This document shows positions 1 to 64,000 of a DNA stretch of 64,000 nucleotides, in pieces. Each line of letters starts with the position of its first letter. Positions within the stretch are counted from its first letter, which is position 1. The notes below the pieces were generated by a model. It was not told where the DNA came from. It saw only the letters and a program-made list of their open reading frames with translations, and ran no database searches. Position numbers and translations under genes: made by a program. Source of the stretch: Gammaproteobacteria bacterium (GTDB lineage Bacteria > Pseudomonadota > Gammaproteobacteria > Eutrophobiales > Eutrophobiaceae); NCBI GenBank assembly GCA_965238225.1, contig OZ250183.1, forward strand, positions 1,216,001-1,280,000. Reading direction: 5' to 3'.

Positions 1-191
1 CGGCTGGATTTGAGTTCATCGCCGCCAGCGATATAAACGAAAACCCTGCCGATAAGCCTACCGCTTACGACTTTGTCTGGCGCCTGCCGCCAAGTTACCG
101 TACCAGTAGCAAAGACGCAGCACTACGCGCAGTCATGAATGCAATCGGTGAATCTAACCGTATGACGCTCAAATTTCGCAAGCCAGAATAA
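1..191 (+). CDS. C-terminal part of a predicted class I SAM-dependent methyltransferase (COG4798-like), cut by the window edge
   Basis: Frame 3 reads AGFEFIAASDINENPADKP...VWRLPPSY...IGESNRMTLKFRKPE*, the typical C-terminus of this family. Stop TAA at 189-191. Confidence 0.75.
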   Translation, partial: AGFEFIAASDINENPADKPTAYDFVWRLPPSYRTSSKDAALRAVMNAIGESNRMTLKFRKPE

Positions 192-227
192 GCGACCAGT
201 CATGTAACCATCTTGACCGTAAATATA

Positions 228-1148
228 CTAGCCTCTAGGATGATGCGTTGCATGTAGGCTTTTAAGCCGTTCCTTGGCAATATGTGTGTAAATTTGTGTT
301 GTTGAAATATCGCTATGCCCAAGCAACATCTGCACAACCCTAAGGTCAGCGCCGTGGTTTAATAAGTGTGTCGCAAAGGCATGTCTTAATATATGCGGGG
401 AAATAGTTTTACTGATACCAGCAACCACAGCATAACGCTTAAACAAATACCAGAAAGCTTGGCGTGACATCGCCTTGCCTCGTTTTGTTAGAAATAACGC
501 ATCACTAATTTTTGACCCTAATAGCTCGTTCCTCGCGCTATGTTGATAGCGTGCTAACCATTCGCTCGACTCTTCTCCTAGAGGCACAAGCCTTTCTTTA
601 CTGCCTTTACCCAAAACACGCACAACACCCTGTCGCAGATTAATCTGTCCAGTTTGCAAGTGAATCAATTCAGAAACGCGTAAACCCGAAGCATACAAAA
701 TTTCCAGCATTGCCTTATCTCTTAGCCCAAGTGCTGTGCCTATATCCGGTGCTTTTAACAAAGTTTCTACTTCAGTTTCTGTTAGTGACTTAGGCAATTG
801 TCTGCCTATTTTTGGTGCCTCTATCTTGATACTAGGATCATGTTGCATTGCCTTTTCACGCACCAAATAATTATATAGCATTTTAATACTGGAAAGATGT
901 CGCGCCATAGTTCTTGCTGTTTTTCCCTGCATGCTGGATAAATAAATTCTTAAATCACTTCCCTGTGCTGCTATTATGGCGCAATTATTTTTATCCAACC
1001 AGAGTGCGTATTTTTGTAGATCACTTCTATAGGCTGCCAAAGTATTATTGCTGATGCCCCGCTCCATCCATAACACATCAAGAACACGATCAATCTGATC
1101 CATTGATGTTTTCAGGGATGCGCTTATAAAATTAGAAGATGCCTTCAT
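228..1148 (-). CDS. xerD: Site-specific tyrosine recombinase XerD
   Basis: LYASGLRVSEL, HILRHAFATHLLNHGADLRVVQMLLGHSDISTTQIYTH and C-terminal HHPRG. Confidence 0.95.
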   Translation of the reverse strand: MKASSNFISASLKTSMDQIDRVLDVLWMERGISNNTLAAYRSDLQKYALWLDKNNCAIIAAQGSDLRIYLSSMQGKTARTMARHLSSIKMLYNYLVREKAMQHDPSIKIEAPKIGRQLPKSLTETEVETLLKAPDIGTALGLRDKAMLEILYASGLRVSELIHLQTGQINLRQGVVRVLGKGSKERLVPLGEESSEWLARYQHSARNELLGSKISDALFLTKRGKAMSRQAFWYLFKRYAVVAGISKTISPHILRHAFATHLLNHGADLRVVQMLLGHSDISTTQIYTHIAKERLKSLHATHHPRG

Positions 1149-1626
1149 GCTGTAGTAACCAACGTTTTCGTTCTACATACCGATAGCCACCCATAAAACC
1201 ACCGATGCCTTTGGCAGCAACAACTCTATGACACGGAATAAAAAGTGGAATATGATTTCTGCGACAAGCTTGACCCACTGCACGACTACTGGTGTGCAAT
1301 TCTCTTGCAACTTCGCCATAGGTTTTGACAGTCCCTGATGGAATTTTTTTTAATGCTTGCGAGACTTTCTTCTGAAAACGTGTCCCCTGTGGACGTAAAG
1401 AAATTTCAGATGTAATCAATCCTGATTCAAAATAATCATCCAACACTAGGCCAATCTTTTTCTTGAAATGATTATTGCTCAGATTTGATGGGGATAACGC
1501 TGTCGTTTCTAGTGCAGGCTCATCTAACCAAATAATTTTAGTAATACTTTCTGCATCAACGCACACACCCAAACAACCTGCGGGGGACTGATATAAAAAA
1601 TCGTATTCTGCTGCGAACTGCTTCAT
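1132..1626 (-). CDS. ogt: Methylated-DNA-protein-cysteine methyltransferase
   Basis: GTRFQKKV, YGEVA, RAVGQAC, IPCHRVV active-site motif. Start placed at MKQF (1626) rather than 1695. Confidence 0.9.
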   Translation of the reverse strand: MKQFAAEYDFLYQSPAGCLGVCVDAESITKIIWLDEPALETTALSPSNLSNNHFKKKIGLVLDDYFESGLITSEISLRPQGTRFQKKVSQALKKIPSGTVKTYGEVARELHTSSRAVGQACRRNHIPLFIPCHRVVAAKGIGGFMGGYRYVERKRWLLQHEGIF

Positions 1627-2059
1627 ATTGAACGAATCATAGCTCACTACGCATTTTAATGGGTGAGAATTGCCAATATGTGTCTCTAAATACACATCTG
1701 TAGACGTATTCTCAAGGTTTTGAAGACATATAGCTTATGAGAATATGCCCTTGGGCTTATATTGAAAGAAGCTGCCAAGAAATATAACAACAAAATATAC
1801 AGAAAATATACAACGCTAAATAAAAATGCGTCTTGAGCAAATCAATGACAAAAGCGCAAGTGAGAACCGAGGTATCGGTACTCTTTAGTAGAAATTGGAA
1901 TGTTTTTTCTAAAGTAAGCAACCATCCCTTCGTCTCGAAATTATACCTATGCCAATTGTGCCTGTATTAAGGTGATAGAAAATAGCGAGTGATTCGTAGT
2001 TCAGACAACAATAAAAACCTGCAAGTAAGTCCTTTAAAAAACTAATTTATAGATAAATA

Positions 2060-2413
2060 TTAACTAGATTTAATTTTCTCTTTAATTCTAGCTGCTTTGC
2101 CTGTGAGCGCACGTAAGTAATATAATTTCGCACGCCGTACGGCACCACGACGCTTTACTTCAACGCCTGCAATGGCTTGGCTATGTGTTTGAAAAACACG
2201 CTCTACACCTTCTCCATGAGATATTTTGCGAACGGTAAATGCTGAATTCAAACCGCGATTTTTTTTTGCTATTACAACGCCTTCAAACGACTGTAGGCGC
2301 TCTCTTTCGCCTTCTTTGACCTTTACTTGAACAACTACAGTATCTCCTGGTGCAAAATCTGGCAGTTCCCGTGTCATTTGTTCTGCATCAAGCTCTTCTA
2401 TAATCTTACTCAT
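2060..2413 (-). CDS. rplS: 50S ribosomal protein L19
   Basis: [27 protein letters not shown]; operon context. Confidence 0.98.
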
Positions 2414-2439
2414 CTTATCAACTCTGCTTAAATGATTTT

Positions 2440-3201
2440 TTATTTCAAATATTCTTTCTTGAATAATTCCAACAAAACCTGTTGTTCATCATCCAACTGT
2501 AAACTGTCCAATAGATCTGGCCTTCTTAACCATGTTCGTCCTAAAGCCTGTTGTAGACGCCAACGTCTTATATCTTCATGGTTTCCACCAAGTAACACAT
2601 ATGGCACCTGCTGCCTACTATTTTCTGAACCAATTTTTTCTGGTCTAGTGTAATGGGGATGATCGAGCAAGCCATTAAAAAACGAATCTTCACTTGCTGA
2701 ATCTTCATGACCTAACGCACCCGGCAATGTCCTAGTCAGTGCGTCAATCAATACCATCGCAGGCAATTCCCCGCCACTTAAGACATAATCACCTATAGAC
2801 CATTCTTCATCAACTTCCTTGTCAATAACACGTTCATCTATTCCTTCATAACGCCCAGCGATTAAAATCAGATACTGTCGTTGCGCTAATACCATGACAC
2901 TTTTCTGATCCAGCCTTTTGCCTTGTGGACTCAGATAAATCACATAAGGAGGATTTCTAAAAGAAAATTCACCGCGTGCATCTGCAATCGCTGCGCTTAA
3001 TGGCTCTGCCATCATCACCATGCCCGGACCGCCCCCATAGGATCTATCATCCACCGTCCTGTGCTTATCACTTATGTAATCCCTAGGATTCCACGTGTTG
3101 ACCTTAAGCAGACCGTGTTTGGCTGCACGACTGGTAATTCCATATTCGGTGACAATATTCACCATCTCTGGAAATAAAGTAATGACTTCAATCTGCAACA
3201 T
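2440..3201 (-). CDS. trmD: tRNA (guanine37-N1)-methyltransferase
   Basis: [35 protein letters not shown]. Confidence 0.97.
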
Positions 3202-3224
3202 TCAAGCAAGCCTACATCAAATTG

Positions 3225-3779
3225 CTAGTAATAAGATTGCCAATCAACCTGTATAATGCCTTGTTCGATATCAACATCTTTAATATAGATATCTTGTACG
3301 TAGGGTATCAGACATCGCTCTTTATTAATCCCGACAACCAACACATCATTTGCGCCAGTCTCAAGAATCTCTTTAACTACACCAAGCACTTTACGCTGTT
3401 GATTAATGACCTGCATATCAATCAGATCATGCCAATAAAACTCACCTTCTTTAGGTGTGGGTAACTGACTTTTGTTAATGGCTATCTCTGAATTAACAAA
3501 GCTTGCCGCTCCATCTCTGTCATTAACACCCTTAAGAAAGGCGAATAAACTTTTCCCTTGTCCCTTGCCTTCCAGCAATTGCATCTGCCGCCACTCATTT
3601 TCCATGGGGGCAGAAATATTTTGTTTCGCTAAGCCATGTTTCACTAACCAGGAATTGTATGTAAGTATGTTTTCCTTGGGTCGAGTGAATGATACTATCT
3701 TAAACCAGCCCTTAATACCGTGAATACCAACAATCTTTCCGATAACTATGGGGTCAGTCTCATCCTGCATATTAACCAT
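3225..3779 (-). CDS. rimM: 16S rRNA processing protein RimM
   Basis: GKIVGIHGIKGW, EFYWHDLI, ETGANDVLVV; lies between rpsP and trmD. Confidence 0.95.
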   Translation of the reverse strand: MVNMQDETDPIVIGKIVGIHGIKGWFKIVSFTRPKENILTYNSWLVKHGLAKQNISAPMENEWRQMQLLEGKGQGKSLFAFLKGVNDRDGAASFVNSEIAINKSQLPTPKEGEFYWHDLIDMQVINQQRKVLGVVKEILETGANDVLVVGINKERCLIPYVQDIYIKDVDIEQGIIQVDWQSYY

Positions 3780-3852
3780 CCATGCAGTCTTTCTTAATGA
3801 CCGCGAAACCTAATTATGCGAACTTCATTATAGATATAAAGAGCTTGAAAAT

Positions 3853-4098
3853 TCAGGCATTTGCATTAAGTTTAATAAGTTTGGCAACCCGATCTGAAAT
3901 CTGTGCGCCCTTGCTCCGCCAATGCTCTACGCGGCTACCATCCATCCTCAGCGTCTCTTCATTGCTAAGTGCGCATGGATTATAAAAACCAACGCGTTCA
4001 ATATAACGACCATCGCGTTTCATACGACTATCTGTAACTACAATGCGATAAAAAGGCTTTTTCTTTGCCCCAGTACGCGATAATCTAATGGTTACCAT
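3853..4098 (-). CDS. rpsP: 30S ribosomal protein S16
   Basis: [25 protein letters not shown]...[14 protein letters not shown]. Confidence 0.98.
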
Positions 4099-4237
4099 TC
4101 ATGAACCTCTTTTTTTAAATTTGCCTGTTACGAATGCTCGCTTTAAGGAGAATAATCCTGCCTTAAAAAAATGGCGGTATTGTACGACATATTAATGAAA
4201 AATAAAGCATTTCCGCCTATTAGAAGTAAACAATCTC

Positions 4238-4814
4238 ATGCAACAAAATAAGAAAGTTAATGAACAAAAAGCCAAAGCCCAAAAAATACTCAAAACAGTA
4301 CGAGCAAATACATCTGAAACCTCTCGTCTAAACTATAGCAAATCCATTACGGAATGCGTACTTAAACTTGATAAAATCAAAAATGCCAAGAGTATTTTCA
4401 TTTATATTTCCTATGCCACTAAAGTTAACACATATGAACTTATCAAGGTCTTGTTAAATACTGGTAAAACTCTGTCTGTCCCAAAAATTATAAACTCTGA
4501 TTTTACGCAGGCAGAATCCTTTTCAAGCTGGGAAGATTTAACTCCTGAAGCAATGGGAATTCTGATTCCTAAAAACTCAAAAACCTTGCCGTAGACCTTT
4601 CGACATTGCCCTCACACCTAGACTTGGATTCACCTTATCCGGTCATCGCATTGGTTTTAGTCGTGGTTATTACGATAAATGGCTTGCTCAAAACAAAGTG
4701 GGTCAGAAAATTGCGCTTGCCTATGCAGCATAGTTGCTTGACGACATTCCTGTTGAAGACACCGATATCCCCATAGAAAAGATTATTACTAAAAAACGAA
4801 CAATAATTATCTAA
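4238..4814 (+). pseudogene. ygfA: 5-formyltetrahydrofolate cyclo-ligase pseudogene
   Basis: ORF stops at 4594. After a frameshift near 4580 the homology continues FDIALTPRLGFTLSGHRIGFSRGYYDKWL...ALAYAA*LLDDIPVEDTDIPIEKIIT*, with an in-frame TAG at 4731-4733. Confidence 0.85.
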
Positions 4815-4899
4815 GGTATCCTGAAGTCCAGCCCTGAAACTTTACATACAGACAATACCAACTAAAGATATTCTCACTCGAGAACTGCATGATATAAAA

Positions 4900-6999
4900 C
4901 TAGGTTTCCTGAGTTTCTGCTTCGTTAACTGCCTTCATGCTCAGGCGCACTCGACCTTGTCTATCGATTTCAAGTACCTTGACCTTAACAAGATCACCTT
5001 CACTTAATTTATCACTAATATTCTCAACGCGTTCTTCGCATATTTGCGAAATATGCACTAAGCCATCTTTGCCTGGCAAAATATTTACAAAAACACCGAA
5101 ATCCATCAGCTTGGCAACCTTACCTTCATAGATTCTACCGACTTCAATATCTGCAGTGATTTGCTCTATTCTTAGTAATGCAGCCTCGCCAGCAGCCTTA
5201 TCAACAGCAGCAATCTTTACCGTACCATCATCATCGATATTAATCGTCGCACCTGTTTCCTCCGTAATTGCCCGGATTGTTGCGCCACCTTTACCTATTA
5301 CATCACGTATCTTGTCAGGATGAATCCTAATGACCGTAATTCTAGGTGCAAATTCGGACATTTCATCACGAGGACTGGCAATGGTCGCATTCATCTGCTC
5401 AAGAATATGAATACGGCCTTCTTTTGCCTGTGCTAAAGCTGCCTCCATGATTTCTCTTGTTATCCCATCGATCTTGATGTCCATTTGTAAGGCAGTAATG
5501 CCATTATCGGTTCCTGCTACCTTAAAATCCATATCGCCCAGATGATCTTCGTCGCCAAGAATATCCGAAAGCACAACAAATTCTTCACCTTCTTTAATGA
5601 GGCCCATAGCAATACCAGCAACAGGGGCTTCAATCGCAACACCAGCATCCATTAAGGCAAGACTCGTGCCACAAACACTGGCCATGGAGCTGGAACCATT
5701 TGATTCGGTAATTTCTGAAACTACACGAATGGCATAAGGATATTCGGACATATTCGGCATAACACCTAGGATGCCGCGTTTTGCTAAACGACCATGACCA
5801 ATTTCACGACGTTTTGGTGTGCCAACACGCCCGGTTTCCCCGACACAATAGGGAGGAAAATTATAATGCAACATGAATGGCTCTTTATAGAAACCTTCAA
5901 TTGCGTCAATAATTTGTGAGTCTCGCTCTGTACCCAGAGTAGCGACAACAATCGCTTGTGTTTCACCGCGTGTAAATAATGCCGAGCCATGCGCTCTTGG
6001 TAAAATGCCTACTTCAGTAGTAATTTTTCTAATGGTGTTTGTGTCACGACCATCAATACGACTTTCACCTGCTAAAATACTGCTACGAACAATATGACTT
6101 TCTAGGCGATTTATTTCATTATTTATTTCTGATGCCGACCAGATTGAATCTTCTCCTTTGCTCATCGCTTCTACGACTTCATTGTGAATCTCACTAATAC
6201 GATCTTTACGATTAAGTTTATCTGTTATGGCATAGGCCTCACGTAACAGGTCTGTAGAATGACTGGCTACCTCATCAGCCAAGTCTTGATCCTTGGCTTC
6301 AGGTTGCCAATTCCAAGCAGTTACACCAACTTTTTCTGCTAGCGCTTTAATATTATCTATAACGACCTGAAATTGCTGGTGACCAAACATCACTGCACCC
6401 AGCATTACTTCTTCAGACAATTGCCTGGCTTCAGACTCGACCATTAACACTGAGCTACCGGTTCCGGCAACGACTAAATTTAGCGCTGAATCAACCAGAT
6501 TATCCATTGACGGGTTCAGCGTGTAATTACCATCGATATATCCCACTCGTGCAGCACCAACAGGGCCATTAAATGGTGCGCCAGTCAAAGCGACTGCAGC
6601 TGAGGCACCAATTAATGCCGGAATATCAGCATCAATTTGTGGATCTAGCGACATCACTGTGGCTACTATCTGCACTTCATTTCTAAAATTTTTTGGAAAT
6701 AAAGGCCTAAGCGGGCGATCAATCAAGCGGCATGTCAAAATTTCCTTTTCACTTGGACGACCTTCTCTTTTAAAAAAGCCACCTGGTATCTTGCCTGCAG
6801 CATAAGTACGTTCTTGATAATCTACGGTAAGTGGGAAAAAATCATACCTTGGATCAGCTTCTTTCTTGGCGACACAATTCACCATAACAACGGTATCTCT
6901 CATACTGACAATAACTGAATTGGCTTGTCTCGCTATCTTACCTGTTTCCAATACAACTTTTTGCTCACCGAACTGGAATTCTTTTTTAATTGCTTTCAT
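4900..6999 (-). CDS. pnp: Polyribonucleotide nucleotidyltransferase
   Basis: [39 protein letters not shown] and S1 domains. Confidence 0.98.
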
Positions 7000-7174
7000 G
7001 TTTTTACCTTAAAAAATATTTGATAATTAATTTGCATGGATTGTCTACTGAGACTGATTATAAAAAATTCAGTTTTTTATGAAATGCTGGTATTTCTAGC
7101 TTGTAGATATAGAAATCGTTTAACGTAGACAATGCTTTTTCGTTGTTGTTCACGCAAAAATAAATTATACAATC

Positions 7175-7444
7175 TTACTTACGCAAACCTTGGCTGGCAA
7201 TTAAATCACGATAGCGGCTCACATTTTTACTTTTCAAATAATCTAGAAGCTTGCGGCGTTGATTCACCATTTTTAATAATCCGCGACGCGAATGATGATC
7301 TTTGTTATGTGTCTTGAAATGATGGGACAATTCTGCAATGTTTGCCGTTAATAATGCAACTTGCACCTCTGGCGAACCTGTATCATTGTCTGTACGCTGA
7401 TATTCCTTGACTATGTCAGCTTTATGTTGAGTACTTAATGCCAT
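7175..7444 (-). CDS. rpsO: 30S ribosomal protein S15
   Basis: [26 protein letters not shown]. Confidence 0.98.
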
Positions 7445-7490
7445 GTGCCATTGAGCTCCTGAAGTAATCTCGGTCTAAATTAAGGCGCAT

Positions 7491-7519
7491 ATTGTAACCG
7501 CGTGTTCTTGCATGAACAA
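7491..7519 (-). promoter_or_regulatory. Candidate sigma70 promoter of rpsO-pnp
   Basis: Minus strand TTGTTC-N17-TACAAT followed by GC-rich ATGCGCC. Confidence 0.45.
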
Positions 7520-7627
7520 GCGCAAATACGAGATACCGGGATTGTTTTTTTAAGCACAGATCATGAGACGTACCTTTAGCCTATGAAGATTAATATATCT
7601 ATATTAATTAATAAGTTAATTTTACTT

Positions 7628-8563
7628 TTAGCTTTGATTGCTGGTTTTAAATAAACGCTTCGGCGCAACACGTCCGTCATCAAGAATTACACCAGTCCCA
7701 ATAAACGCACGATTGTGGTCATAAATTCTAAGCAAGCCTTCTGCAGGTGCCTCAGGCACCGACACGGCCTGACCTAGACGAAGGCAATATACCGCTTCTT
7801 CTATTAAGTTGAGCTCAGCTAAATGCTCCAAAGCACTATCCGCTGACAGAAGTAGTTTATCCAAAGCTGCATCACCCTTTTCTGACAGGCGCTTGATAGT
7901 TTCCATGCTAACCGTTTGCGTTTCATTGAATGGCCCTATCGATAAGCGTCGAAGTGTATTGACATGAGCGCCACAGCCTAGCAGCTTGCCAATATCTTCA
8001 ATCAGTGTCCGTATATAAGTACCCTTTGAACAACGCACCCGTATCTTGAATGAATCCTCATCGAAATGTAATAAATCAATACAGTGTATTGTTACATGCC
8101 TTTGTTTTCGCTCAACATTTAGTCCTTGATAAGCTAGTTTGTAAAGTCTTTGCCCGTTAATTTTCAACGCGGAATACATTGGCGGAACTTGCTCAATGTC
8201 TCCAATAAACTGCGCTATAACCTTCTCTAATCGCCGTTTGTTGAATTTAGGAATCTGTCTAATTTCTAATATTTTGCCTTCGGAATCTTTGGTATCAGTA
8301 ACGATGCCTAATTTTGCAACTGCAATATAACTTTTATCCGAGTCAAGAAGGTATGGCGAAATCTTTGTAGCCTCACCAAAACACAGGGGTAAAATACCTG
8401 TTGCAGGCCTGTCCAGACTGCCTGTGTGCCCTGCTCTATAAGCTCTATACAGTCGCCTGATGTTTTGCAAGACATTATTCGATGTAATGCCAGCAGGCTT
8501 GTCTAGAAGTAAAATGCCATCTATATCTCGTTCATAAGATTTTCTTTTTCGTCTTCGCCCCAT
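7628..8563 (-). CDS. truB: tRNA pseudouridine(55) synthase
   Basis: LLLDKPAG, AGHTGSLD, QVPPMYSALK, CSKGTYIRTL. Confidence 0.96.
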   Translation of the reverse strand: MGRRRKRKSYERDIDGILLLDKPAGITSNNVLQNIRRLYRAYRAGHTGSLDRPATGILPLCFGEATKISPYLLDSDKSYIAVAKLGIVTDTKDSEGKILEIRQIPKFNKRRLEKVIAQFIGDIEQVPPMYSALKINGQRLYKLAYQGLNVERKQRHVTIHCIDLLHFDEDSFKIRVRCSKGTYIRTLIEDIGKLLGCGAHVNTLRRLSIGPFNETQTVSMETIKRLSEKGDAALDKLLLSADSALEHLAELNLIEEAVYCLRLGQAVSVPEAPAEGLLRIYDHNRAFIGTGVILDDGRVAPKRLFKTSNQS

Positions 8564-8590
8564 ACGACAATAACACTTGCCTATTATTTT

Positions 8591-9004
8591 TCAGTTTCTT
8601 CTTACGTGCGGAGAATCTAATAGGCTAGTCAACCTATTTGCTTGCTCTAAGCTCTCATCAAACACAAACCGAAGTTTTGGAACAGTGCGTGTGGTAAGTA
8701 TTTTGGATAATTGATGGCGAAATTGGGCGGCGTTATCATTTAGTATAATCAGAACTTTTTCCTTGCTAGGTGTATTATCACCATTGCTCTCTAGACGGTT
8801 ATTTCCTGAACCGTCGTTTTTTATGTGACTCATCTCCAAACGAGTCACAAAAATCTTTGCATAAGCTAAATCTGCACTTAAATCAACAGCCGAGATTGTC
8901 ACCAAACCTAAACCCGCGTCCCTAAGCTGCATTTGAATAATTGTGGCCAATTCCTTTTGAATATGGTCTCCAACTTGCTGGCTACGCCTATACTCTTTGG
9001 CCAT
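8591..9004 (-). CDS. rbfA: Ribosome-binding factor A
   Basis: VDLSADLAYAKIFV, VPKLRFVFDES; lies between infB and truB. Confidence 0.93.
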   Translation of the reverse strand: MAKEYRRSQQVGDHIQKELATIIQMQLRDAGLGLVTISAVDLSADLAYAKIFVTRLEMSHIKNDGSGNNRLESNGDNTPSKEKVLIILNDNAAQFRHQLSKILTTRTVPKLRFVFDESLEQANRLTSLLDSPHVRRN

Positions 9005-9033
9005 ATCTACTCAAACCATTTCGCTAATTGATG

Positions 9034-11601
9034 TTAAATTGTGCGTGCGATCTCAACCCGTTCAAATACTTCGATTTGATCTCCAGATTGAATATTGTCG
9101 TAATTTTTCACACCAATACCGCACTCTGTACCTGATTTCACTTCATTAACATCATCTTTAAAACGTCTCAGTGATTCGAGCTCACCCTCGTAAATAACGA
9201 TATTATCGCGCAATATACGAATAGGGCTACTCTTTTTAACAAAGCCTGTAGAAACAATACATCCAGCGATATCGCCAAGTTTTGGTGAGCGGAAAACGTC
9301 TTTTACTTCTGCAACGCCGATAATTTGCTCACGCAATTCAGGCGCGAGCATACCACCCATCACCGCTTTTACATCGTCGATAAAATCATAAATAATGCTG
9401 TAGTAACGAATTTCAATTTCTTCTTCATTAGCAAGCTTGCGTGCAGAGGCATCTGCACGAACATTAAAACCCATAACAATGGCTTGTGATGCATGAGCCA
9501 GATTTATATCAGTTTCTGTAATTCCGCCAACACCATGACTGACGATATCGACTTTGACTTCATCGGTTGATAATCTGACCAACGCCTCAGAGATAGCTTC
9601 TGAAGAACCTTGGGTATCAGCCTTAACTAAAACATTGAGCGTTGCGATACCGCCCTCGTTCATCTGAGTCATAGCATTTTGTAATTTAACTGCATGTTGT
9701 TTTGCTAACTTGGATTCACGATTTTTATTTTGTCTTTGCTCGGCGAGCTCACGCGCTATTTTCTCATCTGGAACAACAATCATTTCATCACCAGCATTAG
9801 GCATACCGGATAAACCTAATACCTCAACAGGGGTTGATGGCTCTACAGATGAAAAAATTTCATTGCCATGACTATCAGCTATGGCGCGCACACGGCCAAA
9901 TTCCCTGCCGCTTAAAATAATATCGCCTTTACTAAGTGCGCCACTTTGCACCAGAATAGTTGCAACAGGGCCGCGTCCTTTATCCAAGCGTGCCTCAATG
10001 ACAGTTCCAGTTGCAGCACCAGTTACAGACGCTTTGAGCTCAAGCAATTCCGCTTGCAGAAAAATACTTTCAAGCAAATTATCAACACCCTCGCCTGTTT
10101 GTGCAGAAACATTAATGAATTGAGTATCACCGCCCCAGTCTTCTGGAATAATTGCAAGTTTAGAAAGTTCCTGTTTTACACGTTCAGTATCTGCTTCTGC
10201 TTTATCTATTTTGTTGATGGCAATAATAATAGGCACATCACCTGCTTTTGCATGTTGTATTGCTTCTTCTGTCTGCGGCATAACACCATCATCAGCAGCA
10301 ACCACGACGACGACAATATCTGTAACGCTAGCGCCGCGAGCACGCATTGCCGTAAACGCAGCATGTCCCGGGGTATCAAGAAATGCAATTTTACCTTTAT
10401 CAATCTCTGCAATGTAGGCACCGATATGTTGCGTAATTCCTCCGACCTCGCCTTCAGTAACTTTTGTTTTACGAATATAATCAAGCAGTGAAGTTTTGCC
10501 GTGATCGACATGACCCATAATTGTCACAATGGGCGCGCGCAAAAGCTGCTCGCCACTTTCTTTTACTGCGAACACAACTTTATCTTCCAGCGCACTCTCG
10601 CTAATAAGCTTAACTTTATGACCCATCTCTTCGACAACAAGTGTCGCTGTATCCTGATCAAGCATTTGATTGATGGTAGCCATACTTCCCAGCCCCATTA
10701 TTAATTTGATGACTTCAGTTGCCTTAACTGACATTCTCTGAGCTAAATCACCCACTGAAATGTTTTCTGGTATTTCTATTTCTTTAACAACTGGTTCTGT
10801 TGGTTTCTCAAATCCATGCTGCGTTTCAACGGTTGGTATGATTTTTTGTCTATGTCTAATTTTCTTCTTGCGACGCCCTGATTTTTCAGAAGCTACATGT
10901 AATTCCTGACGTCCATAACGGGTTGGTTTATCTTCATCATTATCCCTGCTTTTATCTTTATTTTTCTTGCTTGCACGCAATTTATTGCCAGTTTTTTCTT
11001 CTACTGATGCAACTGCAGCAACAGGCTTCTCAACAACTGCTTCCAATGAATTGTTGCGTGCAATATCTGTGTCCGGTTTTCCTGACACTTCTTCAATTTT
11101 AACTTGCTCAGTTTCAGGCGTTGATAATATTTCTCTAGCCTGCTCATTTGCTGTTTCGGTATTAGCAATTTCATTACTACTATCAACCGTAACGGTCTTT
11201 GCATTTTCTGTAGTATCTTCTTTAATTTCCTCGGTTTCAGTGGGTAATTCTTCTACGACCTCCGGCTTTGTTATTGCATTTAGTGTGCTACGTTTAACAT
11301 AGGTGTGTTTCTTTCTAAATTCAACATTCACTGTTTTTGATTGTGCCCTACTTCTTCCTTGGACGCTCAATGGTACTTTGATCTCGCTACTAGTCTTTCT
11401 TTTTAATACAACCTTCTCTGTTTCTGATGAAGCTTTGCCATGTTTACTGCGGAGATATGTAAGCAGATGACTTTTTTCTGCATCCGTAATCATTTCATCG
11501 GATAATTTTTTGGGCAAGCCAGCTTCTACCATCTGTTCTTGCAACCGATCAACAGAAACCCCGACCACGCTTGCAAATTGGTTGATTGTCACTTCAAGCA
11601 T
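9034..11601 (-). CDS. infB: Translation initiation factor IF-2
   Basis: [25 protein letters not shown]. Start placed at MLEVT, overlapping the nusA stop. Confidence 0.97.
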
Positions 11602-13114
11602 CTGTCGATCCTCCTTCAACTTGTTCAGCTTCTTTGAACCATGGAATTCTAGCAGTCATAATTAGCTTGCTTGCTTGCTCTGAATCCATTTCTTTAATTT
11701 CCATTAATTCATATACTGAAAGTGCAGCTAAGTCATCCATGGTAATAATACTCTGTGCTGCCAATTCGTAAGCCAATGCATCTTCCATTCCTTCCATTTG
11801 CAACATATCTTCTGCTGGATGCGCATCAATTAATTTTTCTTCGTTAACAATTGCGCGTGTTAACATAACATCGTGTGCGCGACCCCGTAATTCATTAACC
11901 AGTTCACTGTCAAACTCTTCGATATTGAGCATCTCTTCCTCTGGGACATAGGCCACTTCTTCAACACTTGAGAAACCTTCCTGTACCAATATCACAGCCA
12001 TCTCTTCATCTATATCCAATTGCTCCATAAACATTTTTTGCAGTGCCTGAGTTTCTTCTTCATTTTTCTCTTCTGCCTGCTCAACAGACACCACATTAAG
12101 CACCCACTCCGTCAATTCACTGGCGAGACGAATATTTTGCCCGCCACGGCCGATGGCCTGTGAGAGATTATCCTCCTCAACAACAATATCCATACTGCGC
12201 GCATCTTCATCTACCAAAATTGAAGAAACTTCAGCGGGTGCCATAGCATTAATCACAAACTGCGCAGGATTTTCATCCCATAGGATAATATCGACACGTT
12301 CGCCACCAAGCTCGTTAGAAACTGCCTGTACACGCGAACCGCGCATGCCAACACAAGCGCCAATAGGATCTATCCGTGGATCATTTGCCTTGACTGCTAT
12401 CTTCGCTCTTGCACCAGGGTCTCGAGCACTGTTAATGATGTTTATCATACCTTCATTGACTTCAGGAACCTCAAGTTTAAATAATTCGATCAATAATTCA
12501 GGTGTAGTACGGCTCAAAAATAATTGTGGGCCTCGAATTTCTGAACGTACTTCTTGTAAATAGGCGCGAATACGATCGCCAGGTCTTATCGCTTCTCTAG
12601 GTATCAATTCTTGATGCGAAATAAAACCTTCAGCATTATTGCCCAAGTCAAGATAGACATTACCTCTTTCTACTCGCTTCACAACACCGCCTAACATTTC
12701 GCCAACACGATCAGCAAAAGCCTTGACTACCTGAATTTTTTCAGCTTCTCTTACCTTCTGCACAATCACTTGCTTTGCTATCTGTGCTGCAATTCGACCG
12801 AATTCAATCGAATCCATAAATTTTTCAACAAATTGTCCAATTTCGATAGCAGGATTATCTGCCAAGGCATCTTTAAGTTTTATTTGCCTGCTTGGAAATT
12901 CTATTTCTTCATCATCAGCTACCACTTCCCAAAGACGGAATGTTTCATAGCTGCCTGTTTCACGATCAATCACAACGCGTGATTCAATGTCTTCACGATT
13001 ACATTTCTTGGTTGCCATTTCTAATGCTGCTTCGATAGCTTCAAAGATAATATTTTTGCTAACATTTTTCTCGCCGGAAACAACATCAACTACCATTAAA
13101 ATTTCTTTATTCAT
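11594..13114 (-). CDS. nusA: Transcription termination/antitermination factor NusA
   Basis: [45 protein letters not shown]. Confidence 0.98.
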
Positions 13115-13171
13115 AACATAAACACTCTTAATAACATCGTTTCAGGATAAAAATTTTAATTAATTTTTTTA

Positions 13172-13627
13172 CTATATTTTTGAAACCAAACGCGCCGAGT
13201 CAATAACATCAGCAGGAATTAAATAATCAATTCCATCTTCATTAACAAGCACTGCTATTTCTTCAACTGTTTTGATTACGCCAGTAATTTTTCTACGCTG
13301 TGCAATTTTTTCACGTAATTTTATCTTTACTTTCTTGCCTAAAAATTTTTGCAGCTGCGCCAAAGTAAATAAGGGTCTATTTATTCCTGGCGATGAAACT
13401 TCAAGAAAATATTTTTCCTTAATAGGGTCCTGTAGATCCAACAATCCAACAAGCTGATGATTGACCCGCGCGCAATCTTCAACAGTGATGCCTGAATCTT
13501 TATCTATGTATACTCTCAGTATTGAGCCACCCTTCTGTCTAAAATACTCAATACCAAGCATTTCATAACCCAGCGCAGTGATCGCAGGTTCTAACAATTT
13601 AGTCAGCTCATTATGTTGTCTGTTCAC
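13172..13627 (-). CDS. rimP: Ribosome maturation factor RimP
   Basis: LRVYID, VEDCA, LEVSSPGINRPL. Confidence 0.95.
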   Translation of the reverse strand: MNRQHNELTKLLEPAITALGYEMLGIEYFRQKGGSILRVYIDKDSGITVEDCARVNHQLVGLLDLQDPIKEKYFLEVSSPGINRPLFTLAQLQKFLGKKVKIKLREKIAQRRKITGVIKTVEEIAVLVNEDGIDYLIPADVIDSARLVSKI

Positions 13628-13804
13628 TTATTCAACCAATACTCAATCAAATTAGCACTACTTAATCATTCATCGCTTTTTTGTATTCTTCAAAATGGCC
13701 GCAAAACACCTGATGGAAATTGCAGCTTGCGAGCTTAAAGAGCCTAGTCTACACCATACATGCCAGCTATAAATCTCCTTAAAAAAATAATTTCCAGCGC
13801 CTGT

Positions 13805-13828
13805 AAAAAAGGCTCCAATGGAGCCTTT
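13805..13828 (-). terminator. Rho-independent terminator/attenuator after tRNA-fMet
   Basis: Minus strand AAAGGCTCCA-T-TGGAGCC-TTTTTT. Confidence 0.7.
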
Positions 13829-13841
13829 ATTAAAAAAACTT

Positions 13842-13918
<77 letters not shown>

Positions 13919-13930
13919 CTAAGGGAGCGC

Positions 13931-13959
13931 ATACTACAACCAGCTTGAAACTTAATCAA
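13931..13959 (-). promoter_or_regulatory. Sigma70 stable-RNA-type promoter of the tRNA-fMet-rimP-nusA-infB operon
   Basis: TTGATT-N17-TAGTAT followed by GC-rich discriminator GCGCTCCC. Confidence 0.6.
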
Positions 13960-14057
13960 GGCTGTGCTTGTATCTTTAAATTAACTTCAAAATTGGACAA
14001 GATTTGTCTTATTTTCATATATCACGAGCGAATTTGATTTGTCATAATACACAAGCC

Positions 14058-15149
14058 ATGAACCAGAAGACTCAAATCGGGGGGGGAGATATATCGCCCA
14101 ATAAGGCTGATGAGGCCTATCAAAAGCATATCCTGCAGTATGTCTCCCGTACTTTTGCGCTTACTATCCCACAATTGCCAAAAGCTTTAAGGCGTATCAT
14201 CGGTAATGCCTATTTGCTTTGTCGCATCGCTGATACCATCGAAGATGATGCTAAAATCAATCCTGAACAAACTCGATATCTGACTAGCCTGTTTGTGCAG
14301 GTGGTATCTGGATATGTGCCAGCGAAAGAACTTTCTGATGTGCTATATCCTCTGCTTTCAGAACGCACAAGCAAAGAAGAGCATGATTTAATAAAAAACA
14401 TGGAATCTGTGATTCGAATTACCCACAGTTTTAACGGGAACCAGAGGAATGCGCTTGAACGTTGTGTTCGTATCATGTCTGATGGAATGGCTGATTACCA
14501 GGATATTGAAACACTTGATGGTTTGGAAAATCTGGCGGCAATGGATGAGTATTGCTATTTTGTCGCGGGCGTGGTTGGTGAAATGTTGACGGAATTATTT
14601 TGTGATTACTCGAATGAAATCAACGCCAATAAAGATAAGCTAATGGAGCTCGCTGTCTCATTTGGGCAAGGTTTACAAATGACCAATATTCTTAAGGATA
14701 TATGGGATGATAAGGTGCGAGGTGCCTGTTGGTTGCCAAGAGATATTTTTCAAAAACAAGGATTTAACCTCAGCGAACTAAATGGGTGTAATAAAAATGA
14801 AAATTTTCAACGTGGATTGGGGCAACTCATCGCTATCGCTAGAAATCACCTGCATGATGCACTAATCTATACGCTGATGATTCCTACACATGAACAAGGC
14901 ATTCGTAAATTCTGCCTATGGGCGCTGGGGATGGCTGTCCTGTCGCTGGACAAACTAAATAAACATCGTGATTTCAGTAGTGGGGCTGAAGTAAAGATTA
15001 GTAGAAAGAGTGTCAAGGCCACGGTCGCCTCAACCAGTCTCTTGGTGAGCAATAACTGGGCTCTAAAAAAGCTGTTTCATTACACCAGTCGAAATTTGCC
15101 GACGACAGGCATCCATGAGAGACTTAGCGCTCAAGACAGTGCTGAATAG
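14058..15149 (+). CDS. Squalene/phytoene synthase family protein, probably a one-step squalene synthase
   Basis: VSRTFAL, LCRIADTIEDD, YCYFVAGVVG, GLQMTNILKD; directly upstream of shc. Start placed at MNQK. Confidence 0.88.
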   Translation: MNQKTQIGGGDISPNKADEAYQKHILQYVSRTFALTIPQLPKALRRIIGNAYLLCRIADTIEDDAKINPEQTRYLTSLFVQVVSGYVPAKELSDVLYPLLSERTSKEEHDLIKNMESVIRITHSFNGNQRNALERCVRIMSDGMADYQDIETLDGLENLAAMDEYCYFVAGVVGEMLTELFCDYSNEINANKDKLMELAVSFGQGLQMTNILKDIWDDKVRGACWLPRDIFQKQGFNLSELNGCNKNENFQRGLGQLIAIARNHLHDALIYTLMIPTHEQGIRKFCLWALGMAVLSLDKLNKHRDFSSGAEVKISRKSVKATVASTSLLVSNNWALKKLFHYTSRNLPTTGIHERLSAQDSAE

Positions 15150-15254
15150 ATTGGTGGGCAGATTTAAGAGATAGACCAAAAATCAGATTAAAAGAGCTCC
15201 AGTTAAAACAAATATTAACTGATACTTAAATATATAGCAGATATTAATTTATTC

Positions 15255-17171
15255 ATGTTAGATAGAACCAGAGAAGAAAAGACGCAGCAGTCATTAAAAC
15301 AAGTCATTCAATCCGCAAAAAGTGCGTTAATTTCACAACAGCATAAAGATGGGCACTGGGTCTACCGATTAGAAGCCGATTGCACCATCCCCGCTGAATA
15401 CATCCTCATGAATCATTTCGCCGGGGAAATAAATGACGAACTGGAAGCAAGAATAGCAGTTTATATTCGTGAACATCAAACAGAAAATGGTGGCTGGTCA
15501 TTATTTTATGGAGGTAACTTTGATCTTAGCTGTTCTGTGAAAAGTTATTACGCTCTAAAAATGGTTGGCGATGATCCCTGTGATGATCATATGGCAAAAG
15601 CCAGAAATATTATTTTGCAACATGGCGGAGCGGCACATGCTAATGTTTTTACTCGCATTCTCATGGCCATGTTTGAACAGGTGCCTTGGCACGCAACCCC
15701 ATTTATTCCAACTGAAATAATCCTTTTGCCTAAATGGTTCCCTTTTCATATAAACAAGGTTTCCTATTGGTCTAGAACTGTCATGGTGCCTTTGTTCGTG
15801 CTTCGTACCTTGAAGGCTAAAGCAAAAAATCCTCGTGCAATAGATATAAGAGAATTATTTGTTGTGCCTCCAGACGAGGAACAACATTATTTTCGAATCA
15901 CTACCCCGCTAACCCGTGTATTTCTAATCCTTGATCATGTTGGCACTCTATTGGAAAAATTTGTACCAAAATTTATTAGAAACATTTCTGTGCGAAAATG
16001 TGAAAAATGGTTTACCGATAGAATGAATGAAGAGCACGGCATCGGTGGTATTTTTCCAGCTATGGTCAATGTTTATGAATCCCTCATTGTGCTAGGTCAT
16101 GATAAAAATAGCGCAATAGTTAAGCAGGCTAGAAAAGCAATAGACAATCTTTTGGTTAATGAAGAAGATAAGAGTTATTGTCAGCCTTCCATCTCTCCAG
16201 TGTGGGATACAGCACTTGTCTGTCATGCTCTGATTGAAACCCAAGAAGATGATGGTCTTGATGAAATAAAAATAAATATCAATAATGGGATACAGTGGTT
16301 AAAAACAAAACAGCTTAATGATGATCCAGGTGACTGGCGCATTTCCCGCCCTAAACTTAAAGGCGGCGGTTGGGCATTTCAATATAGCAATTATTACTAT
16401 CCAGATCTCGATGATACTGCGATGGTTGCCTGGGCAATGCATCGAACCTGCGATAAAACCTATTCAGAAGCTATAGAACAAGCTGCTCAGTGGCTTGATG
16501 GAATGAAATCAAACAACGGTGGATTTGGTTCTTTTGAAGTAAATAACACTCAGTATTACTTAAACTACATCCCATTCTCTGATCATGGTGCTTTGCTTGA
16601 TCCTCCGACGGCAGATGTCACTGGTCGCTGTATAGCCTTGCTGTCTCTTGCTGATAAAGAAAAATATAGACGAACAATTAATAATGCGATTCAATTCATA
16701 AAAAATGAACAGGAAACAGACGGTTCATGGTTTGGTCGTTGGGGAACCAATTATATATATGGAACTTGGTCTGTACTCACAGCGCTAGAAATTGCCAAAG
16801 AAGATATACAACAACCCTATATACGCCGTGCAATTGCATGGCTTAAAGAAATTCAGAACGAAGATGGCGGTTGGGGAGAAACTAACGAAAGCTATTATCC
16901 GCCAAGACATCGACGTCTCTATGCAAGCACATCATTTCAAACAGCATGGGCAATATTATCATTGCTTGCAGTTGGTGAAGCAGAATCTGAAGCAGTAAAG
17001 CTTGGAATTAACCACCTTATTGAAAATCAAAAGATGGATGGATTCTGGCATGATCCAGATTATACTGCTCCGGGCTTTCCTCGCGTTTTTTATCTCAAGT
17101 ATCATGGCTACACTAAATACTTTCCTCTCTGGGCACTTGCCAAATACAACAATCTAATCAAGCAATCTTGA
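15255..17171 (+). CDS. shc: Squalene-hopene cyclase
   Basis: YPDLDDTA (DxDD), QW repeats (QHKDGHW, QETDGSW, QNEDGGW), GFPRVFYLKY. Confidence 0.96.
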   Translation: MLDRTREEKTQQSLKQVIQSAKSALISQQHKDGHWVYRLEADCTIPAEYILMNHFAGEINDELEARIAVYIREHQTENGGWSLFYGGNFDLSCSVKSYYALKMVGDDPCDDHMAKARNIILQHGGAAHANVFTRILMAMFEQVPWHATPFIPTEIILLPKWFPFHINKVSYWSRTVMVPLFVLRTLKAKAKNPRAIDIRELFVVPPDEEQHYFRITTPLTRVFLILDHVGTLLEKFVPKFIRNISVRKCEKWFTDRMNEEHGIGGIFPAMVNVYESLIVLGHDKNSAIVKQARKAIDNLLVNEEDKSYCQPSISPVWDTALVCHALIETQEDDGLDEIKININNGIQWLKTKQLNDDPGDWRISRPKLKGGGWAFQYSNYYYPDLDDTAMVAWAMHRTCDKTYSEAIEQAAQWLDGMKSNNGGFGSFEVNNTQYYLNYIPFSDHGALLDPPTADVTGRCIALLSLADKEKYRRTINNAIQFIKNEQETDGSWFGRWGTNYIYGTWSVLTALEIAKEDIQQPYIRRAIAWLKEIQNEDGGWGETNESYYPPRHRRLYASTSFQTAWAILSLLAVGEAESEAVKLGINHLIENQKMDGFWHDPDYTAPGFPRVFYLKYHGYTKYFPLWALAKYNNLIKQS

Positions 17172-17896
17172 ACCGTATCGGTATTGTTAGTGCGTTAAGC
17201 TTGGAAAGTCGCTGTTTGACTGGTAATACAATTCCAGTAAATAAACCTGTACAGATCAATGAACATGCAGTCGCTATTGTCTCCGGAATGGGTGAAGATA
17301 ATGCTCGCATCTGTGCCAAGACTTTACTTGAACAAAATATTAGCGCACTCGTTAGTTGGGGAACGGCTGGCGCATTGGCTGGAAATATCCAATCCGGAGA
17401 TTTATTACTGGCCGACAGTGTTATTTCAAGCGATGGAAATCAATATTCATTTGATATTGAGTGGGGAAAACGCATCGCTAATGAACTCTGCAATACTTCA
17501 TTAAAAATACATCATGGCATAATCGCTCATAGCCAACACATACTGGCAATATTTGAAGACAAAAAGAAACTGTATAATAAAACTAATGCCATGGCTTGTG
17601 ATATGGAGTCTTTTGCTATTGCTAAAATTGCAAATGACATGAAACGTCCTTGTATATCAGTGCGCGCCATCGTTGATGAGGCACCACAATGCATTCCTGA
17701 AACAATAATAAAAAATATAGACATTTTTGGGCGCCCGAGTTTGATTCCTATACTTTCCAGCCTAGTTCGAAATCCAGGTCTTGTAACTGAAATAATAAAA
17801 TTAAGCTCCAGCATGAAGGCTGCAACAACAACCTTAAGTATCGTTTCCAAAAAACGGGCTTTATTCTCTGGCGCCATTGATAATAAACGTGCTTAA
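17168..17896 (+). CDS. hpnG: Hopanoid-associated nucleoside phosphorylase
   Basis: PNP/MTAN fold motifs (SWGTAGAL, CDMES, VRAIVD); overlaps the shc stop. Confidence 0.8.
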   Translation: MNRIGIVSALSLESRCLTGNTIPVNKPVQINEHAVAIVSGMGEDNARICAKTLLEQNISALVSWGTAGALAGNIQSGDLLLADSVISSDGNQYSFDIEWGKRIANELCNTSLKIHHGIIAHSQHILAIFEDKKKLYNKTNAMACDMESFAIAKIANDMKRPCISVRAIVDEAPQCIPETIIKNIDIFGRPSLIPILSSLVRNPGLVTEIIKLSSSMKAATTTLSIVSKKRALFSGAIDNKRA

Positions 17897-18227
17897 ATTA
17901 AATAAAAATCATCCTAAGTCACAATAGATTTTCGTGATGCCAATATGCAAAGACATTGTCATAAGTTATTAGTGAATATGTAGCTTGGCAAGCTGATTAA
18001 TACAAATGCTTTGCAAGAAAATACTCTGCTGGGTTATTAATGAATATGTGCGTGGTCAAACTGTACATTTTCTTCGAAGATTCTAAACACAGACATAGCT
18101 CATGATCGCTTTATCCGCTTGAAAAGCTTGAAAAAATTATATAGAGCTCAGTTAAATAAGTTACTTACTGAATACTGCTGTATAGTCTCCAGTACAACAA
18201 AAAATAAGTTAGCGATATTAATAAATC

Positions 18228-20876
18228 ATGCTTGTATTTCTACGTCAGATATTCAATCGCGCTTTGCTTGGCTGGACTAACATCCTTCAAGGTCACAAAA
18301 TATCTACCATCATACTTTTCTTTTTTATAGTTCTGGTATCGATTCAATATACCAAAAATAACCTTAGAATGAATACGAGCACAGAAGATATGCTGTCTCC
18401 TGACCTTAATTGGCGAAAGCTAGATAAGGAATTATCATTAGAATTTCCACAATCTAATAATAATATTTTGATCGTCATCGAAGCGCCTACGCCTGACGAG
18501 GCAATGGATGCTGCCGACAAACTCTATGAAACTCTAAAACAAGATACAATATTATTTAAATCTATTTTTTCTTTTCGATCTTTGCCATTTTTTAAAAAAT
18601 CTTCTTTACTTTTTCTTGAGGAAAATGAATTGCAGGATCTATCTGATCGTCTCGCAGAGATTCAGCCATTTCTCTCCAAGTTGACTGAAGATCAAAATAT
18701 ACGTGGTTTGTTTGTCATGCTTGAAAAAGCGATCCAAGAAAAATTAGATGGCGAAAAAATTCAAATCTCTCCGCTTATAAAGAAAATTAATATCTCGCTT
18801 GATGCCATTTTGAAAAATCAGCCCCACCAACTGTCATGGCATAGCTTGATGGCAGGCAAAGAACTGGATGAAAATCTTTATCGTGAATTTATTATTCTAC
18901 AGCCTGAATTGAATTATAACAATTTATTTCCGGCAGAAACTGCCATTGAAAAAATTAGAATTATTGCCAATAAACTTAATATTAATGCTGAAAATAATTT
19001 ACGCATGAGGCTAAGCGGTAGTGCTGTACTCTCTCACGAAGAATTAAAAAGCGTCATGTCAGGCACAAAACTTTCTATCATCCTTGCGCTATGTATGATC
19101 ACAGTCATTATGATTGTCGGCATGGGATCATTTTACTTGGTGCTGGCAACAATCATCACCTTAATAAGTGGACTGATAATTACCGCTGCTTGGGCAACGC
19201 TGACTGTAGGTGAGTTGAATCTTATATCAGTTGCATTTGCGGTGCTTTATATCGGTTTGGGAGTTGATTTTGCAATTCATTTTTGTTTGCGTTTTCGTGA
19301 GTATCTTTTGGGTAAAAATGATCGTGCGCTTGCTCTTTATGAAACGTCAAAAAGTTGCGGTGACTCCTTGTTTTTATGTACTATCACTACGGCAATCGGT
19401 TTCTATGCCTTTATACCAACAGATTATGATGGTATCGCAGAGCTGGGATGGATATCAGGAAGCGGCATGTTTATCAGCTTCATTATTACCATGACATTAC
19501 TACCTGCACTGCTTGGCATATTGCCGATTAAGGTGAAGCCCTCCATCTGTAGCAATACCCATTCAATCCTTACTAACCCAATAAAAAACTTGCTCGCTTT
19601 CCCATCGACCTATGCCAAAACAATAAAGTTTATTGCCATTATAATTTTTGGCATGTGTATCTGGACTGTACCAAAAGTCAAATTTGATCACAACACTTTA
19701 AATCTACAAAACCCTGAGAATGAATCTGTAAAAACTTATATGGATCTTCTGGCAGATAACAAATCTTCTCCATGGCAAGCTGAAATTCTTGCAGACAATA
19801 AACAAGAAGCAAAGGTGTTAGAATTAGAATTAGAAAAATTATCTCTAGTAGATAGTGTTACTTGGTTAAATGAATTCATTCCAGAAAATCAAGACAGTAA
19901 ATTATCTATCGTTGATGACATGACTATTATCCTCAGTGGTATAAATTTAGTTTCGTCTTTTCCTGTTCCTGATATGGAAGAGAGAATTACTGCCATTAAT
20001 AATCTTGTATTGTTAATGGACTCAAATCAGGAAAAACTCCATCAAATACCTCTTGCTCAAGATCTATTAAATAAGCTCAACATTTTTATTAAACAGCATT
20101 CACAACTAGATAATCAACATAAAAATACACTATTAATGAATCTTGAGCATAGCCTGCTTAACTCATTACCTGGCCGATTAAATTCTCTGGAAAGCTCTCT
20201 TGCAGCAGAAAAAATTGATGAGACTAATATTCCATCTGAATTAAGTAATCGTTGGATTGGGCAAAACGAAAAATATTTGCTTGAGATATTTCCGGTAGAA
20301 AATCTGCAAGACAACGAAGCATTGGAAAGATTTGTGAAACAACTACAGTCTAATTTTCCACATGTCATTGGTTCGCCTGTTATCAGCGTGGAAGGAGGGA
20401 AAGCCGTCGTATCTGCCTTCAAACAAGCTTTTATTATGGCTCTATGCGCGATCTCATTCTTATTATATATTTTGATGGATAAACGTCGGGATATACTATT
20501 AATTACAATCCCGATCTTAATGGCTGCTATATTAACTGCGACAGCCAGTCTAGTCTTTTCCATTCCTTTGAATTTTGCCAACATTATTGCTTTGCCATTG
20601 TTGCTCGGAATTGGTGTTGACAGTGGCATACATATTCTACATCGCTACAGGAATGCACCTCCAGAGGATGGGGTTATTCTTGCAACTAGTTCAGCGCGTG
20701 CTGTATTAGTTAGTTCATTCACTACGATTGTTAGTATTGGTAATCTATCTTTTTCATCACATCTTGGCACAGCCAGTATGGGAAAACTTTTAACCATCGG
20801 TATCATCATGACATTGCTCTGTACATTGATTATTCTGCCGAGTTTACTCGCGACAACAAATAATTTATCTGAGTGA
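18228..20876 (+). CDS. hpnN: Hopanoid RND/MMPL transporter
   Basis: LYIGLGVDFAIH and LLLGIGVDSGIH repeats, two transmembrane halves, hopanoid cluster context. Confidence 0.9.
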   Translation: MLVFLRQIFNRALLGWTNILQGHKISTIILFFFIVLVSIQYTKNNLRMNTSTEDMLSPDLNWRKLDKELSLEFPQSNNNILIVIEAPTPDEAMDAADKLYETLKQDTILFKSIFSFRSLPFFKKSSLLFLEENELQDLSDRLAEIQPFLSKLTEDQNIRGLFVMLEKAIQEKLDGEKIQISPLIKKINISLDAILKNQPHQLSWHSLMAGKELDENLYREFIILQPELNYNNLFPAETAIEKIRIIANKLNINAENNLRMRLSGSAVLSHEELKSVMSGTKLSIILALCMITVIMIVGMGSFYLVLATIITLISGLIITAAWATLTVGELNLISVAFAVLYIGLGVDFAIHFCLRFREYLLGKNDRALALYETSKSCGDSLFLCTITTAIGFYAFIPTDYDGIAELGWISGSGMFISFIITMTLLPALLGILPIKVKPSICSNTHSILTNPIKNLLAFPSTYAKTIKFIAIIIFGMCIWTVPKVKFDHNTLNLQNPENESVKTYMDLLADNKSSPWQAEILADNKQEAKVLELELEKLSLVDSVTWLNEFIPENQDSKLSIVDDMTIILSGINLVSSFPVPDMEERITAINNLVLLMDSNQEKLHQIPLAQDLLNKLNIFIKQHSQLDNQHKNTLLMNLEHSLLNSLPGRLNSLESSLAAEKIDETNIPSELSNRWIGQNEKYLLEIFPVENLQDNEALERFVKQLQSNFPHVIGSPVISVEGGKAVVSAFKQAFIMALCAISFLLYILMDKRRDILLITIPILMAAILTATASLVFSIPLNFANIIALPLLLGIGVDSGIHILHRYRNAPPEDGVILATSSARAVLVSSFTTIVSIGNLSFSSHLGTASMGKLLTIGIIMTLLCTLIILPSLLATTNNLSE

Positions 20877-21883
20877 AAACACTAATTACAGGCGCGAATG
20901 GCTTTATTGGCTCGTCAGTTGTGCGACATTGTCTCAATGCTGGATACGATGTCCGCGTCCTTGTCCGTCTAGGAAGTGACAGGAGAAATCTTGAAGGCTT
21001 AGCTGTGGAAATTATTGAAGGAAACCTACAAGATAAAGCATCTCTCAAGCAAGCAGTCAATGGGTGTAATGCAGTATTTCATGTTGCTGCTGATTACAGA
21101 CTCTGGGTACCTGATCCGGATGATATGTATAAAACTAACGTTACCGGTACGCGAGATTTAATGCTGGCCAGCACTGAAGCTGGTGTCGACAAGATTGTTT
21201 ACACAAGCAGTATCGCTGTACTGGGTTTGAATTCAAACGGCACACCCGCCAATGAAGATACGCCGATAATGCAAGGTGATATAATAGGGCATTATAAGAA
21301 ATCGAAATATCTGGCTGAAGAAGCAGTATCCGAGCTTGTTGATAAAAATAAATTGCCCGCCGTCATCGTCAACCCATCAACACCTGTGGGGCCTAGAGAT
21401 ATCAAGCCCACGCCCACTGGGAATATCATTCTTGAGACTCTAAATAATCGTATGCCAGCCTATGTCGATACTGGTTTGAATATTGCGCATGTTGATGACG
21501 TTGCCAAAGGGCATTTATTAGCCTTCGAAAAAGGCAAGGTAGGTGAACGCTATATTCTTGGTGGTGAGAATCTCAGTCTGCAAAATATCCTAACCATTAT
21601 ATGTGAGCTCATAGGAAAAAAACCACCGTCAATTAAATTACCTCACAATTTAATATTACCTGTCGCTTGGTGCATGGAACGATGGGCAGATCTTAGCAAG
21701 AAGAAACCTTTGGCAACAGTCGATGAAATTCGTATGGCTAAAAAAATTATGTATTTTTCTTCAGATAAAGCAATTAAGGAACTAGGCTATAAAATTACAC
21801 CTGCAAAAGAGGCCATCAAGAATGCCATTGACTGGTTTATAAAGAATGGGTATTGCACGAATAAAATTAATTTACTCAAATAG
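20873..21883 (+). CDS. hpnA: Hopanoid-associated sugar epimerase/dehydratase
   Basis: TGANGFIG, HVAADYRLW, YKKSK, GPRDIKPTPTG. Confidence 0.9.
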   Translation: MKTLITGANGFIGSSVVRHCLNAGYDVRVLVRLGSDRRNLEGLAVEIIEGNLQDKASLKQAVNGCNAVFHVAADYRLWVPDPDDMYKTNVTGTRDLMLASTEAGVDKIVYTSSIAVLGLNSNGTPANEDTPIMQGDIIGHYKKSKYLAEEAVSELVDKNKLPAVIVNPSTPVGPRDIKPTPTGNIILETLNNRMPAYVDTGLNIAHVDDVAKGHLLAFEKGKVGERYILGGENLSLQNILTIICELIGKKPPSIKLPHNLILPVAWCMERWADLSKKKPLATVDEIRMAKKIMYFSSDKAIKELGYKITPAKEAIKNAIDWFIKNGYCTNKINLLK

Positions 21884-21949
21884 GCTTAATTCACAACAAG
21901 CTATAATATTATTTCTAATGGTGCAAAAATCATATTAAAGAGATTAACA

Positions 21950-23668
21950 TTAGATTAGATTATATAGATAAAATAACAAAGACCCTAGAAGGAATGCAAT
22001 AACCACAAAAATAGAAGAATTTATCTGTGACGTTTTAGTAATAAACCCTTTAGCACCATAAATACATGCAGTACCTAAACTAATACTGCGCAATATTTTC
22101 TTTGTCTTTTCGCTAACATAAGTAGCAAATGAACAATAAATTATTTTTATAGAATTCCAGCTACACGGCAAGATTTTTCTATAAATCCATTCCACATCGA
22201 TATTAATAGAACGCAATTCTGGTGGATATAAATTTTGTTTCTGCAACCAGACAAAGGCCAACGCCGAGAAGAATAATATTTGTAACTGCGCAAGTACATG
22301 CGTCATATCATACGGGCTATAAACAATAACCTTAGGCAGTAATCCATAGAGTATTTGCGGTTGTATACCGATGAATATACACAGCAACGCTGAAATTGTC
22401 ATCGCAATCAACATGTTATTCGGCGGATCGCTAACACGAATGCCAGAATCATGAGCAAAAAATGCAAAGTAAGGTATCTTAATGCCGGCATGATGAAAAA
22501 CGCCAGCTGAAGCAAATAGTAATGCCAACCAAACACCGTGATAACCTTCCGTAAGCGCGGCACTCATTACCATAGACTTACTGACAAAACCACTAAATAA
22601 AGGAAATGCAGAAATAGAGGCCGCGCCAATAATGCAAAGGACGGTTGTTTTCGGCATCGTTTTATAAAGCCCGCCAAGTTCTGAGCCATTCATACGTCCT
22701 GTCATATGTAATACTGCCCCCATAGACATAAATAACAAGCCTTTAAATATCACATCAGTAAAAGCATGAGCGACGGCTCCATTGATACTTAAGGCGGTAC
22801 CAATGCCAATACCACAAACCATAAATCCTAATTGGTTTATCATGCTGTATCCCAAAACACGTCTAAGATCATTTTCTATCACTGCATAAAAAATTGGAAA
22901 ACAGGTCATGATCATGCCTATATAAACGAGTAGTTCCGTGCCCGGATATGCGCGCGCCATACAGTATATGGCTACTTTAGTCGTGAAAGCGGCAAGAAAA
23001 ACTGCACCTGTTGGTGTTGCCTGAGGATAGGCATCTGTTAACCAATTATGAAAAAACGGAAAAGCACATTTGATTCCAAAGGCAAGAAAAATTAGCCATG
23101 AAGCTAAATCACTAAACCTTGAGTTATCCAACAAACCAATATATTCAAATTGGGCACTACCCGTTTCGTAAATAAGCAAAGCAGCACCAATCAGTAATAA
23201 CATCCCTGAACTCATCTGTATAATGAGGTAACGAAATCCTGAAGCTATTGCCTCATTTGTGCGTCTTGCCCATACCAAAAATACTGATGCAACAGCCATC
23301 AGCTCAAAAAAGATAAATAGTGTAATGAGGTCGCCAGCGAACACTGCCCCTAATGCACTGCCTATATAAAATAAGCCAGAAATTTGTTGCATGGTATCGC
23401 GTACATGCAAGGAATAAATGATGCAAATTAAGGCGGCGATATGAAACAAATAACCGAATAATAAGCTAAGCCTGTCAACTCGATAAAGCTCTAACTCGTA
23501 AGCAAATAAAGAAATTTGCCAAGTGTTCCCTGCGTCTAGGCCAATAAGCCCAAATCCACTTAAAATTGGCACTGCCAATAATAATATATTGCGTACGTAG
23601 CCGTGTAAAAACGGCAACAATAATGCTGCAATAAAAAATAAGATAAACGGGGGAAAGCTACTTGCCAC
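21950..23668 (-). CDS. mrpD: Na+/H+ antiporter subunit D (MrpD/NuoL-like)
   Basis: Multi-TM; HNWLTDAYP, FTTKVA, ENDLRRVLGYS, HAFTDVIFKGLLF. Confidence 0.85.
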   Translation of the reverse strand: MASSFPPFILFFIAALLLPFLHGYVRNILLLAVPILSGFGLIGLDAGNTWQISLFAYELELYRVDRLSLLFGYLFHIAALICIIYSLHVRDTMQQISGLFYIGSALGAVFAGDLITLFIFFELMAVASVFLVWARRTNEAIASGFRYLIIQMSSGMLLLIGAALLIYETGSAQFEYIGLLDNSRFSDLASWLIFLAFGIKCAFPFFHNWLTDAYPQATPTGAVFLAAFTTKVAIYCMARAYPGTELLVYIGMIMTCFPIFYAVIENDLRRVLGYSMINQLGFMVCGIGIGTALSINGAVAHAFTDVIFKGLLFMSMGAVLHMTGRMNGSELGGLYKTMPKTTVLCIIGAASISAFPLFSGFVSKSMVMSAALTEGYHGVWLALLFASAGVFHHAGIKIPYFAFFAHDSGIRVSDPPNNMLIAMTISALLCIFIGIQPQILYGLLPKVIVYSPYDMTHVLAQLQILFFSALAFVWLQKQNLYPPELRSINIDVEWIYRKILPCSWNSIKIIYCSFATYVSEKTKKILRSISLGTACIYGAKGFITKTSQINSSIFVVIAFLLGSLLFYLYNLI

Positions 23669-23915
23669 TATAATAGTCTTCGTCTCGCATAAGCATTTTA
23701 CGTATCTGCGTCGCTATAAGCACTAAAACTACGCAAGCAATAAACCCGAAAATGGCATAAAATCCGAATATATCTTCCCATGAGTGAATTGTATGTCGAT
23801 GAATAAAGATATCGGCCACTACCAAAAAACCGCAGATAGCATAGAAAATTCGCAAGACGAAATTTATATTCTCTGAGTTATCAAAATAATATTCTTTCTT
23901 GTTAGACATAATCAT
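23658..23915 (-). CDS. Small 2-TM protein of Mrp operons
   Basis: GFYAIFGFIACVVLV...LMRDEDYY; embedded between mrpD paralogues. Confidence 0.7.
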   Translation of the reverse strand: MIMSNKKEYYFDNSENINFVLRIFYAICGFLVVADIFIHRHTIHSWEDIFGFYAIFGFIACVVLVLIATQIRKMLMRDEDYYSGK

Positions 23916-23988
23916 AATTCTCCTAGATAATTTTCTAGATAATTCACTCTGCTAATTTACTGCAAAACTATTTATTTAGTGTACTAAT

Positions 23989-25431
23989 TTATTTCACAAC
24001 AGACTGCATTAATTCATACACAGATTCTGGATAGAAAAACAGAGCCACGCATCCAAAACTTGTAATTGCCATTGCGATTAAACAAGGCAATGGTGCTTCT
24101 TTGAAGCCTTTTGCCGCGCAATCAGGTTCACTGATAAACCCTTGCACAGGAATACACAAGAGATAAATTACATTTAATAAGGAGCTAACGAGCAACACCA
24201 AAAGTGGAATATAATGCTCCGTTTCTAATGTCCCTAATACTAAAAACCATTTACTCCACATGCCCCCTGTCGGAGGCAATCCAATAATACTCATACTCCC
24301 GATCAAAAAAGCCATCATGGTAAACGGCATGGTTTTTCCCAAACCGCGCATCTCGCTTACCTTGGTCTTATGGCTTGTTATCATGATAGCGCCCGCACAA
24401 AAAAACAAAGTAATTTTCCCGAATGCATGCATAGCAATGTGCATACCACTGCCAATAATACCAGCAGTACTGACTAACATTGTGCCCAATACAATATAGG
24501 CCAATTGACTCACAGTAGAATAGGCTAGCCTTGCTTTCAGATTGTCCTTGCTCATGGCAATGATAGAGGCAATTAAAATTGTCGCCGTCGCTATATATAT
24601 TAACCATTCGCTTGCGCTGGTTTCTACCAAAAAATCAATGCCAAATATATATACAGTAATTTTTAACACAGTAAACACGCCCGCCTTAACTACAGCAACG
24701 GCATGCAACAATGCACTGACAGGTGTTGGGGCAACCATGGCTTTCGGTAACCAATGATGAAAGGGCATCAAAGCTGCTTTACCAATACCAAACACATAAA
24801 GCGCAAAGAGCGTGATGACGACGAATTCTGTTGTTTTGCCTGCGAGAATGCCGCCCGGAGTAAAATCCAGAGTCCCGGCAATAAACCATGTCCAGATGAT
24901 TGCCAACAATTGCAACCCGATAGATGTTCCTAATAATATGCCAAGATAAATACGACCGGAACGCTTTGCGTCCTCAGTACCGCTATGTGTCAGTAATGGG
25001 TAGGTGGTTATTGTTAATAATTCATAAAAAACAAAGAGCGTAAACATATTAGCGCTGAAAGCTAACCCCATAACTGATGATAATGCCAAGGCAAAGAAGA
25101 CATAAAAACGCGTTTGATTCTGCTCATGGTGAGCGCGCATATAACCTATGGAATATATTGATGTGGCGATCCAAAGAAAACTGGAAACCAGAGCAAATAA
25201 TACCCCCAAAGGCTCGACTGCAAAAGCTAGACTAATCCCTGGGATGAACTCCAATAATGTAACTGCAAGTATGTCTCCTGCATTCAAAAACGCATATATC
25301 TGACATACAATTACGAACATGCCAATTGCAGACACCAAAGTGACCGCTTCACGTAAATTTGCATGGCGACCCGTTAAACCAATTAATAAGGCACCAATTG
25401 CAGGAACCAAGATAGCAGCTTCAATCAACAT
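23989..25431 (-). CDS. mrpD: Monovalent cation/H+ antiporter subunit D family
   Basis: HHWLPKAMVAPTPVSALLHAVAVVKAG, KARLAYSTVSQL. Confidence 0.88.
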   Translation of the reverse strand: MLIEAAILVPAIGALLIGLTGRHANLREAVTLVSAIGMFVIVCQIYAFLNAGDILAVTLLEFIPGISLAFAVEPLGVLFALVSSFLWIATSIYSIGYMRAHHEQNQTRFYVFFALALSSVMGLAFSANMFTLFVFYELLTITTYPLLTHSGTEDAKRSGRIYLGILLGTSIGLQLLAIIWTWFIAGTLDFTPGGILAGKTTEFVVITLFALYVFGIGKAALMPFHHWLPKAMVAPTPVSALLHAVAVVKAGVFTVLKITVYIFGIDFLVETSASEWLIYIATATILIASIIAMSKDNLKARLAYSTVSQLAYIVLGTMLVSTAGIIGSGMHIAMHAFGKITLFFCAGAIMITSHKTKVSEMRGLGKTMPFTMMAFLIGSMSIIGLPPTGGMWSKWFLVLGTLETEHYIPLLVLLVSSLLNVIYLLCIPVQGFISEPDCAAKGFKEAPLPCLIAMAITSFGCVALFFYPESVYELMQSVVK

Positions 25432-25435
25432 TAAT

Positions 25436-26974
25436 TTACTGACCTCCTATTAGATAAGTAGCTGCCTGTCTTGAAATATCAGTGACCCAGGATGGGTTGA
25501 CGCCGCAATAAATATTAGCAAAGATAATTATCCACACAGGGAGCAACATAGAAAGCGGCGCTTCTTTGTATTGACTTGCTTTGCTATTTGCCTCGGCATT
25601 TTTTTGCGCGTCAATATTATCATGTATCATTTTCGAAGTATTTTTTCTAGGACACTGAAAATAAAGCACTTCGACGACCTTCCATACATAAATAACAGTC
25701 AGAACTGATCCTAATAAAATTAAGAAAGCCAACCACCACCAATCTTTTTCCAGTGCAGCAACTACCAAATACCACTTACTGATAAAACCTGCCGTCAATG
25801 GCATGCCTATAAGGCTTAGCCCGCCAATAATAAAGGTCATCGTTGTCTGTGGCATTTGTCTGCCGATACCCTTCATATCTTTCAGTGAGACCGAATTAAA
25901 ACGAAAAAAGAAACATCCAACACTCATAAATAAAGTTGTTTTAATTAAGGCATGATTAAATAAATGTAATACCCCTGCCATGAGTCCAGTCACAGAAACC
26001 AAGCTAACACCCAAAACCATATATCCAATCTGGGCAATACTAGAATAGGCCAATATTTTTTTAATATTATCTTGATATATTGCTGCGAGTGAGCCACTAA
26101 AGATAGCCAACAAGGCTGCTACCATCAAAATAATATCTAAATGCATCGTTGCAAAAGCATATTCAGCGCCAAATACTGTAAATATGAATCTAAGCAACAC
26201 ATAAATAAATACCTTACTGGTGGTTCCAGATAAAAATGCGGAAACTACTGAAGGCGCATAGGTATAGGCATTAGGCAACCAATAATGCAAAGGAAATAAA
26301 CCAAATTTAATACAGACACCCACGGTAAAAAATGCAAACGCAACAGCGATGGTTCGTGTGTCCTCTACCTCTTGAATACGGTGACCCATATCAGTGATAT
26401 TCAATGTCCCAGTCATGACATACAAAAAACCAACGCCAATAAGAATGAATGTCGCCCCGACAGTCCCCAGTATTAAATAGCGAAAGGTGGCTAATAATGC
26501 CGGTTTTTCCATAGAGGCACTTATCATTGCGTATGAAGAAAGCGATGCAATCTCAACAAAAACAAAGACATTAAAGGCATCGCCAGTGATAACAACACCG
26601 CATAACCCTGCTAGATGTAGTAGAAAAGCTGTATAAAAAAGGTAAATTCGGTCTCCTGCGATTTCTTTACGCACGCACGCGCGCGCAAATAACATCACAA
26701 TGGATGCAATGCCTGTGACAATTAATAAAACAAAGGCATTCAAAATATCTACACGGTATTCGATCCCCCATGGTGCAGCCCAGCTACCAATGGCATAAAT
26801 AATCTCGCCGGATGCTAGAACTTCTCTAAAAAGAAGCGTAGCAATGATAAGACTGACCCAACATACCAACAAAACAACACCCCAAGCCAAATTATGTCTG
26901 CGTAAAAATAGACATAGCGGTGCAAACAATAAGGGGATAACAACCTGTAAAATGGGTAAATGCTGAGAAATCAC
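25436..26974 (-). CDS. mrpD: Monovalent cation/H+ antiporter subunit D family
   Basis: TGDAFNVFVFVEI, FPLHYWLPNAY, LAYSSIAQIGY. Confidence 0.88.
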   Translation of the reverse strand: MISQHLPILQVVIPLLFAPLCLFLRRHNLAWGVVLLVCWVSLIIATLLFREVLASGEIIYAIGSWAAPWGIEYRVDILNAFVLLIVTGIASIVMLFARACVRKEIAGDRIYLFYTAFLLHLAGLCGVVITGDAFNVFVFVEIASLSSYAMISASMEKPALLATFRYLILGTVGATFILIGVGFLYVMTGTLNITDMGHRIQEVEDTRTIAVAFAFFTVGVCIKFGLFPLHYWLPNAYTYAPSVVSAFLSGTTSKVFIYVLLRFIFTVFGAEYAFATMHLDIILMVAALLAIFSGSLAAIYQDNIKKILAYSSIAQIGYMVLGVSLVSVTGLMAGVLHLFNHALIKTTLFMSVGCFFFRFNSVSLKDMKGIGRQMPQTTMTFIIGGLSLIGMPLTAGFISKWYLVVAALEKDWWWLAFLILLGSVLTVIYVWKVVEVLYFQCPRKNTSKMIHDNIDAQKNAEANSKASQYKEAPLSMLLPVWIIIFANIYCGVNPSWVTDISRQAATYLIGGQ

Positions 26975-27009
26975 GAAGGTATATTCATTGGTTTCATTTG
27001 GCTCATCAA

Positions 27010-27366
27010 TTAGTCTTTATCCATTTCGTTAATCTTGCTCTCATGAATACTTTTGTATGCCTCATAAATACGAATTGTCAACGCAAGGCCAAATGCAGTG
27101 GTTGCGATACCTACGACAATGGCTGTTAATATCAGGACATGCGGCAGGGGCGCTGCATATTGGGTGTAATTTTCTGAATAAATAGGAGCCGTACCACCAG
27201 AGAGATAGCCCATTGATATAAAAATAATAAATACAGATACTTGAAAAATATTCAAACCGATAAGCTTTTTAATTAAATTATCATCGGCGATGACGATATA
27301 AAACCCTATCATCATAAGCACGCTGGCTATCCAATAATTATAAAGCCCTAATAAATTTTCCATCAA
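27010..27366 (-). CDS. mrpC: Cation/H+ antiporter subunit C
   Basis: NLIKKLIGL, PLPHVLILTAIVVG. Confidence 0.9.
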   Translation of the reverse strand: MMENLLGLYNYWIASVLMMIGFYIVIADDNLIKKLIGLNIFQVSVFIIFISMGYLSGGTAPIYSENYTQYAAPLPHVLILTAIVVGIATTAFGLALTIRIYEAYKSIHESKINEMDKD

Positions 27367-27809
27367 AAAAACCTAAATATGTATTAACGTTCTATCTATA
27401 CATAAAGCAGTATAATTAAAACATAGCAAAACCCCTTCAAATGGTGAGACATGATGTTAAATAAACTTATATCCTCTCAGCATATATTATATCTACTTTA
27501 CTCACGGAAAGTTAATATATGTTCTAAATTTTTAAAAAGATAAATAAGAATTGTAGCGCACTGGATTATCTCGTACTAAACCGATGACCAGAAAAGGTAT
27601 AGTTAGCTATCTTTCGATTTATCAGCTGGTAGTTCGTATAAGACTTTTTTTGTTAATATCGTCCTGATTACAAGGCAAAAATCATTAAAAATATGACCTT
27701 AAAGCCTGTGCAAGATAATAAAGTATTGGAGTGTTTACTGTGCGGTTTGAATATTATTAATCAACTTAAGAAAGTTTATGAGGAACTTTAGACTAAGGCA
27801 GCCTGAATA

Positions 27810-27839
27810 AATAAAGGGATCTACATAGATCCCTTTATT
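27810..27839 (-). terminator. Inverted-repeat terminator downstream of the RTX gene
   Basis: AATAAAGGGATCT-ACAT-AGATCCCTTTATT perfect hairpin. Confidence 0.75.
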
Positions 27840-27894
27840 GTTATTGTCTTAACTTAAACCTTTTATTTCACTTAAATCTGCTGTGATTAAGCTA

Positions 27895-30721
27895 TTAGGC
27901 AGTTTGCCATGTTTCAGTCAATACTGTTTGCAAGCTATCAGCAACATCTTGTGCTATGACATTACCTGCACCAAGTGGTACATCATAAGCTGCCATGGCA
28001 TTGACTAATTTGTAGACATCATCTTGTAGTAACACTGATGAACCAACTTGGAAACTATCTAGTTTGGCATCATCATCATTTGCGTACCAGCGCCTCACCC
28101 TCACTTGATCATCGGTGCCAACGACAGTAATCAGTAAGTCTGTATCGTCTGCATTACCTGCATAGGATGTTTTACTTCGGCTAAACCACAAGTCTTGTGT
28201 GTCTATAGCCTGAAATAGTAATTTATCTTCATCCGTACCTTCGTCCGCTGAGTCTGTATCATAATTATGAATGGTTAGATTATCGTCACCTCGGGAAAAT
28301 AGATAAGTATCGTTACCGTTACCTCCAACCAAGATGTCAGCGCCGTTTTGTCCATACAGGAAATCGTCACCATCACCTCCATTCAAGTAATCACGACCAG
28401 CACCTCCATACAGGAAATCGTTACCATTATCTCCATACAATGTATCCCCCTCACCGGAACCACCGCTTAGTACATCATCGCCGGCACCTCCAACCAAGGT
28501 ATCGTTACCGTCACCTCCATATAGGAAATCGTTACCAGCACCCCCATGCAAGGTACTCGAACCACCGCCAAGCTCTTCCAGTAGATCATTACCACTGCCA
28601 CCAAGGAAATAGCCACCACCAAAGAAAGAGCCATCGCTCCTCCCATACGAGTTTTCTGGCAATGTCCATACAGTACCGTCAGCAAACTCAACTTGGTCTA
28701 ATAGGTAATCATCACTTAGGAAGTGATCGTAAATCGTTATAGTCTCTGTTGTGTTATTAGGGCTGTTTACTTGTAATAGAAGATTATTATCTGCGCGAGT
28801 TACTCGAACATCTGTAGTAGCAATGCCTGCGTCAAGTTTCAAGGTATCTGTGCTATTGCTTGTATCAAGGTTATGAATGCTTGTATCACCGTCACCTAAA
28901 GAAAACCGATAAATATCGTTACCGTTACCGCCAACTAAGACATCCGTACCAGAGCCACCGCTTAGTACATCATCGCCATTTTGGCCGTACAGGGTATCGT
29001 CACCGTTATCGCCGTTTAAGGTATCATCGCCGTTTTGTCCGTACAGGGTATCGTCACCGTCACCGCCATTTAAGGTATCGTTATCGTTACCGCCGTATAG
29101 TGTATCTGTGCCGTTACCTCCATTCAGGGTATCGTTATCGTTACCTCCGAACAAGATATCCGTACCAGAGCCACCGCTTAGTACATCATCACCGTTTTGT
29201 CCATACAGCTTATCGTCACCGTTACCGCCATTTAAGGTATCGTTATCGTTACCGCCGTATAGTGTATCTGTGCCGTTACCGCCATTTAAGATATCGTTGC
29301 CAGTCCAGCCGCCTAAGATATCGTCGCCGTCATCGCCGTTTAAGGTATCGTTACCAGCACCTCCATTTAAGGTATCGTTATCGTTACCGCCAGACAAGAT
29401 ATCCGCACCAGAACCACCGCTTAGTACATCATCACCGTTTTGTCCATACAGCTTATCGTCACCGTCACCGCCATTTAAGGTATCGTTATCGTTACCGCCG
29501 TATAGTGTATCTGTGCCGTTACCTCCGAACAGGGTATCGTTATCGTTACCGCCAGCCAAGGTATCGCTACCGTCATCCCCATTCAAGTAATCCTCACCGT
29601 TTTGTCCATACAGCTTATCGTCACCGTTACCGCCATTTAAGGTATCGTTATCGTTACCGCCGTATAGTGTATCTGTGCCGTTACCGCCATTTAAGATATC
29701 GTTGCCAGTCCAGCCGCCTAAGATATCGTCGCCGTCATCGCCACTTAAGGTATCGTTACCAGCATTTCCATACAGGGTATCGTTATCGTCATCTCCAAAC
29801 AGGGTATCGTCACCGCTACCGCCAACCAAGGTATCGTCACCGGCATCTCCACTCAAGTAATCCTCACCGTCACCGCCAGACAAGGTATCCGTACCAGAAC
29901 CGCCAACCAAGGTATCGTTGCCGTCATCTCCATACAGCTTATCGTTATCGTTACCTCCGTATAGGGTATCCGTACCAGAACCACCGCTTAGTACATCATC
30001 GCCGTTTTGTCCGTACAGGATATCGACACCGGCATCTCCATACAGGGTATCGTCACACCGCCACCAAGATATCGTCAGACAAGATATCGTCACCGTACCG
30101 CCATTTAAGGTATCCTACCAGAACCGCAAGGTATCGTTACCGTTTTGTCCCAGCTTATCACCGTCATCACCGTAAGGGTATCCGTACCAGAACCACCGAG
30201 CAGTGCATCGTCACCGGCATCTCCATACAGGGTATCGTTATCGTTACCGCCAAACAAGATATCCGCACCAGAACCACCGCTTAGTGCATCATCGCCGTTT
30301 TGTCCGTACAGGGTATCGACACCGGCATCTCCATACAGGGTATCGTCACCGGCATCTCCATACAGGAAATCGTCACCGTCACCGCCATTTAAGGTATCGA
30401 CACCGGCATCTCCATACAGGGTATCGTCACCGTCATCCCCTTTTAAGATATCTACGCGCCTGCGCCGCCGTTTAAGTAATCATCACCGTCACCGCCATTT
30501 AAGGTATCGTCACCGGCATTTCCAAACAGGATATCGTTATCTCCATTCAGGGTATCGTTACCGTCATCTCCAAACAGGGTATCGTTACCGTTACCGCCAT
30601 TTAAGGTATCGTTACCGGCATTTCCATACAGGGTATCGTTACCGGCATTTCCATGCAGGGTATCGTTGTCACCAAGACCTTCTAATCGATCATCACCATC
30701 ACCACCATTAACATTAGCCAT
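27895..30721 (-). CDS. RTX calcium-binding repeat protein (type I secretion substrate), frameshifted as assembled
   Basis: GGxGxDxLx nonapeptides run from the start [13 protein letters not shown] (30721). Frame breaks at about 30455 and 30057-30176. C-terminal T1SS signal-like region [18 protein letters not shown]...LVNAMAAY. Confidence 0.85.
28915..30715 (-). repeat. 27-bp-period tandem array encoding roughly 65 RTX nonapeptides
   Basis: Recurrent near-identical 27-nt modules; the ILGGWTGND-containing block recurs 405 bp (15 units) apart, at 29301 and 29706. Confidence 0.9.
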
Positions 30722-31241
30722 AATAATATTCCTGTTATTTATACGTTTTATAAAAGGTTGGTTATTTGTAAGTGTAATCTTTTTTAAATCTTCTTAACGT
30801 TACGGTACAACAATAGTGCTATACAGCGTTCAATCATTAGCCGATATCTTGTTTGCATTTTTGTTGTCATTGGTATTTAAAGATAAATCCTGTCAATGTT
30901 TTGCGTATTTATCTGTGTTTAAGGCTATATCCTTTAATGTACAACTTTTGCTATCACTAAATTGTGATACCCAAAGAAGATACCCTAAAAAAACGTTATA
31001 CGAAAGTGGCAAATACATTAAATGTTGATTTAGCTTTAGATACATAACATGCCTTATACAGGCATTACACTCCCTAACATTGGGGGTATGGTCAAAGATT
31101 GGTGAAAAAGTTCCACACCAGTTTGATTTAGATTATGTTAAATCTAATTTATAAGGCGAAAGCTATTATCCACGTTTGGTATGTTATTTTTTTACACTTT
31201 ATCATATGCCATTGGTTTTTATTGTTCTTTTTATCGTCTTT

Positions 31242-32639
31242 TTATCGCTCCCTGAGGCTTTCTTTTCGAGACCGTAATAATGGTGCCAGAAAAAACTCAA
31301 TGATTCTTCTGTATCCTATTTTCATTTCTGCGGTAACTGCCATACCCGGAATTAACTTTACGTCTTTACCTTTCACTCGGATAGTATCCTTTTCCATTAT
31401 AATGCGCATACCGTAAACCAAGCCGAGATTTTCATCAAATGTGGCATCATCAGAGACAGTCGTTACTTCACCATCAATAATACCGTACTTGGTAAACGGG
31501 AAGGTATGGATTTTAATCTCCGCTGTCATACCTTCGTTGACAAAACCAATATCTTTGTTTGCTAAAAAGACTTCGGCTTCTAATTGTTCTTGGTCAGGCA
31601 CGATAAGCATGAGTTGTTGTGCTCCGGTGACAACGCCGCCAATGGTATTGGCCGCAAGTTCTTGCACCCTGCCTGCAACTGGAGCATAGAGAATTTGTTT
31701 GGCATTTATGTCTTTGGCTTTAATCAGCTCTTCGTTCATTGCCGCTAATTGGCGTTGATACTCGGTTATTTTAGAAAGCTGTTCGGCCTGAGTTTGCGCT
31801 GTAAATGTATTCACTTGTTGTTTAATTTCATTCATCACTGCTTGTAATTGTTTTAGCCGTTGTTTTTCTGAGGCGAGGTTTTGTGTGATCTCAATACGCT
31901 CTTGTTCCAGTGTCAAATATTCATCTTCTGAGGAAAATTTTTGCTCGTAGAGCTTTTTGAATTTTGCAGTACGACGACTCACGATCGGTAAGGTTCTCTT
32001 AAATTTTGTAATTTGCTCACGCGTTGAGGCTTGTTCTGCTGCGGTTTTTGTTAAGCGATTTTGCAATGTTTGTTGTTGTGACCAATATTGTCGCCACTGC
32101 TGCCAAAGGAGTTTTCTATAAAGGCTATTATCGTTTTGCTCGTTTAATGTGATGTGTTCAAACTTCAAGGTTCGTTGTTCATTGTCAGGTTTAGACAATA
32201 AATCAATAAACGCTTTGCTGACAGAAAGATTGCGCTGCATGGTATCAACTTCTACCGCCATGCGCGTTTGATCTGATGAGGTGAGCGTGTTATCTAGTTC
32301 AATTAAAGCCTCACCTTGGGTAACGTATTGCCCCTCTTTAACCAGAATCTTTTTAACAACGGCCTTTTCTAAAGGCTGAATTTGTTTCACCCGAGAGCTT
32401 GGAATAATTTTTCCTTCAGCAGAAGCCACAATATTCACTTCGCCAACACAGACCCAAATGGTACCTAAGACTAGCAGTATAATTAAACTCCAGTTAAGCC
32501 AATGGGCCAGTGGGTGAGGTGGAGCGGCCTGAATTTCCAGCGCTGCTGGTAAAAAGGCGGCGAGCTCACGGGTTTGTTGGCTATCACCAAGTTTCTCTCG
32601 GTGTTGCCAAGCGTCTTTAAATTTTGCAAAAAGACTCAT
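31242..32639 (-). CDS. hlyD: HlyD-family type I secretion membrane fusion protein
   Basis: FLPAALEIQ, KQIQPLE, NKDIGFV, TFPFTKYG, PGMAVTAE. Confidence 0.93.
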   Translation of the reverse strand: MSLFAKFKDAWQHREKLGDSQQTRELAAFLPAALEIQAAPPHPLAHWLNWSLIILLVLGTIWVCVGEVNIVASAEGKIIPSSRVKQIQPLEKAVVKKILVKEGQYVTQGEALIELDNTLTSSDQTRMAVEVDTMQRNLSVSKAFIDLLSKPDNEQRTLKFEHITLNEQNDNSLYRKLLWQQWRQYWSQQQTLQNRLTKTAAEQASTREQITKFKRTLPIVSRRTAKFKKLYEQKFSSEDEYLTLEQERIEITQNLASEKQRLKQLQAVMNEIKQQVNTFTAQTQAEQLSKITEYQRQLAAMNEELIKAKDINAKQILYAPVAGRVQELAANTIGGVVTGAQQLMLIVPDQEQLEAEVFLANKDIGFVNEGMTAEIKIHTFPFTKYGIIDGEVTTVSDDATFDENLGLVYGMRIIMEKDTIRVKGKDVKLIPGMAVTAEMKIGYRRIIEFFLAPLLRSRKESLRER

Positions 32640-34873
32640 GAATCTTTATCTTTTGGCTTGGGCTGAATTGGTTTTGTATTAGCCGTTTCGACCGTATGTA
32701 ATGGTGGTACATGGCTTTGATATCTATGTAGTTTGGCGTAATAACCATTGAATTTAATGAGTTGGTCGTGATTCCCTTGCTCGATAATGCGACCTTTATC
32801 CATCACCACAATGCGATGGCATTGGCGTACTGCGCTTAGGCGATGGGCTATGATAAACACCGTTCTGCCTTTACAGATGATAGACATATTCTCTTGAATC
32901 AAATGTTCGGATTCATAATCTAGGGCACTGGTGGCTTCATCAAAAATTAAAATGCTGGGATTGGTAATTAATGCGCGGGCAATAGCTAAGCGCTGGCGTT
33001 GCCCCCCGGAGAGATTACTGCCCTGTTCGCCTACTGTCGCATCATAACCTTCCTGTAAATCCGAAATAAACTCATGAGCACCCGACATTTTTGCAGCAGC
33101 AACCACGCGTTCCATAGGGATAGACGGATCAATGATAGCGATATTCTCTCTCACACTGCGGTTAAATAAAAAATTCTCTTGTAGAACGACACCAATTTGG
33201 TTACGCAGCCATGTAGTATCGATCATGGAGATATCTACGCCATCCATCAAGATTCTGCCAGATTCAACAACATAAAGCCGTTGAATTAATTTAGTAATAG
33301 TGCTTTTACCGGAACCAGAACGACCCACAATACCGATGACTTCGCCAGCGCGAATATTGAGGTGGATATCTTCTAAAATCACAGGGCCGTCTGGGCGGTA
33401 ACGGAAACGTACATGATCTAAAGTGACATTGCCTTGTAATGAAGGTAAGCGGGAACGATTAGGATTAAACCCGGGTTCCCGTGGCGTATTGAGAATATCC
33501 CCTAAACGTCTAATGGATATGCCCGCTTGCTGGAAGTCTTGCCAGAGTTGCACCAATTTCAAAACAGGTCCACTAACACGACCAGCCAACATATTAAACG
33601 CCACTAATTGACCCACAGAGATAGAGCCCTCAATCACTAAATGAACACCGATCCAGATAATGCCCAGTGTCATTAATTTATTAATCAGTCCCGCAATTTG
33701 GTTAGCAACGTTATTGAGGTTTTGGCTACGAAAAGAGGAATGCACATAACTGGATAAATAATCTTCCAACTTACGACGCATTTGTGGTTCGACTGCCATC
33801 GATTTAACCGTGCTGATGCCGGTGATAGACTCCGTTAAAAATGCAATGTTAGCAGCACCGTGTTGGAATTTTTCTTCAAGGCGTTTACGCAAGATTGGGG
33901 TAATAAAAACAGACAATAAAATATAAAAGGGAATGGTCGCCAATACGACCCATGTCAGTATCGGGCTGTAGTACCACATGACGGCCAAAAACACGAAGAC
34001 AAAAGATAAATCCAATATCAGCGTGAGTGCAGTTCCTGTAATAAAGTTACGGATGGTGTCCAGCTCGCGTACCCGTGCAACATTTTGCCCCACTTGGCGG
34101 GATTCAAAATAGGCCAAGGGTAAGGCCATTAAATGATTGTATAAGCGCGAGCCTAATTCCACGTCAACACGGTTCGTGGTATGGTTAAGGATGTAGTTGC
34201 GAATACCACCTAGCAAGGCTTCAAATATTACTACTACAAAAAATCCCACCGCCAATACATCTAAGGTAGTAAAACCGCGATGAACCAGAACTTTATCCAT
34301 TACCACCTGGAAAAATAAGGGGGTAGCCAAGGCAAACAGTTGCAGAAAAAATGAGGAGATTAAAACTTCACCAAAGAGTTTGCGGTATTTAACAAGTGAG
34401 GGAATAAACCAGGAGATATCAAAATGCTGTTGCAGGCTTTGACCTAAATGATGGCGGCGCGTGAGTGCAATTAATTTGCCCGTCCAAATACCGCTCAATT
34501 CATCAAGCGTGATGGCACGCGGGGCATCTTCCTGTAAATCATGAATAAGTGCAGTTTTCTGTGCAACTTGATTGTTAGAATCGCCCTTGTTTTCAGGAGG
34601 CTGCTGCTGATTCTCATTAACCGAGAGGCGTGCAATAATAAAGTAGTGACCATCATTGTGTTGTGCGATAGCAGGTAAGATACTGGTTTGAAGTGTATCG
34701 ACGGTCAATGAAAGAGATTTGGCTTTAAGCGTTAGCGCTTTAGCCGATTGTAATATTTCTGTTTCTGAAAAATCTTTTCCTGGCTCGCCGAACTCATGGG
34801 CAAGCTGATCTGGTTCCGCAGCAATTTGATAAAGACGCGCAATAGTGACAAGTGAATGTAATCCAGTATCCAT
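32636..34873 (-). CDS. hlyB: HlyB-family type I secretion ABC transporter (C39-like domain, permease, ATPase)
   Basis: MDTGLHSL, VMDKVLVHRG, GRSGSGKST, LSGGQRQR, DEATSALD. Confidence 0.95.
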   Translation of the reverse strand: MDTGLHSLVTIARLYQIAAEPDQLAHEFGEPGKDFSETEILQSAKALTLKAKSLSLTVDTLQTSILPAIAQHNDGHYFIIARLSVNENQQQPPENKGDSNNQVAQKTALIHDLQEDAPRAITLDELSGIWTGKLIALTRRHHLGQSLQQHFDISWFIPSLVKYRKLFGEVLISSFFLQLFALATPLFFQVVMDKVLVHRGFTTLDVLAVGFFVVVIFEALLGGIRNYILNHTTNRVDVELGSRLYNHLMALPLAYFESRQVGQNVARVRELDTIRNFITGTALTLILDLSFVFVFLAVMWYYSPILTWVVLATIPFYILLSVFITPILRKRLEEKFQHGAANIAFLTESITGISTVKSMAVEPQMRRKLEDYLSSYVHSSFRSQNLNNVANQIAGLINKLMTLGIIWIGVHLVIEGSISVGQLVAFNMLAGRVSGPVLKLVQLWQDFQQAGISIRRLGDILNTPREPGFNPNRSRLPSLQGNVTLDHVRFRYRPDGPVILEDIHLNIRAGEVIGIVGRSGSGKSTITKLIQRLYVVESGRILMDGVDISMIDTTWLRNQIGVVLQENFLFNRSVRENIAIIDPSIPMERVVAAAKMSGAHEFISDLQEGYDATVGEQGSNLSGGQRQRLAIARALITNPSILIFDEATSALDYESEHLIQENMSIICKGRTVFIIAHRLSAVRQCHRIVVMDKGRIIEQGNHDQLIKFNGYYAKLHRYQSHVPPLHTVETANTKPIQPKPKDKDS

Positions 34874-35177
34874 GCCAGTGTTGTGACCCCCCTTTTTTTT
34901 AGAAAATTATCAGACAAAGATCAAAATTATTTGATCTCGAAATATTATATAATTATATTATATAATTATTTTAGCGTTATTATCGCAAAGATTTGGACGA
35001 TGCTACTTGATTAAAAATGTTATGCAATCACTGGTTTGCCATCAGTATCGGCAGTATATACCGAGCTAATATCTATTTTGCCCAATATCTAATTTCCTAA
35101 GCAATGATGGCAGAATAATAACAACAAACTAAACGATAAACCATATACAGCACGTAAAAAAACCTCATACATTAAAA

Positions 35178-35651
35178 ATGAAATTACACAATTTAATTAT
35201 CACGCTACTTTTCCGTACTCTGCTTGCCGTGGTCTTGTTTCCCATGCACTATGCTTTGGCAAGTGAAAATATTATTATCAATAATGCATGGCTTCGTGAA
35301 GCACCTCCAAGCATCAAGGTAATGGCAGGCTATTTGGATATTGAAAATAGGTCAGATGAAACTTTAACTCTTATCTTCGCAGAAAGCACTGAATTTGGAC
35401 ATATTGAATTTCATCTAAGTGAGATACAAGATGGCATAGCGAAGATGCAACAACAAAACGAAATTATGATTGCTGCAAATACTACTTTCATATTTTCGCC
35501 AAAAAATTACCACCTGATGTTATTTAATAATATTGTCCCTATGCGCGAAGGTCGTATCGTCCCGATTAAGCTTACATTTAGTAATGGTAAGACACATACT
35601 TTTAACGCCCCTATTAAACGTTCTATTGCTAAACGTTCTATTGCTAAATGA
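35178..35651 (+). CDS. Copper chaperone PCu(A)C
   Basis: Signal peptide; NAWLRE, MAGYL, IEFH...M, YHLML metal-binding motif. Confidence 0.85.
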   Translation: MKLHNLIITLLFRTLLAVVLFPMHYALASENIIINNAWLREAPPSIKVMAGYLDIENRSDETLTLIFAESTEFGHIEFHLSEIQDGIAKMQQQNEIMIAANTTFIFSPKNYHLMLFNNIVPMREGRIVPIKLTFSNGKTHTFNAPIKRSIAKRSIAK

Positions 35652-35744
35652 TTTGTTATCACACAGTCTAATGTGACTGATATACATAAAACAACACGAA
35701 CATCGTCATTAATTTTCTATTCTAATTTTTAGTCCATAATATTT

Positions 35745-36647
35745 ATGAATAATAATAATCAAATAATAATATTCTTAGATAAGTTAATAGTTCTGCTACA
35801 ATATTTTATCCCGCAACATTTTTTGACAAGCCTTACGTATCGAATCGCTCGCTGCGAAATACCATGGTTTAAAAAAATCTTAATTAAATTATTTATTAAA
35901 ATCTTCGATGTTGATATGACATTGGCAAATAACCCGGATCCAGAATGCTATTTAAGCTTTAATGCTTTTTTTACCCGGCAACTTTCAAAAAAAGCAAGGC
36001 CAATGGTATTAAATAGTCACGCCGTCTTTAGTCCAGTGGATGGTTCTGTTAGTCAAATCGGTAATATTATTCAAGACGATAATACAAACAATAGCAAGGA
36101 CACCATCATACAAGCCAAAGGAAAGTCATACACTTTAAAAGATTTACTTGTAGAAGATGCGCTGGTTGCAATGTTTTCAGGTGGCACATTCGCTACACTC
36201 TATCTTTCGCCAAAAGACTATCACCGTATTCATATGCCGATAGCAGGACAACTCAAGCGAATGATTTATGTGCCGGGTAAGTTATTCGGCGTCGGCGCGC
36301 GCACCGTGTGTGTTGTCGATGCAGTATTTGCAAAAAATGAACGTATCATTAATATTTTTTATACCAGTATTGGTTCGATGGCAATAGTCATGGTTGGCGC
36401 TCTTAATGTCGGTAGCATGGAAACGGTTTGGGCGGGACAAGTTACTCCATCGCAAGATAGAATTATCAACGACACACAATATTCGCACAATGATATTCAA
36501 TTAAACCAAAGTCAAGAGATGGGCAGATTTAATATGGGTTCAACTGTTATCCTACTGTTTCCAAAAAATGTGATGCAATGGTCTGCTGAGATGATGGCAG
36601 AAAAGCCTGTAGTAATAGGACAGCCTATTGGCAGCATTACGGTATAA
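35745..36647 (+). CDS. psd: Phosphatidylserine decarboxylase proenzyme
   Basis: FNAFFTR, YLSPKDYHRIHMP, FNMGSTV self-cleavage motif. Confidence 0.93.
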   Translation: MNNNNQIIIFLDKLIVLLQYFIPQHFLTSLTYRIARCEIPWFKKILIKLFIKIFDVDMTLANNPDPECYLSFNAFFTRQLSKKARPMVLNSHAVFSPVDGSVSQIGNIIQDDNTNNSKDTIIQAKGKSYTLKDLLVEDALVAMFSGGTFATLYLSPKDYHRIHMPIAGQLKRMIYVPGKLFGVGARTVCVVDAVFAKNERIINIFYTSIGSMAIVMVGALNVGSMETVWAGQVTPSQDRIINDTQYSHNDIQLNQSQEMGRFNMGSTVILLFPKNVMQWSAEMMAEKPVVIGQPIGSITV

Positions 36648-36762
36648 CAGCATTAGAAATTTTTCTCATAAGTTATCTCCTGTGTGTATAATGCTTGAAT
36701 TCACCGATCAGACAATGCGCAATGCCTTGCTGCTTTTGCAAGGTGCGTAGCGTTGGCAAACT

Positions 36763-37203
36763 TTGATTATCACTTATATAGCTATAATTGGATTAAAACA
36801 AAGAGGTGGAAAAATTAAAGCAGAACCTATAAAAGATACTTCCTTAAGCACCACTCATAAGGTAATCTTAGATAACGTGAAGATAGGCAGTCAGTTATAC
36901 ACAGATGATGCAAGACACTGGACTAAAGGCGTACATGGTTACCAACATCAGAGCGTTAATCATTCAGCTAAAGAGTATGTAAATGGTATGGCGCATACCA
37001 ACGGCATAGAGTCTTTTTGGGCACTTCTCAAACGTGGCTTTTACGGCACTCACCATCACATGAGTAACAAACACATTGGACGTTATGTCTCTGAGTTTGC
37101 AGGCAGGAAAAATGACAGAAAAACTGACACCATTTGCCAGATGCAAACCATCGCAGGAAGCATGATTGGTGCTCAGCTAAGGTATAAAGACTTGGTTGCG
37201 TAA
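36763..37203 (+). pseudogene. IS1595-family (ISXO2-like DDE) transposase, N-terminally truncated
   Basis: LYTDD, VNHS..EYV, HTNGIESFWALLKRG, HHMSNKHIGRYVSEF, LRYKDL. The zinc ribbon and first catalytic Asp region are absent. Confidence 0.88.
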
Positions 37204-37215
37204 AGGGGAAAACTT

Positions 37216-37689
37216 ATGAATACTCACTCAGCAATTTCAGTAGCTAGGTATATTATCCATGGCTCAAAAGAGCAAGATCGTTATGTAACACCTATGCAGT
37301 TAATAAAATTAGTTTATTTATGCCATGGCTGGATGCTTGGACTTCACAGTCGTCCGTTAATTTCTGATCCTATAGAGGCGTGGCAATATGGCCCAGTCAT
37401 TCCGTCTTTATACGCTGTTGTGAAAGAATTTAAAGATAATATTATTGTAGAGGGTTTGCCAAATGTAACTGAACCAGAATTTGATGATTCAGAGAAAGAT
37501 TTAATGGATCAGGTAATAGAAGTGTACAAGAATCACAGTGGTATTTCTCTTTCAACCTTGACACATAAAAAAGACACGCCTTGGGATAAAGTGTGGACTC
37601 GTTATGGTAAATATACAAATGGGGTTATACCAAATGATTTAATCTCAGACCATTTTAAAGCATTATATGAGCAAAGCAGAGATCAATAA
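37216..37689 (+). CDS. Panacea-domain (DUF4065/SocA/GepA-like) antitoxin
   Basis: TPMQLIKLVYLCHGW, EAWQYGPVIPSLY, LSTLTH...PW. Confidence 0.88.
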   Translation: MNTHSAISVARYIIHGSKEQDRYVTPMQLIKLVYLCHGWMLGLHSRPLISDPIEAWQYGPVIPSLYAVVKEFKDNIIVEGLPNVTEPEFDDSEKDLMDQVIEVYKNHSGISLSTLTHKKDTPWDKVWTRYGKYTNGVIPNDLISDHFKALYEQSRDQ

Positions 37690-38135
37690 TGGATGGAAAG
37701 AGAGTACCTCAAAATTTATATCCTAGCAGTGAAGATGAAGGTAGTGAAGATGAAGTTGCAGTCAAAGAAAACTTAGCGTTTAAAAGAGTACCTCAAAATT
37801 TATATCCTAGTAGTGAAGATGAAGGTAGTGAAGATGAAGTTGCAGTCAAAGAAAACTTAGCGTTTAAAAAAGAGGATCTTTCTAAAAAGGCTATAGAAAA
37901 AGATTTTTACAGGAAAGAATTTGTAAAAGATAAATTATTGCACGTGATAATAACTATACTTAGTGCTTTCGCAATAATTGTAATGTTAGGGCTGATTATA
38001 TGGGCATATCATTTGCTGGTGCCAATACCTTGGCACTGGTTATCTGAAAACCAAATTTTTGAAATACAAAAAATAATGTCTGGCGGATTACTTGCTATGG
38101 TCTTTGGCGAAGCGGTAAGAAAATACTTAAAATAA
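37689..38135 (+). CDS. Putative membrane toxin partner of the Panacea antitoxin
   Basis: TAATG coupling to the Panacea gene; acidic N-terminus and two C-terminal hydrophobic helices. Confidence 0.6.
   Translation: MDGKRVPQNLYPSSEDEGSEDEVAVKENLAFKRVPQNLYPSSEDEGSEDEVAVKENLAFKKEDLSKKAIEKDFYRKEFVKDKLLHVIITILSAFAIIVMLGLIIWAYHLLVPIPWHWLSENQIFEIQKIMSGGLLAMVFGEAVRKYLK
37701..37868 (+). repeat. 84-bp in-frame tandem duplication (2 copies)
   Basis: 37701-37784 matches 37785-37868 except one synonymous C/T; encodes RVPQNLYPSSEDEGSEDEVAVKENLAFK twice. Confidence 0.95.
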
Positions 38136-38149
38136 AGAGTACGATAAAA

Positions 38150-38308
38150 ATGACCAAAAAAACCAACAAAGGCAGACCGCCTAAAAACATCATTCCATCT
38201 ATACCAGCAACGCCAGAAGAAGTGGCAAAGACTATTACGCAAACCCCACCAAAAAAGAATTGGCGTTATTTAAAAGAATCTAAGTGGGAGTTTGGACGGG
38301 CTAGTTAA
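38150..38308 (+). CDS. 52-aa small protein next to the IS1595 right end (not in the ORF track)
   Basis: MTKKTNKGRPPKNIIPSIPATPEEVAKTITQTPPKKNWRYLKESKWEFGRAS*; co-oriented with the passenger genes. Confidence 0.6.
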   Translation: MTKKTNKGRPPKNIIPSIPATPEEVAKTITQTPPKKNWRYLKESKWEFGRAS

Positions 38309-38337
38309 GAGGACGGGTAAGATTGTATATAATTCCC

Positions 38338-38806
38338 ATAAAAAAGTATTTTTAAAGTTATCAGGGTGTTGTCCTTCGCCATAATCATAAACCATCAAAT
38401 CTGGCTTATCTTCATTTCCTGTGGCAATTATTTGGATATTATCTCTTGCCATTTTAGTACGCGCACCACTTGGTAATTCACCAATATCACCTTTGGGAAT
38501 ATCAAAAAACTTCTCTGTTGCTTGTTCCATTGTTTTTGGCGCATCTTTTGATTTTGGATCAATGCCTTTTTGTCTGCATTGTTTTAGCAATAGAGCATCG
38601 ATTGAATTAGTAATTTTTTCAACTAAAGCGGCTCCAGAATGGGCTTGTTGATTCTCAAAAGTGCTGAAATTAGACCTATCGTCTTTATCTCTCCCTCCAT
38701 ACGGATACCAATTATTGGGATTTCTTAAACATTCATTTTCAATAATCAATTCATGCAAGTCACCTTCTCCATTGCAGTGAAATATTTGCCAAAATAATTT
38801 TTCCAT
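38338..38806 (-). pseudogene. N-terminal fragment of a GHKL-type ATPase protein, truncated by the IS end
   Basis: ALVEKITNSIDA (motif I) and YDYGEGQ (motif II). After ...FKNTFL the ORF reads into the IS terminus (WELYTIL = TGGGAATTATATACAATC). Confidence 0.7.
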
Positions 38807-38893
38807 GTCTTCGCCCCCCCCCTTATAATTATATTGAACTTCTAATATTGAATTTATAATGTAAAATTTGGTTCGTCTCTCAATCTTACCTGC

Positions 38894-40540
38894 TTAACCC
38901 AAAGTCTTTGTCTTTACTCTTGGCACTGCCGCCAATAACTTTTGTGTGTAAGGGTCTTGTGGATTACTCAGCACTGTATCAACTGTGCCCTGCTCTACAA
39001 TTTTACCCTGATACATAACCGCAACATAATGCGCCATATATTCAACGATACTTATATCATGAGTAATAAATAAATAGGCTAGACTCGTGTTTTTTTGCAA
39101 GTCTTTCAGAAGTCTAAGAATCTGTGCCTGCACAGAGACATCCAATGCGCTTGTGATCTCATCACAAACAATTAATTTTGGTTCGACAGCCAACGCCCTA
39201 GCGATACATATTCTCTGCCGCTGCCCACCGGAGAACTCGTGAGGGTAACGATTTTTATGGACAGGCTCAAGACCCACATGCTCAAGTAATTCATCGATAC
39301 GCTGCATACGCTTTTGCTTTGAGCCACCTATTTTCTGAGCAATCATTCCTTCGGCAATAATATCCGCTATCATCATGCGTGGATTCATTGATGAATAGGG
39401 ATCCTGAAATATAATTTGTATGTCAGATCTTTTTTGCCCTAATGCGTTATCTTTTAATTGCGTAAGTGCCTCGCCATCAAAAATTACACTGCCATGAGAT
39501 GCGTGTATTAATTTCAAAATACCCTTGCCAAAGGTAGTTTTTCCTGAACCAGACTCACCCACTATGGCAAATGTCTGTCCGCTATATATATCAATAGACA
39601 CGCCATCTACCGCGCGCACAAAGCCAATCGTTTTTTGCAAAAGTCCTTTTTTTATTGGGAAATGTACTTTCAAATCACGCACTTTTAGCAAAGCATGGGC
39701 ATTATTATTATCTGTAATATTGTATGCGGATTTTGATTGGGCATCTCTTGTAAGTTTGCAAGGCTGCGCATCGAACAATGCTTTGGAATACGGATGCCTT
39801 GGGTTTGCATAAAATGAATCTCTACAATTCTGCTCAACGAGCTTGCCATAACGCATCACGGCGACATCATCTGCCATCTCAGATGCCACCGCCAAATCAT
39901 GCGTGATAAACAAAATAGCCATACCGGTATCTTTTTGTATTTGTCGCAAAAGATCCAGAATTTGCGCCTGTATGGTGACATCCAAGGCAGTTGTTGGCTC
40001 ATCAGCAAGCAATAGATCAGGCTCGCCTGCCAATGCAATGGCAATCATTATTCTTTGTTTCATGCCGCCTGAAAACTGATGTGGATATTCATCAATACGT
40101 CTTTCGGCTTCTGGAATGCCTACAGATTCAAGCAATTCAAGGGATCGCATGCGTTGTTTACGTCCGTATATATTTTTATGTTGCTTTAATGTCTCGCTGA
40201 TTTGCTGGCCTGCGGTGAGCACAGGATTAAGTGATGTTTGTGGTTCTTGAAATATCATAGCGATGCGTCTGCCACGAATATCCCGCATTGCGAACTCTGG
40301 CAAAACAAGCAGATCTTTACCGTCGAGAAGGATTTCGCCGCGCTTGATACGTGCCGCAGCAGGCAATAAACGCATAATCGACAAAGCGGTGATTGATTTA
40401 CCGCTGCCTGATTCGCCGAGCAACGCAAATGTTTGTCCATGATTGATTGTAAAACTTATATTATCAACAGCAAATTCAATGTGCTTATCTTGAACAAACG
40501 AAGTTTGTAGATTGGCTACTTTAAGCAAAGGCGAATTCAT
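38894..40540 (-). CDS. Peptide ABC transporter ATP-binding protein (double NBD)
   Basis: Two GESGSGKS/T motifs, YPHQFSGGMKQR, YPHEFSGGQRQR. Confidence 0.92.
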   Translation of the reverse strand: MNSPLLKVANLQTSFVQDKHIEFAVDNISFTINHGQTFALLGESGSGKSITALSIMRLLPAAARIKRGEILLDGKDLLVLPEFAMRDIRGRRIAMIFQEPQTSLNPVLTAGQQISETLKQHKNIYGRKQRMRSLELLESVGIPEAERRIDEYPHQFSGGMKQRIMIAIALAGEPDLLLADEPTTALDVTIQAQILDLLRQIQKDTGMAILFITHDLAVASEMADDVAVMRYGKLVEQNCRDSFYANPRHPYSKALFDAQPCKLTRDAQSKSAYNITDNNNAHALLKVRDLKVHFPIKKGLLQKTIGFVRAVDGVSIDIYSGQTFAIVGESGSGKTTFGKGILKLIHASHGSVIFDGEALTQLKDNALGQKRSDIQIIFQDPYSSMNPRMMIADIIAEGMIAQKIGGSKQKRMQRIDELLEHVGLEPVHKNRYPHEFSGGQRQRICIARALAVEPKLIVCDEITSALDVSVQAQILRLLKDLQKNTSLAYLFITHDISIVEYMAHYVAVMYQGKIVEQGTVDTVLSNPQDPYTQKLLAAVPRVKTKTLG

Positions 40541-40731
40541 AGCTTAATATTATACGATTGACAGTGTTGCATCCTGCAGCATGATGTCTACACAAGGCAT
40601 TGTGTGCTGGAGAAAATCTATCACCTTTGGGCGGCTACAACAAAGAAAGCACACAGCGCTTTGTATACAGACAAAATGGTGCGGTTTAATCCAAATAAAA
40701 CAGGCGGAGTTTTTTGCAATCATTGATTTTT

Positions 40732-42147
40732 TTAAGATCCACGTATCCTCGGGTCAAAGGCATCACGAAGCGCATCAGAAAACAAATTAGCAGCCAACAC
40801 CAAAACAAACATAAACACGAAGGCGGAGGCCAGTGACCACCATACAACAGGCTCCCGTGCCATTTCTAAACGCGCACTATTAATCATATTGCCCCAACTA
40901 TGCATACTAGGGTCGACACCAATATTAATATAAGACAATACAGCCTCAGCTAAAACTAGGCCGCTAAAATCCAATGCGATTGAAATCATCACAATATGCA
41001 TTACATTCGGCAATAAATGCCGAGTTATGATAGTGAAATGCCCCACACCAAAGGCCTTAGCAGCCTGCACATAATCAAATTCTCGAATTTTCATGGTCTC
41101 ACCTCTTAACATTCGGCAAAGCCCTGTCCAACTCGTTACTCCTAAAATAATACAAAGAAATAATAAACGCATATCTGCCCGCTGTTCTACACTTACAAAA
41201 TCATCCGCATGGTTTGCCATGTAGATTTGCAACATCAAAATCGCTGCTGCAATCAATAAAACACCGGGGATAGAACTGATCGTGGTGTAGAGATACTGAA
41301 TCACATCATCTATCCAACCACGAAAATATCCAGCCATTAAGCCCATTAATATAGCAAAAGGTAACATCACTAATGTTGTTAGTGTGCCAATAACAAGACC
41401 GGTTCTAATGCTCTTTAGCGCTTGATAAAAAACATCTTGTCCGATTTTGTCCGTTCCAAGAATATAATAATAGCCAGAAAGCGTTAGTGAGACGCTCAAG
41501 ACAACGAGCACAATACCCAAGGTAAGATAAATAACTTTCCAAGGGATATCGCTGTGCGAAAAAATGCCATGAAAGACATTCTTAAATGAGTTTTTTTGCC
41601 AACACTTCACAATGAAAATAATAACCCCTGAAATAAAACACCAAAAAACCAAACCATAAAACAATCCCGTCAGTGATTTCAGTAAAATATCCATTGTTTT
41701 TTCTTGTTCGGGAAAGCGCAAATGTGCCCCGCCGTACTGCAAGCGAGGAAATTCACGTATTGTCGAACTGTCTGCAAGCTCGGTGGTTTCTTTAGAATAA
41801 GCATATGCTGCAAACGGTGCGGAATAGGTTTTTTCATTCTGTGTCCGCAAATGAATTAGCACAACATCAAGTACGCTGGATACTTCTGTTGAATAAATTA
41901 TCTGTTTTGAACCTTGCGCCTGCTTGTCATCTGCGCTCTCAAGTCGCGGGTAAAAATGAATTGAATCAATCAAACCAATCAGAATATAAAAAAACAAAAT
42001 GACTGCTGATGCCATAGCCATTGGATTTCTTGCCACTATTTTCCATGGTGCTTGAAGATATTCATGGCAACGCGCGTACCAGATAAAACCAAATACCATT
42101 GTCAGTAATAAGAATACAAGTGCATCTGTAATAAATAATACGGGCAT
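40732..42147 (-). CDS. Peptide ABC transporter permease (OppC-like)
   Basis: LGTDKIGQDV, YVQAAKAFG, HLLPN, DALRDAFDPR. Confidence 0.9.
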   Translation of the reverse strand: MPVLFITDALVFLLLTMVFGFIWYARCHEYLQAPWKIVARNPMAMASAVILFFYILIGLIDSIHFYPRLESADDKQAQGSKQIIYSTEVSSVLDVVLIHLRTQNEKTYSAPFAAYAYSKETTELADSSTIREFPRLQYGGAHLRFPEQEKTMDILLKSLTGLFYGLVFWCFISGVIIFIVKCWQKNSFKNVFHGIFSHSDIPWKVIYLTLGIVLVVLSVSLTLSGYYYILGTDKIGQDVFYQALKSIRTGLVIGTLTTLVMLPFAILMGLMAGYFRGWIDDVIQYLYTTISSIPGVLLIAAAILMLQIYMANHADDFVSVEQRADMRLLFLCIILGVTSWTGLCRMLRGETMKIREFDYVQAAKAFGVGHFTIITRHLLPNVMHIVMISIALDFSGLVLAEAVLSYINIGVDPSMHSWGNMINSARLEMAREPVVWWSLASAFVFMFVLVLAANLFSDALRDAFDPRIRGS

Positions 42148-43125
42148 TTATTGCAACCTGACACGAGGGTCAACTAGGGTGTATGAAATATCCGTTAACA
42201 ATAAACCAATGATGTAAAGCACTGATCCTAAAAAAACCATGGAACGGACAATCGCAAAATCCTGACTGCTGATGGCATCGATGGTGTAACTTCCCAAGCC
42301 TGGGATAGAGAAAAATGATTCAGTAATCAATGAACCCATAAATAATAACGGCAAAATCACCACTACACCGGTAAGAATTGGAATCATGCCATTCCTTAAT
42401 ACATGGCGATATAACACTATATGTTCTGGTAGACCTTTTGCTCTTGCTGTGCGTACATAATCTTTACCCATTTCTTCAAGAAATATAGTGCGATACCAAC
42501 GTGTGCTGGAACCAATGCTGCTGATAAGACCAAGAAAAATTGGCAGAATAATAAACTTTATTGAATTAAGTCCTGTGTCATATCCTGAGATAGGTGTTAA
42601 ATGTAATAGTTTGCCGATAACAACTTGACCCCAGATGATATAAAACAAACTGGAGATGGACATCATCATTACACAGAACACAACGCCCCATATATCAAGA
42701 TAACTTGCTCGAAAAAAAGAAAGTGTCAGACCAAAGACAATGTAGGTTAAAAGACCAAAGAAAAAACTAGGCAATGAAATAGATAAACTAGGCCACATTC
42801 TTTGACTGATATCATAACTAATATCTCTGCCACTGTCGGAACGACCAAAATCAAATACAAATAAACGCACTGAATTTTGGAAGAAGATTGTATCGGTTAT
42901 TTTACCGCTTCCAGTTGCTTTGGAATTCCAGAGCGTAGGTTTATCGTAACCACGTTCGTGTTTCCATTTTTCTATAGCCTCTATTGTCACGCGTTTTTGA
43001 CCTAAATGCATACGCGCCATATCGTCTGGTGTATTCACCACAAAAAATAAAAGAAAAGTTATTATATTCACGCCGATTAAAATAGGAATAGCATAAAAAA
43101 ATCTGCGAATTATATAGGCTGTCAT
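42148..43125 (-). CDS. Peptide ABC transporter permease (OppB-like)
   Basis: DYVRTARAKGL, ESFFSIPGLG, DISYTLVDPRV. Confidence 0.92.
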   Translation of the reverse strand: MTAYIIRRFFYAIPILIGVNIITFLLFFVVNTPDDMARMHLGQKRVTIEAIEKWKHERGYDKPTLWNSKATGSGKITDTIFFQNSVRLFVFDFGRSDSGRDISYDISQRMWPSLSISLPSFFFGLLTYIVFGLTLSFFRASYLDIWGVVFCVMMMSISSLFYIIWGQVVIGKLLHLTPISGYDTGLNSIKFIILPIFLGLISSIGSSTRWYRTIFLEEMGKDYVRTARAKGLPEHIVLYRHVLRNGMIPILTGVVVILPLLFMGSLITESFFSIPGLGSYTIDAISSQDFAIVRSMVFLGSVLYIIGLLLTDISYTLVDPRVRLQ

Positions 43126-45284
43126 AATGCTGCAGACCTTTCTTTACGTTTATGATACCTAAGCGCTGGAATGATACTCAAACTCAAAGCGATAATGGTA
43201 AAAATCACAGGCCACCAGACAGGATGATTCCATTGTTCGCGTTGCGCTTTGCGTTTAACTGGATCGATACGTTTATATTTCAATGTATTATTTGCCATCA
43301 AATTTGGTTTGACATTTTTATACCAGTCGTGATGCAAGGAAAATGTAACGGGGTGATACCCCCATAACCAAGGAGATTCTCTTCGCAAAATCTCAACCAT
43401 CTCATCTATAATTAATTGCCGTGTTTCACCATTATTTATATTTTTCATTTGATTAAACAGTCGATCAAATTCCTCGTTCTTATAGTTAGATGCATTTTCA
43501 CCATTAATCCCAAACTTGGCATTGGGGCCATAAAGCAAGAACATGAAATTTTCCGGATCTGGGTAATCTGCATTCCAGCCCCATTGATATATCTGCGCAG
43601 TACCTTTCAACATTTTGCCCTGGAAGCGATTATAATCCGTCGCCCGAACCACTAGGGTAATCCCCAACTTATTAAATTGTTTACGTAACCAGTCGAGATT
43701 TGCCTTGCTGCCTGGCCCTGCAGCGGGCGTATCTAAATACAACACTAAACCCTGTCCAGTCTGCATATCTTTACCATTGGGGTATCCAGCTTCTGCCATA
43801 AGTTTTCTTGCGAAGTCTATGGATTTACGTTTAGCCTTGCCATTGACCCAGTCATAGACATAAGGATTAATGCCTGCTGCACCTTGTCTATTGCCAAAAA
43901 TTCCTGGAGGAATAAGTCCTTGTGCCGGAACACCACGGCCATTGGCAAAGATACTAATAAATTCCTCAAAATCTACGGCAATAGCAACAGCCTGTCTTAG
44001 TAGTCGGGCACGTACGCTTTCTCCGCCAACAATTTCATCACGCATATTAAATCCGGTATAGAACGTCGAAGTCGTTACTGCTGTCAGCAATTGAATATTT
44101 TTCTCTTGCATCTCTTTCGTTAAAGCTACCTCACCTTGAGTATTGAATTGTATTGTCTGATCAAAACTATCAGAGACGATTCCTGAAGTATCATAATAGC
44201 CTTGTAGAAATTTGTTCCATATGGGGATAGATTCTTTTTCCAGACTGAAGATTGCTTTATCAACAAAAGGCATGGCTTTGCCAGCATCTTCTAATAAGCC
44301 TCGCGCAAGATCACCTTCTGAGCCTTCTTCTGGAAAAGTTTCACCGCGAAAATTTGGATTTCTTTCGAGCACTATTCGACGGTTCGGATTATTCTCAGTC
44401 AACATAAATGGACCTGTGCCTATTGGGTACCAGTTCAGGGTAATGTTTCTATCAGACATCCCGTCTTGTGAATAAAATAGATCTGCCTCCCATGGCATAG
44501 GCGCGAAAAATGACATAGACAGCCAATACAAAAATTGAGGATATTTTTCTTTTAGGATAATTTCAAAACTTGTCTCATCAATAACCTTGGCACCATCAAA
44601 ATCATATTTTCTCAGATCAATATAAGTTGATGCTCCTTTTTTAAATGTTGCGGCTTCGTTTGAAATTCGTTTGCTGAGTTCGGATAAACCAAGAATGTAT
44701 TGGCTCATTAATCCTGCAATAGGTGAGTGTATATTCGGGTGCACCATGCGTTTGATCTGATAAACATAATCTGCGGCAGTCAATACCCTTGTACCTCTCT
44801 CCTTAAAATCGGCAAGCGTATGAACACCTCTTAGATCAATTTCTTTAAGGTTATGATAAATATAAGCACCTGTTTTTTCTGTGGCCAAAGCCGGGTGCGG
44901 CTGATACAACACCCCCGGTTTAATTGTGATTCTGTAAATTACCCTAGCTATTTTCTCAGATGGCAACTCTTCATCAGTAACATTACCTTGTTCATCCTGA
45001 TAAACAGGCGTGGGCATTTCAGTTGCCGTTAACGGTACAAGCTGGTACGGGCGTTTTAGAAAGTGATACTGCAAAGGTGGTTCATAAATTTGCCCAAGAA
45101 ATACATACTCATTCGAGCTATATGATCGCGCAGGATCAAGGTGCTTGGGTCTTTCTGAAAACGTGTCGTAATAAATATTCCTGCCGCTTTCCGATTTTGG
45201 ATATGGATTGTTTAAAGTCGAATCTGAACAAGCTGAAATTAAACCAAATGCTAACAACAAAAATATTGTATAAGTAGTATACAT
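43122..45284 (-). CDS. Peptide ABC transporter substrate-binding lipoprotein (family 5)
   Basis: Lipobox ISAC, PKHLDPARSY, PIGTGPF, WNADYPDPENF. Confidence 0.9.
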   Translation of the reverse strand: MYTTYTIFLLLAFGLISACSDSTLNNPYPKSESGRNIYYDTFSERPKHLDPARSYSSNEYVFLGQIYEPPLQYHFLKRPYQLVPLTATEMPTPVYQDEQGNVTDEELPSEKIARVIYRITIKPGVLYQPHPALATEKTGAYIYHNLKEIDLRGVHTLADFKERGTRVLTAADYVYQIKRMVHPNIHSPIAGLMSQYILGLSELSKRISNEAATFKKGASTYIDLRKYDFDGAKVIDETSFEIILKEKYPQFLYWLSMSFFAPMPWEADLFYSQDGMSDRNITLNWYPIGTGPFMLTENNPNRRIVLERNPNFRGETFPEEGSEGDLARGLLEDAGKAMPFVDKAIFSLEKESIPIWNKFLQGYYDTSGIVSDSFDQTIQFNTQGEVALTKEMQEKNIQLLTAVTTSTFYTGFNMRDEIVGGESVRARLLRQAVAIAVDFEEFISIFANGRGVPAQGLIPPGIFGNRQGAAGINPYVYDWVNGKAKRKSIDFARKLMAEAGYPNGKDMQTGQGLVLYLDTPAAGPGSKANLDWLRKQFNKLGITLVVRATDYNRFQGKMLKGTAQIYQWGWNADYPDPENFMFLLYGPNAKFGINGENASNYKNEEFDRLFNQMKNINNGETRQLIIDEMVEILRRESPWLWGYHPVTFSLHHDWYKNVKPNLMANNTLKYKRIDPVKRKAQREQWNHPVWWPVIFTIIALSLSIIPALRYHKRKERSAAL

Positions 45285-45434
45285 CTAACTTGTCTTTATT
45301 ATTTGTAAATATGAAATCTATACTTTTGATTATATATTCTTCTCAAGAAAATATAACTTAATATATAGCATATCTATAATGCATTCATTGTAGTATTATT
45401 CGAGCTACGTTAAACAACCATAAATATTTTAACT

Positions 45435-46211
45435 ATGGGTTTTTTGAAAGATAAGCGTGCATTAATTGTTGGCGTTGCCAGCAACCGTTCGATCGCTTGG
45501 GGAATTGCAAAGGCAATGCATCGTGAAGGTGCCAAATTGGCGTTCACTTACCAAAACGACAAACTAAAAGGTCGCGTTGAAAAATTTGCAGGCCAACTCG
45601 GTTCAGAAATTACCATGCCCTGTGATATCGGCAGCGATGAAGAAATCAATAAAGTATATGCAGGCCTTAGAAAACATTGGGATGGTCTTGATATCCTGAT
45701 ACATTCAGCGGCATTTGCGCCAAGAGAACAGCTTGAAGGTGACTACATAGACAGTGTCACCCGTGAAGGATTCCTTATGGCTCATGATATAAGCTCATAT
45801 AGTTTTACTGCCTTGGGAAAGACTCTTAGGCCAATGATGGTGGGCAGAAATGGTGCGATGCTGACTTTGACTTATATCGGTGCTATACGCTCTATGCCTA
45901 ACTACAATGTAATGGGGCTCGCCAAGGCCAGTCTTGAAGCCAATGTTCGTTATATGGCTCATAATCTTGGCCCTAAAAATATACGCGTCAATGCGATTTC
46001 AGCAGGCCCAATTAGAACATTGGCTGCATCAGGGATAAATGGCTTGAAAGATTTTCTACATCATATTGAAAAGACTGCTCCATTACGCAGGAATATCACC
46101 ATAGACGAAGTCGGTAATGTGGCTGCATTTCTATGTTCAGATTTGGCTTCTGCAATCACTGGCGAAATCACCTATGTTGATTGTGGATATAATTCTATAG
46201 GCATAGGCTAA
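45435..46211 (+). CDS. fabI: Enoyl-ACP reductase
   Basis: [38 protein letters not shown]. Confidence 0.97.
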
Positions 46212-46224
46212 AGCACTTTAAACA

Positions 46225-47433
46225 ATGCCCTCTCAAAATCACAATTTCCTTATCTGGGCAATTTTTGCTGGTGCTGTAGGCGGAATTCTCTCAGGTTGGT
46301 ATTTTGGTGCAGCCATGTTGGCTATTGAGTGGATAGGCATCTTATTCTTAAACGCTCTAAAGATGACAATTATTCCATTGATAGTCGCCGCAATAATTAC
46401 TGGCGTGGCATCTATGGGAGATATCCGCAAGTTAGGCAGAGTGGGCGGCCTGACTATTCTTTATTATGCCTGCACAACTGCACTGGCCGTTTTAATAGGC
46501 TTGCTCGTTGTTAATATTATTCAGCCTGGCAATGGTATGGCGGAACTGAGTAATAGCATTCCGGAAAAGGTCTCTGAAAAAGAGGGTATGGGTTTTAAAG
46601 ATATTATCCTTTCATTGGTTCATCCAAATCTTCTCGGGGCTGCCATCGAAAATAAATTACTGCCGATAATAGTCTTCTCTCTTTTCTTTGCGGCGGCCTT
46701 AACAACGATTGGTGAAAGAGGAACACCCGTCATACGTTTTTTTGATGGTCTCAATGAAATCATGATGAAGCTCATTATCTGGATAATATACCTAGCACCT
46801 GTGGGTATCTTTGCCCTGATCGCTGCACGCCTAGGTGCGACAGGAGGCGGGGATGCCTTCTGGAAAGAAATCAGTTCAGTCGGCTGGTATTGTATTGCGG
46901 TGATACTCGGTTTATTTCTTCACTTCTTGCTGCTAATTGCTATCCTCAAAACGTTTAGTAATCGTGGACTGGCTTATGCAAAACAAATGATACGTGCACT
47001 CATCACAGCATTTGGCACAGCGAGCTCCTCAGCAACCCTGCCGATTACCATGGAATGTGCAGTTGAAGCTGGTGTTGATAAACGTGCAGTTAAGTTTGTC
47101 TTGCCGTTAGGTGCCACGGTAAATATGGATGGCACAGCATTGTATGAAGCCATCGCTGTCATGTTTATTGCTCAGGCTTACGGATATAGCATGGGCATCA
47201 CAGAACAAATGATTATTTTTATCACCGCAACACTCGCTGCCATTGGTGCAGCAGGCATCCCTCAAGCAGGCCTAGTCACCATGGTAATCGTTCTAACTGC
47301 GGTGAACCTGCCTTTAGAAGGTATAGGTATGTTATTGGCAGTAGACTGGTTTCTCGACCGTTTCCGAACCATGGTCAATGTCTGGGGGGACAGCACTGGT
47401 GCTGCAGTCATTGAAAAGGTAATTCCTGATTAA
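46225..47433 (+). CDS. Dicarboxylate/amino acid:cation symporter (DAACS family)
   Basis: TASSSATLP, GATVNMDGTALY, AIGAAGIPQAG, LDRFRTMVNV. Confidence 0.92.
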   Translation: MPSQNHNFLIWAIFAGAVGGILSGWYFGAAMLAIEWIGILFLNALKMTIIPLIVAAIITGVASMGDIRKLGRVGGLTILYYACTTALAVLIGLLVVNIIQPGNGMAELSNSIPEKVSEKEGMGFKDIILSLVHPNLLGAAIENKLLPIIVFSLFFAAALTTIGERGTPVIRFFDGLNEIMMKLIIWIIYLAPVGIFALIAARLGATGGGDAFWKEISSVGWYCIAVILGLFLHFLLLIAILKTFSNRGLAYAKQMIRALITAFGTASSSATLPITMECAVEAGVDKRAVKFVLPLGATVNMDGTALYEAIAVMFIAQAYGYSMGITEQMIIFITATLAAIGAAGIPQAGLVTMVIVLTAVNLPLEGIGMLLAVDWFLDRFRTMVNVWGDSTGAAVIEKVIPD

Positions 47434-47500
47434 AGATTGCCGATAATACTTATTCATGGAATCAAAATTATTTAATACAACTATTTATCTAGCTTAAATA

Positions 47501-49405
47501 TTAAAGCTTATTTAAATCTTTGCTGATACTTGCCTTATCCATCAGGGCATCAACAAACAAAAACCATTCATCACTAGACTTTGATTCAAGTAATGTTGAT
47601 TTAGTTTTCTCAACATCTACATCTAACAAGGTCTCCCGATCCGGGTATTGAACGTTTGAAACAGCCAGCACGGCGTAATTTTCCTTGTCAATTTCTACTC
47701 CAGAAAATTTTAAACTATCTTCCTGGGGCTTGCCGAGTTTGAAAGCAGTGCGTAATATCTTCCTATTAACCGAGACATCATCACGAATCACAGCATCTGC
47801 TTGTTCCCATTCAAATTCAAACATCTCTGATACTTGAAAAAGGTCTGATCCTTGCCTAAGTTCCTTAAGAATTTTTTCGCCTTTTTCCTGCTGTAATTTA
47901 CTTGCTTGCTCAGATTTAAGTATTTGTATAATTTGCTCTGTAACTTCTTCAAGCGGCTTTTTCTCGGCAGGCAAATATTCCAACACCTGTAAAACAATAA
48001 GATGATCATTATTTAATTCGATTGCTTCGCTATTTTGGCCAGATTTTATTATTTCCTTATTAAAACTTGCGGAGAGCACTTTAGGGTTAGCCAATACACC
48101 GCTTGCATTAGTCCTGTCAAAAAAATCACTCTCCTGCACCTCAATACCAATTTCTTCAGCAGCAACTTCCAGTGAATCTGCATGCTCGTAAGTAAGTGTA
48201 ACGAGCTTATCAGCCAAATTAAAGTATTTATATTCTGCTTCTGATTTTTTATAATCTTTTTCAACTATTTCTCTGGATCTTTCAAAGATATTTTTAATAC
48301 CGCCTTTAATGCCTGTGACTTTGAATATATGCAACCCTTTGTTAGTCCTTTCAACTTCACTTAGCTCACCTTCATTCATGGAAAATACAATCTCATTAAC
48401 TTCTTTATGCAAAACATCTTTGGCAATGTAGCCATGTTCACTCACCAGCATATCAGGTTTTAAACCATCATCATGTTTTTCAGAGATTTCTGCAAACGAA
48501 ACACCTGACTCAATTAATGCTCTTATTTTTTCTGCTTTATTCTTTGCAAGCAAAACCTCTTCAGCTTCAGCTTCAGGCGAAAGTTTTATATCAACAATAT
48601 CAACCTTCCGCTGCTCTGGCACATCATATTTGTCTTTATTGTTGTCATAATAAATACGCATATCTTCCTCTGTAGCTTCTATTGTTTCGGTCAATTTCTC
48701 TACAGATAATTCAAGATAGGCGATCTCGACTTGTTCTGGTTGTAATAATCCCTGACTTGTCTTGTCATAATATTGCTCAATTTCATCATCATTTATCTCA
48801 ATCGAATCTTTAACTTCATCTGCAAGTAATATTACATAAGATAAATCACGCGTTTGTTTTTTAATCCTAGTAAGCCGCAACGCTTCTTCTTCAAATGCAA
48901 ACGCACTGTCTGTCACTGCGCTTTGTAATTGCTGTGCCATCATTTCCACACGTAATCGATTCTCAAAGATTGCAGGAGTCATACCCATTTGCATAATTCT
49001 TCTTTCATAATTAGCATGATCAAACCCATACTCACTGTCAAACGCATCAATATCTTTGACTGCCTCTCTAATTGCTGAATCGCTGATATGCAATCCGTTG
49101 TCAATCGCCGCTTGGCTGATAACTGCATCTTTAATTAATTGATCCAAGGTCTGTTTTTTTAATAATTCCTCTTCATTGGAATCAAGTGGCTTATTAGTAT
49201 ATTTTCGCATTTGATCGCGGAAGTTGTTGTACGTTTGCTGGAATTGTCTCAGATTAATATCTTCACCATTAACTGATGCAACCACAGGCTCTGATCCTTG
49301 ATCAGAAAAATTAATTCCCCACACTGCGAAGGTGATGATAATCAGGAACATGATGGCGCCAGCAACCCAGCCTGTAATCCAATTTCTAATTTTTTGCATT
49401 AACAT
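47501..49405 (-). CDS. ppiD: Periplasmic folding chaperone PpiD (SurA N-terminal domain plus parvulin-like domain)
   Basis: N-terminal TM, VASVNGEDI; conserved position downstream of hupB. Confidence 0.85.
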   Translation of the reverse strand: MLMQKIRNWITGWVAGAIMFLIIITFAVWGINFSDQGSEPVVASVNGEDINLRQFQQTYNNFRDQMRKYTNKPLDSNEEELLKKQTLDQLIKDAVISQAAIDNGLHISDSAIREAVKDIDAFDSEYGFDHANYERRIMQMGMTPAIFENRLRVEMMAQQLQSAVTDSAFAFEEEALRLTRIKKQTRDLSYVILLADEVKDSIEINDDEIEQYYDKTSQGLLQPEQVEIAYLELSVEKLTETIEATEEDMRIYYDNNKDKYDVPEQRKVDIVDIKLSPEAEAEEVLLAKNKAEKIRALIESGVSFAEISEKHDDGLKPDMLVSEHGYIAKDVLHKEVNEIVFSMNEGELSEVERTNKGLHIFKVTGIKGGIKNIFERSREIVEKDYKKSEAEYKYFNLADKLVTLTYEHADSLEVAAEEIGIEVQESDFFDRTNASGVLANPKVLSASFNKEIIKSGQNSEAIELNNDHLIVLQVLEYLPAEKKPLEEVTEQIIQILKSEQASKLQQEKGEKILKELRQGSDLFQVSEMFEFEWEQADAVIRDDVSVNRKILRTAFKLGKPQEDSLKFSGVEIDKENYAVLAVSNVQYPDRETLLDVDVEKTKSTLLESKSSDEWFLFVDALMDKASISKDLNKL

Positions 49406-49517
49406 ATATTTATTAACTACCTATACATTATCTAACAATTTATTTCTTACTGCTAATTCGTCTTTATGGTATAGCTACGTTCAATATCAAATATAACACC
49501 TTGGTATAAAACCGGAA

Positions 49518-49547
49518 GCGGGCACGCCCTGCAATGGGAGTGCCCGC
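49518..49547. terminator. GC-rich hairpin downstream of tRNA-Asp
   Basis: GCGGGCAC...GTGCCCGC stem; the U-tract on the minus strand is weak. Confidence 0.4.
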
Positions 49548-49555
49548 AAAATTAT

Positions 49556-49632
49556 TGGCGGAGTGGACGGGACTCGAACCCGCGACCACCGGCGTGACAG
49601 GCCGGTATTCTAACCAACTGAACTACCACTCC
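49556..49632 (-). tRNA. tRNA-Asp (GUC)
   Basis: Cloverleaf, anticodon arm CCGGC-CUGUCAC-GCCGG, CCA end. Confidence 0.96.
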
Positions 49633-49640
49633 GGTATGAT

Positions 49641-49716
49641 TGGTGGGTGCTGAGAGGCTCGAACTCCCGACATTCGCCGTGTAAAGGCGACGCTCTACCA
49701 ACTGAGCTAAGCACCC
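49641..49716 (-). tRNA. tRNA-Val (UAC)
   Basis: Cloverleaf, anticodon loop UUUACAC, CCA end. Confidence 0.96.
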
Positions 49717-49743
49717 AAGGCCAGTGTCTTTCTAGAGTATGTG

Positions 49744-50016
49744 CTAGTTGATAGCGTCTTTCAGTGCTTTACCAGGTTTAAATCCTGGTGCCTTAGAAGC
49801 ATTGATGCTGATCTCGTCGCCAGTCCTTGGGTTACGGCCAATTCTTGCTTTACGATGACGTACAGAAAATGTTCCAAAACCAACCAAAGTAACGGTATCG
49901 CCTTTTTTCAAGGCTTTTGTAATCCCCTCAATAGCAGCATCAAGTGCACGTCCTGCAGATGACTTTGATAAATCAGCGGAGTCAGAGATAGATTCAATTA
50001 ATTCAGCTTTGTTCAT
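49744..50016 (-). CDS. hupB: DNA-binding protein HU
   Basis: MNKAELI, LVGFGTF, GRNPRTG; downstream of lon. Confidence 0.95.
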
Positions 50017-50200
50017 TGTATATATTCCTCTTTAAAAAAAGTAAAAAAATCACTAACAACCGTGAGATAAGCTAGTGAAGCCAACTGTCCTGATGAATGC
50101 GGTTAAGGATGTTTTTCCAAGGTGGATTTTATACCAAGCAGTTAAATGTCAGTCAAGTAAATCAACCGGAAAACAGCAATTTTATTTACTTTATTTTTGA

Positions 50201-52612
50201 TTAATGTGGTCTGACTATATCCTTGCCTGACTCTGAAATGACTTCATCAGATTTAACCATGCCTGATGATCTATCATTCTTAGAGAGTGGCTTAGGCATA
50301 TTTTTTAATGCAATCTCAAGCACTTCATCTATCCATCTCACAGACTGAATGGATAAATTCTCCTTAATGTTGTCAGGAATCTCCGCGAGCTCTCTTTCAT
50401 TTTCTTCAGGGATGAGCACTATTTCAATTCCACCACGTAATGCTGCCAATAATTTTTCCTTAAGGCCGCCAATAGGCAATATCTCGCCACGTAAAGTTAT
50501 TTCTCCGGTCATAGCAACATTTGCTTTTACCGGTATGCCTGTAATTGCAGAAACTATAGATACACACATAGCGCCACCAGCACTAGGCCCATCTTTTGGT
50601 GTCGCACCCTCGGGGACATGGATATGGAAATCGTGCTCCTTATAAACATCTGCGGCAATCCCAAGCCTTGTGCTGCGACTTTTGACCACTGTCATTGCTG
50701 CTTCTATCGATTCTTGCATAACATCGCCCAACTGTCCGGTTCTAGTGGCCTTGCCCTTGCCTGGAACAATGGCTGTTTCTATTGTTAGCAGGTCTCCGCC
50801 TGCCTCTGTCCATGCCAATCCAGTAACCTGACCTACTCTATCTTCTTCTTCAGCCCGCCCAAATCGATAGCGCTTCACCCCGATTAAATCAGTCAAACTT
50901 TCAGGGATGACATGAACGCATTTTGTTGTAGGATCGTCTAATATTTTCTTGACAGTCTTACGACATATGCTGGCGATTTCCCTATCAAGATTACGCACAC
51001 CAGCTTCATGCGAGTAATAACGGATAATGTCTCGAATACTGTCTTCTTCAATTTTGATTTCATGTGTTTTCAGGCCATTTTTTTTCAGTTGTTTGGGAAC
51101 TAGATACTTAGTTGCAATGCTTATTTTTTCATCTTCGGTATAACCCGAGATACGAATGATTTCCATCCTATCAAGCAAGGGACCTGGAATATTCAGACTA
51201 TTCGCTGTTGTGACGAACATAATATCTGAAAGATCATAATCGACTTCAAGATAATGATCGGCAAAGGCATGATTTTGTTCAGGATCGAGCACTTCTAATA
51301 ATGCAGAAGCCGGGTCGCCACGAAAATCCATGGCCATTTTATCTATTTCATCGAATAAAAAGAGTGGGTTTTTCTTTCCAACTTTAGCCATACTCTGAAC
51401 AATCTGTCCTGGCATAGAGCCAATATAAGTTCTTCTATGGCCTCGTATTTCGGCCTCATCGCGCACACCGCCCAATGACATACGACAGAACTTTCTGTTG
51501 GTCGCACGGGCGATAGATTCTCCGAGTGAAGTCTTACCAACTCCAGCAGGACCCACCAGACATAAAATCGGACCTTTCATTTTACGTACGCGATTTTGCA
51601 CTGCCAGATATTCCAGTATTCTTTCCTTAACTTTTTCTAGGCCATAGTGGTCTTCATCCAAAATCCTTTTGGCTTTAGCCAAGTCGCGACTAATCCTGCT
51701 GCGAGTCTTCCAGGGAACATTCATTAACCAGTCGATATAATTTCGAACCACAGTCGCTTCAGCAGACATGGGTGACATCATCTTCAACTTATTTAATTCG
51801 GAAGTGGCTTTATTTTTTGCCTCTTTAGACATGCCTAAAGTTTCAATCTTATTAGCAATATCTTCGATCTCATTGGGGGCATCTTCTATATCGCCCAACT
51901 CTTTCTGAATTGCCTTCATTTGCTCATTCAGATAATACTCACGCTGGCCTTTTTCCATTTGCGATTTGACGCGTCCGCGAATACGTTTTTCGACATGCAT
52001 CAGTTCAATTTCGGATTCCATAAGCCCAAGAATACATTCCAGTCTTTCTTCAATACTGAGCGTCTCCAGAATATTTTGTTTTTCTTCCATCTTAATCAGC
52101 ATATGTGCAGCCATGGTATCGGCCAATCTGCTTATATCATCAATACCTGAAAGTGAGGCAATCACCTCGGAAGGAATTTTATTGTTAAGCTTAACGTACT
52201 GTTCAAATTGATTAACAACCGATCGACTTAAGATCTCAAGTTCTTGCTTATCTTGGCTGACTGACTCAAGTCTTGAAGCGGTAACCAAAAAACTATTACT
52301 GGTCTCAGTAAAGCTGTCAATACTAACGCGATCATACCCTTCAACCAATACTTTTATCGTGCCATCAGGGAGTTTTAATAGCTGCAGGATATTGGCAATC
52401 GTACCAACAGAATAGATATCATCAATAGAAGGATCGTCATCAGATGCACGTTTCTGTGCAACAAGTAAGATCTTTTTGTTTCCTTCTATTGCCTTATCCA
52501 ATGCCTTGATAGATTTTTCTCTGCCTACAAATAAAGGCATTACCATGTGCGGGTACACCACAACATCCCTCAAAGGTAATGCCGAGTAACTATTTTTTTC
52601 TTTTATGTTCAT
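50201..52612 (-). CDS. lon: ATP-dependent protease La
   Basis: LPLRDVVVYP, GPAGVGKTS, PKDGPSAG, IGGLKEK. Confidence 0.98.
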   Translation of the reverse strand: MNIKEKNSYSALPLRDVVVYPHMVMPLFVGREKSIKALDKAIEGNKKILLVAQKRASDDDPSIDDIYSVGTIANILQLLKLPDGTIKVLVEGYDRVSIDSFTETSNSFLVTASRLESVSQDKQELEILSRSVVNQFEQYVKLNNKIPSEVIASLSGIDDISRLADTMAAHMLIKMEEKQNILETLSIEERLECILGLMESEIELMHVEKRIRGRVKSQMEKGQREYYLNEQMKAIQKELGDIEDAPNEIEDIANKIETLGMSKEAKNKATSELNKLKMMSPMSAEATVVRNYIDWLMNVPWKTRSRISRDLAKAKRILDEDHYGLEKVKERILEYLAVQNRVRKMKGPILCLVGPAGVGKTSLGESIARATNRKFCRMSLGGVRDEAEIRGHRRTYIGSMPGQIVQSMAKVGKKNPLFLFDEIDKMAMDFRGDPASALLEVLDPEQNHAFADHYLEVDYDLSDIMFVTTANSLNIPGPLLDRMEIIRISGYTEDEKISIATKYLVPKQLKKNGLKTHEIKIEEDSIRDIIRYYSHEAGVRNLDREIASICRKTVKKILDDPTTKCVHVIPESLTDLIGVKRYRFGRAEEEDRVGQVTGLAWTEAGGDLLTIETAIVPGKGKATRTGQLGDVMQESIEAAMTVVKSRSTRLGIAADVYKEHDFHIHVPEGATPKDGPSAGGAMCVSIVSAITGIPVKANVAMTGEITLRGEILPIGGLKEKLLAALRGGIEIVLIPEENERELAEIPDNIKENLSIQSVRWIDEVLEIALKNMPKPLSKNDRSSGMVKSDEVISESGKDIVRPH

Positions 52613-52691
52613 TTGTGATACTTGATCCTGTGATACTTGATCCTGATTTGAGTTTTACCTCATTGTGACCTGTGCCATCTTACAGAACTAT

Positions 52692-52718
52692 TATGTGGGC
52701 ATATATGTTTGTTTCAAG
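52692..52718 (-). promoter_or_regulatory. Candidate sigma32 heat-shock promoter of lon
   Basis: Minus strand CTTGAA-N13-CCCACATA, close to the CTTGAA/CCCCATnT consensus. Confidence 0.55.
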
Positions 52719-52831
52719 TGTATTTAACACGATATTTAAACTTAAACCGATACCGGATATACATATTGCCTTATCAGACAAATAATTGTCTAAGGTAAAT
52801 CATTCGCAAATAATATAAATTCATGAATGAG

Positions 52832-54124
52832 CTATTCTGCCACTGCCGAAACTAATTCATCTGCTTCTGAGCTGTCATAAATTGCCAACGGTTTAGATTC
52901 ACCGTTAACCGCCGCTGCATCAATCACAATCTTTGCAATACCCTCTGTTGAAGGTAAGTCATACATAGTATCGAGCAGAATATTCTCCATGATTGAGCGA
53001 AGACCACGCGCACCTATTTTTCTTACCACGGCTTTTCTGGCAATCTCACGTAAAGCATCATCACGAAACTCAATGTCACAACCTTCCATTGCAAATATTC
53101 TCGCATATTGCTTGGTAATTGCATATTTTGGTTCCACCAATATTTGGACTAGCTGATCTTCATTTAACTCGTCTAAAGTTACCATCACAGGCAAACGACC
53201 CACGAACTCTGGAATTAATCCGTATTGAACCAAATCTTCTGGCTCAACACTTTGTAATAATTCACTAACGCTTTTTTTATCATCTTTACTCTTAACCTCT
53301 GCAGAAAAACCAATGCCGCCCTTTTCGGAACGTTCACGAATGATTTTATCTAGCCCGGCAAATGCGCCGCCGCAGATGAACAAAATACTAGTTGTATCTA
53401 CCTGTAGAAACTCCTGTTGCGGATGCTTGCGTCCACCTTGAGGAGGGATAGAAGCGATCGTGCCTTCAATGAGCTTCAGCAATGCTTGTTGAACACCCTC
53501 CCCAGAGACATCACGGGTAATCGATGGATTATCAGATTTGCGTGAAATCTTATCTATTTCATCAATATATACAATGCCGCTTTGAGTTTTTTCAACATCA
53601 TAATCACATTTTTGTAGTAATTTCTGGATGATATTCTCAACATCTTCACCAACATAGCCCGCTTCTGTTAGCGTGGTAGCATCGGCAATGGTAAAAGGGA
53701 CGTTAAGTAAACGAGCGAGTGTTTCAGCCAGTAAGGTTTTACCGCTCCCTGTTGGTCCGATTAATAAGACATTGCTTTTTGCAAGCTCGATATCGGATTT
53801 ATCTATAGCTTCTTGTTCTAGCCTCTTATAGTGGTTATAAACTGCAACCGAAAGGATTTTCTTGGCTTGTTCTTGACCAATCACATGCTCATCAAGAATA
53901 GCGTTGATGTCATGAGGTGTTGGCATTGGACTGCTTCCGCCAACGGCTGTTTTCCCCTGAATCTCTTCGCGAATAATGTCATTGCAAAGCTCGACACATT
54001 CATCGCAGATAAAGACAGACGGCCCAGCAATAAGTTTACGCACCTCATGCTGACTTTTACCGCAAAACGAGCAGTACAAAAGACGTTCACTGCCGTTATT
54101 ACTATCCTGACTTTTGTCACTCAT
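52832..54124 (-). CDS. clpX: ATP-dependent Clp protease ATP-binding subunit
   Basis: CSFCGK zinc finger, [11 protein letters not shown] loop. Confidence 0.98.
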
Positions 54125-54226
54125 AAAAACACTCAATTTCAGTCAATATTAATATCTTACTAATGTGAAATTTTAAAATCATTAGAGTTCCAAACAAGAT
54201 ATGCAAAAATGTTCTTGCATAAAAAA

Positions 54227-54859
54227 TTATACAGCCCCCTCTCCAGAAAGCACTTCTCTTTCAGATAATACCTCATCAATCAAACCATAATCTCTAGCTT
54301 CTTCAGCACTTTTAAAATTATCTCGCTCGGTATCTTCACAGATGATTTCCAATGACTGGCCTGTATGCTTTGCAAGAATCATATTAAGCTGCTCTCTTGC
54401 CTTGAGAATTTCGCGCGCATGGATGTCAAAATCTGATGCTTGACCCTGAAAACCACCTAGCGGTTGGTGAATCATCACCCGTGAGTGTGGCAAACAATAG
54501 CGCTTGCCGTGTGCGCCGCCTGTCAATAATAATGAACCCATACTGGCAGCCTGCCCTACACACATGGTACTAACATCAGGCTTAATGAACTGCATGGTAT
54601 CATATACAGCCAAACCAGCAGGTACAGAACCTCCGGGGGAATTGATATAAAGGTGAATATCCTTATCAGGATTCTCTGATTCTAGAAACAAAAACTGAGC
54701 GATAATTAAATTCGCGACATTATCTTCAACAGACCCTACCAAAAAGATGACTCTTTCTTTCAGGAGTCTGGAATAAATATCATAAGAACGCTCGCCTCTT
54801 GGAGTCTGCTCAACCACCATAGGGACAAGATTAAGCGACTCTATATTCTTGTTTTTCAT
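54227..54859 (-). CDS. clpP: ATP-dependent Clp protease proteolytic subunit
   Basis: [23 protein letters not shown]. Confidence 0.98.
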
Positions 54860-54896
54860 GAGAATTATATCTTCTTTATCTTGTATTTTGCAAGGC

Positions 54897-56216
54897 TTAA
54901 GCTTGCGCAGTCTGCCCTTTATTAATTAATGCGTCAAACGCCAATTTTGTTTCATTCACCTGGGCTTTGCCCATAATCCAGTCAATCACCTCCCCCTCAA
55001 GTGCCAAGGCTTCAACCTCAGCCAACCTAGCTTTATCTGAGTAATACCAATTAATCATCTCAGGAGTATCTTCATAAGCTGCCGCTGCTTTTTCAATCAT
55101 ACTGCGCACCTTTGCGGGGTTTACCTTGATTCCATTGGTTTTAACAATATCTGCAACTAATAATTGTAAGGTCGCTTTTTTTTCAGCTTGCTCATGAAAC
55201 ATAGCAGCGTCAGGCATCGGCACATCCTCCTCACTCAAACCCTGCTGTTGTAGTGTTGATTTGTATTGTGCCTGCAATCGTTTTATTTCATTAGCGAGCA
55301 AAGATGGCGGCAAATCTATCTTGTTTGTCTCGTAAAGCTTTTGCAGAACAGACTCTTTAACTTTATTTAAAGTCACCTGCTCAGACTCGCGCTCCATGTT
55401 TTTACGTATTTCTGCTTTAAATCCCTCCAAACCGCCTTCTGTTACACCTAAAGTGGCGAATAATTCTTTATCTAATTGAGGTAAGACAAGCTCATTAACA
55501 ATTTTCACATCGACTTCAAAATCAGTATTTTTGCCCGCAAGTTCCTTGCTGGCATATTCTTTCGAAAATTGAAGCTTTAGGATTTTTTTATCTCCAGCCT
55601 TCGCACCAATCAATCCATCCTCAAACCCTTCGATAAATTTTTTTGCGCCCAATTCAAGATGAAAATCTTTTGCCGTACCGCCTGTAAATGCCTCTCCATC
55701 AATACGACCGATAAAATCGATAACGACAGAGTCGCCCTCAAGAGCTTCTCGCTCTACAGCTATGGGCTTTCGATGCTGCTTACGCACGGTTTCAACCATT
55801 TTATCAACATCATCGTCTGATACCTTGCATACAGGTTTTTCTATGCTTAATTTTTCTATAGGGGCAAGGGTAATCTCTGGTAAAACCTCTATTTTTACAG
55901 TAAAAATAAGCCCTTCTGTCTGTTCAACATCAAAATCTTCTAGCTTAGGTCTCGTAGCGGGCTGCAATTTTTCCCGCGTAATAGCTTCGTACAAACTGTT
56001 TTGCATGGTCTCGCTAATCACTTCCTGACGAATCTTCGCACCATATTGTTTTTGCATAAGCTGCAAGGGTGCCTTGCCTCGGCGAAAGCCCTTGATGCGA
56101 GCTGTCTTGCGCATCGATTGCAATCTATTTTGCATCTCGGTGGCAATTTTTTCCTCTGGCACTTCTATTTTTAATCGTTTTTCCAGAGATCCGATGGATT
56201 CAACTGATACTTGCAT
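54897..56216 (-). CDS. tig: Trigger factor
   Basis: GFRRGKAP ribosome-binding loop, FKBP domain; upstream of clpP. Confidence 0.95.
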
Positions 56217-56303
56217 CTATAATTCCTAAACTCCTTAAGCTTTTAAATGTACTTGAGACCACAGTTAAATCTGTTTGGTGTTTCAAAGATAGCATGAAAT
56301 AAA

Positions 56304-56388
<85 letters not shown>

Positions 56389-56684
56389 ATAGGGCTTTCT
56401 TCCCAAAACCAATGAAACGATGAAGCGCAGTTATTATAAGGCTTGAATTATACTTTGTAACCTCCGTATAACATATTGTTTTATATAGTATTTCAATAAG
56501 AAATTGGATTGGATAAAAAAATAGCCACTTTAATTATGAATATTAGAGGTAAAATGCGCCTAAAGCCCAAACAAAGTCTTGTCTAAAAATAAAATAATAA
56601 ACCGACATGCAGCTTCATGTAAAATCACTAAAACTGAGGGCTGCTAAAGCGGATGATATAGATTATAAGCTAGGAGGAAGGTTT

Positions 56685-56984
56685 TTAGAGGCATTCTTCG
56701 CCAAATGATCGACACATCCTGCGACATTTTTGCTGCCCAGTCTTGGGGTTAATAATACAATCCCGGCTCCATTCGCCGCAGATTGTCACACATTTCTTTC
56801 CTTCGCCTTGAGTCTCACCTGGGCTGGAAATCACCATTTCACCTGAATCAGGAAGAATCAAATCCCCAGATTGAGGCTCGAAAATTGATGCTTCTTCATT
56901 TTCAGCAAACGCCTGTGTAGCGTACAGCGTAATAAGACAAAAGAGCAGAGGTGTAAATAAGATTTTCAAAATTAATCTATACAT
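56685..56984 (-). CDS. Small secreted cysteine-rich hypothetical protein
   Basis: Start placed at MYRL; signal peptide ending AFA; six Cys in two CxxxC-x6-C units at the C-terminus. Confidence 0.6.
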   Translation of the reverse strand: MYRLILKILFTPLLFCLITLYATQAFAENEEASIFEPQSGDLILPDSGEMVISSPGETQGEGKKCVTICGEWSRDCIINPKTGQQKCRRMCRSFGEECL

Positions 56985-57297
56985 GTGTGTCGTAGATTCT
57001 GGATATGTTTCTGTTATGGAAGTTAGACAAATATTTCTCTGATTGTTCCGCAATTGACACCTTTAAATATGAAATATTTTTTCGAAAGACACCAAAAGTT
57101 GATTAAGCGATTTCCGGATAATATAGCAGAATTCACGGATAAACAAAATTTACTGGCCAGTTGACTCTAGATTTCAGAATTCTACCTTTTATCGCACATG
57201 CACAGCCATGTGCGCCCTGTGACAGAACATTTATTATGAGATGGCAACAGATAAACTTGCCGAAGAGATTAGGCTTTTTGCAAATGGTAATGAAAAG

Positions 57298-57768
57298 TTA
57301 AAACAGGTTTTTGATAAATTTCGAAAGAACAAAACCATGAATTGTGAGAAAGACCCACGGAATGTATACCTCAATGTGGGTAAATGGTAGATACAGTTTC
57401 TTGTTAGTGCCACGCTGTACTTTATCCCACTCTAAATCATAAGGTGCCGATGGTAACTCCGCCTCCATTTCATGAATTACCGCAAACTTTGCTGTATTCA
57501 GGTCTTTGTATGATTTTATTAGCCTAGACCACATTAAACATAACGCAATACCAGCTAACGCTATCAACCAATTAAAGCTAGCGCTGGTTTGTGCGCCAAA
57601 ATTGATATAACTCACTAATGCGATTAGCGCGGTGTTTACTGAAAGAAAAAATGAATTAGCAGTTTGTCTTCTTGCGCTTACTCTGTCCGCCATTTCAACA
57701 AATAGCTTATATTGCTCAAGTAGGTGAGCGTTGTACTCTAAACCGTATTCACTTTGACTTTTTGACAT
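57298..57768 (-). CDS. Small multi-TM protein resembling RipA-family oligomeric membrane proteins; candidate defence effector
   Basis: HLLEQYKLFVEMADRVSARRQTANSFFLSVN, TM helices, SYKDLNTAKF...EW; begins 9 nt after the TIR gene stop. Confidence 0.7.
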   Translation of the reverse strand: MSKSQSEYGLEYNAHLLEQYKLFVEMADRVSARRQTANSFFLSVNTALIALVSYINFGAQTSASFNWLIALAGIALCLMWSRLIKSYKDLNTAKFAVIHEMEAELPSAPYDLEWDKVQRGTNKKLYLPFTHIEVYIPWVFLTIHGFVLSKFIKNLF

Positions 57769-57777
57769 ATGCGTTAA

Positions 57778-58158
57778 CTACAGGCTATTAATAAAGTCTG
57801 TAATTGCCGACCACGTCCAATTTACGACTTTTGTGCCTGCAAGTTGCGGGGGTATTTGACCTTTATCATCATTATGGATATGAACACCAATCATAGGTAT
57901 TTCTTCATCATTAGCGCACTGCATCTCCCATTTAGCACCATCTGAGATTCTAGTGTTTTTACTTATTAATGCAATTACACCGTCACAGCCTCTAATTCTG
58001 GTGCGGCAGTTTGTTTTCCATTTTGTATCCCACGCTTGTTTCGCAGATAAGTCAATGTACTTAAATGGCGAATCGGCTTTTAAGGATTGGCCTTTTAATA
58101 AATCACGAGAGTTAACATCTTCAATAGCAAAACTGATAAATATCCCTTTTGTAACCAT
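57778..58158 (-). CDS. ThsB-like (DUF1863-type) TIR domain protein
   Basis: IFISF beta1, CRTRIRGCDGVIALIS, WE with the putative catalytic Glu, IPMIGV. Confidence 0.85.
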   Translation of the reverse strand: MVTKGIFISFAIEDVNSRDLLKGQSLKADSPFKYIDLSAKQAWDTKWKTNCRTRIRGCDGVIALISKNTRISDGAKWEMQCANDEEIPMIGVHIHNDDKGQIPPQLAGTKVVNWTWSAITDFINSL

Positions 58159-58293
58159 TTTAACTTCCTCTATTATTGTGGTTATCCTTGTTCATACTTA
58201 TGGGTATTTCTGGAGAATTCAATGCCTGCGGTTAAATTTTATAGGTATAACTATTAAGCAGACAACCCTTAACATACAATCTTAGAGATAATT

Positions 58294-58369
<76 letters not shown>

Positions 58370-58387
58370 TGTTTTGATGGGTAAAAA

Positions 58388-58464
58388 TGGGGTGACTGAT
58401 GGGGCTCGAACCCACGACCACCGGGATCACAACCCGGGGCTCTACCAACTGAGCTACAGTCACC
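58388..58464 (-). tRNA. tRNA-His (GUG)
   Basis: G-1:C73 pair, anticodon loop UUGUGAU. Confidence 0.95.
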
Positions 58465-58478
58465 ATAAAATCTTGATT

Positions 58479-59039
58479 TGGTGCGCCTGGCAGGACTCGA
58501 ACCTGCTACCCTCGGCTTAGCTTACCAACTACGCCTTTCGACGCCCTGATTATAACAAGTTTGTGGTCTGGACTATCTCTTCACCATTACAGGTGTCACA
58601 CGTATAGTCTCTACGGAATCCATCTAAAATCAGACGCCAAATTTACATTTTTTGACTGATTACCTGTAGGTATTTTTACCCTCAAAATGATTAAACCAAT
58701 AACAGCAAATGGCGTATGCCAAGTCAATGGGTTCAAAACAATGAGCCCTTAGTCGATTTAATCATCGATTTAATCAAGTTAAGCCTTTAAAATACCCATG
58801 CCGCCCTTCTCGCTTAGCATGCTACATATAGAATATAGTATGCTCATGCCAATATGAGGCAGCCACCGGTTTCCTCGGGATTGCCATCAGCACAGACTGC
58901 ACAGCCTGTCTGTTAAGGGTTCCCCGATATAGTGCGATCCACTTTATAGGTTTTGTTTTCCTATAAAGGCTCCTATTTCAAACACAAACAAGTGTTTGAT
59001 GTTAAAGGCCGATGCTCTATCCAAATGAGCTACAGACGC
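58479..59039 (-). tRNA. tRNA-Arg (UCU), intron-containing (exon 1 59039-59005, exon 2 58520-58479)
   Basis: Joined exons give a 77-nt cloverleaf GCGUCUG...UCGGC-CUU|CUAA-GCCGA...CAGGCGC-ACCA with A20. Position fits a Pro-Arg-His-Lys cluster. Confidence 0.93.
58521..59004 (-). ncRNA. Group I self-splicing intron (probably IC3), 484 nt, inserted after U34
   Basis: Exon ends in U and intron ends in G. IGS UAGGAG; P2, P3 (UCGCAC/GUGUGA), P4 (UCGGG/CCCGA), R CGUAGAGACUA, S AAGAGAUAGUCC, P8, and P9 with a GAAA loop. Confidence 0.93.
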
Positions 59040-59058
59040 AAATATCACACCAAATTAT

Positions 59059-59135
59059 TGGTCGGGGCAGAGAGATTCGAACTCCCGACCCTCTGCTCCC
59101 AAAGCAGATGCGCTACCAAGCTGCGCTATGCCCCG
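59059..59135 (-). tRNA. tRNA-Pro (UGG)
   Basis: C1:G72, anticodon loop UUUGGGA, CCA end. Confidence 0.95.
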
Positions 59136-59172
59136 ACATATCTCTTACTGCCTGCACTGAAGCAGGATGGCG

Positions 59173-59201
59173 ATGATACGCACCAGTATAGTTTGCGTCA
59201 A
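59173..59201 (-). promoter_or_regulatory. Sigma70 promoter of the Pro-Arg-His-Lys tRNA operon
   Basis: TTGACG-N17-TATCAT followed by GC-rich CGCC. Confidence 0.65.
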
Positions 59202-59233
59202 TTGGCCAAGGCCGCTTAAAAGACACAAATACA

Positions 59234-60619
59234 TCAAGATCGTTGCCAAAGCGTTCCTTCCGCAGCATCTTCTAGAGAGATATTTTCGCTTGCCAGTAAA
59301 TCTCGAATTCGATCAGATTCTGCAAAATCTTTATTTTTTCGTGCTTCGTTGCGCTGCGCTATCAGAGATTCTATTTTGTCATCACTAAGACTGGATAAAA
59401 GAGCGCCAGCGCCACGCTTTAGAAACACCTCTGGAGATTCCCTCAACAGACCCAAAATACCCGCAAGCATTTTTAATGTGGAGGCGAGTTTTTCTGCGCG
59501 GGTCAGATTATTGTCTTTGTTTTTATTCGTTTCATGAGCAAGTTCGTGTAATAAAGCAATTGCTTTTGGCGTATTAAAGTCATCCTCCATGATTTCATTA
59601 AATCGTGATATATAAAGCGCCTCAACATCATCATTAAGGCTTAGCCCACGTAAAGAAGTATACAAACCTTTCAATGCAGCTTTCGCTTCATTCAGGTTAG
59701 TTAATGAGTAATTTAATGGGCTACGGTAATGACTTGCCAGAATAAAAAAACGCACTTCTTCGGCTTTGTATTTTTTCAAAACTTCACGAATAGTAAAAAA
59801 ATTGTTTAATGATTTGGACATCTTATCTTCATCAATCTGGACAAACCCATTATGCATCCATAAATTCACGAAGGTTTTTCCTGTCGCGCCTTCTGACTGG
59901 GCAATTTCATTTTCATGGTGAGGAAACTGTAAATCTTGTCCGCCACCATGAATATCGAAATGTTCACCGAGGCAATATGTAGACATTGCAGAACACTCTA
60001 TATGCCAGCCTGGTCTTCCTTTCCCCCACGGGGATTGAAAGCTAGGCTCATTTGGTTTGCTCATCTTCCAAAGCACGAAATCGAGCGGGTCATCTTTTGC
60101 TTCCTGTACATGAACTCGCTCTCCGGCTCTTAATTCATCAATCACCTTGCCCGATAATTTTCCATAGCTTGGGAATGCACTGATATCAAAAAACACATCA
60201 CCGTGGGGAGACACGTAGGCATATTTATTTTCAATCAATTGATGAATCATACTGATAATTTGCGCGATATGTTCTGTGGCTTTTGGTTCTGCGTTAGGAG
60301 GTATCACCGAAAGAGCAACGGCATCTTCATTCATCGCAACAATAAAACGCTCAGTCAGCTCAGATGTACCTTCATTATTTTCCCCAGCGCGTTTTATAAT
60401 TTTGTCGTCAATATCGGTAATATTTCGTACATAATTGACATCTAAACCCAATGACCTCATATAACGCACGACCATATCAAACACTACCATAACGCGCGCA
60501 TGTCCAATATGACAGAAATCATAAACCGTCATGCCGCAAACGTACATGCGCACCTTGCCTGGCTCAATTGGTTTAAATTTCTGTTTTTTGCCTGTCAGGC
60601 TGTTAAAAATTTTCAACAT
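59234..60619 (-). CDS. cysS: Cysteine-tRNA ligase
   Basis: [27 protein letters not shown]. Confidence 0.98.
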
Positions 60620-60899
60620 ATATTAATTGTAAATGATCACAGTTCAAGGGTCGCTCATCGCTACCCTGTAACAGGGTACATCTATAAAGAGGCGCGCATA
60701 TTAACGAATCGCTTTCTAACTAACAATCTTATCAACCATATTGCAAAAGTTTGCATTTGTCATTTCCAACCTGCTATGAGAATTTCGCTTTAATTTATAG
60801 CTGCACGATAAATGTCTTTAGCATACACTGCTTATTATTTTATCAAATTTGGTATGCAAATTTATTGAAAATAATTAAAGATATTTTAAGAGGTAGTTA

Positions 60900-61284
60900 A
60901 TGTAAGGTTAAACTAAATACCAGTTTCGGATCAATTATCCTATCGCTTGATATCGAGTCATTTATGATTTTATGATTCAAGCAGGCGGAATGGGCGCTGA
61001 GATGAATGAAAAACTCACCTAGTGAGTGTATCAAGAATGAAGCCAATAATGGCTTGGAGAATTTAACCAGTGCTCAATTTTTTATCAACACCAATGATAA
61101 TACATTTCTAAATTTCAGTGCCAAAACAGATGAAGGTTGGGGTTATTGTGTTTTTGGCAAAGTTATCGAAGGTGAAGACACTGTCGATAAGATTGAAAAC
61201 GCATCGACAGCTGGCAAAACCAGATATCAGGATGTGCCGAAAAAGTTTATTGTTATTGAAAATGCCGAAATTATAGAAGATTAA
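60900..61284 (+). pseudogene. ppiB: Cyclophilin-type PPIase pseudogene
   Basis: Fragments VKLNTSFGSIILSLD / RVIYDFMIQAGG / IKNEANNGLEN / SAQFFIN...GWGYCVFGKV lie in shifted frames with two internal deletions; cysS-ppiB-lpxH synteny. Confidence 0.88.
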
Positions 61285-61305
61285 AAAGTAAATATACGCT
61301 GCACC

Positions 61306-62043
61306 ATGGTAACGCTATTCATTTCAGATCTACATCTTTGTGCCGAGAGACCACAAAAAATAGCGCTTTTTAAGAAATTGCTACGCAGCGCAGCCAAAGA
61401 TGCTACATCACTTTACATCCTTGGAGATTTGTTTGAGACTTGGATCGGCAATGATGACAGAACACCGCCTTACGGAGAGATAATTACTGAACTTATATCT
61501 TATACGTCGACTGGCAATAAACTATTTATCATGCGCGGTAACCGCGACTACCTGATGAATCAGAAATTTGCAGAGAAGATTGGTGGGAAATTTCTGGATG
61601 ATGAGACGCTCATCACTTTAAACGACAAAAATATACTTTTAATGCATGGCGACACACTATGCGATGATGTAAAGTACCGGATTTTCCGCAGAATCATAAA
61701 TAATATTATTTCAAGAAATATTTTTATGTTGATTCCTTATGCGCTACGTATAAAAATCTGGCACAAAATAAGGAACGCTACTAAAAAATCAGTAGAGAAA
61801 AAACCTGAACATTTAACAGATGTCCATCAAGCCACCGTTGAAGCAAAGATGAAAAGTCATAATGTGCTTTGTTTAATACATGGACATACCCATCGACAGG
61901 CAATTCACGAATTCAAACTCGATGGACAAGATGCAAAAAGAATTGTGCTTGGAGACTGGTATAAACGCGATAGTATCCTTGTTGCAAATATAGAAGGTTT
62001 TAAACTGTTTAACGTTGATGACTATATCAATCAAAACCTATGA
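61306..62043 (+). CDS. lpxH: UDP-2,3-diacylglucosamine diphosphatase
   Basis: FISDLH, ILGDLFE, GNRD, HGD, HGHTH, VLGDW. Confidence 0.94.
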   Translation: MVTLFISDLHLCAERPQKIALFKKLLRSAAKDATSLYILGDLFETWIGNDDRTPPYGEIITELISYTSTGNKLFIMRGNRDYLMNQKFAEKIGGKFLDDETLITLNDKNILLMHGDTLCDDVKYRIFRRIINNIISRNIFMLIPYALRIKIWHKIRNATKKSVEKKPEHLTDVHQATVEAKMKSHNVLCLIHGHTHRQAIHEFKLDGQDAKRIVLGDWYKRDSILVANIEGFKLFNVDDYINQNL

Positions 62044-62907
62044 CAGCACACCTGCTATCGTCATCACCCCAAGAACCGTTAACCAGACAATTAAGGTTCT
62101 ATTGAGCAATCCTTGAATTGCCCTTACCCAGTAGGATCTATCCAAACTATCCTCTTTTGTGTCTCTTTTTGGACGATAATGAAGCGCGCCGAGACCAGAA
62201 GAAATCAAGGCAGATTCATTTGCGGAAAAAGAACTATCTTCGTTCGCTTTCCATGCCTCCATCGCCTCAAGCATATTGCCAGCCAAGGCATTGCCCATGG
62301 CAAACAAGCGCGCCGAAGGCCAATTTAAAATATGATTCAAATATGCAACAGAATCTGCATGGGCACCATGCACGTCCTGATATTTGTGTTTCAAGATATT
62401 TGCTAAACGGTAAAGCATGGCGCCAAAAGACCCCAGCATAATAAACCAGAAAATCACTGCATAAATACGCTCATTGGCCTCAACAAAAATGCTACCAATA
62501 ATCTCTTGTTCATTTTTACTAGGATGAGGTGCAGATAATGAACGACAAAGCTCGCCTGCATAATGTCTTGCTTTTTCATCATCTTCAGTATCCAACGCTT
62601 CAGCATATGCATGCAAAGATTTATTAAGAAAAATTGGCCCAACTGAGTTTAGTAATACAATCAAAGCAAATAAATAACTTAGCGGGAAAAATATTGTGTT
62701 TAGGCCATAATCAATAAAAAACACTAATAACAATGGCCCCGCCAAAGTTATGCAAACGCCAATAGCACTATTCCAGTATCTGGATTGGAGAAATTTATTT
62801 TCCAGCCAATCGTTATATCGACTAAACCATGTGAATTGACGAATATTATCCAGTACGCACAAAAAATATTCTAAAGCCAGTCCACATAAAATAATTATCA
62901 AGGTCAT
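62038..62907 (-). CDS. ampE: Regulatory membrane protein AmpE (CobD/CbiB-like)
   Basis: Multi-TM, YAVIFWFIMLG, ILNWPSARL; directly downstream of ampD. Confidence 0.8.
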   Translation of the reverse strand: MTLIIILCGLALEYFLCVLDNIRQFTWFSRYNDWLENKFLQSRYWNSAIGVCITLAGPLLLVFFIDYGLNTIFFPLSYLFALIVLLNSVGPIFLNKSLHAYAEALDTEDDEKARHYAGELCRSLSAPHPSKNEQEIIGSIFVEANERIYAVIFWFIMLGSFGAMLYRLANILKHKYQDVHGAHADSVAYLNHILNWPSARLFAMGNALAGNMLEAMEAWKANEDSSFSANESALISSGLGALHYRPKRDTKEDSLDRSYWVRAIQGLLNRTLIVWLTVLGVMTIAGVLS

Positions 62908-62922
62908 ATTTTATTGCTCACG

Positions 62923-63495
62923 TTAAAACTTTAATAATGAATAATATTTACCCCAATCAAACATCGCTCCTGGGTCTGTTTTTCTATCTGGCGCGATATG
63001 ACAATGTCCGATGATTCTCTGTTTGGTTATTTTAGGCCAAAACCGAATAATTGCCTCAGTTATATTTACCAAAGAATCATATTGCTTTTGAGTAAAGCGC
63101 ATATTATCACAACCTTCCAGCTCAATTCCTACAGAATAGTCGTTGCAATTCATCCGACCTTCATAGTCTGATATTCCTGCATGCCATGCACGCTGTGCAA
63201 AAGGGACATATTGAGTAATCAGACCTTTGCGATTGATTAATATGTGCGCAGAAACCTTAGGCAATGCAACCCCTGCAAAATAATGATGCTCTTTTGGGTT
63301 GAGTGAATTGGTGAAAAGCTGATCAATATATTCGCCGCCGAATTCTCCTAGAGGTAAACTGATACTGTGAATCACTAATAAATCTATCTCTGAGCCATCA
63401 GGTCTGTGGTCGTAATTAGGCGAAATAACTTTTCGAACACCTTTTATCCATTCGCCTTTGGTATCAATCTGTAATCTAGAATTTCTATCAATCAA
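62923..63495 (-). CDS. ampD: 1,6-anhydro-N-acetylmuramyl-L-alanine amidase
   Basis: LLVIHSISLP, VSAH, RAWHAG, GIELEG, GHCHIAPDRKTDPG. Confidence 0.95.
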   Translation of the reverse strand: MIDRNSRLQIDTKGEWIKGVRKVISPNYDHRPDGSEIDLLVIHSISLPLGEFGGEYIDQLFTNSLNPKEHHYFAGVALPKVSAHILINRKGLITQYVPFAQRAWHAGISDYEGRMNCNDYSVGIELEGCDNMRFTQKQYDSLVNITEAIIRFWPKITKQRIIGHCHIAPDRKTDPGAMFDWGKYYSLLKF

Positions 63496-63921
63496 TTTTC
63501 TTACTTTATCCTGTTTCTTGATCTCTTATTCTTAAATCTCTCATTCTTCATCTTTTATCACTAACCTACACAACATTCTGCCTAAGGAAATACTTTAACA
63601 AGCTTATGTTAATAAGGATAAACAAACTGAGCACCACTAACAAAAAATAATTATATTAATCTCACATATATCGTCTTGCTGTATATTTAGGCTCTGATAT
63701 ATATCCCTAGGAAAATTTTTGATGAAACCTAGCCACAGCCTTGTTATGAAAGGCGTAGTAAATCAAGATAATGTTTATACGGGCAACATTGGAGGTTGAT
63801 TTCTCCATCCTGCTTCCTGCATCATAAGACACTGACAGAATGATAAATACCGACAGATTTCTAATCTAAGCAAAGAAATTCATAAACTAACCCCTCAACA
63901 AAATAATCTAAAGAGGCGCAT

Positions 63922-64000
63922 ATGCAATCGTTACAATCTCTACTTGATAGACTGAGTAATATTATCTGGGGTGAATATGTTCTCATCCCTTTGCTGGCAT
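63922..64000 (+). CDS. Start of a probable alanine/glycine:cation symporter (AGCS), cut by the window edge
   Basis: RBS GAGG then MQSLQSLLDRLSNIIWGEYVLIPLL, an N-terminus typical of AlsT-like proteins; only 26 codons visible. Confidence 0.5.
   Translation, partial: MQSLQSLLDRLSNIIWGEYVLIPLLA

What the first reader, a model, noticed from the sequence alone, without database searches (positions are those of the whole stretch)
58479..59039. Group I intron splitting tRNA-Arg(UCU) at anticodon position 34/35
Seen: the Arg tRNA in the Pro-Arg-His-Lys cluster is broken into ...UCGGC-CUU (ends 59005) and CUAA-GCCGA... (starts 58520) by 484 nt ending in G. The insert has a full ribozyme core. The IGS UAGGAG (58975-58970) pairs GAG with exon CUU (U34-G wobble, P1) and UAG with the 3' exon CUA (P10). 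Also present: P2 (58968-58960/58950-58942), P3 (58937-58932/58601-58596), P4 (58927-58923/58879-58875), P7 GACUA/UAGUC (58609-58605/58575-58571), P8 and a GNRA-capped P9 (58545-58531). Known: the classic bacterial tRNA group I introns are in Leu(UAA) 34/35, fMet(CAU) 33/34, Ile(CAU) 36/37 and Arg(CCU) 36/37; I do not recall an Arg(UCU) 34/35 intron in Gammaproteobacteria. Inference: the 5' exon (CUU) is the same as in Leu(UAA) introns, so this may be a Leu-type intron retargeted by changing P10. AGA codons occur in genes throughout this window, so splicing would be essential if this is the only copy. The intron could also destroy an anticodon-loop phage attB site.
Basis: partly seen in the sequence, partly recalled or inferred. 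Interest (0 to 1): 0.92.

Follow-up and report, generated by a model that had tools for sequence, protein, structure and literature searches.

The report
Group I intron in tRNA-Arg(UCU)
The only gene for the arginine tRNA that reads AGA codons in this small bacterial genome is split by a well-preserved self-splicing (group I) intron carrying the wreck of its homing-endonuclease gene, and it is an ordinary member of an intron family found in many bacterial genomes.

Summary
On the minus strand, tRNA-Arg(UCU) is split after U34 into exon 1 (59039-59005) and exon 2 (58520-58479) by 484 nt ending in G. Intronless relatives join exactly these two exons.

A group I fold (P1-P9, P3/P7 pseudoknot) holds across 33 homologous short introns. 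In that set, 98.6% of cells pair, against 35-43% in slid controls, and 47 of 74 pairs show compensatory change. The window's intron keeps 74 of 74 pairs.

The extra 246 nt in loop L6 is a decayed PD-(D/E)XK homing-endonuclease gene. It is intact in relative G014 (Pfam PF11645, E 2.6e-38) and broken in G004.

No other Arg(UCU) gene exists in the complete 1.72 Mb genome. AGA is 24% of Arg codons, so splicing must work. Splicing itself was not observed.

The novelty claim fails. One capped scan gave 94 Arg(UCU) 34/35 introns from several phyla, and 19 of 401 genomes sampled from the same class carry one. A 2020 preprint already lists 21 tRNA intron site types. This is a new member of a known kind, of modest interest.

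The parts
59005..59039 (-). tRNA-Arg(UCU) exon 1 (positions 1-34; ends C32 U33 U34)
   Evidence: abuts exon 2 in intronless relatives
58521..59004 (-). group I intron, 484 nt; omega-G at 58521
58479..58520 (-). tRNA-Arg(UCU) exon 2 (C35 U36 A37 ... CCA)
59004..59007 (-). P1 5' strand: exon C32 U33 U34 plus the first intron base U
   Evidence: pairs with GGAG at 58970-58973; the 4 P1 pairs are 100% paired in 33 sequences
58979..58998 (-). P1 extension hairpin (7 bp, variable among homologues)
   Evidence: a length-variable region in alignment A1
58970..58975 (-). internal guide sequence UAGGAG: GAG pairs with exon CUU (P1), UAG pairs with 3' exon CUA (P10)
   Evidence: GGAGC is present in 101 of 101 Arg 34/35 introns and AGGAGC in 80 of 101
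58942..58968 (-). P2 hairpin (9 bp)
   Evidence: 8 of 9 pairs show changes on both sides; G000 9 of 9 paired
58932..58937 (-). P3 5' strand
   Evidence: 5 of 6 pairs covary
58596..58601 (-). P3 3' strand
58922..58927 (-). P4 5' strand
   Evidence: 2 of 6 pairs covary, 99% of cells paired
58875..58880 (-). P4 3' strand
58884..58919 (-). P5 and P5a. CCUUAAC...GAUGG looks like a GAAA-tetraloop receptor; that resemblance is recalled, not tested
   Evidence: P5 pairs are 100% paired, with C-G to U-A covariation; coordinates
58868..58874 (-). P6 5' strand GGAAACC
58615..58621 (-). P6 3' strand GGAUUCC
58622..58867 (-). L6 insertion, 246 nt: decayed PD-(D/E)XK homing-endonuclease gene
   Evidence: short homologues have 5-60 nt here; tblastn with the intact G014 protein
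58698..58811 (-). endonuclease remnant matching residues 6-39 of the G014 protein, with 4 in-frame stops
   Evidence: E 2e-6 against this 561-nt subject
58614..58685 (-). endonuclease remnant matching residues 113-136; its stop codon UAG lies in the core stretch CCGUAGAG
   Evidence: 14 of 24 identical, E 4e-7; the same C-terminal piece survives in other remnants L053, L080, L110
58605..58614 (-). J6/7 and P7 5' strand (GUAGAGACUA)
   Evidence: aligned to the Rfam RF00028 consensus; P7 100% paired, with U-A to C-G covariation
58582..58595 (-). P8 hairpin
   Evidence: 3 of 4 pairs covary
58576..58581 (-). J8/7 AAGAGA
   Evidence: invariant or nearly so in A1; aligned to the Rfam consensus
58571..58575 (-). 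P7 3' strand UAGUC
58565..58567 (-). P9.0 5' strand ACC, pairing with GGU at 58524-58526
   Evidence: 2 of 3 pairs covary
58545..58559 (-). P9 hairpin
   Evidence: 4 of 4 pairs covary
58532..58543 (-). P9a hairpin with an invariant GAAA loop
   Evidence: 4 of 4 pairs covary; GAAA is invariant
59173..59201 (-). promoter-like site TTGACG-17-TATCAT upstream of tRNA-Pro (consensus match only)
59059..59135 (-). tRNA-Pro(UGG), upstream neighbour in the cluster
58388..58463 (-). tRNA-His(GUG), downstream neighbour
58294..58369 (-). tRNA-Lys(CUU), last gene of the cluster

Best explanation
A bona fide, splicing-competent group I intron of the small tRNA-intron type interrupts the genome's single tRNA-Arg(UCU) gene between U34 and C35.

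Inferred mechanism, from the fold and established group I chemistry:
1. The Pro-Arg-His-Lys cluster is transcribed.
2. The guide GAG (58970-58972) pairs with anticodon-loop C32 U33 U34, with U34-G as the wobble pair that marks the cleavage site.
3. A free guanosine bound at P7 attacks after U34.
4. Omega-G (58521) then takes the same site, and UAG (58973-58975) pairs with C35 U36 A37 (P10).
5. U34 attacks after omega-G, which ligates the loop to CUUCUAA.

The intron once moved at the DNA level by means of a PD-(D/E)XK homing endonuclease encoded in loop L6. In this genome that gene has lost its catalytic middle and carries stop codons. The intron is therefore stranded: it can be inherited or precisely lost, but not spread.

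Shown here: boundaries, fold, conservation, the endonuclease remnant, and the gene being single-copy. Inferred: the chemistry and splicing in the cell.
For: - **Boundaries.** Intronless genes in relatives join bases 1-35 directly to 520-561. ARAGORN reads an uninterrupted tRNA-Arg(tct) in 12 of 12 such loci, and an intron at the same place in 8 loci.
- **Fold.** On 33 short homologues (the window and its genus left out), 74 pairs in 16 helices are 98.6% paired, against 35.0-42.6% with partners slid by 1-3 columns. 47 pairs change on both sides. 0 of 500 shuffles reach any of the five measures. Every intron helix except P1 (whose pairs hardly vary) has compensatory changes.
- **The window's intron.** It keeps 74 of 74 pairs, U at -1, G at omega, and the conserved J6/7-P7 and J8/7-P7' stretches that Rfam's group I model aligns.
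- **Rfam on orthologues.** Short orthologues match RF00028 over the whole model at E 3.6e-6, 3.2e-4 and 0.094.
- **Constraint.** Against genus-mate G004, identity is 96% in the exons, 93% in the 3' core, 88% in the 5' core and 75% in L6. G000 also has a deletion of about 210 nt there. One P2 pair differs by a full compensatory change, A-U against G-C.
- **Endonuclease.** The G014 intron ORF of 136 aa matches PF11645 at E 2.6e-38 and PDB 2OST at E 1.4e-4. G000 keeps only residues 6-39 (with stops) and 113-136.
- **Necessity.** Among 41 tRNA genes there is no other Arg(UCU); the other Arg genes are ACG, CCG and CCU. AGA accounts for 3607 of 14800 Arg codons in 641 long ORFs, and for 37 in seven housekeeping genes of the window.
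Against: - No RNA evidence. No RNA run of this organism was found, so ligated exons were not seen.
- Rfam's group I model scores only 16.6 bits (E 0.096 in 621 nt) against a gathering score of 50. It found nothing at E<=1 in a 4-kb search. No orthologue reaches 50 bits either.
- The 246-nt remnant in L6 could slow or misdirect folding.
- The alignment used for the 74-of-74 count was made by adding the window's sequence to a fixed alignment, which drops inserted columns.
Confidence: 0.9

Rival explanations
1. The intron is real, but in the cell it depends on a host protein (an RNA chaperone or a tRNA-binding factor) rather than being fully self-sufficient, because the long L6 remnant hampers folding.
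For: L6 carries 246 nt of decaying sequence where short homologues have 5-60 nt. The minimum-energy fold of the whole precursor does not reproduce the core.
Against: All core pairs and conserved joints are intact. Introns with full-length endonuclease genes in the same loop are common: 26 of the 28 precursors of 560 nt or more in the scan carry one. So a large L6 is tolerated by this family.
Confidence: 0.15
2. The gene is a dead tRNA gene. The intron no longer splices, and AGA is read some other way.
For: The endonuclease gene has decayed. Splicing was not observed.
Against: No other tRNA with a UCU anticodon exists in a complete single-contig genome. AGA is the second most used Arg codon. 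The ribozyme core is conserved far better than L6 and keeps 74 of 74 pairs.
Confidence: 0.03
3. One reading: a Leu(UAA) intron recently retargeted to Arg(UCU) in this lineage by changing P10.
For: Both sites follow CUU and both guides use GAG for P1. Only the P10 part differs, UU in Leu introns against UAG here. Leu(UAA) introns occur in 4 genomes of the same family.
Against: The Arg(UCU) 34/35 introns form a large family across several phyla (94 in one capped scan) with their own endonuclease gene. In the core tree the 3 Leu and 4 CAU introns lie outside them (plus one Arg intron, L061; support for that split only 0.61). G000's nearest relatives are other Arg introns. A shared ancient origin remains possible, but neither the direction nor the root can be told from this biased sample.
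Confidence: 0.05
4. Assembly artefact or chimera.
For: None found.
Against: An independent assembly of the source sample covers 58486-59088 in one contig with 0 differences. Genus-mate G004 has the same arrangement.
Confidence: 0.01

Closest known systems
[quoted passage not shown]
   Same: It has the same position in the anticodon loop (after U34), the same 5' exon CUU and the same P1 guide GAG. Size and helix set are similar. Four genomes of the window's own family carry it. Its P8-P9 region is 75-77% identical to the window's.
   Different: The host tRNA differs. The P10 guide differs: UU pairing with AA, against UAG pairing with CUA. Core identity to G000 is only 61-65% for the 3 Leu introns in the sample.
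tRNA-Arg(CCU) intron of Agrobacterium and tRNA-Ile(CAU) intron of Azoarcus (36/37 type; recalled, and cited through)
   Same: These are small bacterial tRNA group I introns listed as subgroup IC3. They lie in the anticodon loop, with U at -1 and G at omega.
   Different: They are inserted two bases further 3', in other tRNAs. No sequence of these was at hand, so no direct comparison was made. A 36/37 variant within tRNA-Arg(UCU) itself exists in G058, L064 and L142, with the guide changed to UUGGA.
Synechocystis tRNA-fMet intron with the PD-(D/E)XK homing endonuclease I-Ssp6803I (PDB 2OST; the name is recalled, the depositors call it 'putative endonuclease')
   Same: This family's intact endonuclease (G014) belongs to the same Pfam family, PF11645 (E 2.6e-38), and matches 2OST at E 1.4e-4. 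It too is a tRNA-intron-borne gene.
   Different: The host tRNA and site differ (Arg 34/35 against fMet 33/34). In the window the gene is only a remnant with no Pfam match.
Catalogue of 21 tRNA intron site types (K. P. Williams, bioRxiv 10.1101/2020.01.27.920355; whole main text read)
   Same: It shows that group I introns split bacterial tRNAs at many more sites than the four classical ones. It also shows that Rfam's model underscores them because none of its 12 seeds were bacterial.
   Different: The table and figure that list the 17 new types are images and the supplements are closed. I could not see whether Arg(UCU) at loop position 3 is among them.

Membership tests
Group I intron | P1 helix formed by the 5' exon end and an internal guide, with a U-G wobble at the cleavage site | tested here: met
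   C32-G, U33-A and U34-G with GAG at 58970-58972. All 4 P1 pairs are 100% paired in 33 homologues, and GGAGC is present in 101 of 101.
Group I intron | G as the last intron base (omega-G), and P10 with the 3' exon | tested here: met
   G is at 58521, and UAG pairs with CUA. The intron ends in G in the 94 scan precursors that fit the Arg 34/35 pattern; this was partly a selection criterion.
Group I intron | Conserved core: P3-P7 pseudoknot, P4-P6 domain and P8, supported by covariation | tested here: met
   P3 has 5 of 6 pairs covarying, P4 2 of 6, P5 1 of 2, P6 2 of 5, P7 1 of 5 and P8 3 of 4. Overall 98.6% of cells pair, against 35-43% in slid controls. G000 keeps 74 of 74.
Group I intron | Guanosine-binding P7 with conserved J6/7 and J8/7 joints | tested here: met
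   AGAGACUAUACG and GAAGAGAUAGUCC align to the Rfam consensus with high posterior probability. These stretches are invariant or nearly so in A1.
Group I intron | Score at or above Rfam RF00028's gathering threshold (50 bits) | tested here: not met
   The window scores 16.6 bits, E 0.096. Orthologues score 36.4, 29.9 and 21.7 bits. Williams 2020 notes that none of the model's 12 seeds were bacterial and used an 18-20 bit threshold.
Group I intron | GTP- and Mg-dependent self-splicing; ligated exons in RNA | not testable with these tools
   No RNA run of this organism was found. The skip-484 joints come from contigs with differences and low depth, that is, from other organisms' intronless genes.
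Subgroup IC3 (small tRNA introns) | Subgroup-specific architecture: no P2.1, no P5abc extension, P9.0 present, tetraloop-receptor contacts | tested here: inconclusive
   The helix set found (P1, P2, P3-P9, P9.0, GAAA-capped P9a) fits my recollection of IC3. No subgroup model or reference sequence was available. Homology to Leu(UAA) introns, which a database lists as IC3, is the only link.
PD-(D/E)XK homing endonuclease, Pfam PF11645 | Full-length domain with the catalytic D...(E/Q)xK core | tested here: not met
   In the window only residues 6-39 (4 stops) and 113-136 remain, and the 45-aa fragment has no Pfam match. The feature is met in G014 (E 2.6e-38).

The most novel reading that the evidence does not exclude
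The tRNA-Arg(UCU) 34/35 intron with its PD-(D/E)XK endonuclease is a large, cross-phylum mobile family that the searchable literature does not name. It has also spawned a lineage that slid two bases to 36/37 within the same tRNA gene, by rewriting the guide from UAG|GAG to UU|GGA. That would be a natural case of group I retargeting, with donor and derived forms both on hand.
Probability: 0.35. Interest if true: 0.5.

Novelty: new member of a known kind. Interest (0 to 1): 0.3.

Why it matters
For this genome, decoding of about a quarter of all arginine codons hangs on a ribozyme. Standard tRNA finders also miss the gene, so automatic annotation would report a missing essential tRNA.

More widely, the data gathered here show three things:
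- The Arg(UCU) 34/35 intron is common, yet Rfam's model underscores it.
- An I-Ssp6803I-like endonuclease travels with it. All stages of the homing cycle are visible among close relatives: empty site, intron with intact gene, broken gene, remnant, and ORF-less intron.
- A sister lineage sits two bases away with a matching change of guide sequence.

None of this changes what is known about how group I introns work.

Tried and rejected
**Rfam.** A search of 4 kb at E<=1 gave no group I hit. Only a 621-nt search gave a weak one. A whole-genome search gave two further weak hits (L002 at E 0.25, L003 at E 4.8). I did not follow these up, and a motif search found only one copy of this intron core in the genome.

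**Single-sequence folding.** (z = -3.6) does not recover the core and was not used.

**RNA evidence.**
- The look-up of sequencing runs found no RNA run of this organism. Only the source sample's runs X1 and X2 held most of the words.
- Read laying showed 'skips 484' joints in X1 (depth 3.9 against 35.7 for the organism's own contig) and in metatranscriptome X19 (a contig with 3+1 other letters, and 11 in the neighbouring tRNA-His).
- I read these as intronless genes or transcripts of other organisms, not as splicing here.
- X16 has a contig that skips 58617-58868 with 14 other letters between. I read it as a relative's shorter L6.

**Covariance model.** I did not build one. The tool's stated time limits rule out a model of about 300 positions. 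I added the window's sequence to alignment A1 by script instead.

**Literature.**
- Searches found no paper that names an Arg(UCU) group I intron.
- Passages read: tRNAscan-SE 2.0, the Hausner review (0 occurrences of UCU), tRNADB-CE, a cyanobacterial tRNA paper, the Bartonella paper, the database paper PMC11835236, and the Stoddard review (reference list only).
- PMC93479 and PMC3008403 are not held.
- The Williams preprint's table, figure and supplements could not be seen, so the site may already be listed there.

**Other checks.**
- The attB idea was not tested.
- The DotA family search was meant as a crude check that the genome is not a Legionella or Coxiella relative. Nothing rang in the genome or in the controls, so it shows little.
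- The tRNA-Ile to tRNA-Ala gap elsewhere in the genome holds an ordinary ORF and is irrelevant.

Full report
**What is there**

On the minus strand of the window lies a tRNA cluster Pro(UGG)-Arg-His(GUG)-Lys(CUU). It sits downstream of cysS and upstream of two unannotated small ORFs and the tig-clpP-clpX-lon genes.

ARAGORN in default mode sees only Pro, His and Lys. Between Pro and His the sequence reads as the 5' part of a tRNA up to C32 U33 U34 (59039-59005). Then come 484 nt ending in G (59004-58521). Then comes C35 U36 A37 A38 and the rest of the tRNA with its CCA (58520-58479).

**Boundaries from relatives**

I searched 61 genomes with the 561-nt precursor (the window's own plus 60 relatives).
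- Seven genomes of the window's family (G000, G004, G014, G015, G016, G018, G021) carry a homologous insert in the same gene. One genome of another family (G058) does too. Intron lengths are 223 to 694 nt.
- In 12 of 12 further loci that I examined, the gene is uninterrupted, and query bases 1-35 lie directly against 520-561.
- Within the window's genus, G004 has the intron and G001, G002, G005, G006 and G008 do not. G003 matched only the 3' exon. G007, G009 and G010 (63-89% complete) gave no match.

The splice junctions therefore do not depend on any folding argument.

**Is it a group I intron?**

Rfam's general model is weak here. There was no hit at E<=1 in 4 kb, and 16.6 bits (E 0.096) in a 621-nt search. 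That alignment does place the J6/7-P7 and J8/7-P7' stretches on their consensus. Short orthologues do better, at 36.4 bits (E 3.6e-6), 29.9 bits (E 3.2e-4) and 21.7 bits (E 0.094). None reaches the gathering score of 50.

I therefore tested the fold by comparison.
- 103 of the 120 lie inside an intron-bearing tRNA call.
- I aligned 30 non-redundant short precursors from these, plus G015, G018 and G016. The window and its genus were left out.
- I wrote a structure by hand on G015: the tRNA stems, P1, P2, P3, P4, P5, P6, P7 (pseudoknotted with P3), P8, P9.0, P9 and P9a.

On that alignment, 98.6% of 2418 cells are standard pairs, against 35.0-42.6% when the 3' partners are slid by 1-3 columns. 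47 of 74 pairs change on both sides, and none of 500 shuffles reaches any of the five measures. P2, P3, P4, P5, P6, P7, P8, P9.0, P9 and P9a each have compensatory changes. The P1 pairs do not vary, except that the first intron base is U or C opposite G.

When the window's precursor is added to this alignment, it satisfies 74 of 74 pairs. G004 gives 74, G021 72, G014 71 and G058 68. U precedes the 5' splice site, G ends the intron, GAG faces CUU, and UAG faces the 3' exon's CUA.

I conclude that the defining architecture of a group I intron is present and intact, although the curated Rfam threshold is not met.

**The extra length**

Short family members have a few to about 60 nt in loop L6. 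The window has 246 nt (58867-58622).

In G014 the same loop holds an open frame of 136 codons. It matches Pfam PF11645 (PD-(D/E)XK endonuclease) at E 2.6e-38, and the solved structure 2OST at E 1.4e-4. From memory, 2OST is I-Ssp6803I, the homing endonuclease of the Synechocystis tRNA-fMet intron.

In G004 the gene has two stop codons and a frameshift. In the window only residues 6-39 (with four stops) and 113-136 remain, and the catalytic middle is deleted. The gene's stop codon is the UAG inside the core stretch CCGUAGAG. This probably explains why the last 24 or so codons survive in several independent remnants (L053, L080, L110).

Of the 103 scan precursors, 29 have a match to this protein, including 26 of the 28 that are 560 nt or longer.

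Against G004, identity is 96% in the exons, 93% in the 3' core, 88% in the 5' core and 75% in L6. This fits selection on the ribozyme and decay of the endonuclease gene.

**Need for splicing**

The genome is one contig of 1,722,049 bp and is rated 100% complete. It has 41 tRNA genes without this one. The Arg genes are ACG, CCG and CCU only. By the standard wobble rules, none of these reads AGA.

AGA accounts for 3607 of 14800 Arg codons in 641 ORFs of 300 or more codons. It occurs 37 times in lon, clpX, clpP, tig, cysS, lpxH and ampD. The precursor must therefore be spliced in the cell.

I could not observe this. No RNA run of the organism was found. The joints seen belong to other organisms' intronless genes.

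**How common, and how new**

Of the 103 scan precursors:
- 94 fit tRNA-Arg(UCU) split at 34/35;
- 2 are Arg(UCU) split at 36/37;
- 3 are Leu(UAA) at 34/35;
- 4 are CAU tRNAs at 33/34.

Their records are titled Gammaproteobacteria (Chromatiales, Woeseiaceae, Arenicellales, Thiodiazotropha, Thiohalophilus, Lentisalinibacter), Acidobacteriota, Bacteroidota, Bacillota, Nitrospiraceae, Desulfobacterales, Anaerolineae and candidate phyla.

In an even sample of 401 genomes of the window's class, 19 hold the motif. The reversed control pattern matched none. All 20 matches are in tRNA-Arg(UCU): 19 at 34/35 and one at 36/37.

My literature searches found no paper that names this site. However, a 2020 preprint by K. 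P. Williams, whose main text I read in full, reports 5292 intron-split bacterial tRNA genes of 21 site types, 17 of them new. It also remarks that Rfam's seeds are not bacterial. Its table is an image and its supplements are closed, so I cannot say whether this site is listed. Given its abundance, I expect that it is.

**Relation to other tRNA introns**

Four genomes of the window's family carry classical Leu(UAA) introns. Their guide is UUGAG: the same GAG for P1, with UU for P10.

In a FastTree of 199 core columns from 111 introns, the window's intron pairs with G004 (support 0.94), among gammaproteobacterial Arg introns. The Leu and CAU introns lie outside the Arg introns, apart from one Arg intron (L061) that joins them; support for that split is only 0.61. 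Median core identity of G000 is 77% to the other Arg 34/35 introns, 72% to Arg 36/37, 65% to Leu and 62% to CAU.

The three 36/37 introns (G058, L064, L142) form a clade with support 1.0. When the tree is rooted on Leu+CAU, that clade sits inside a 52-leaf clade of 34/35 introns with support 0.98. All three have the guide UUGGA, which pairs GGA with U34 C35 U36 and UU with A37 A38. The wobble G is at the same distance from P2 as in the window.

This looks like a two-base slide of the insertion site with a rewritten guide. The sample was chosen by an exact motif and the root is assumed, so I hold this at about one in three.

Introns of the window's family members are scattered over the tree. 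That fits horizontal spread by homing, but resolution is limited.

**Verdict**

The finding is real and correctly described. It is a well-preserved group I intron in an essential single-copy tRNA gene, with a dead homing-endonuclease gene in L6. It is not rare and not a new kind of element. I score it as a new member of a known kind, with modest interest.

Noticed in passing
L015:954-1267 (-), genome G050: The tRNA-Lys(CUU) gene of the same Pro-Arg-His-Lys cluster carries a 237-nt group-I-like intron after the third anticodon base (CUCUU|...G|AA). The Arg(UCU) gene there is intronless.
   Followed up: partly
L164-L167 (G023, G028, G019, G012): Four genomes of the window's family carry classical tRNA-Leu(UAA) 34/35 group I introns of 252-475 nt with the guide UUGAG. 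The window's own genome has an intronless Leu(UAA) gene (genome 1042659-1042744).
   Followed up: partly
L168:1031-1370 (-), genome G058: G058, which has the 36/37 Arg(UCU) intron, also has a 266-nt intron in a tRNA with anticodon CAU, apparently at 33/34.
   Followed up: no
L155 and L163 (G306): One genome holds two copies of an intron-bearing tRNA-Arg(UCU) gene with identical core stretches.
   Followed up: no
window 57298-57768 and 57778-58158 (-): Two ORFs of 156 and 126 aa lie between tRNA-Leu(UAG) and the tRNA cluster. Neither has an NCBIfam match at E<=1e-5.
   Followed up: no
window 59173-59201 (-): A promoter-like site TTGACG-17-TATCAT (10 of 12) lies just upstream of tRNA-Pro. No terminator-like site was found after tRNA-Lys.
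   Followed up: no
L005 (G004) intron, P9a loop: The genus-mate's L9 loop reads UAAA where all 33 aligned homologues and the window have GAAA. Its endonuclease gene is also broken, by two stops and a frameshift.
   Followed up: no
runs X16 and X19 (metatranscriptomes): Contigs from RNA libraries match parts of the intron core at 90-95% identity. Related introns or precursors are therefore present in environmental RNA libraries; DNA carry-over is not excluded.
   Followed up: no
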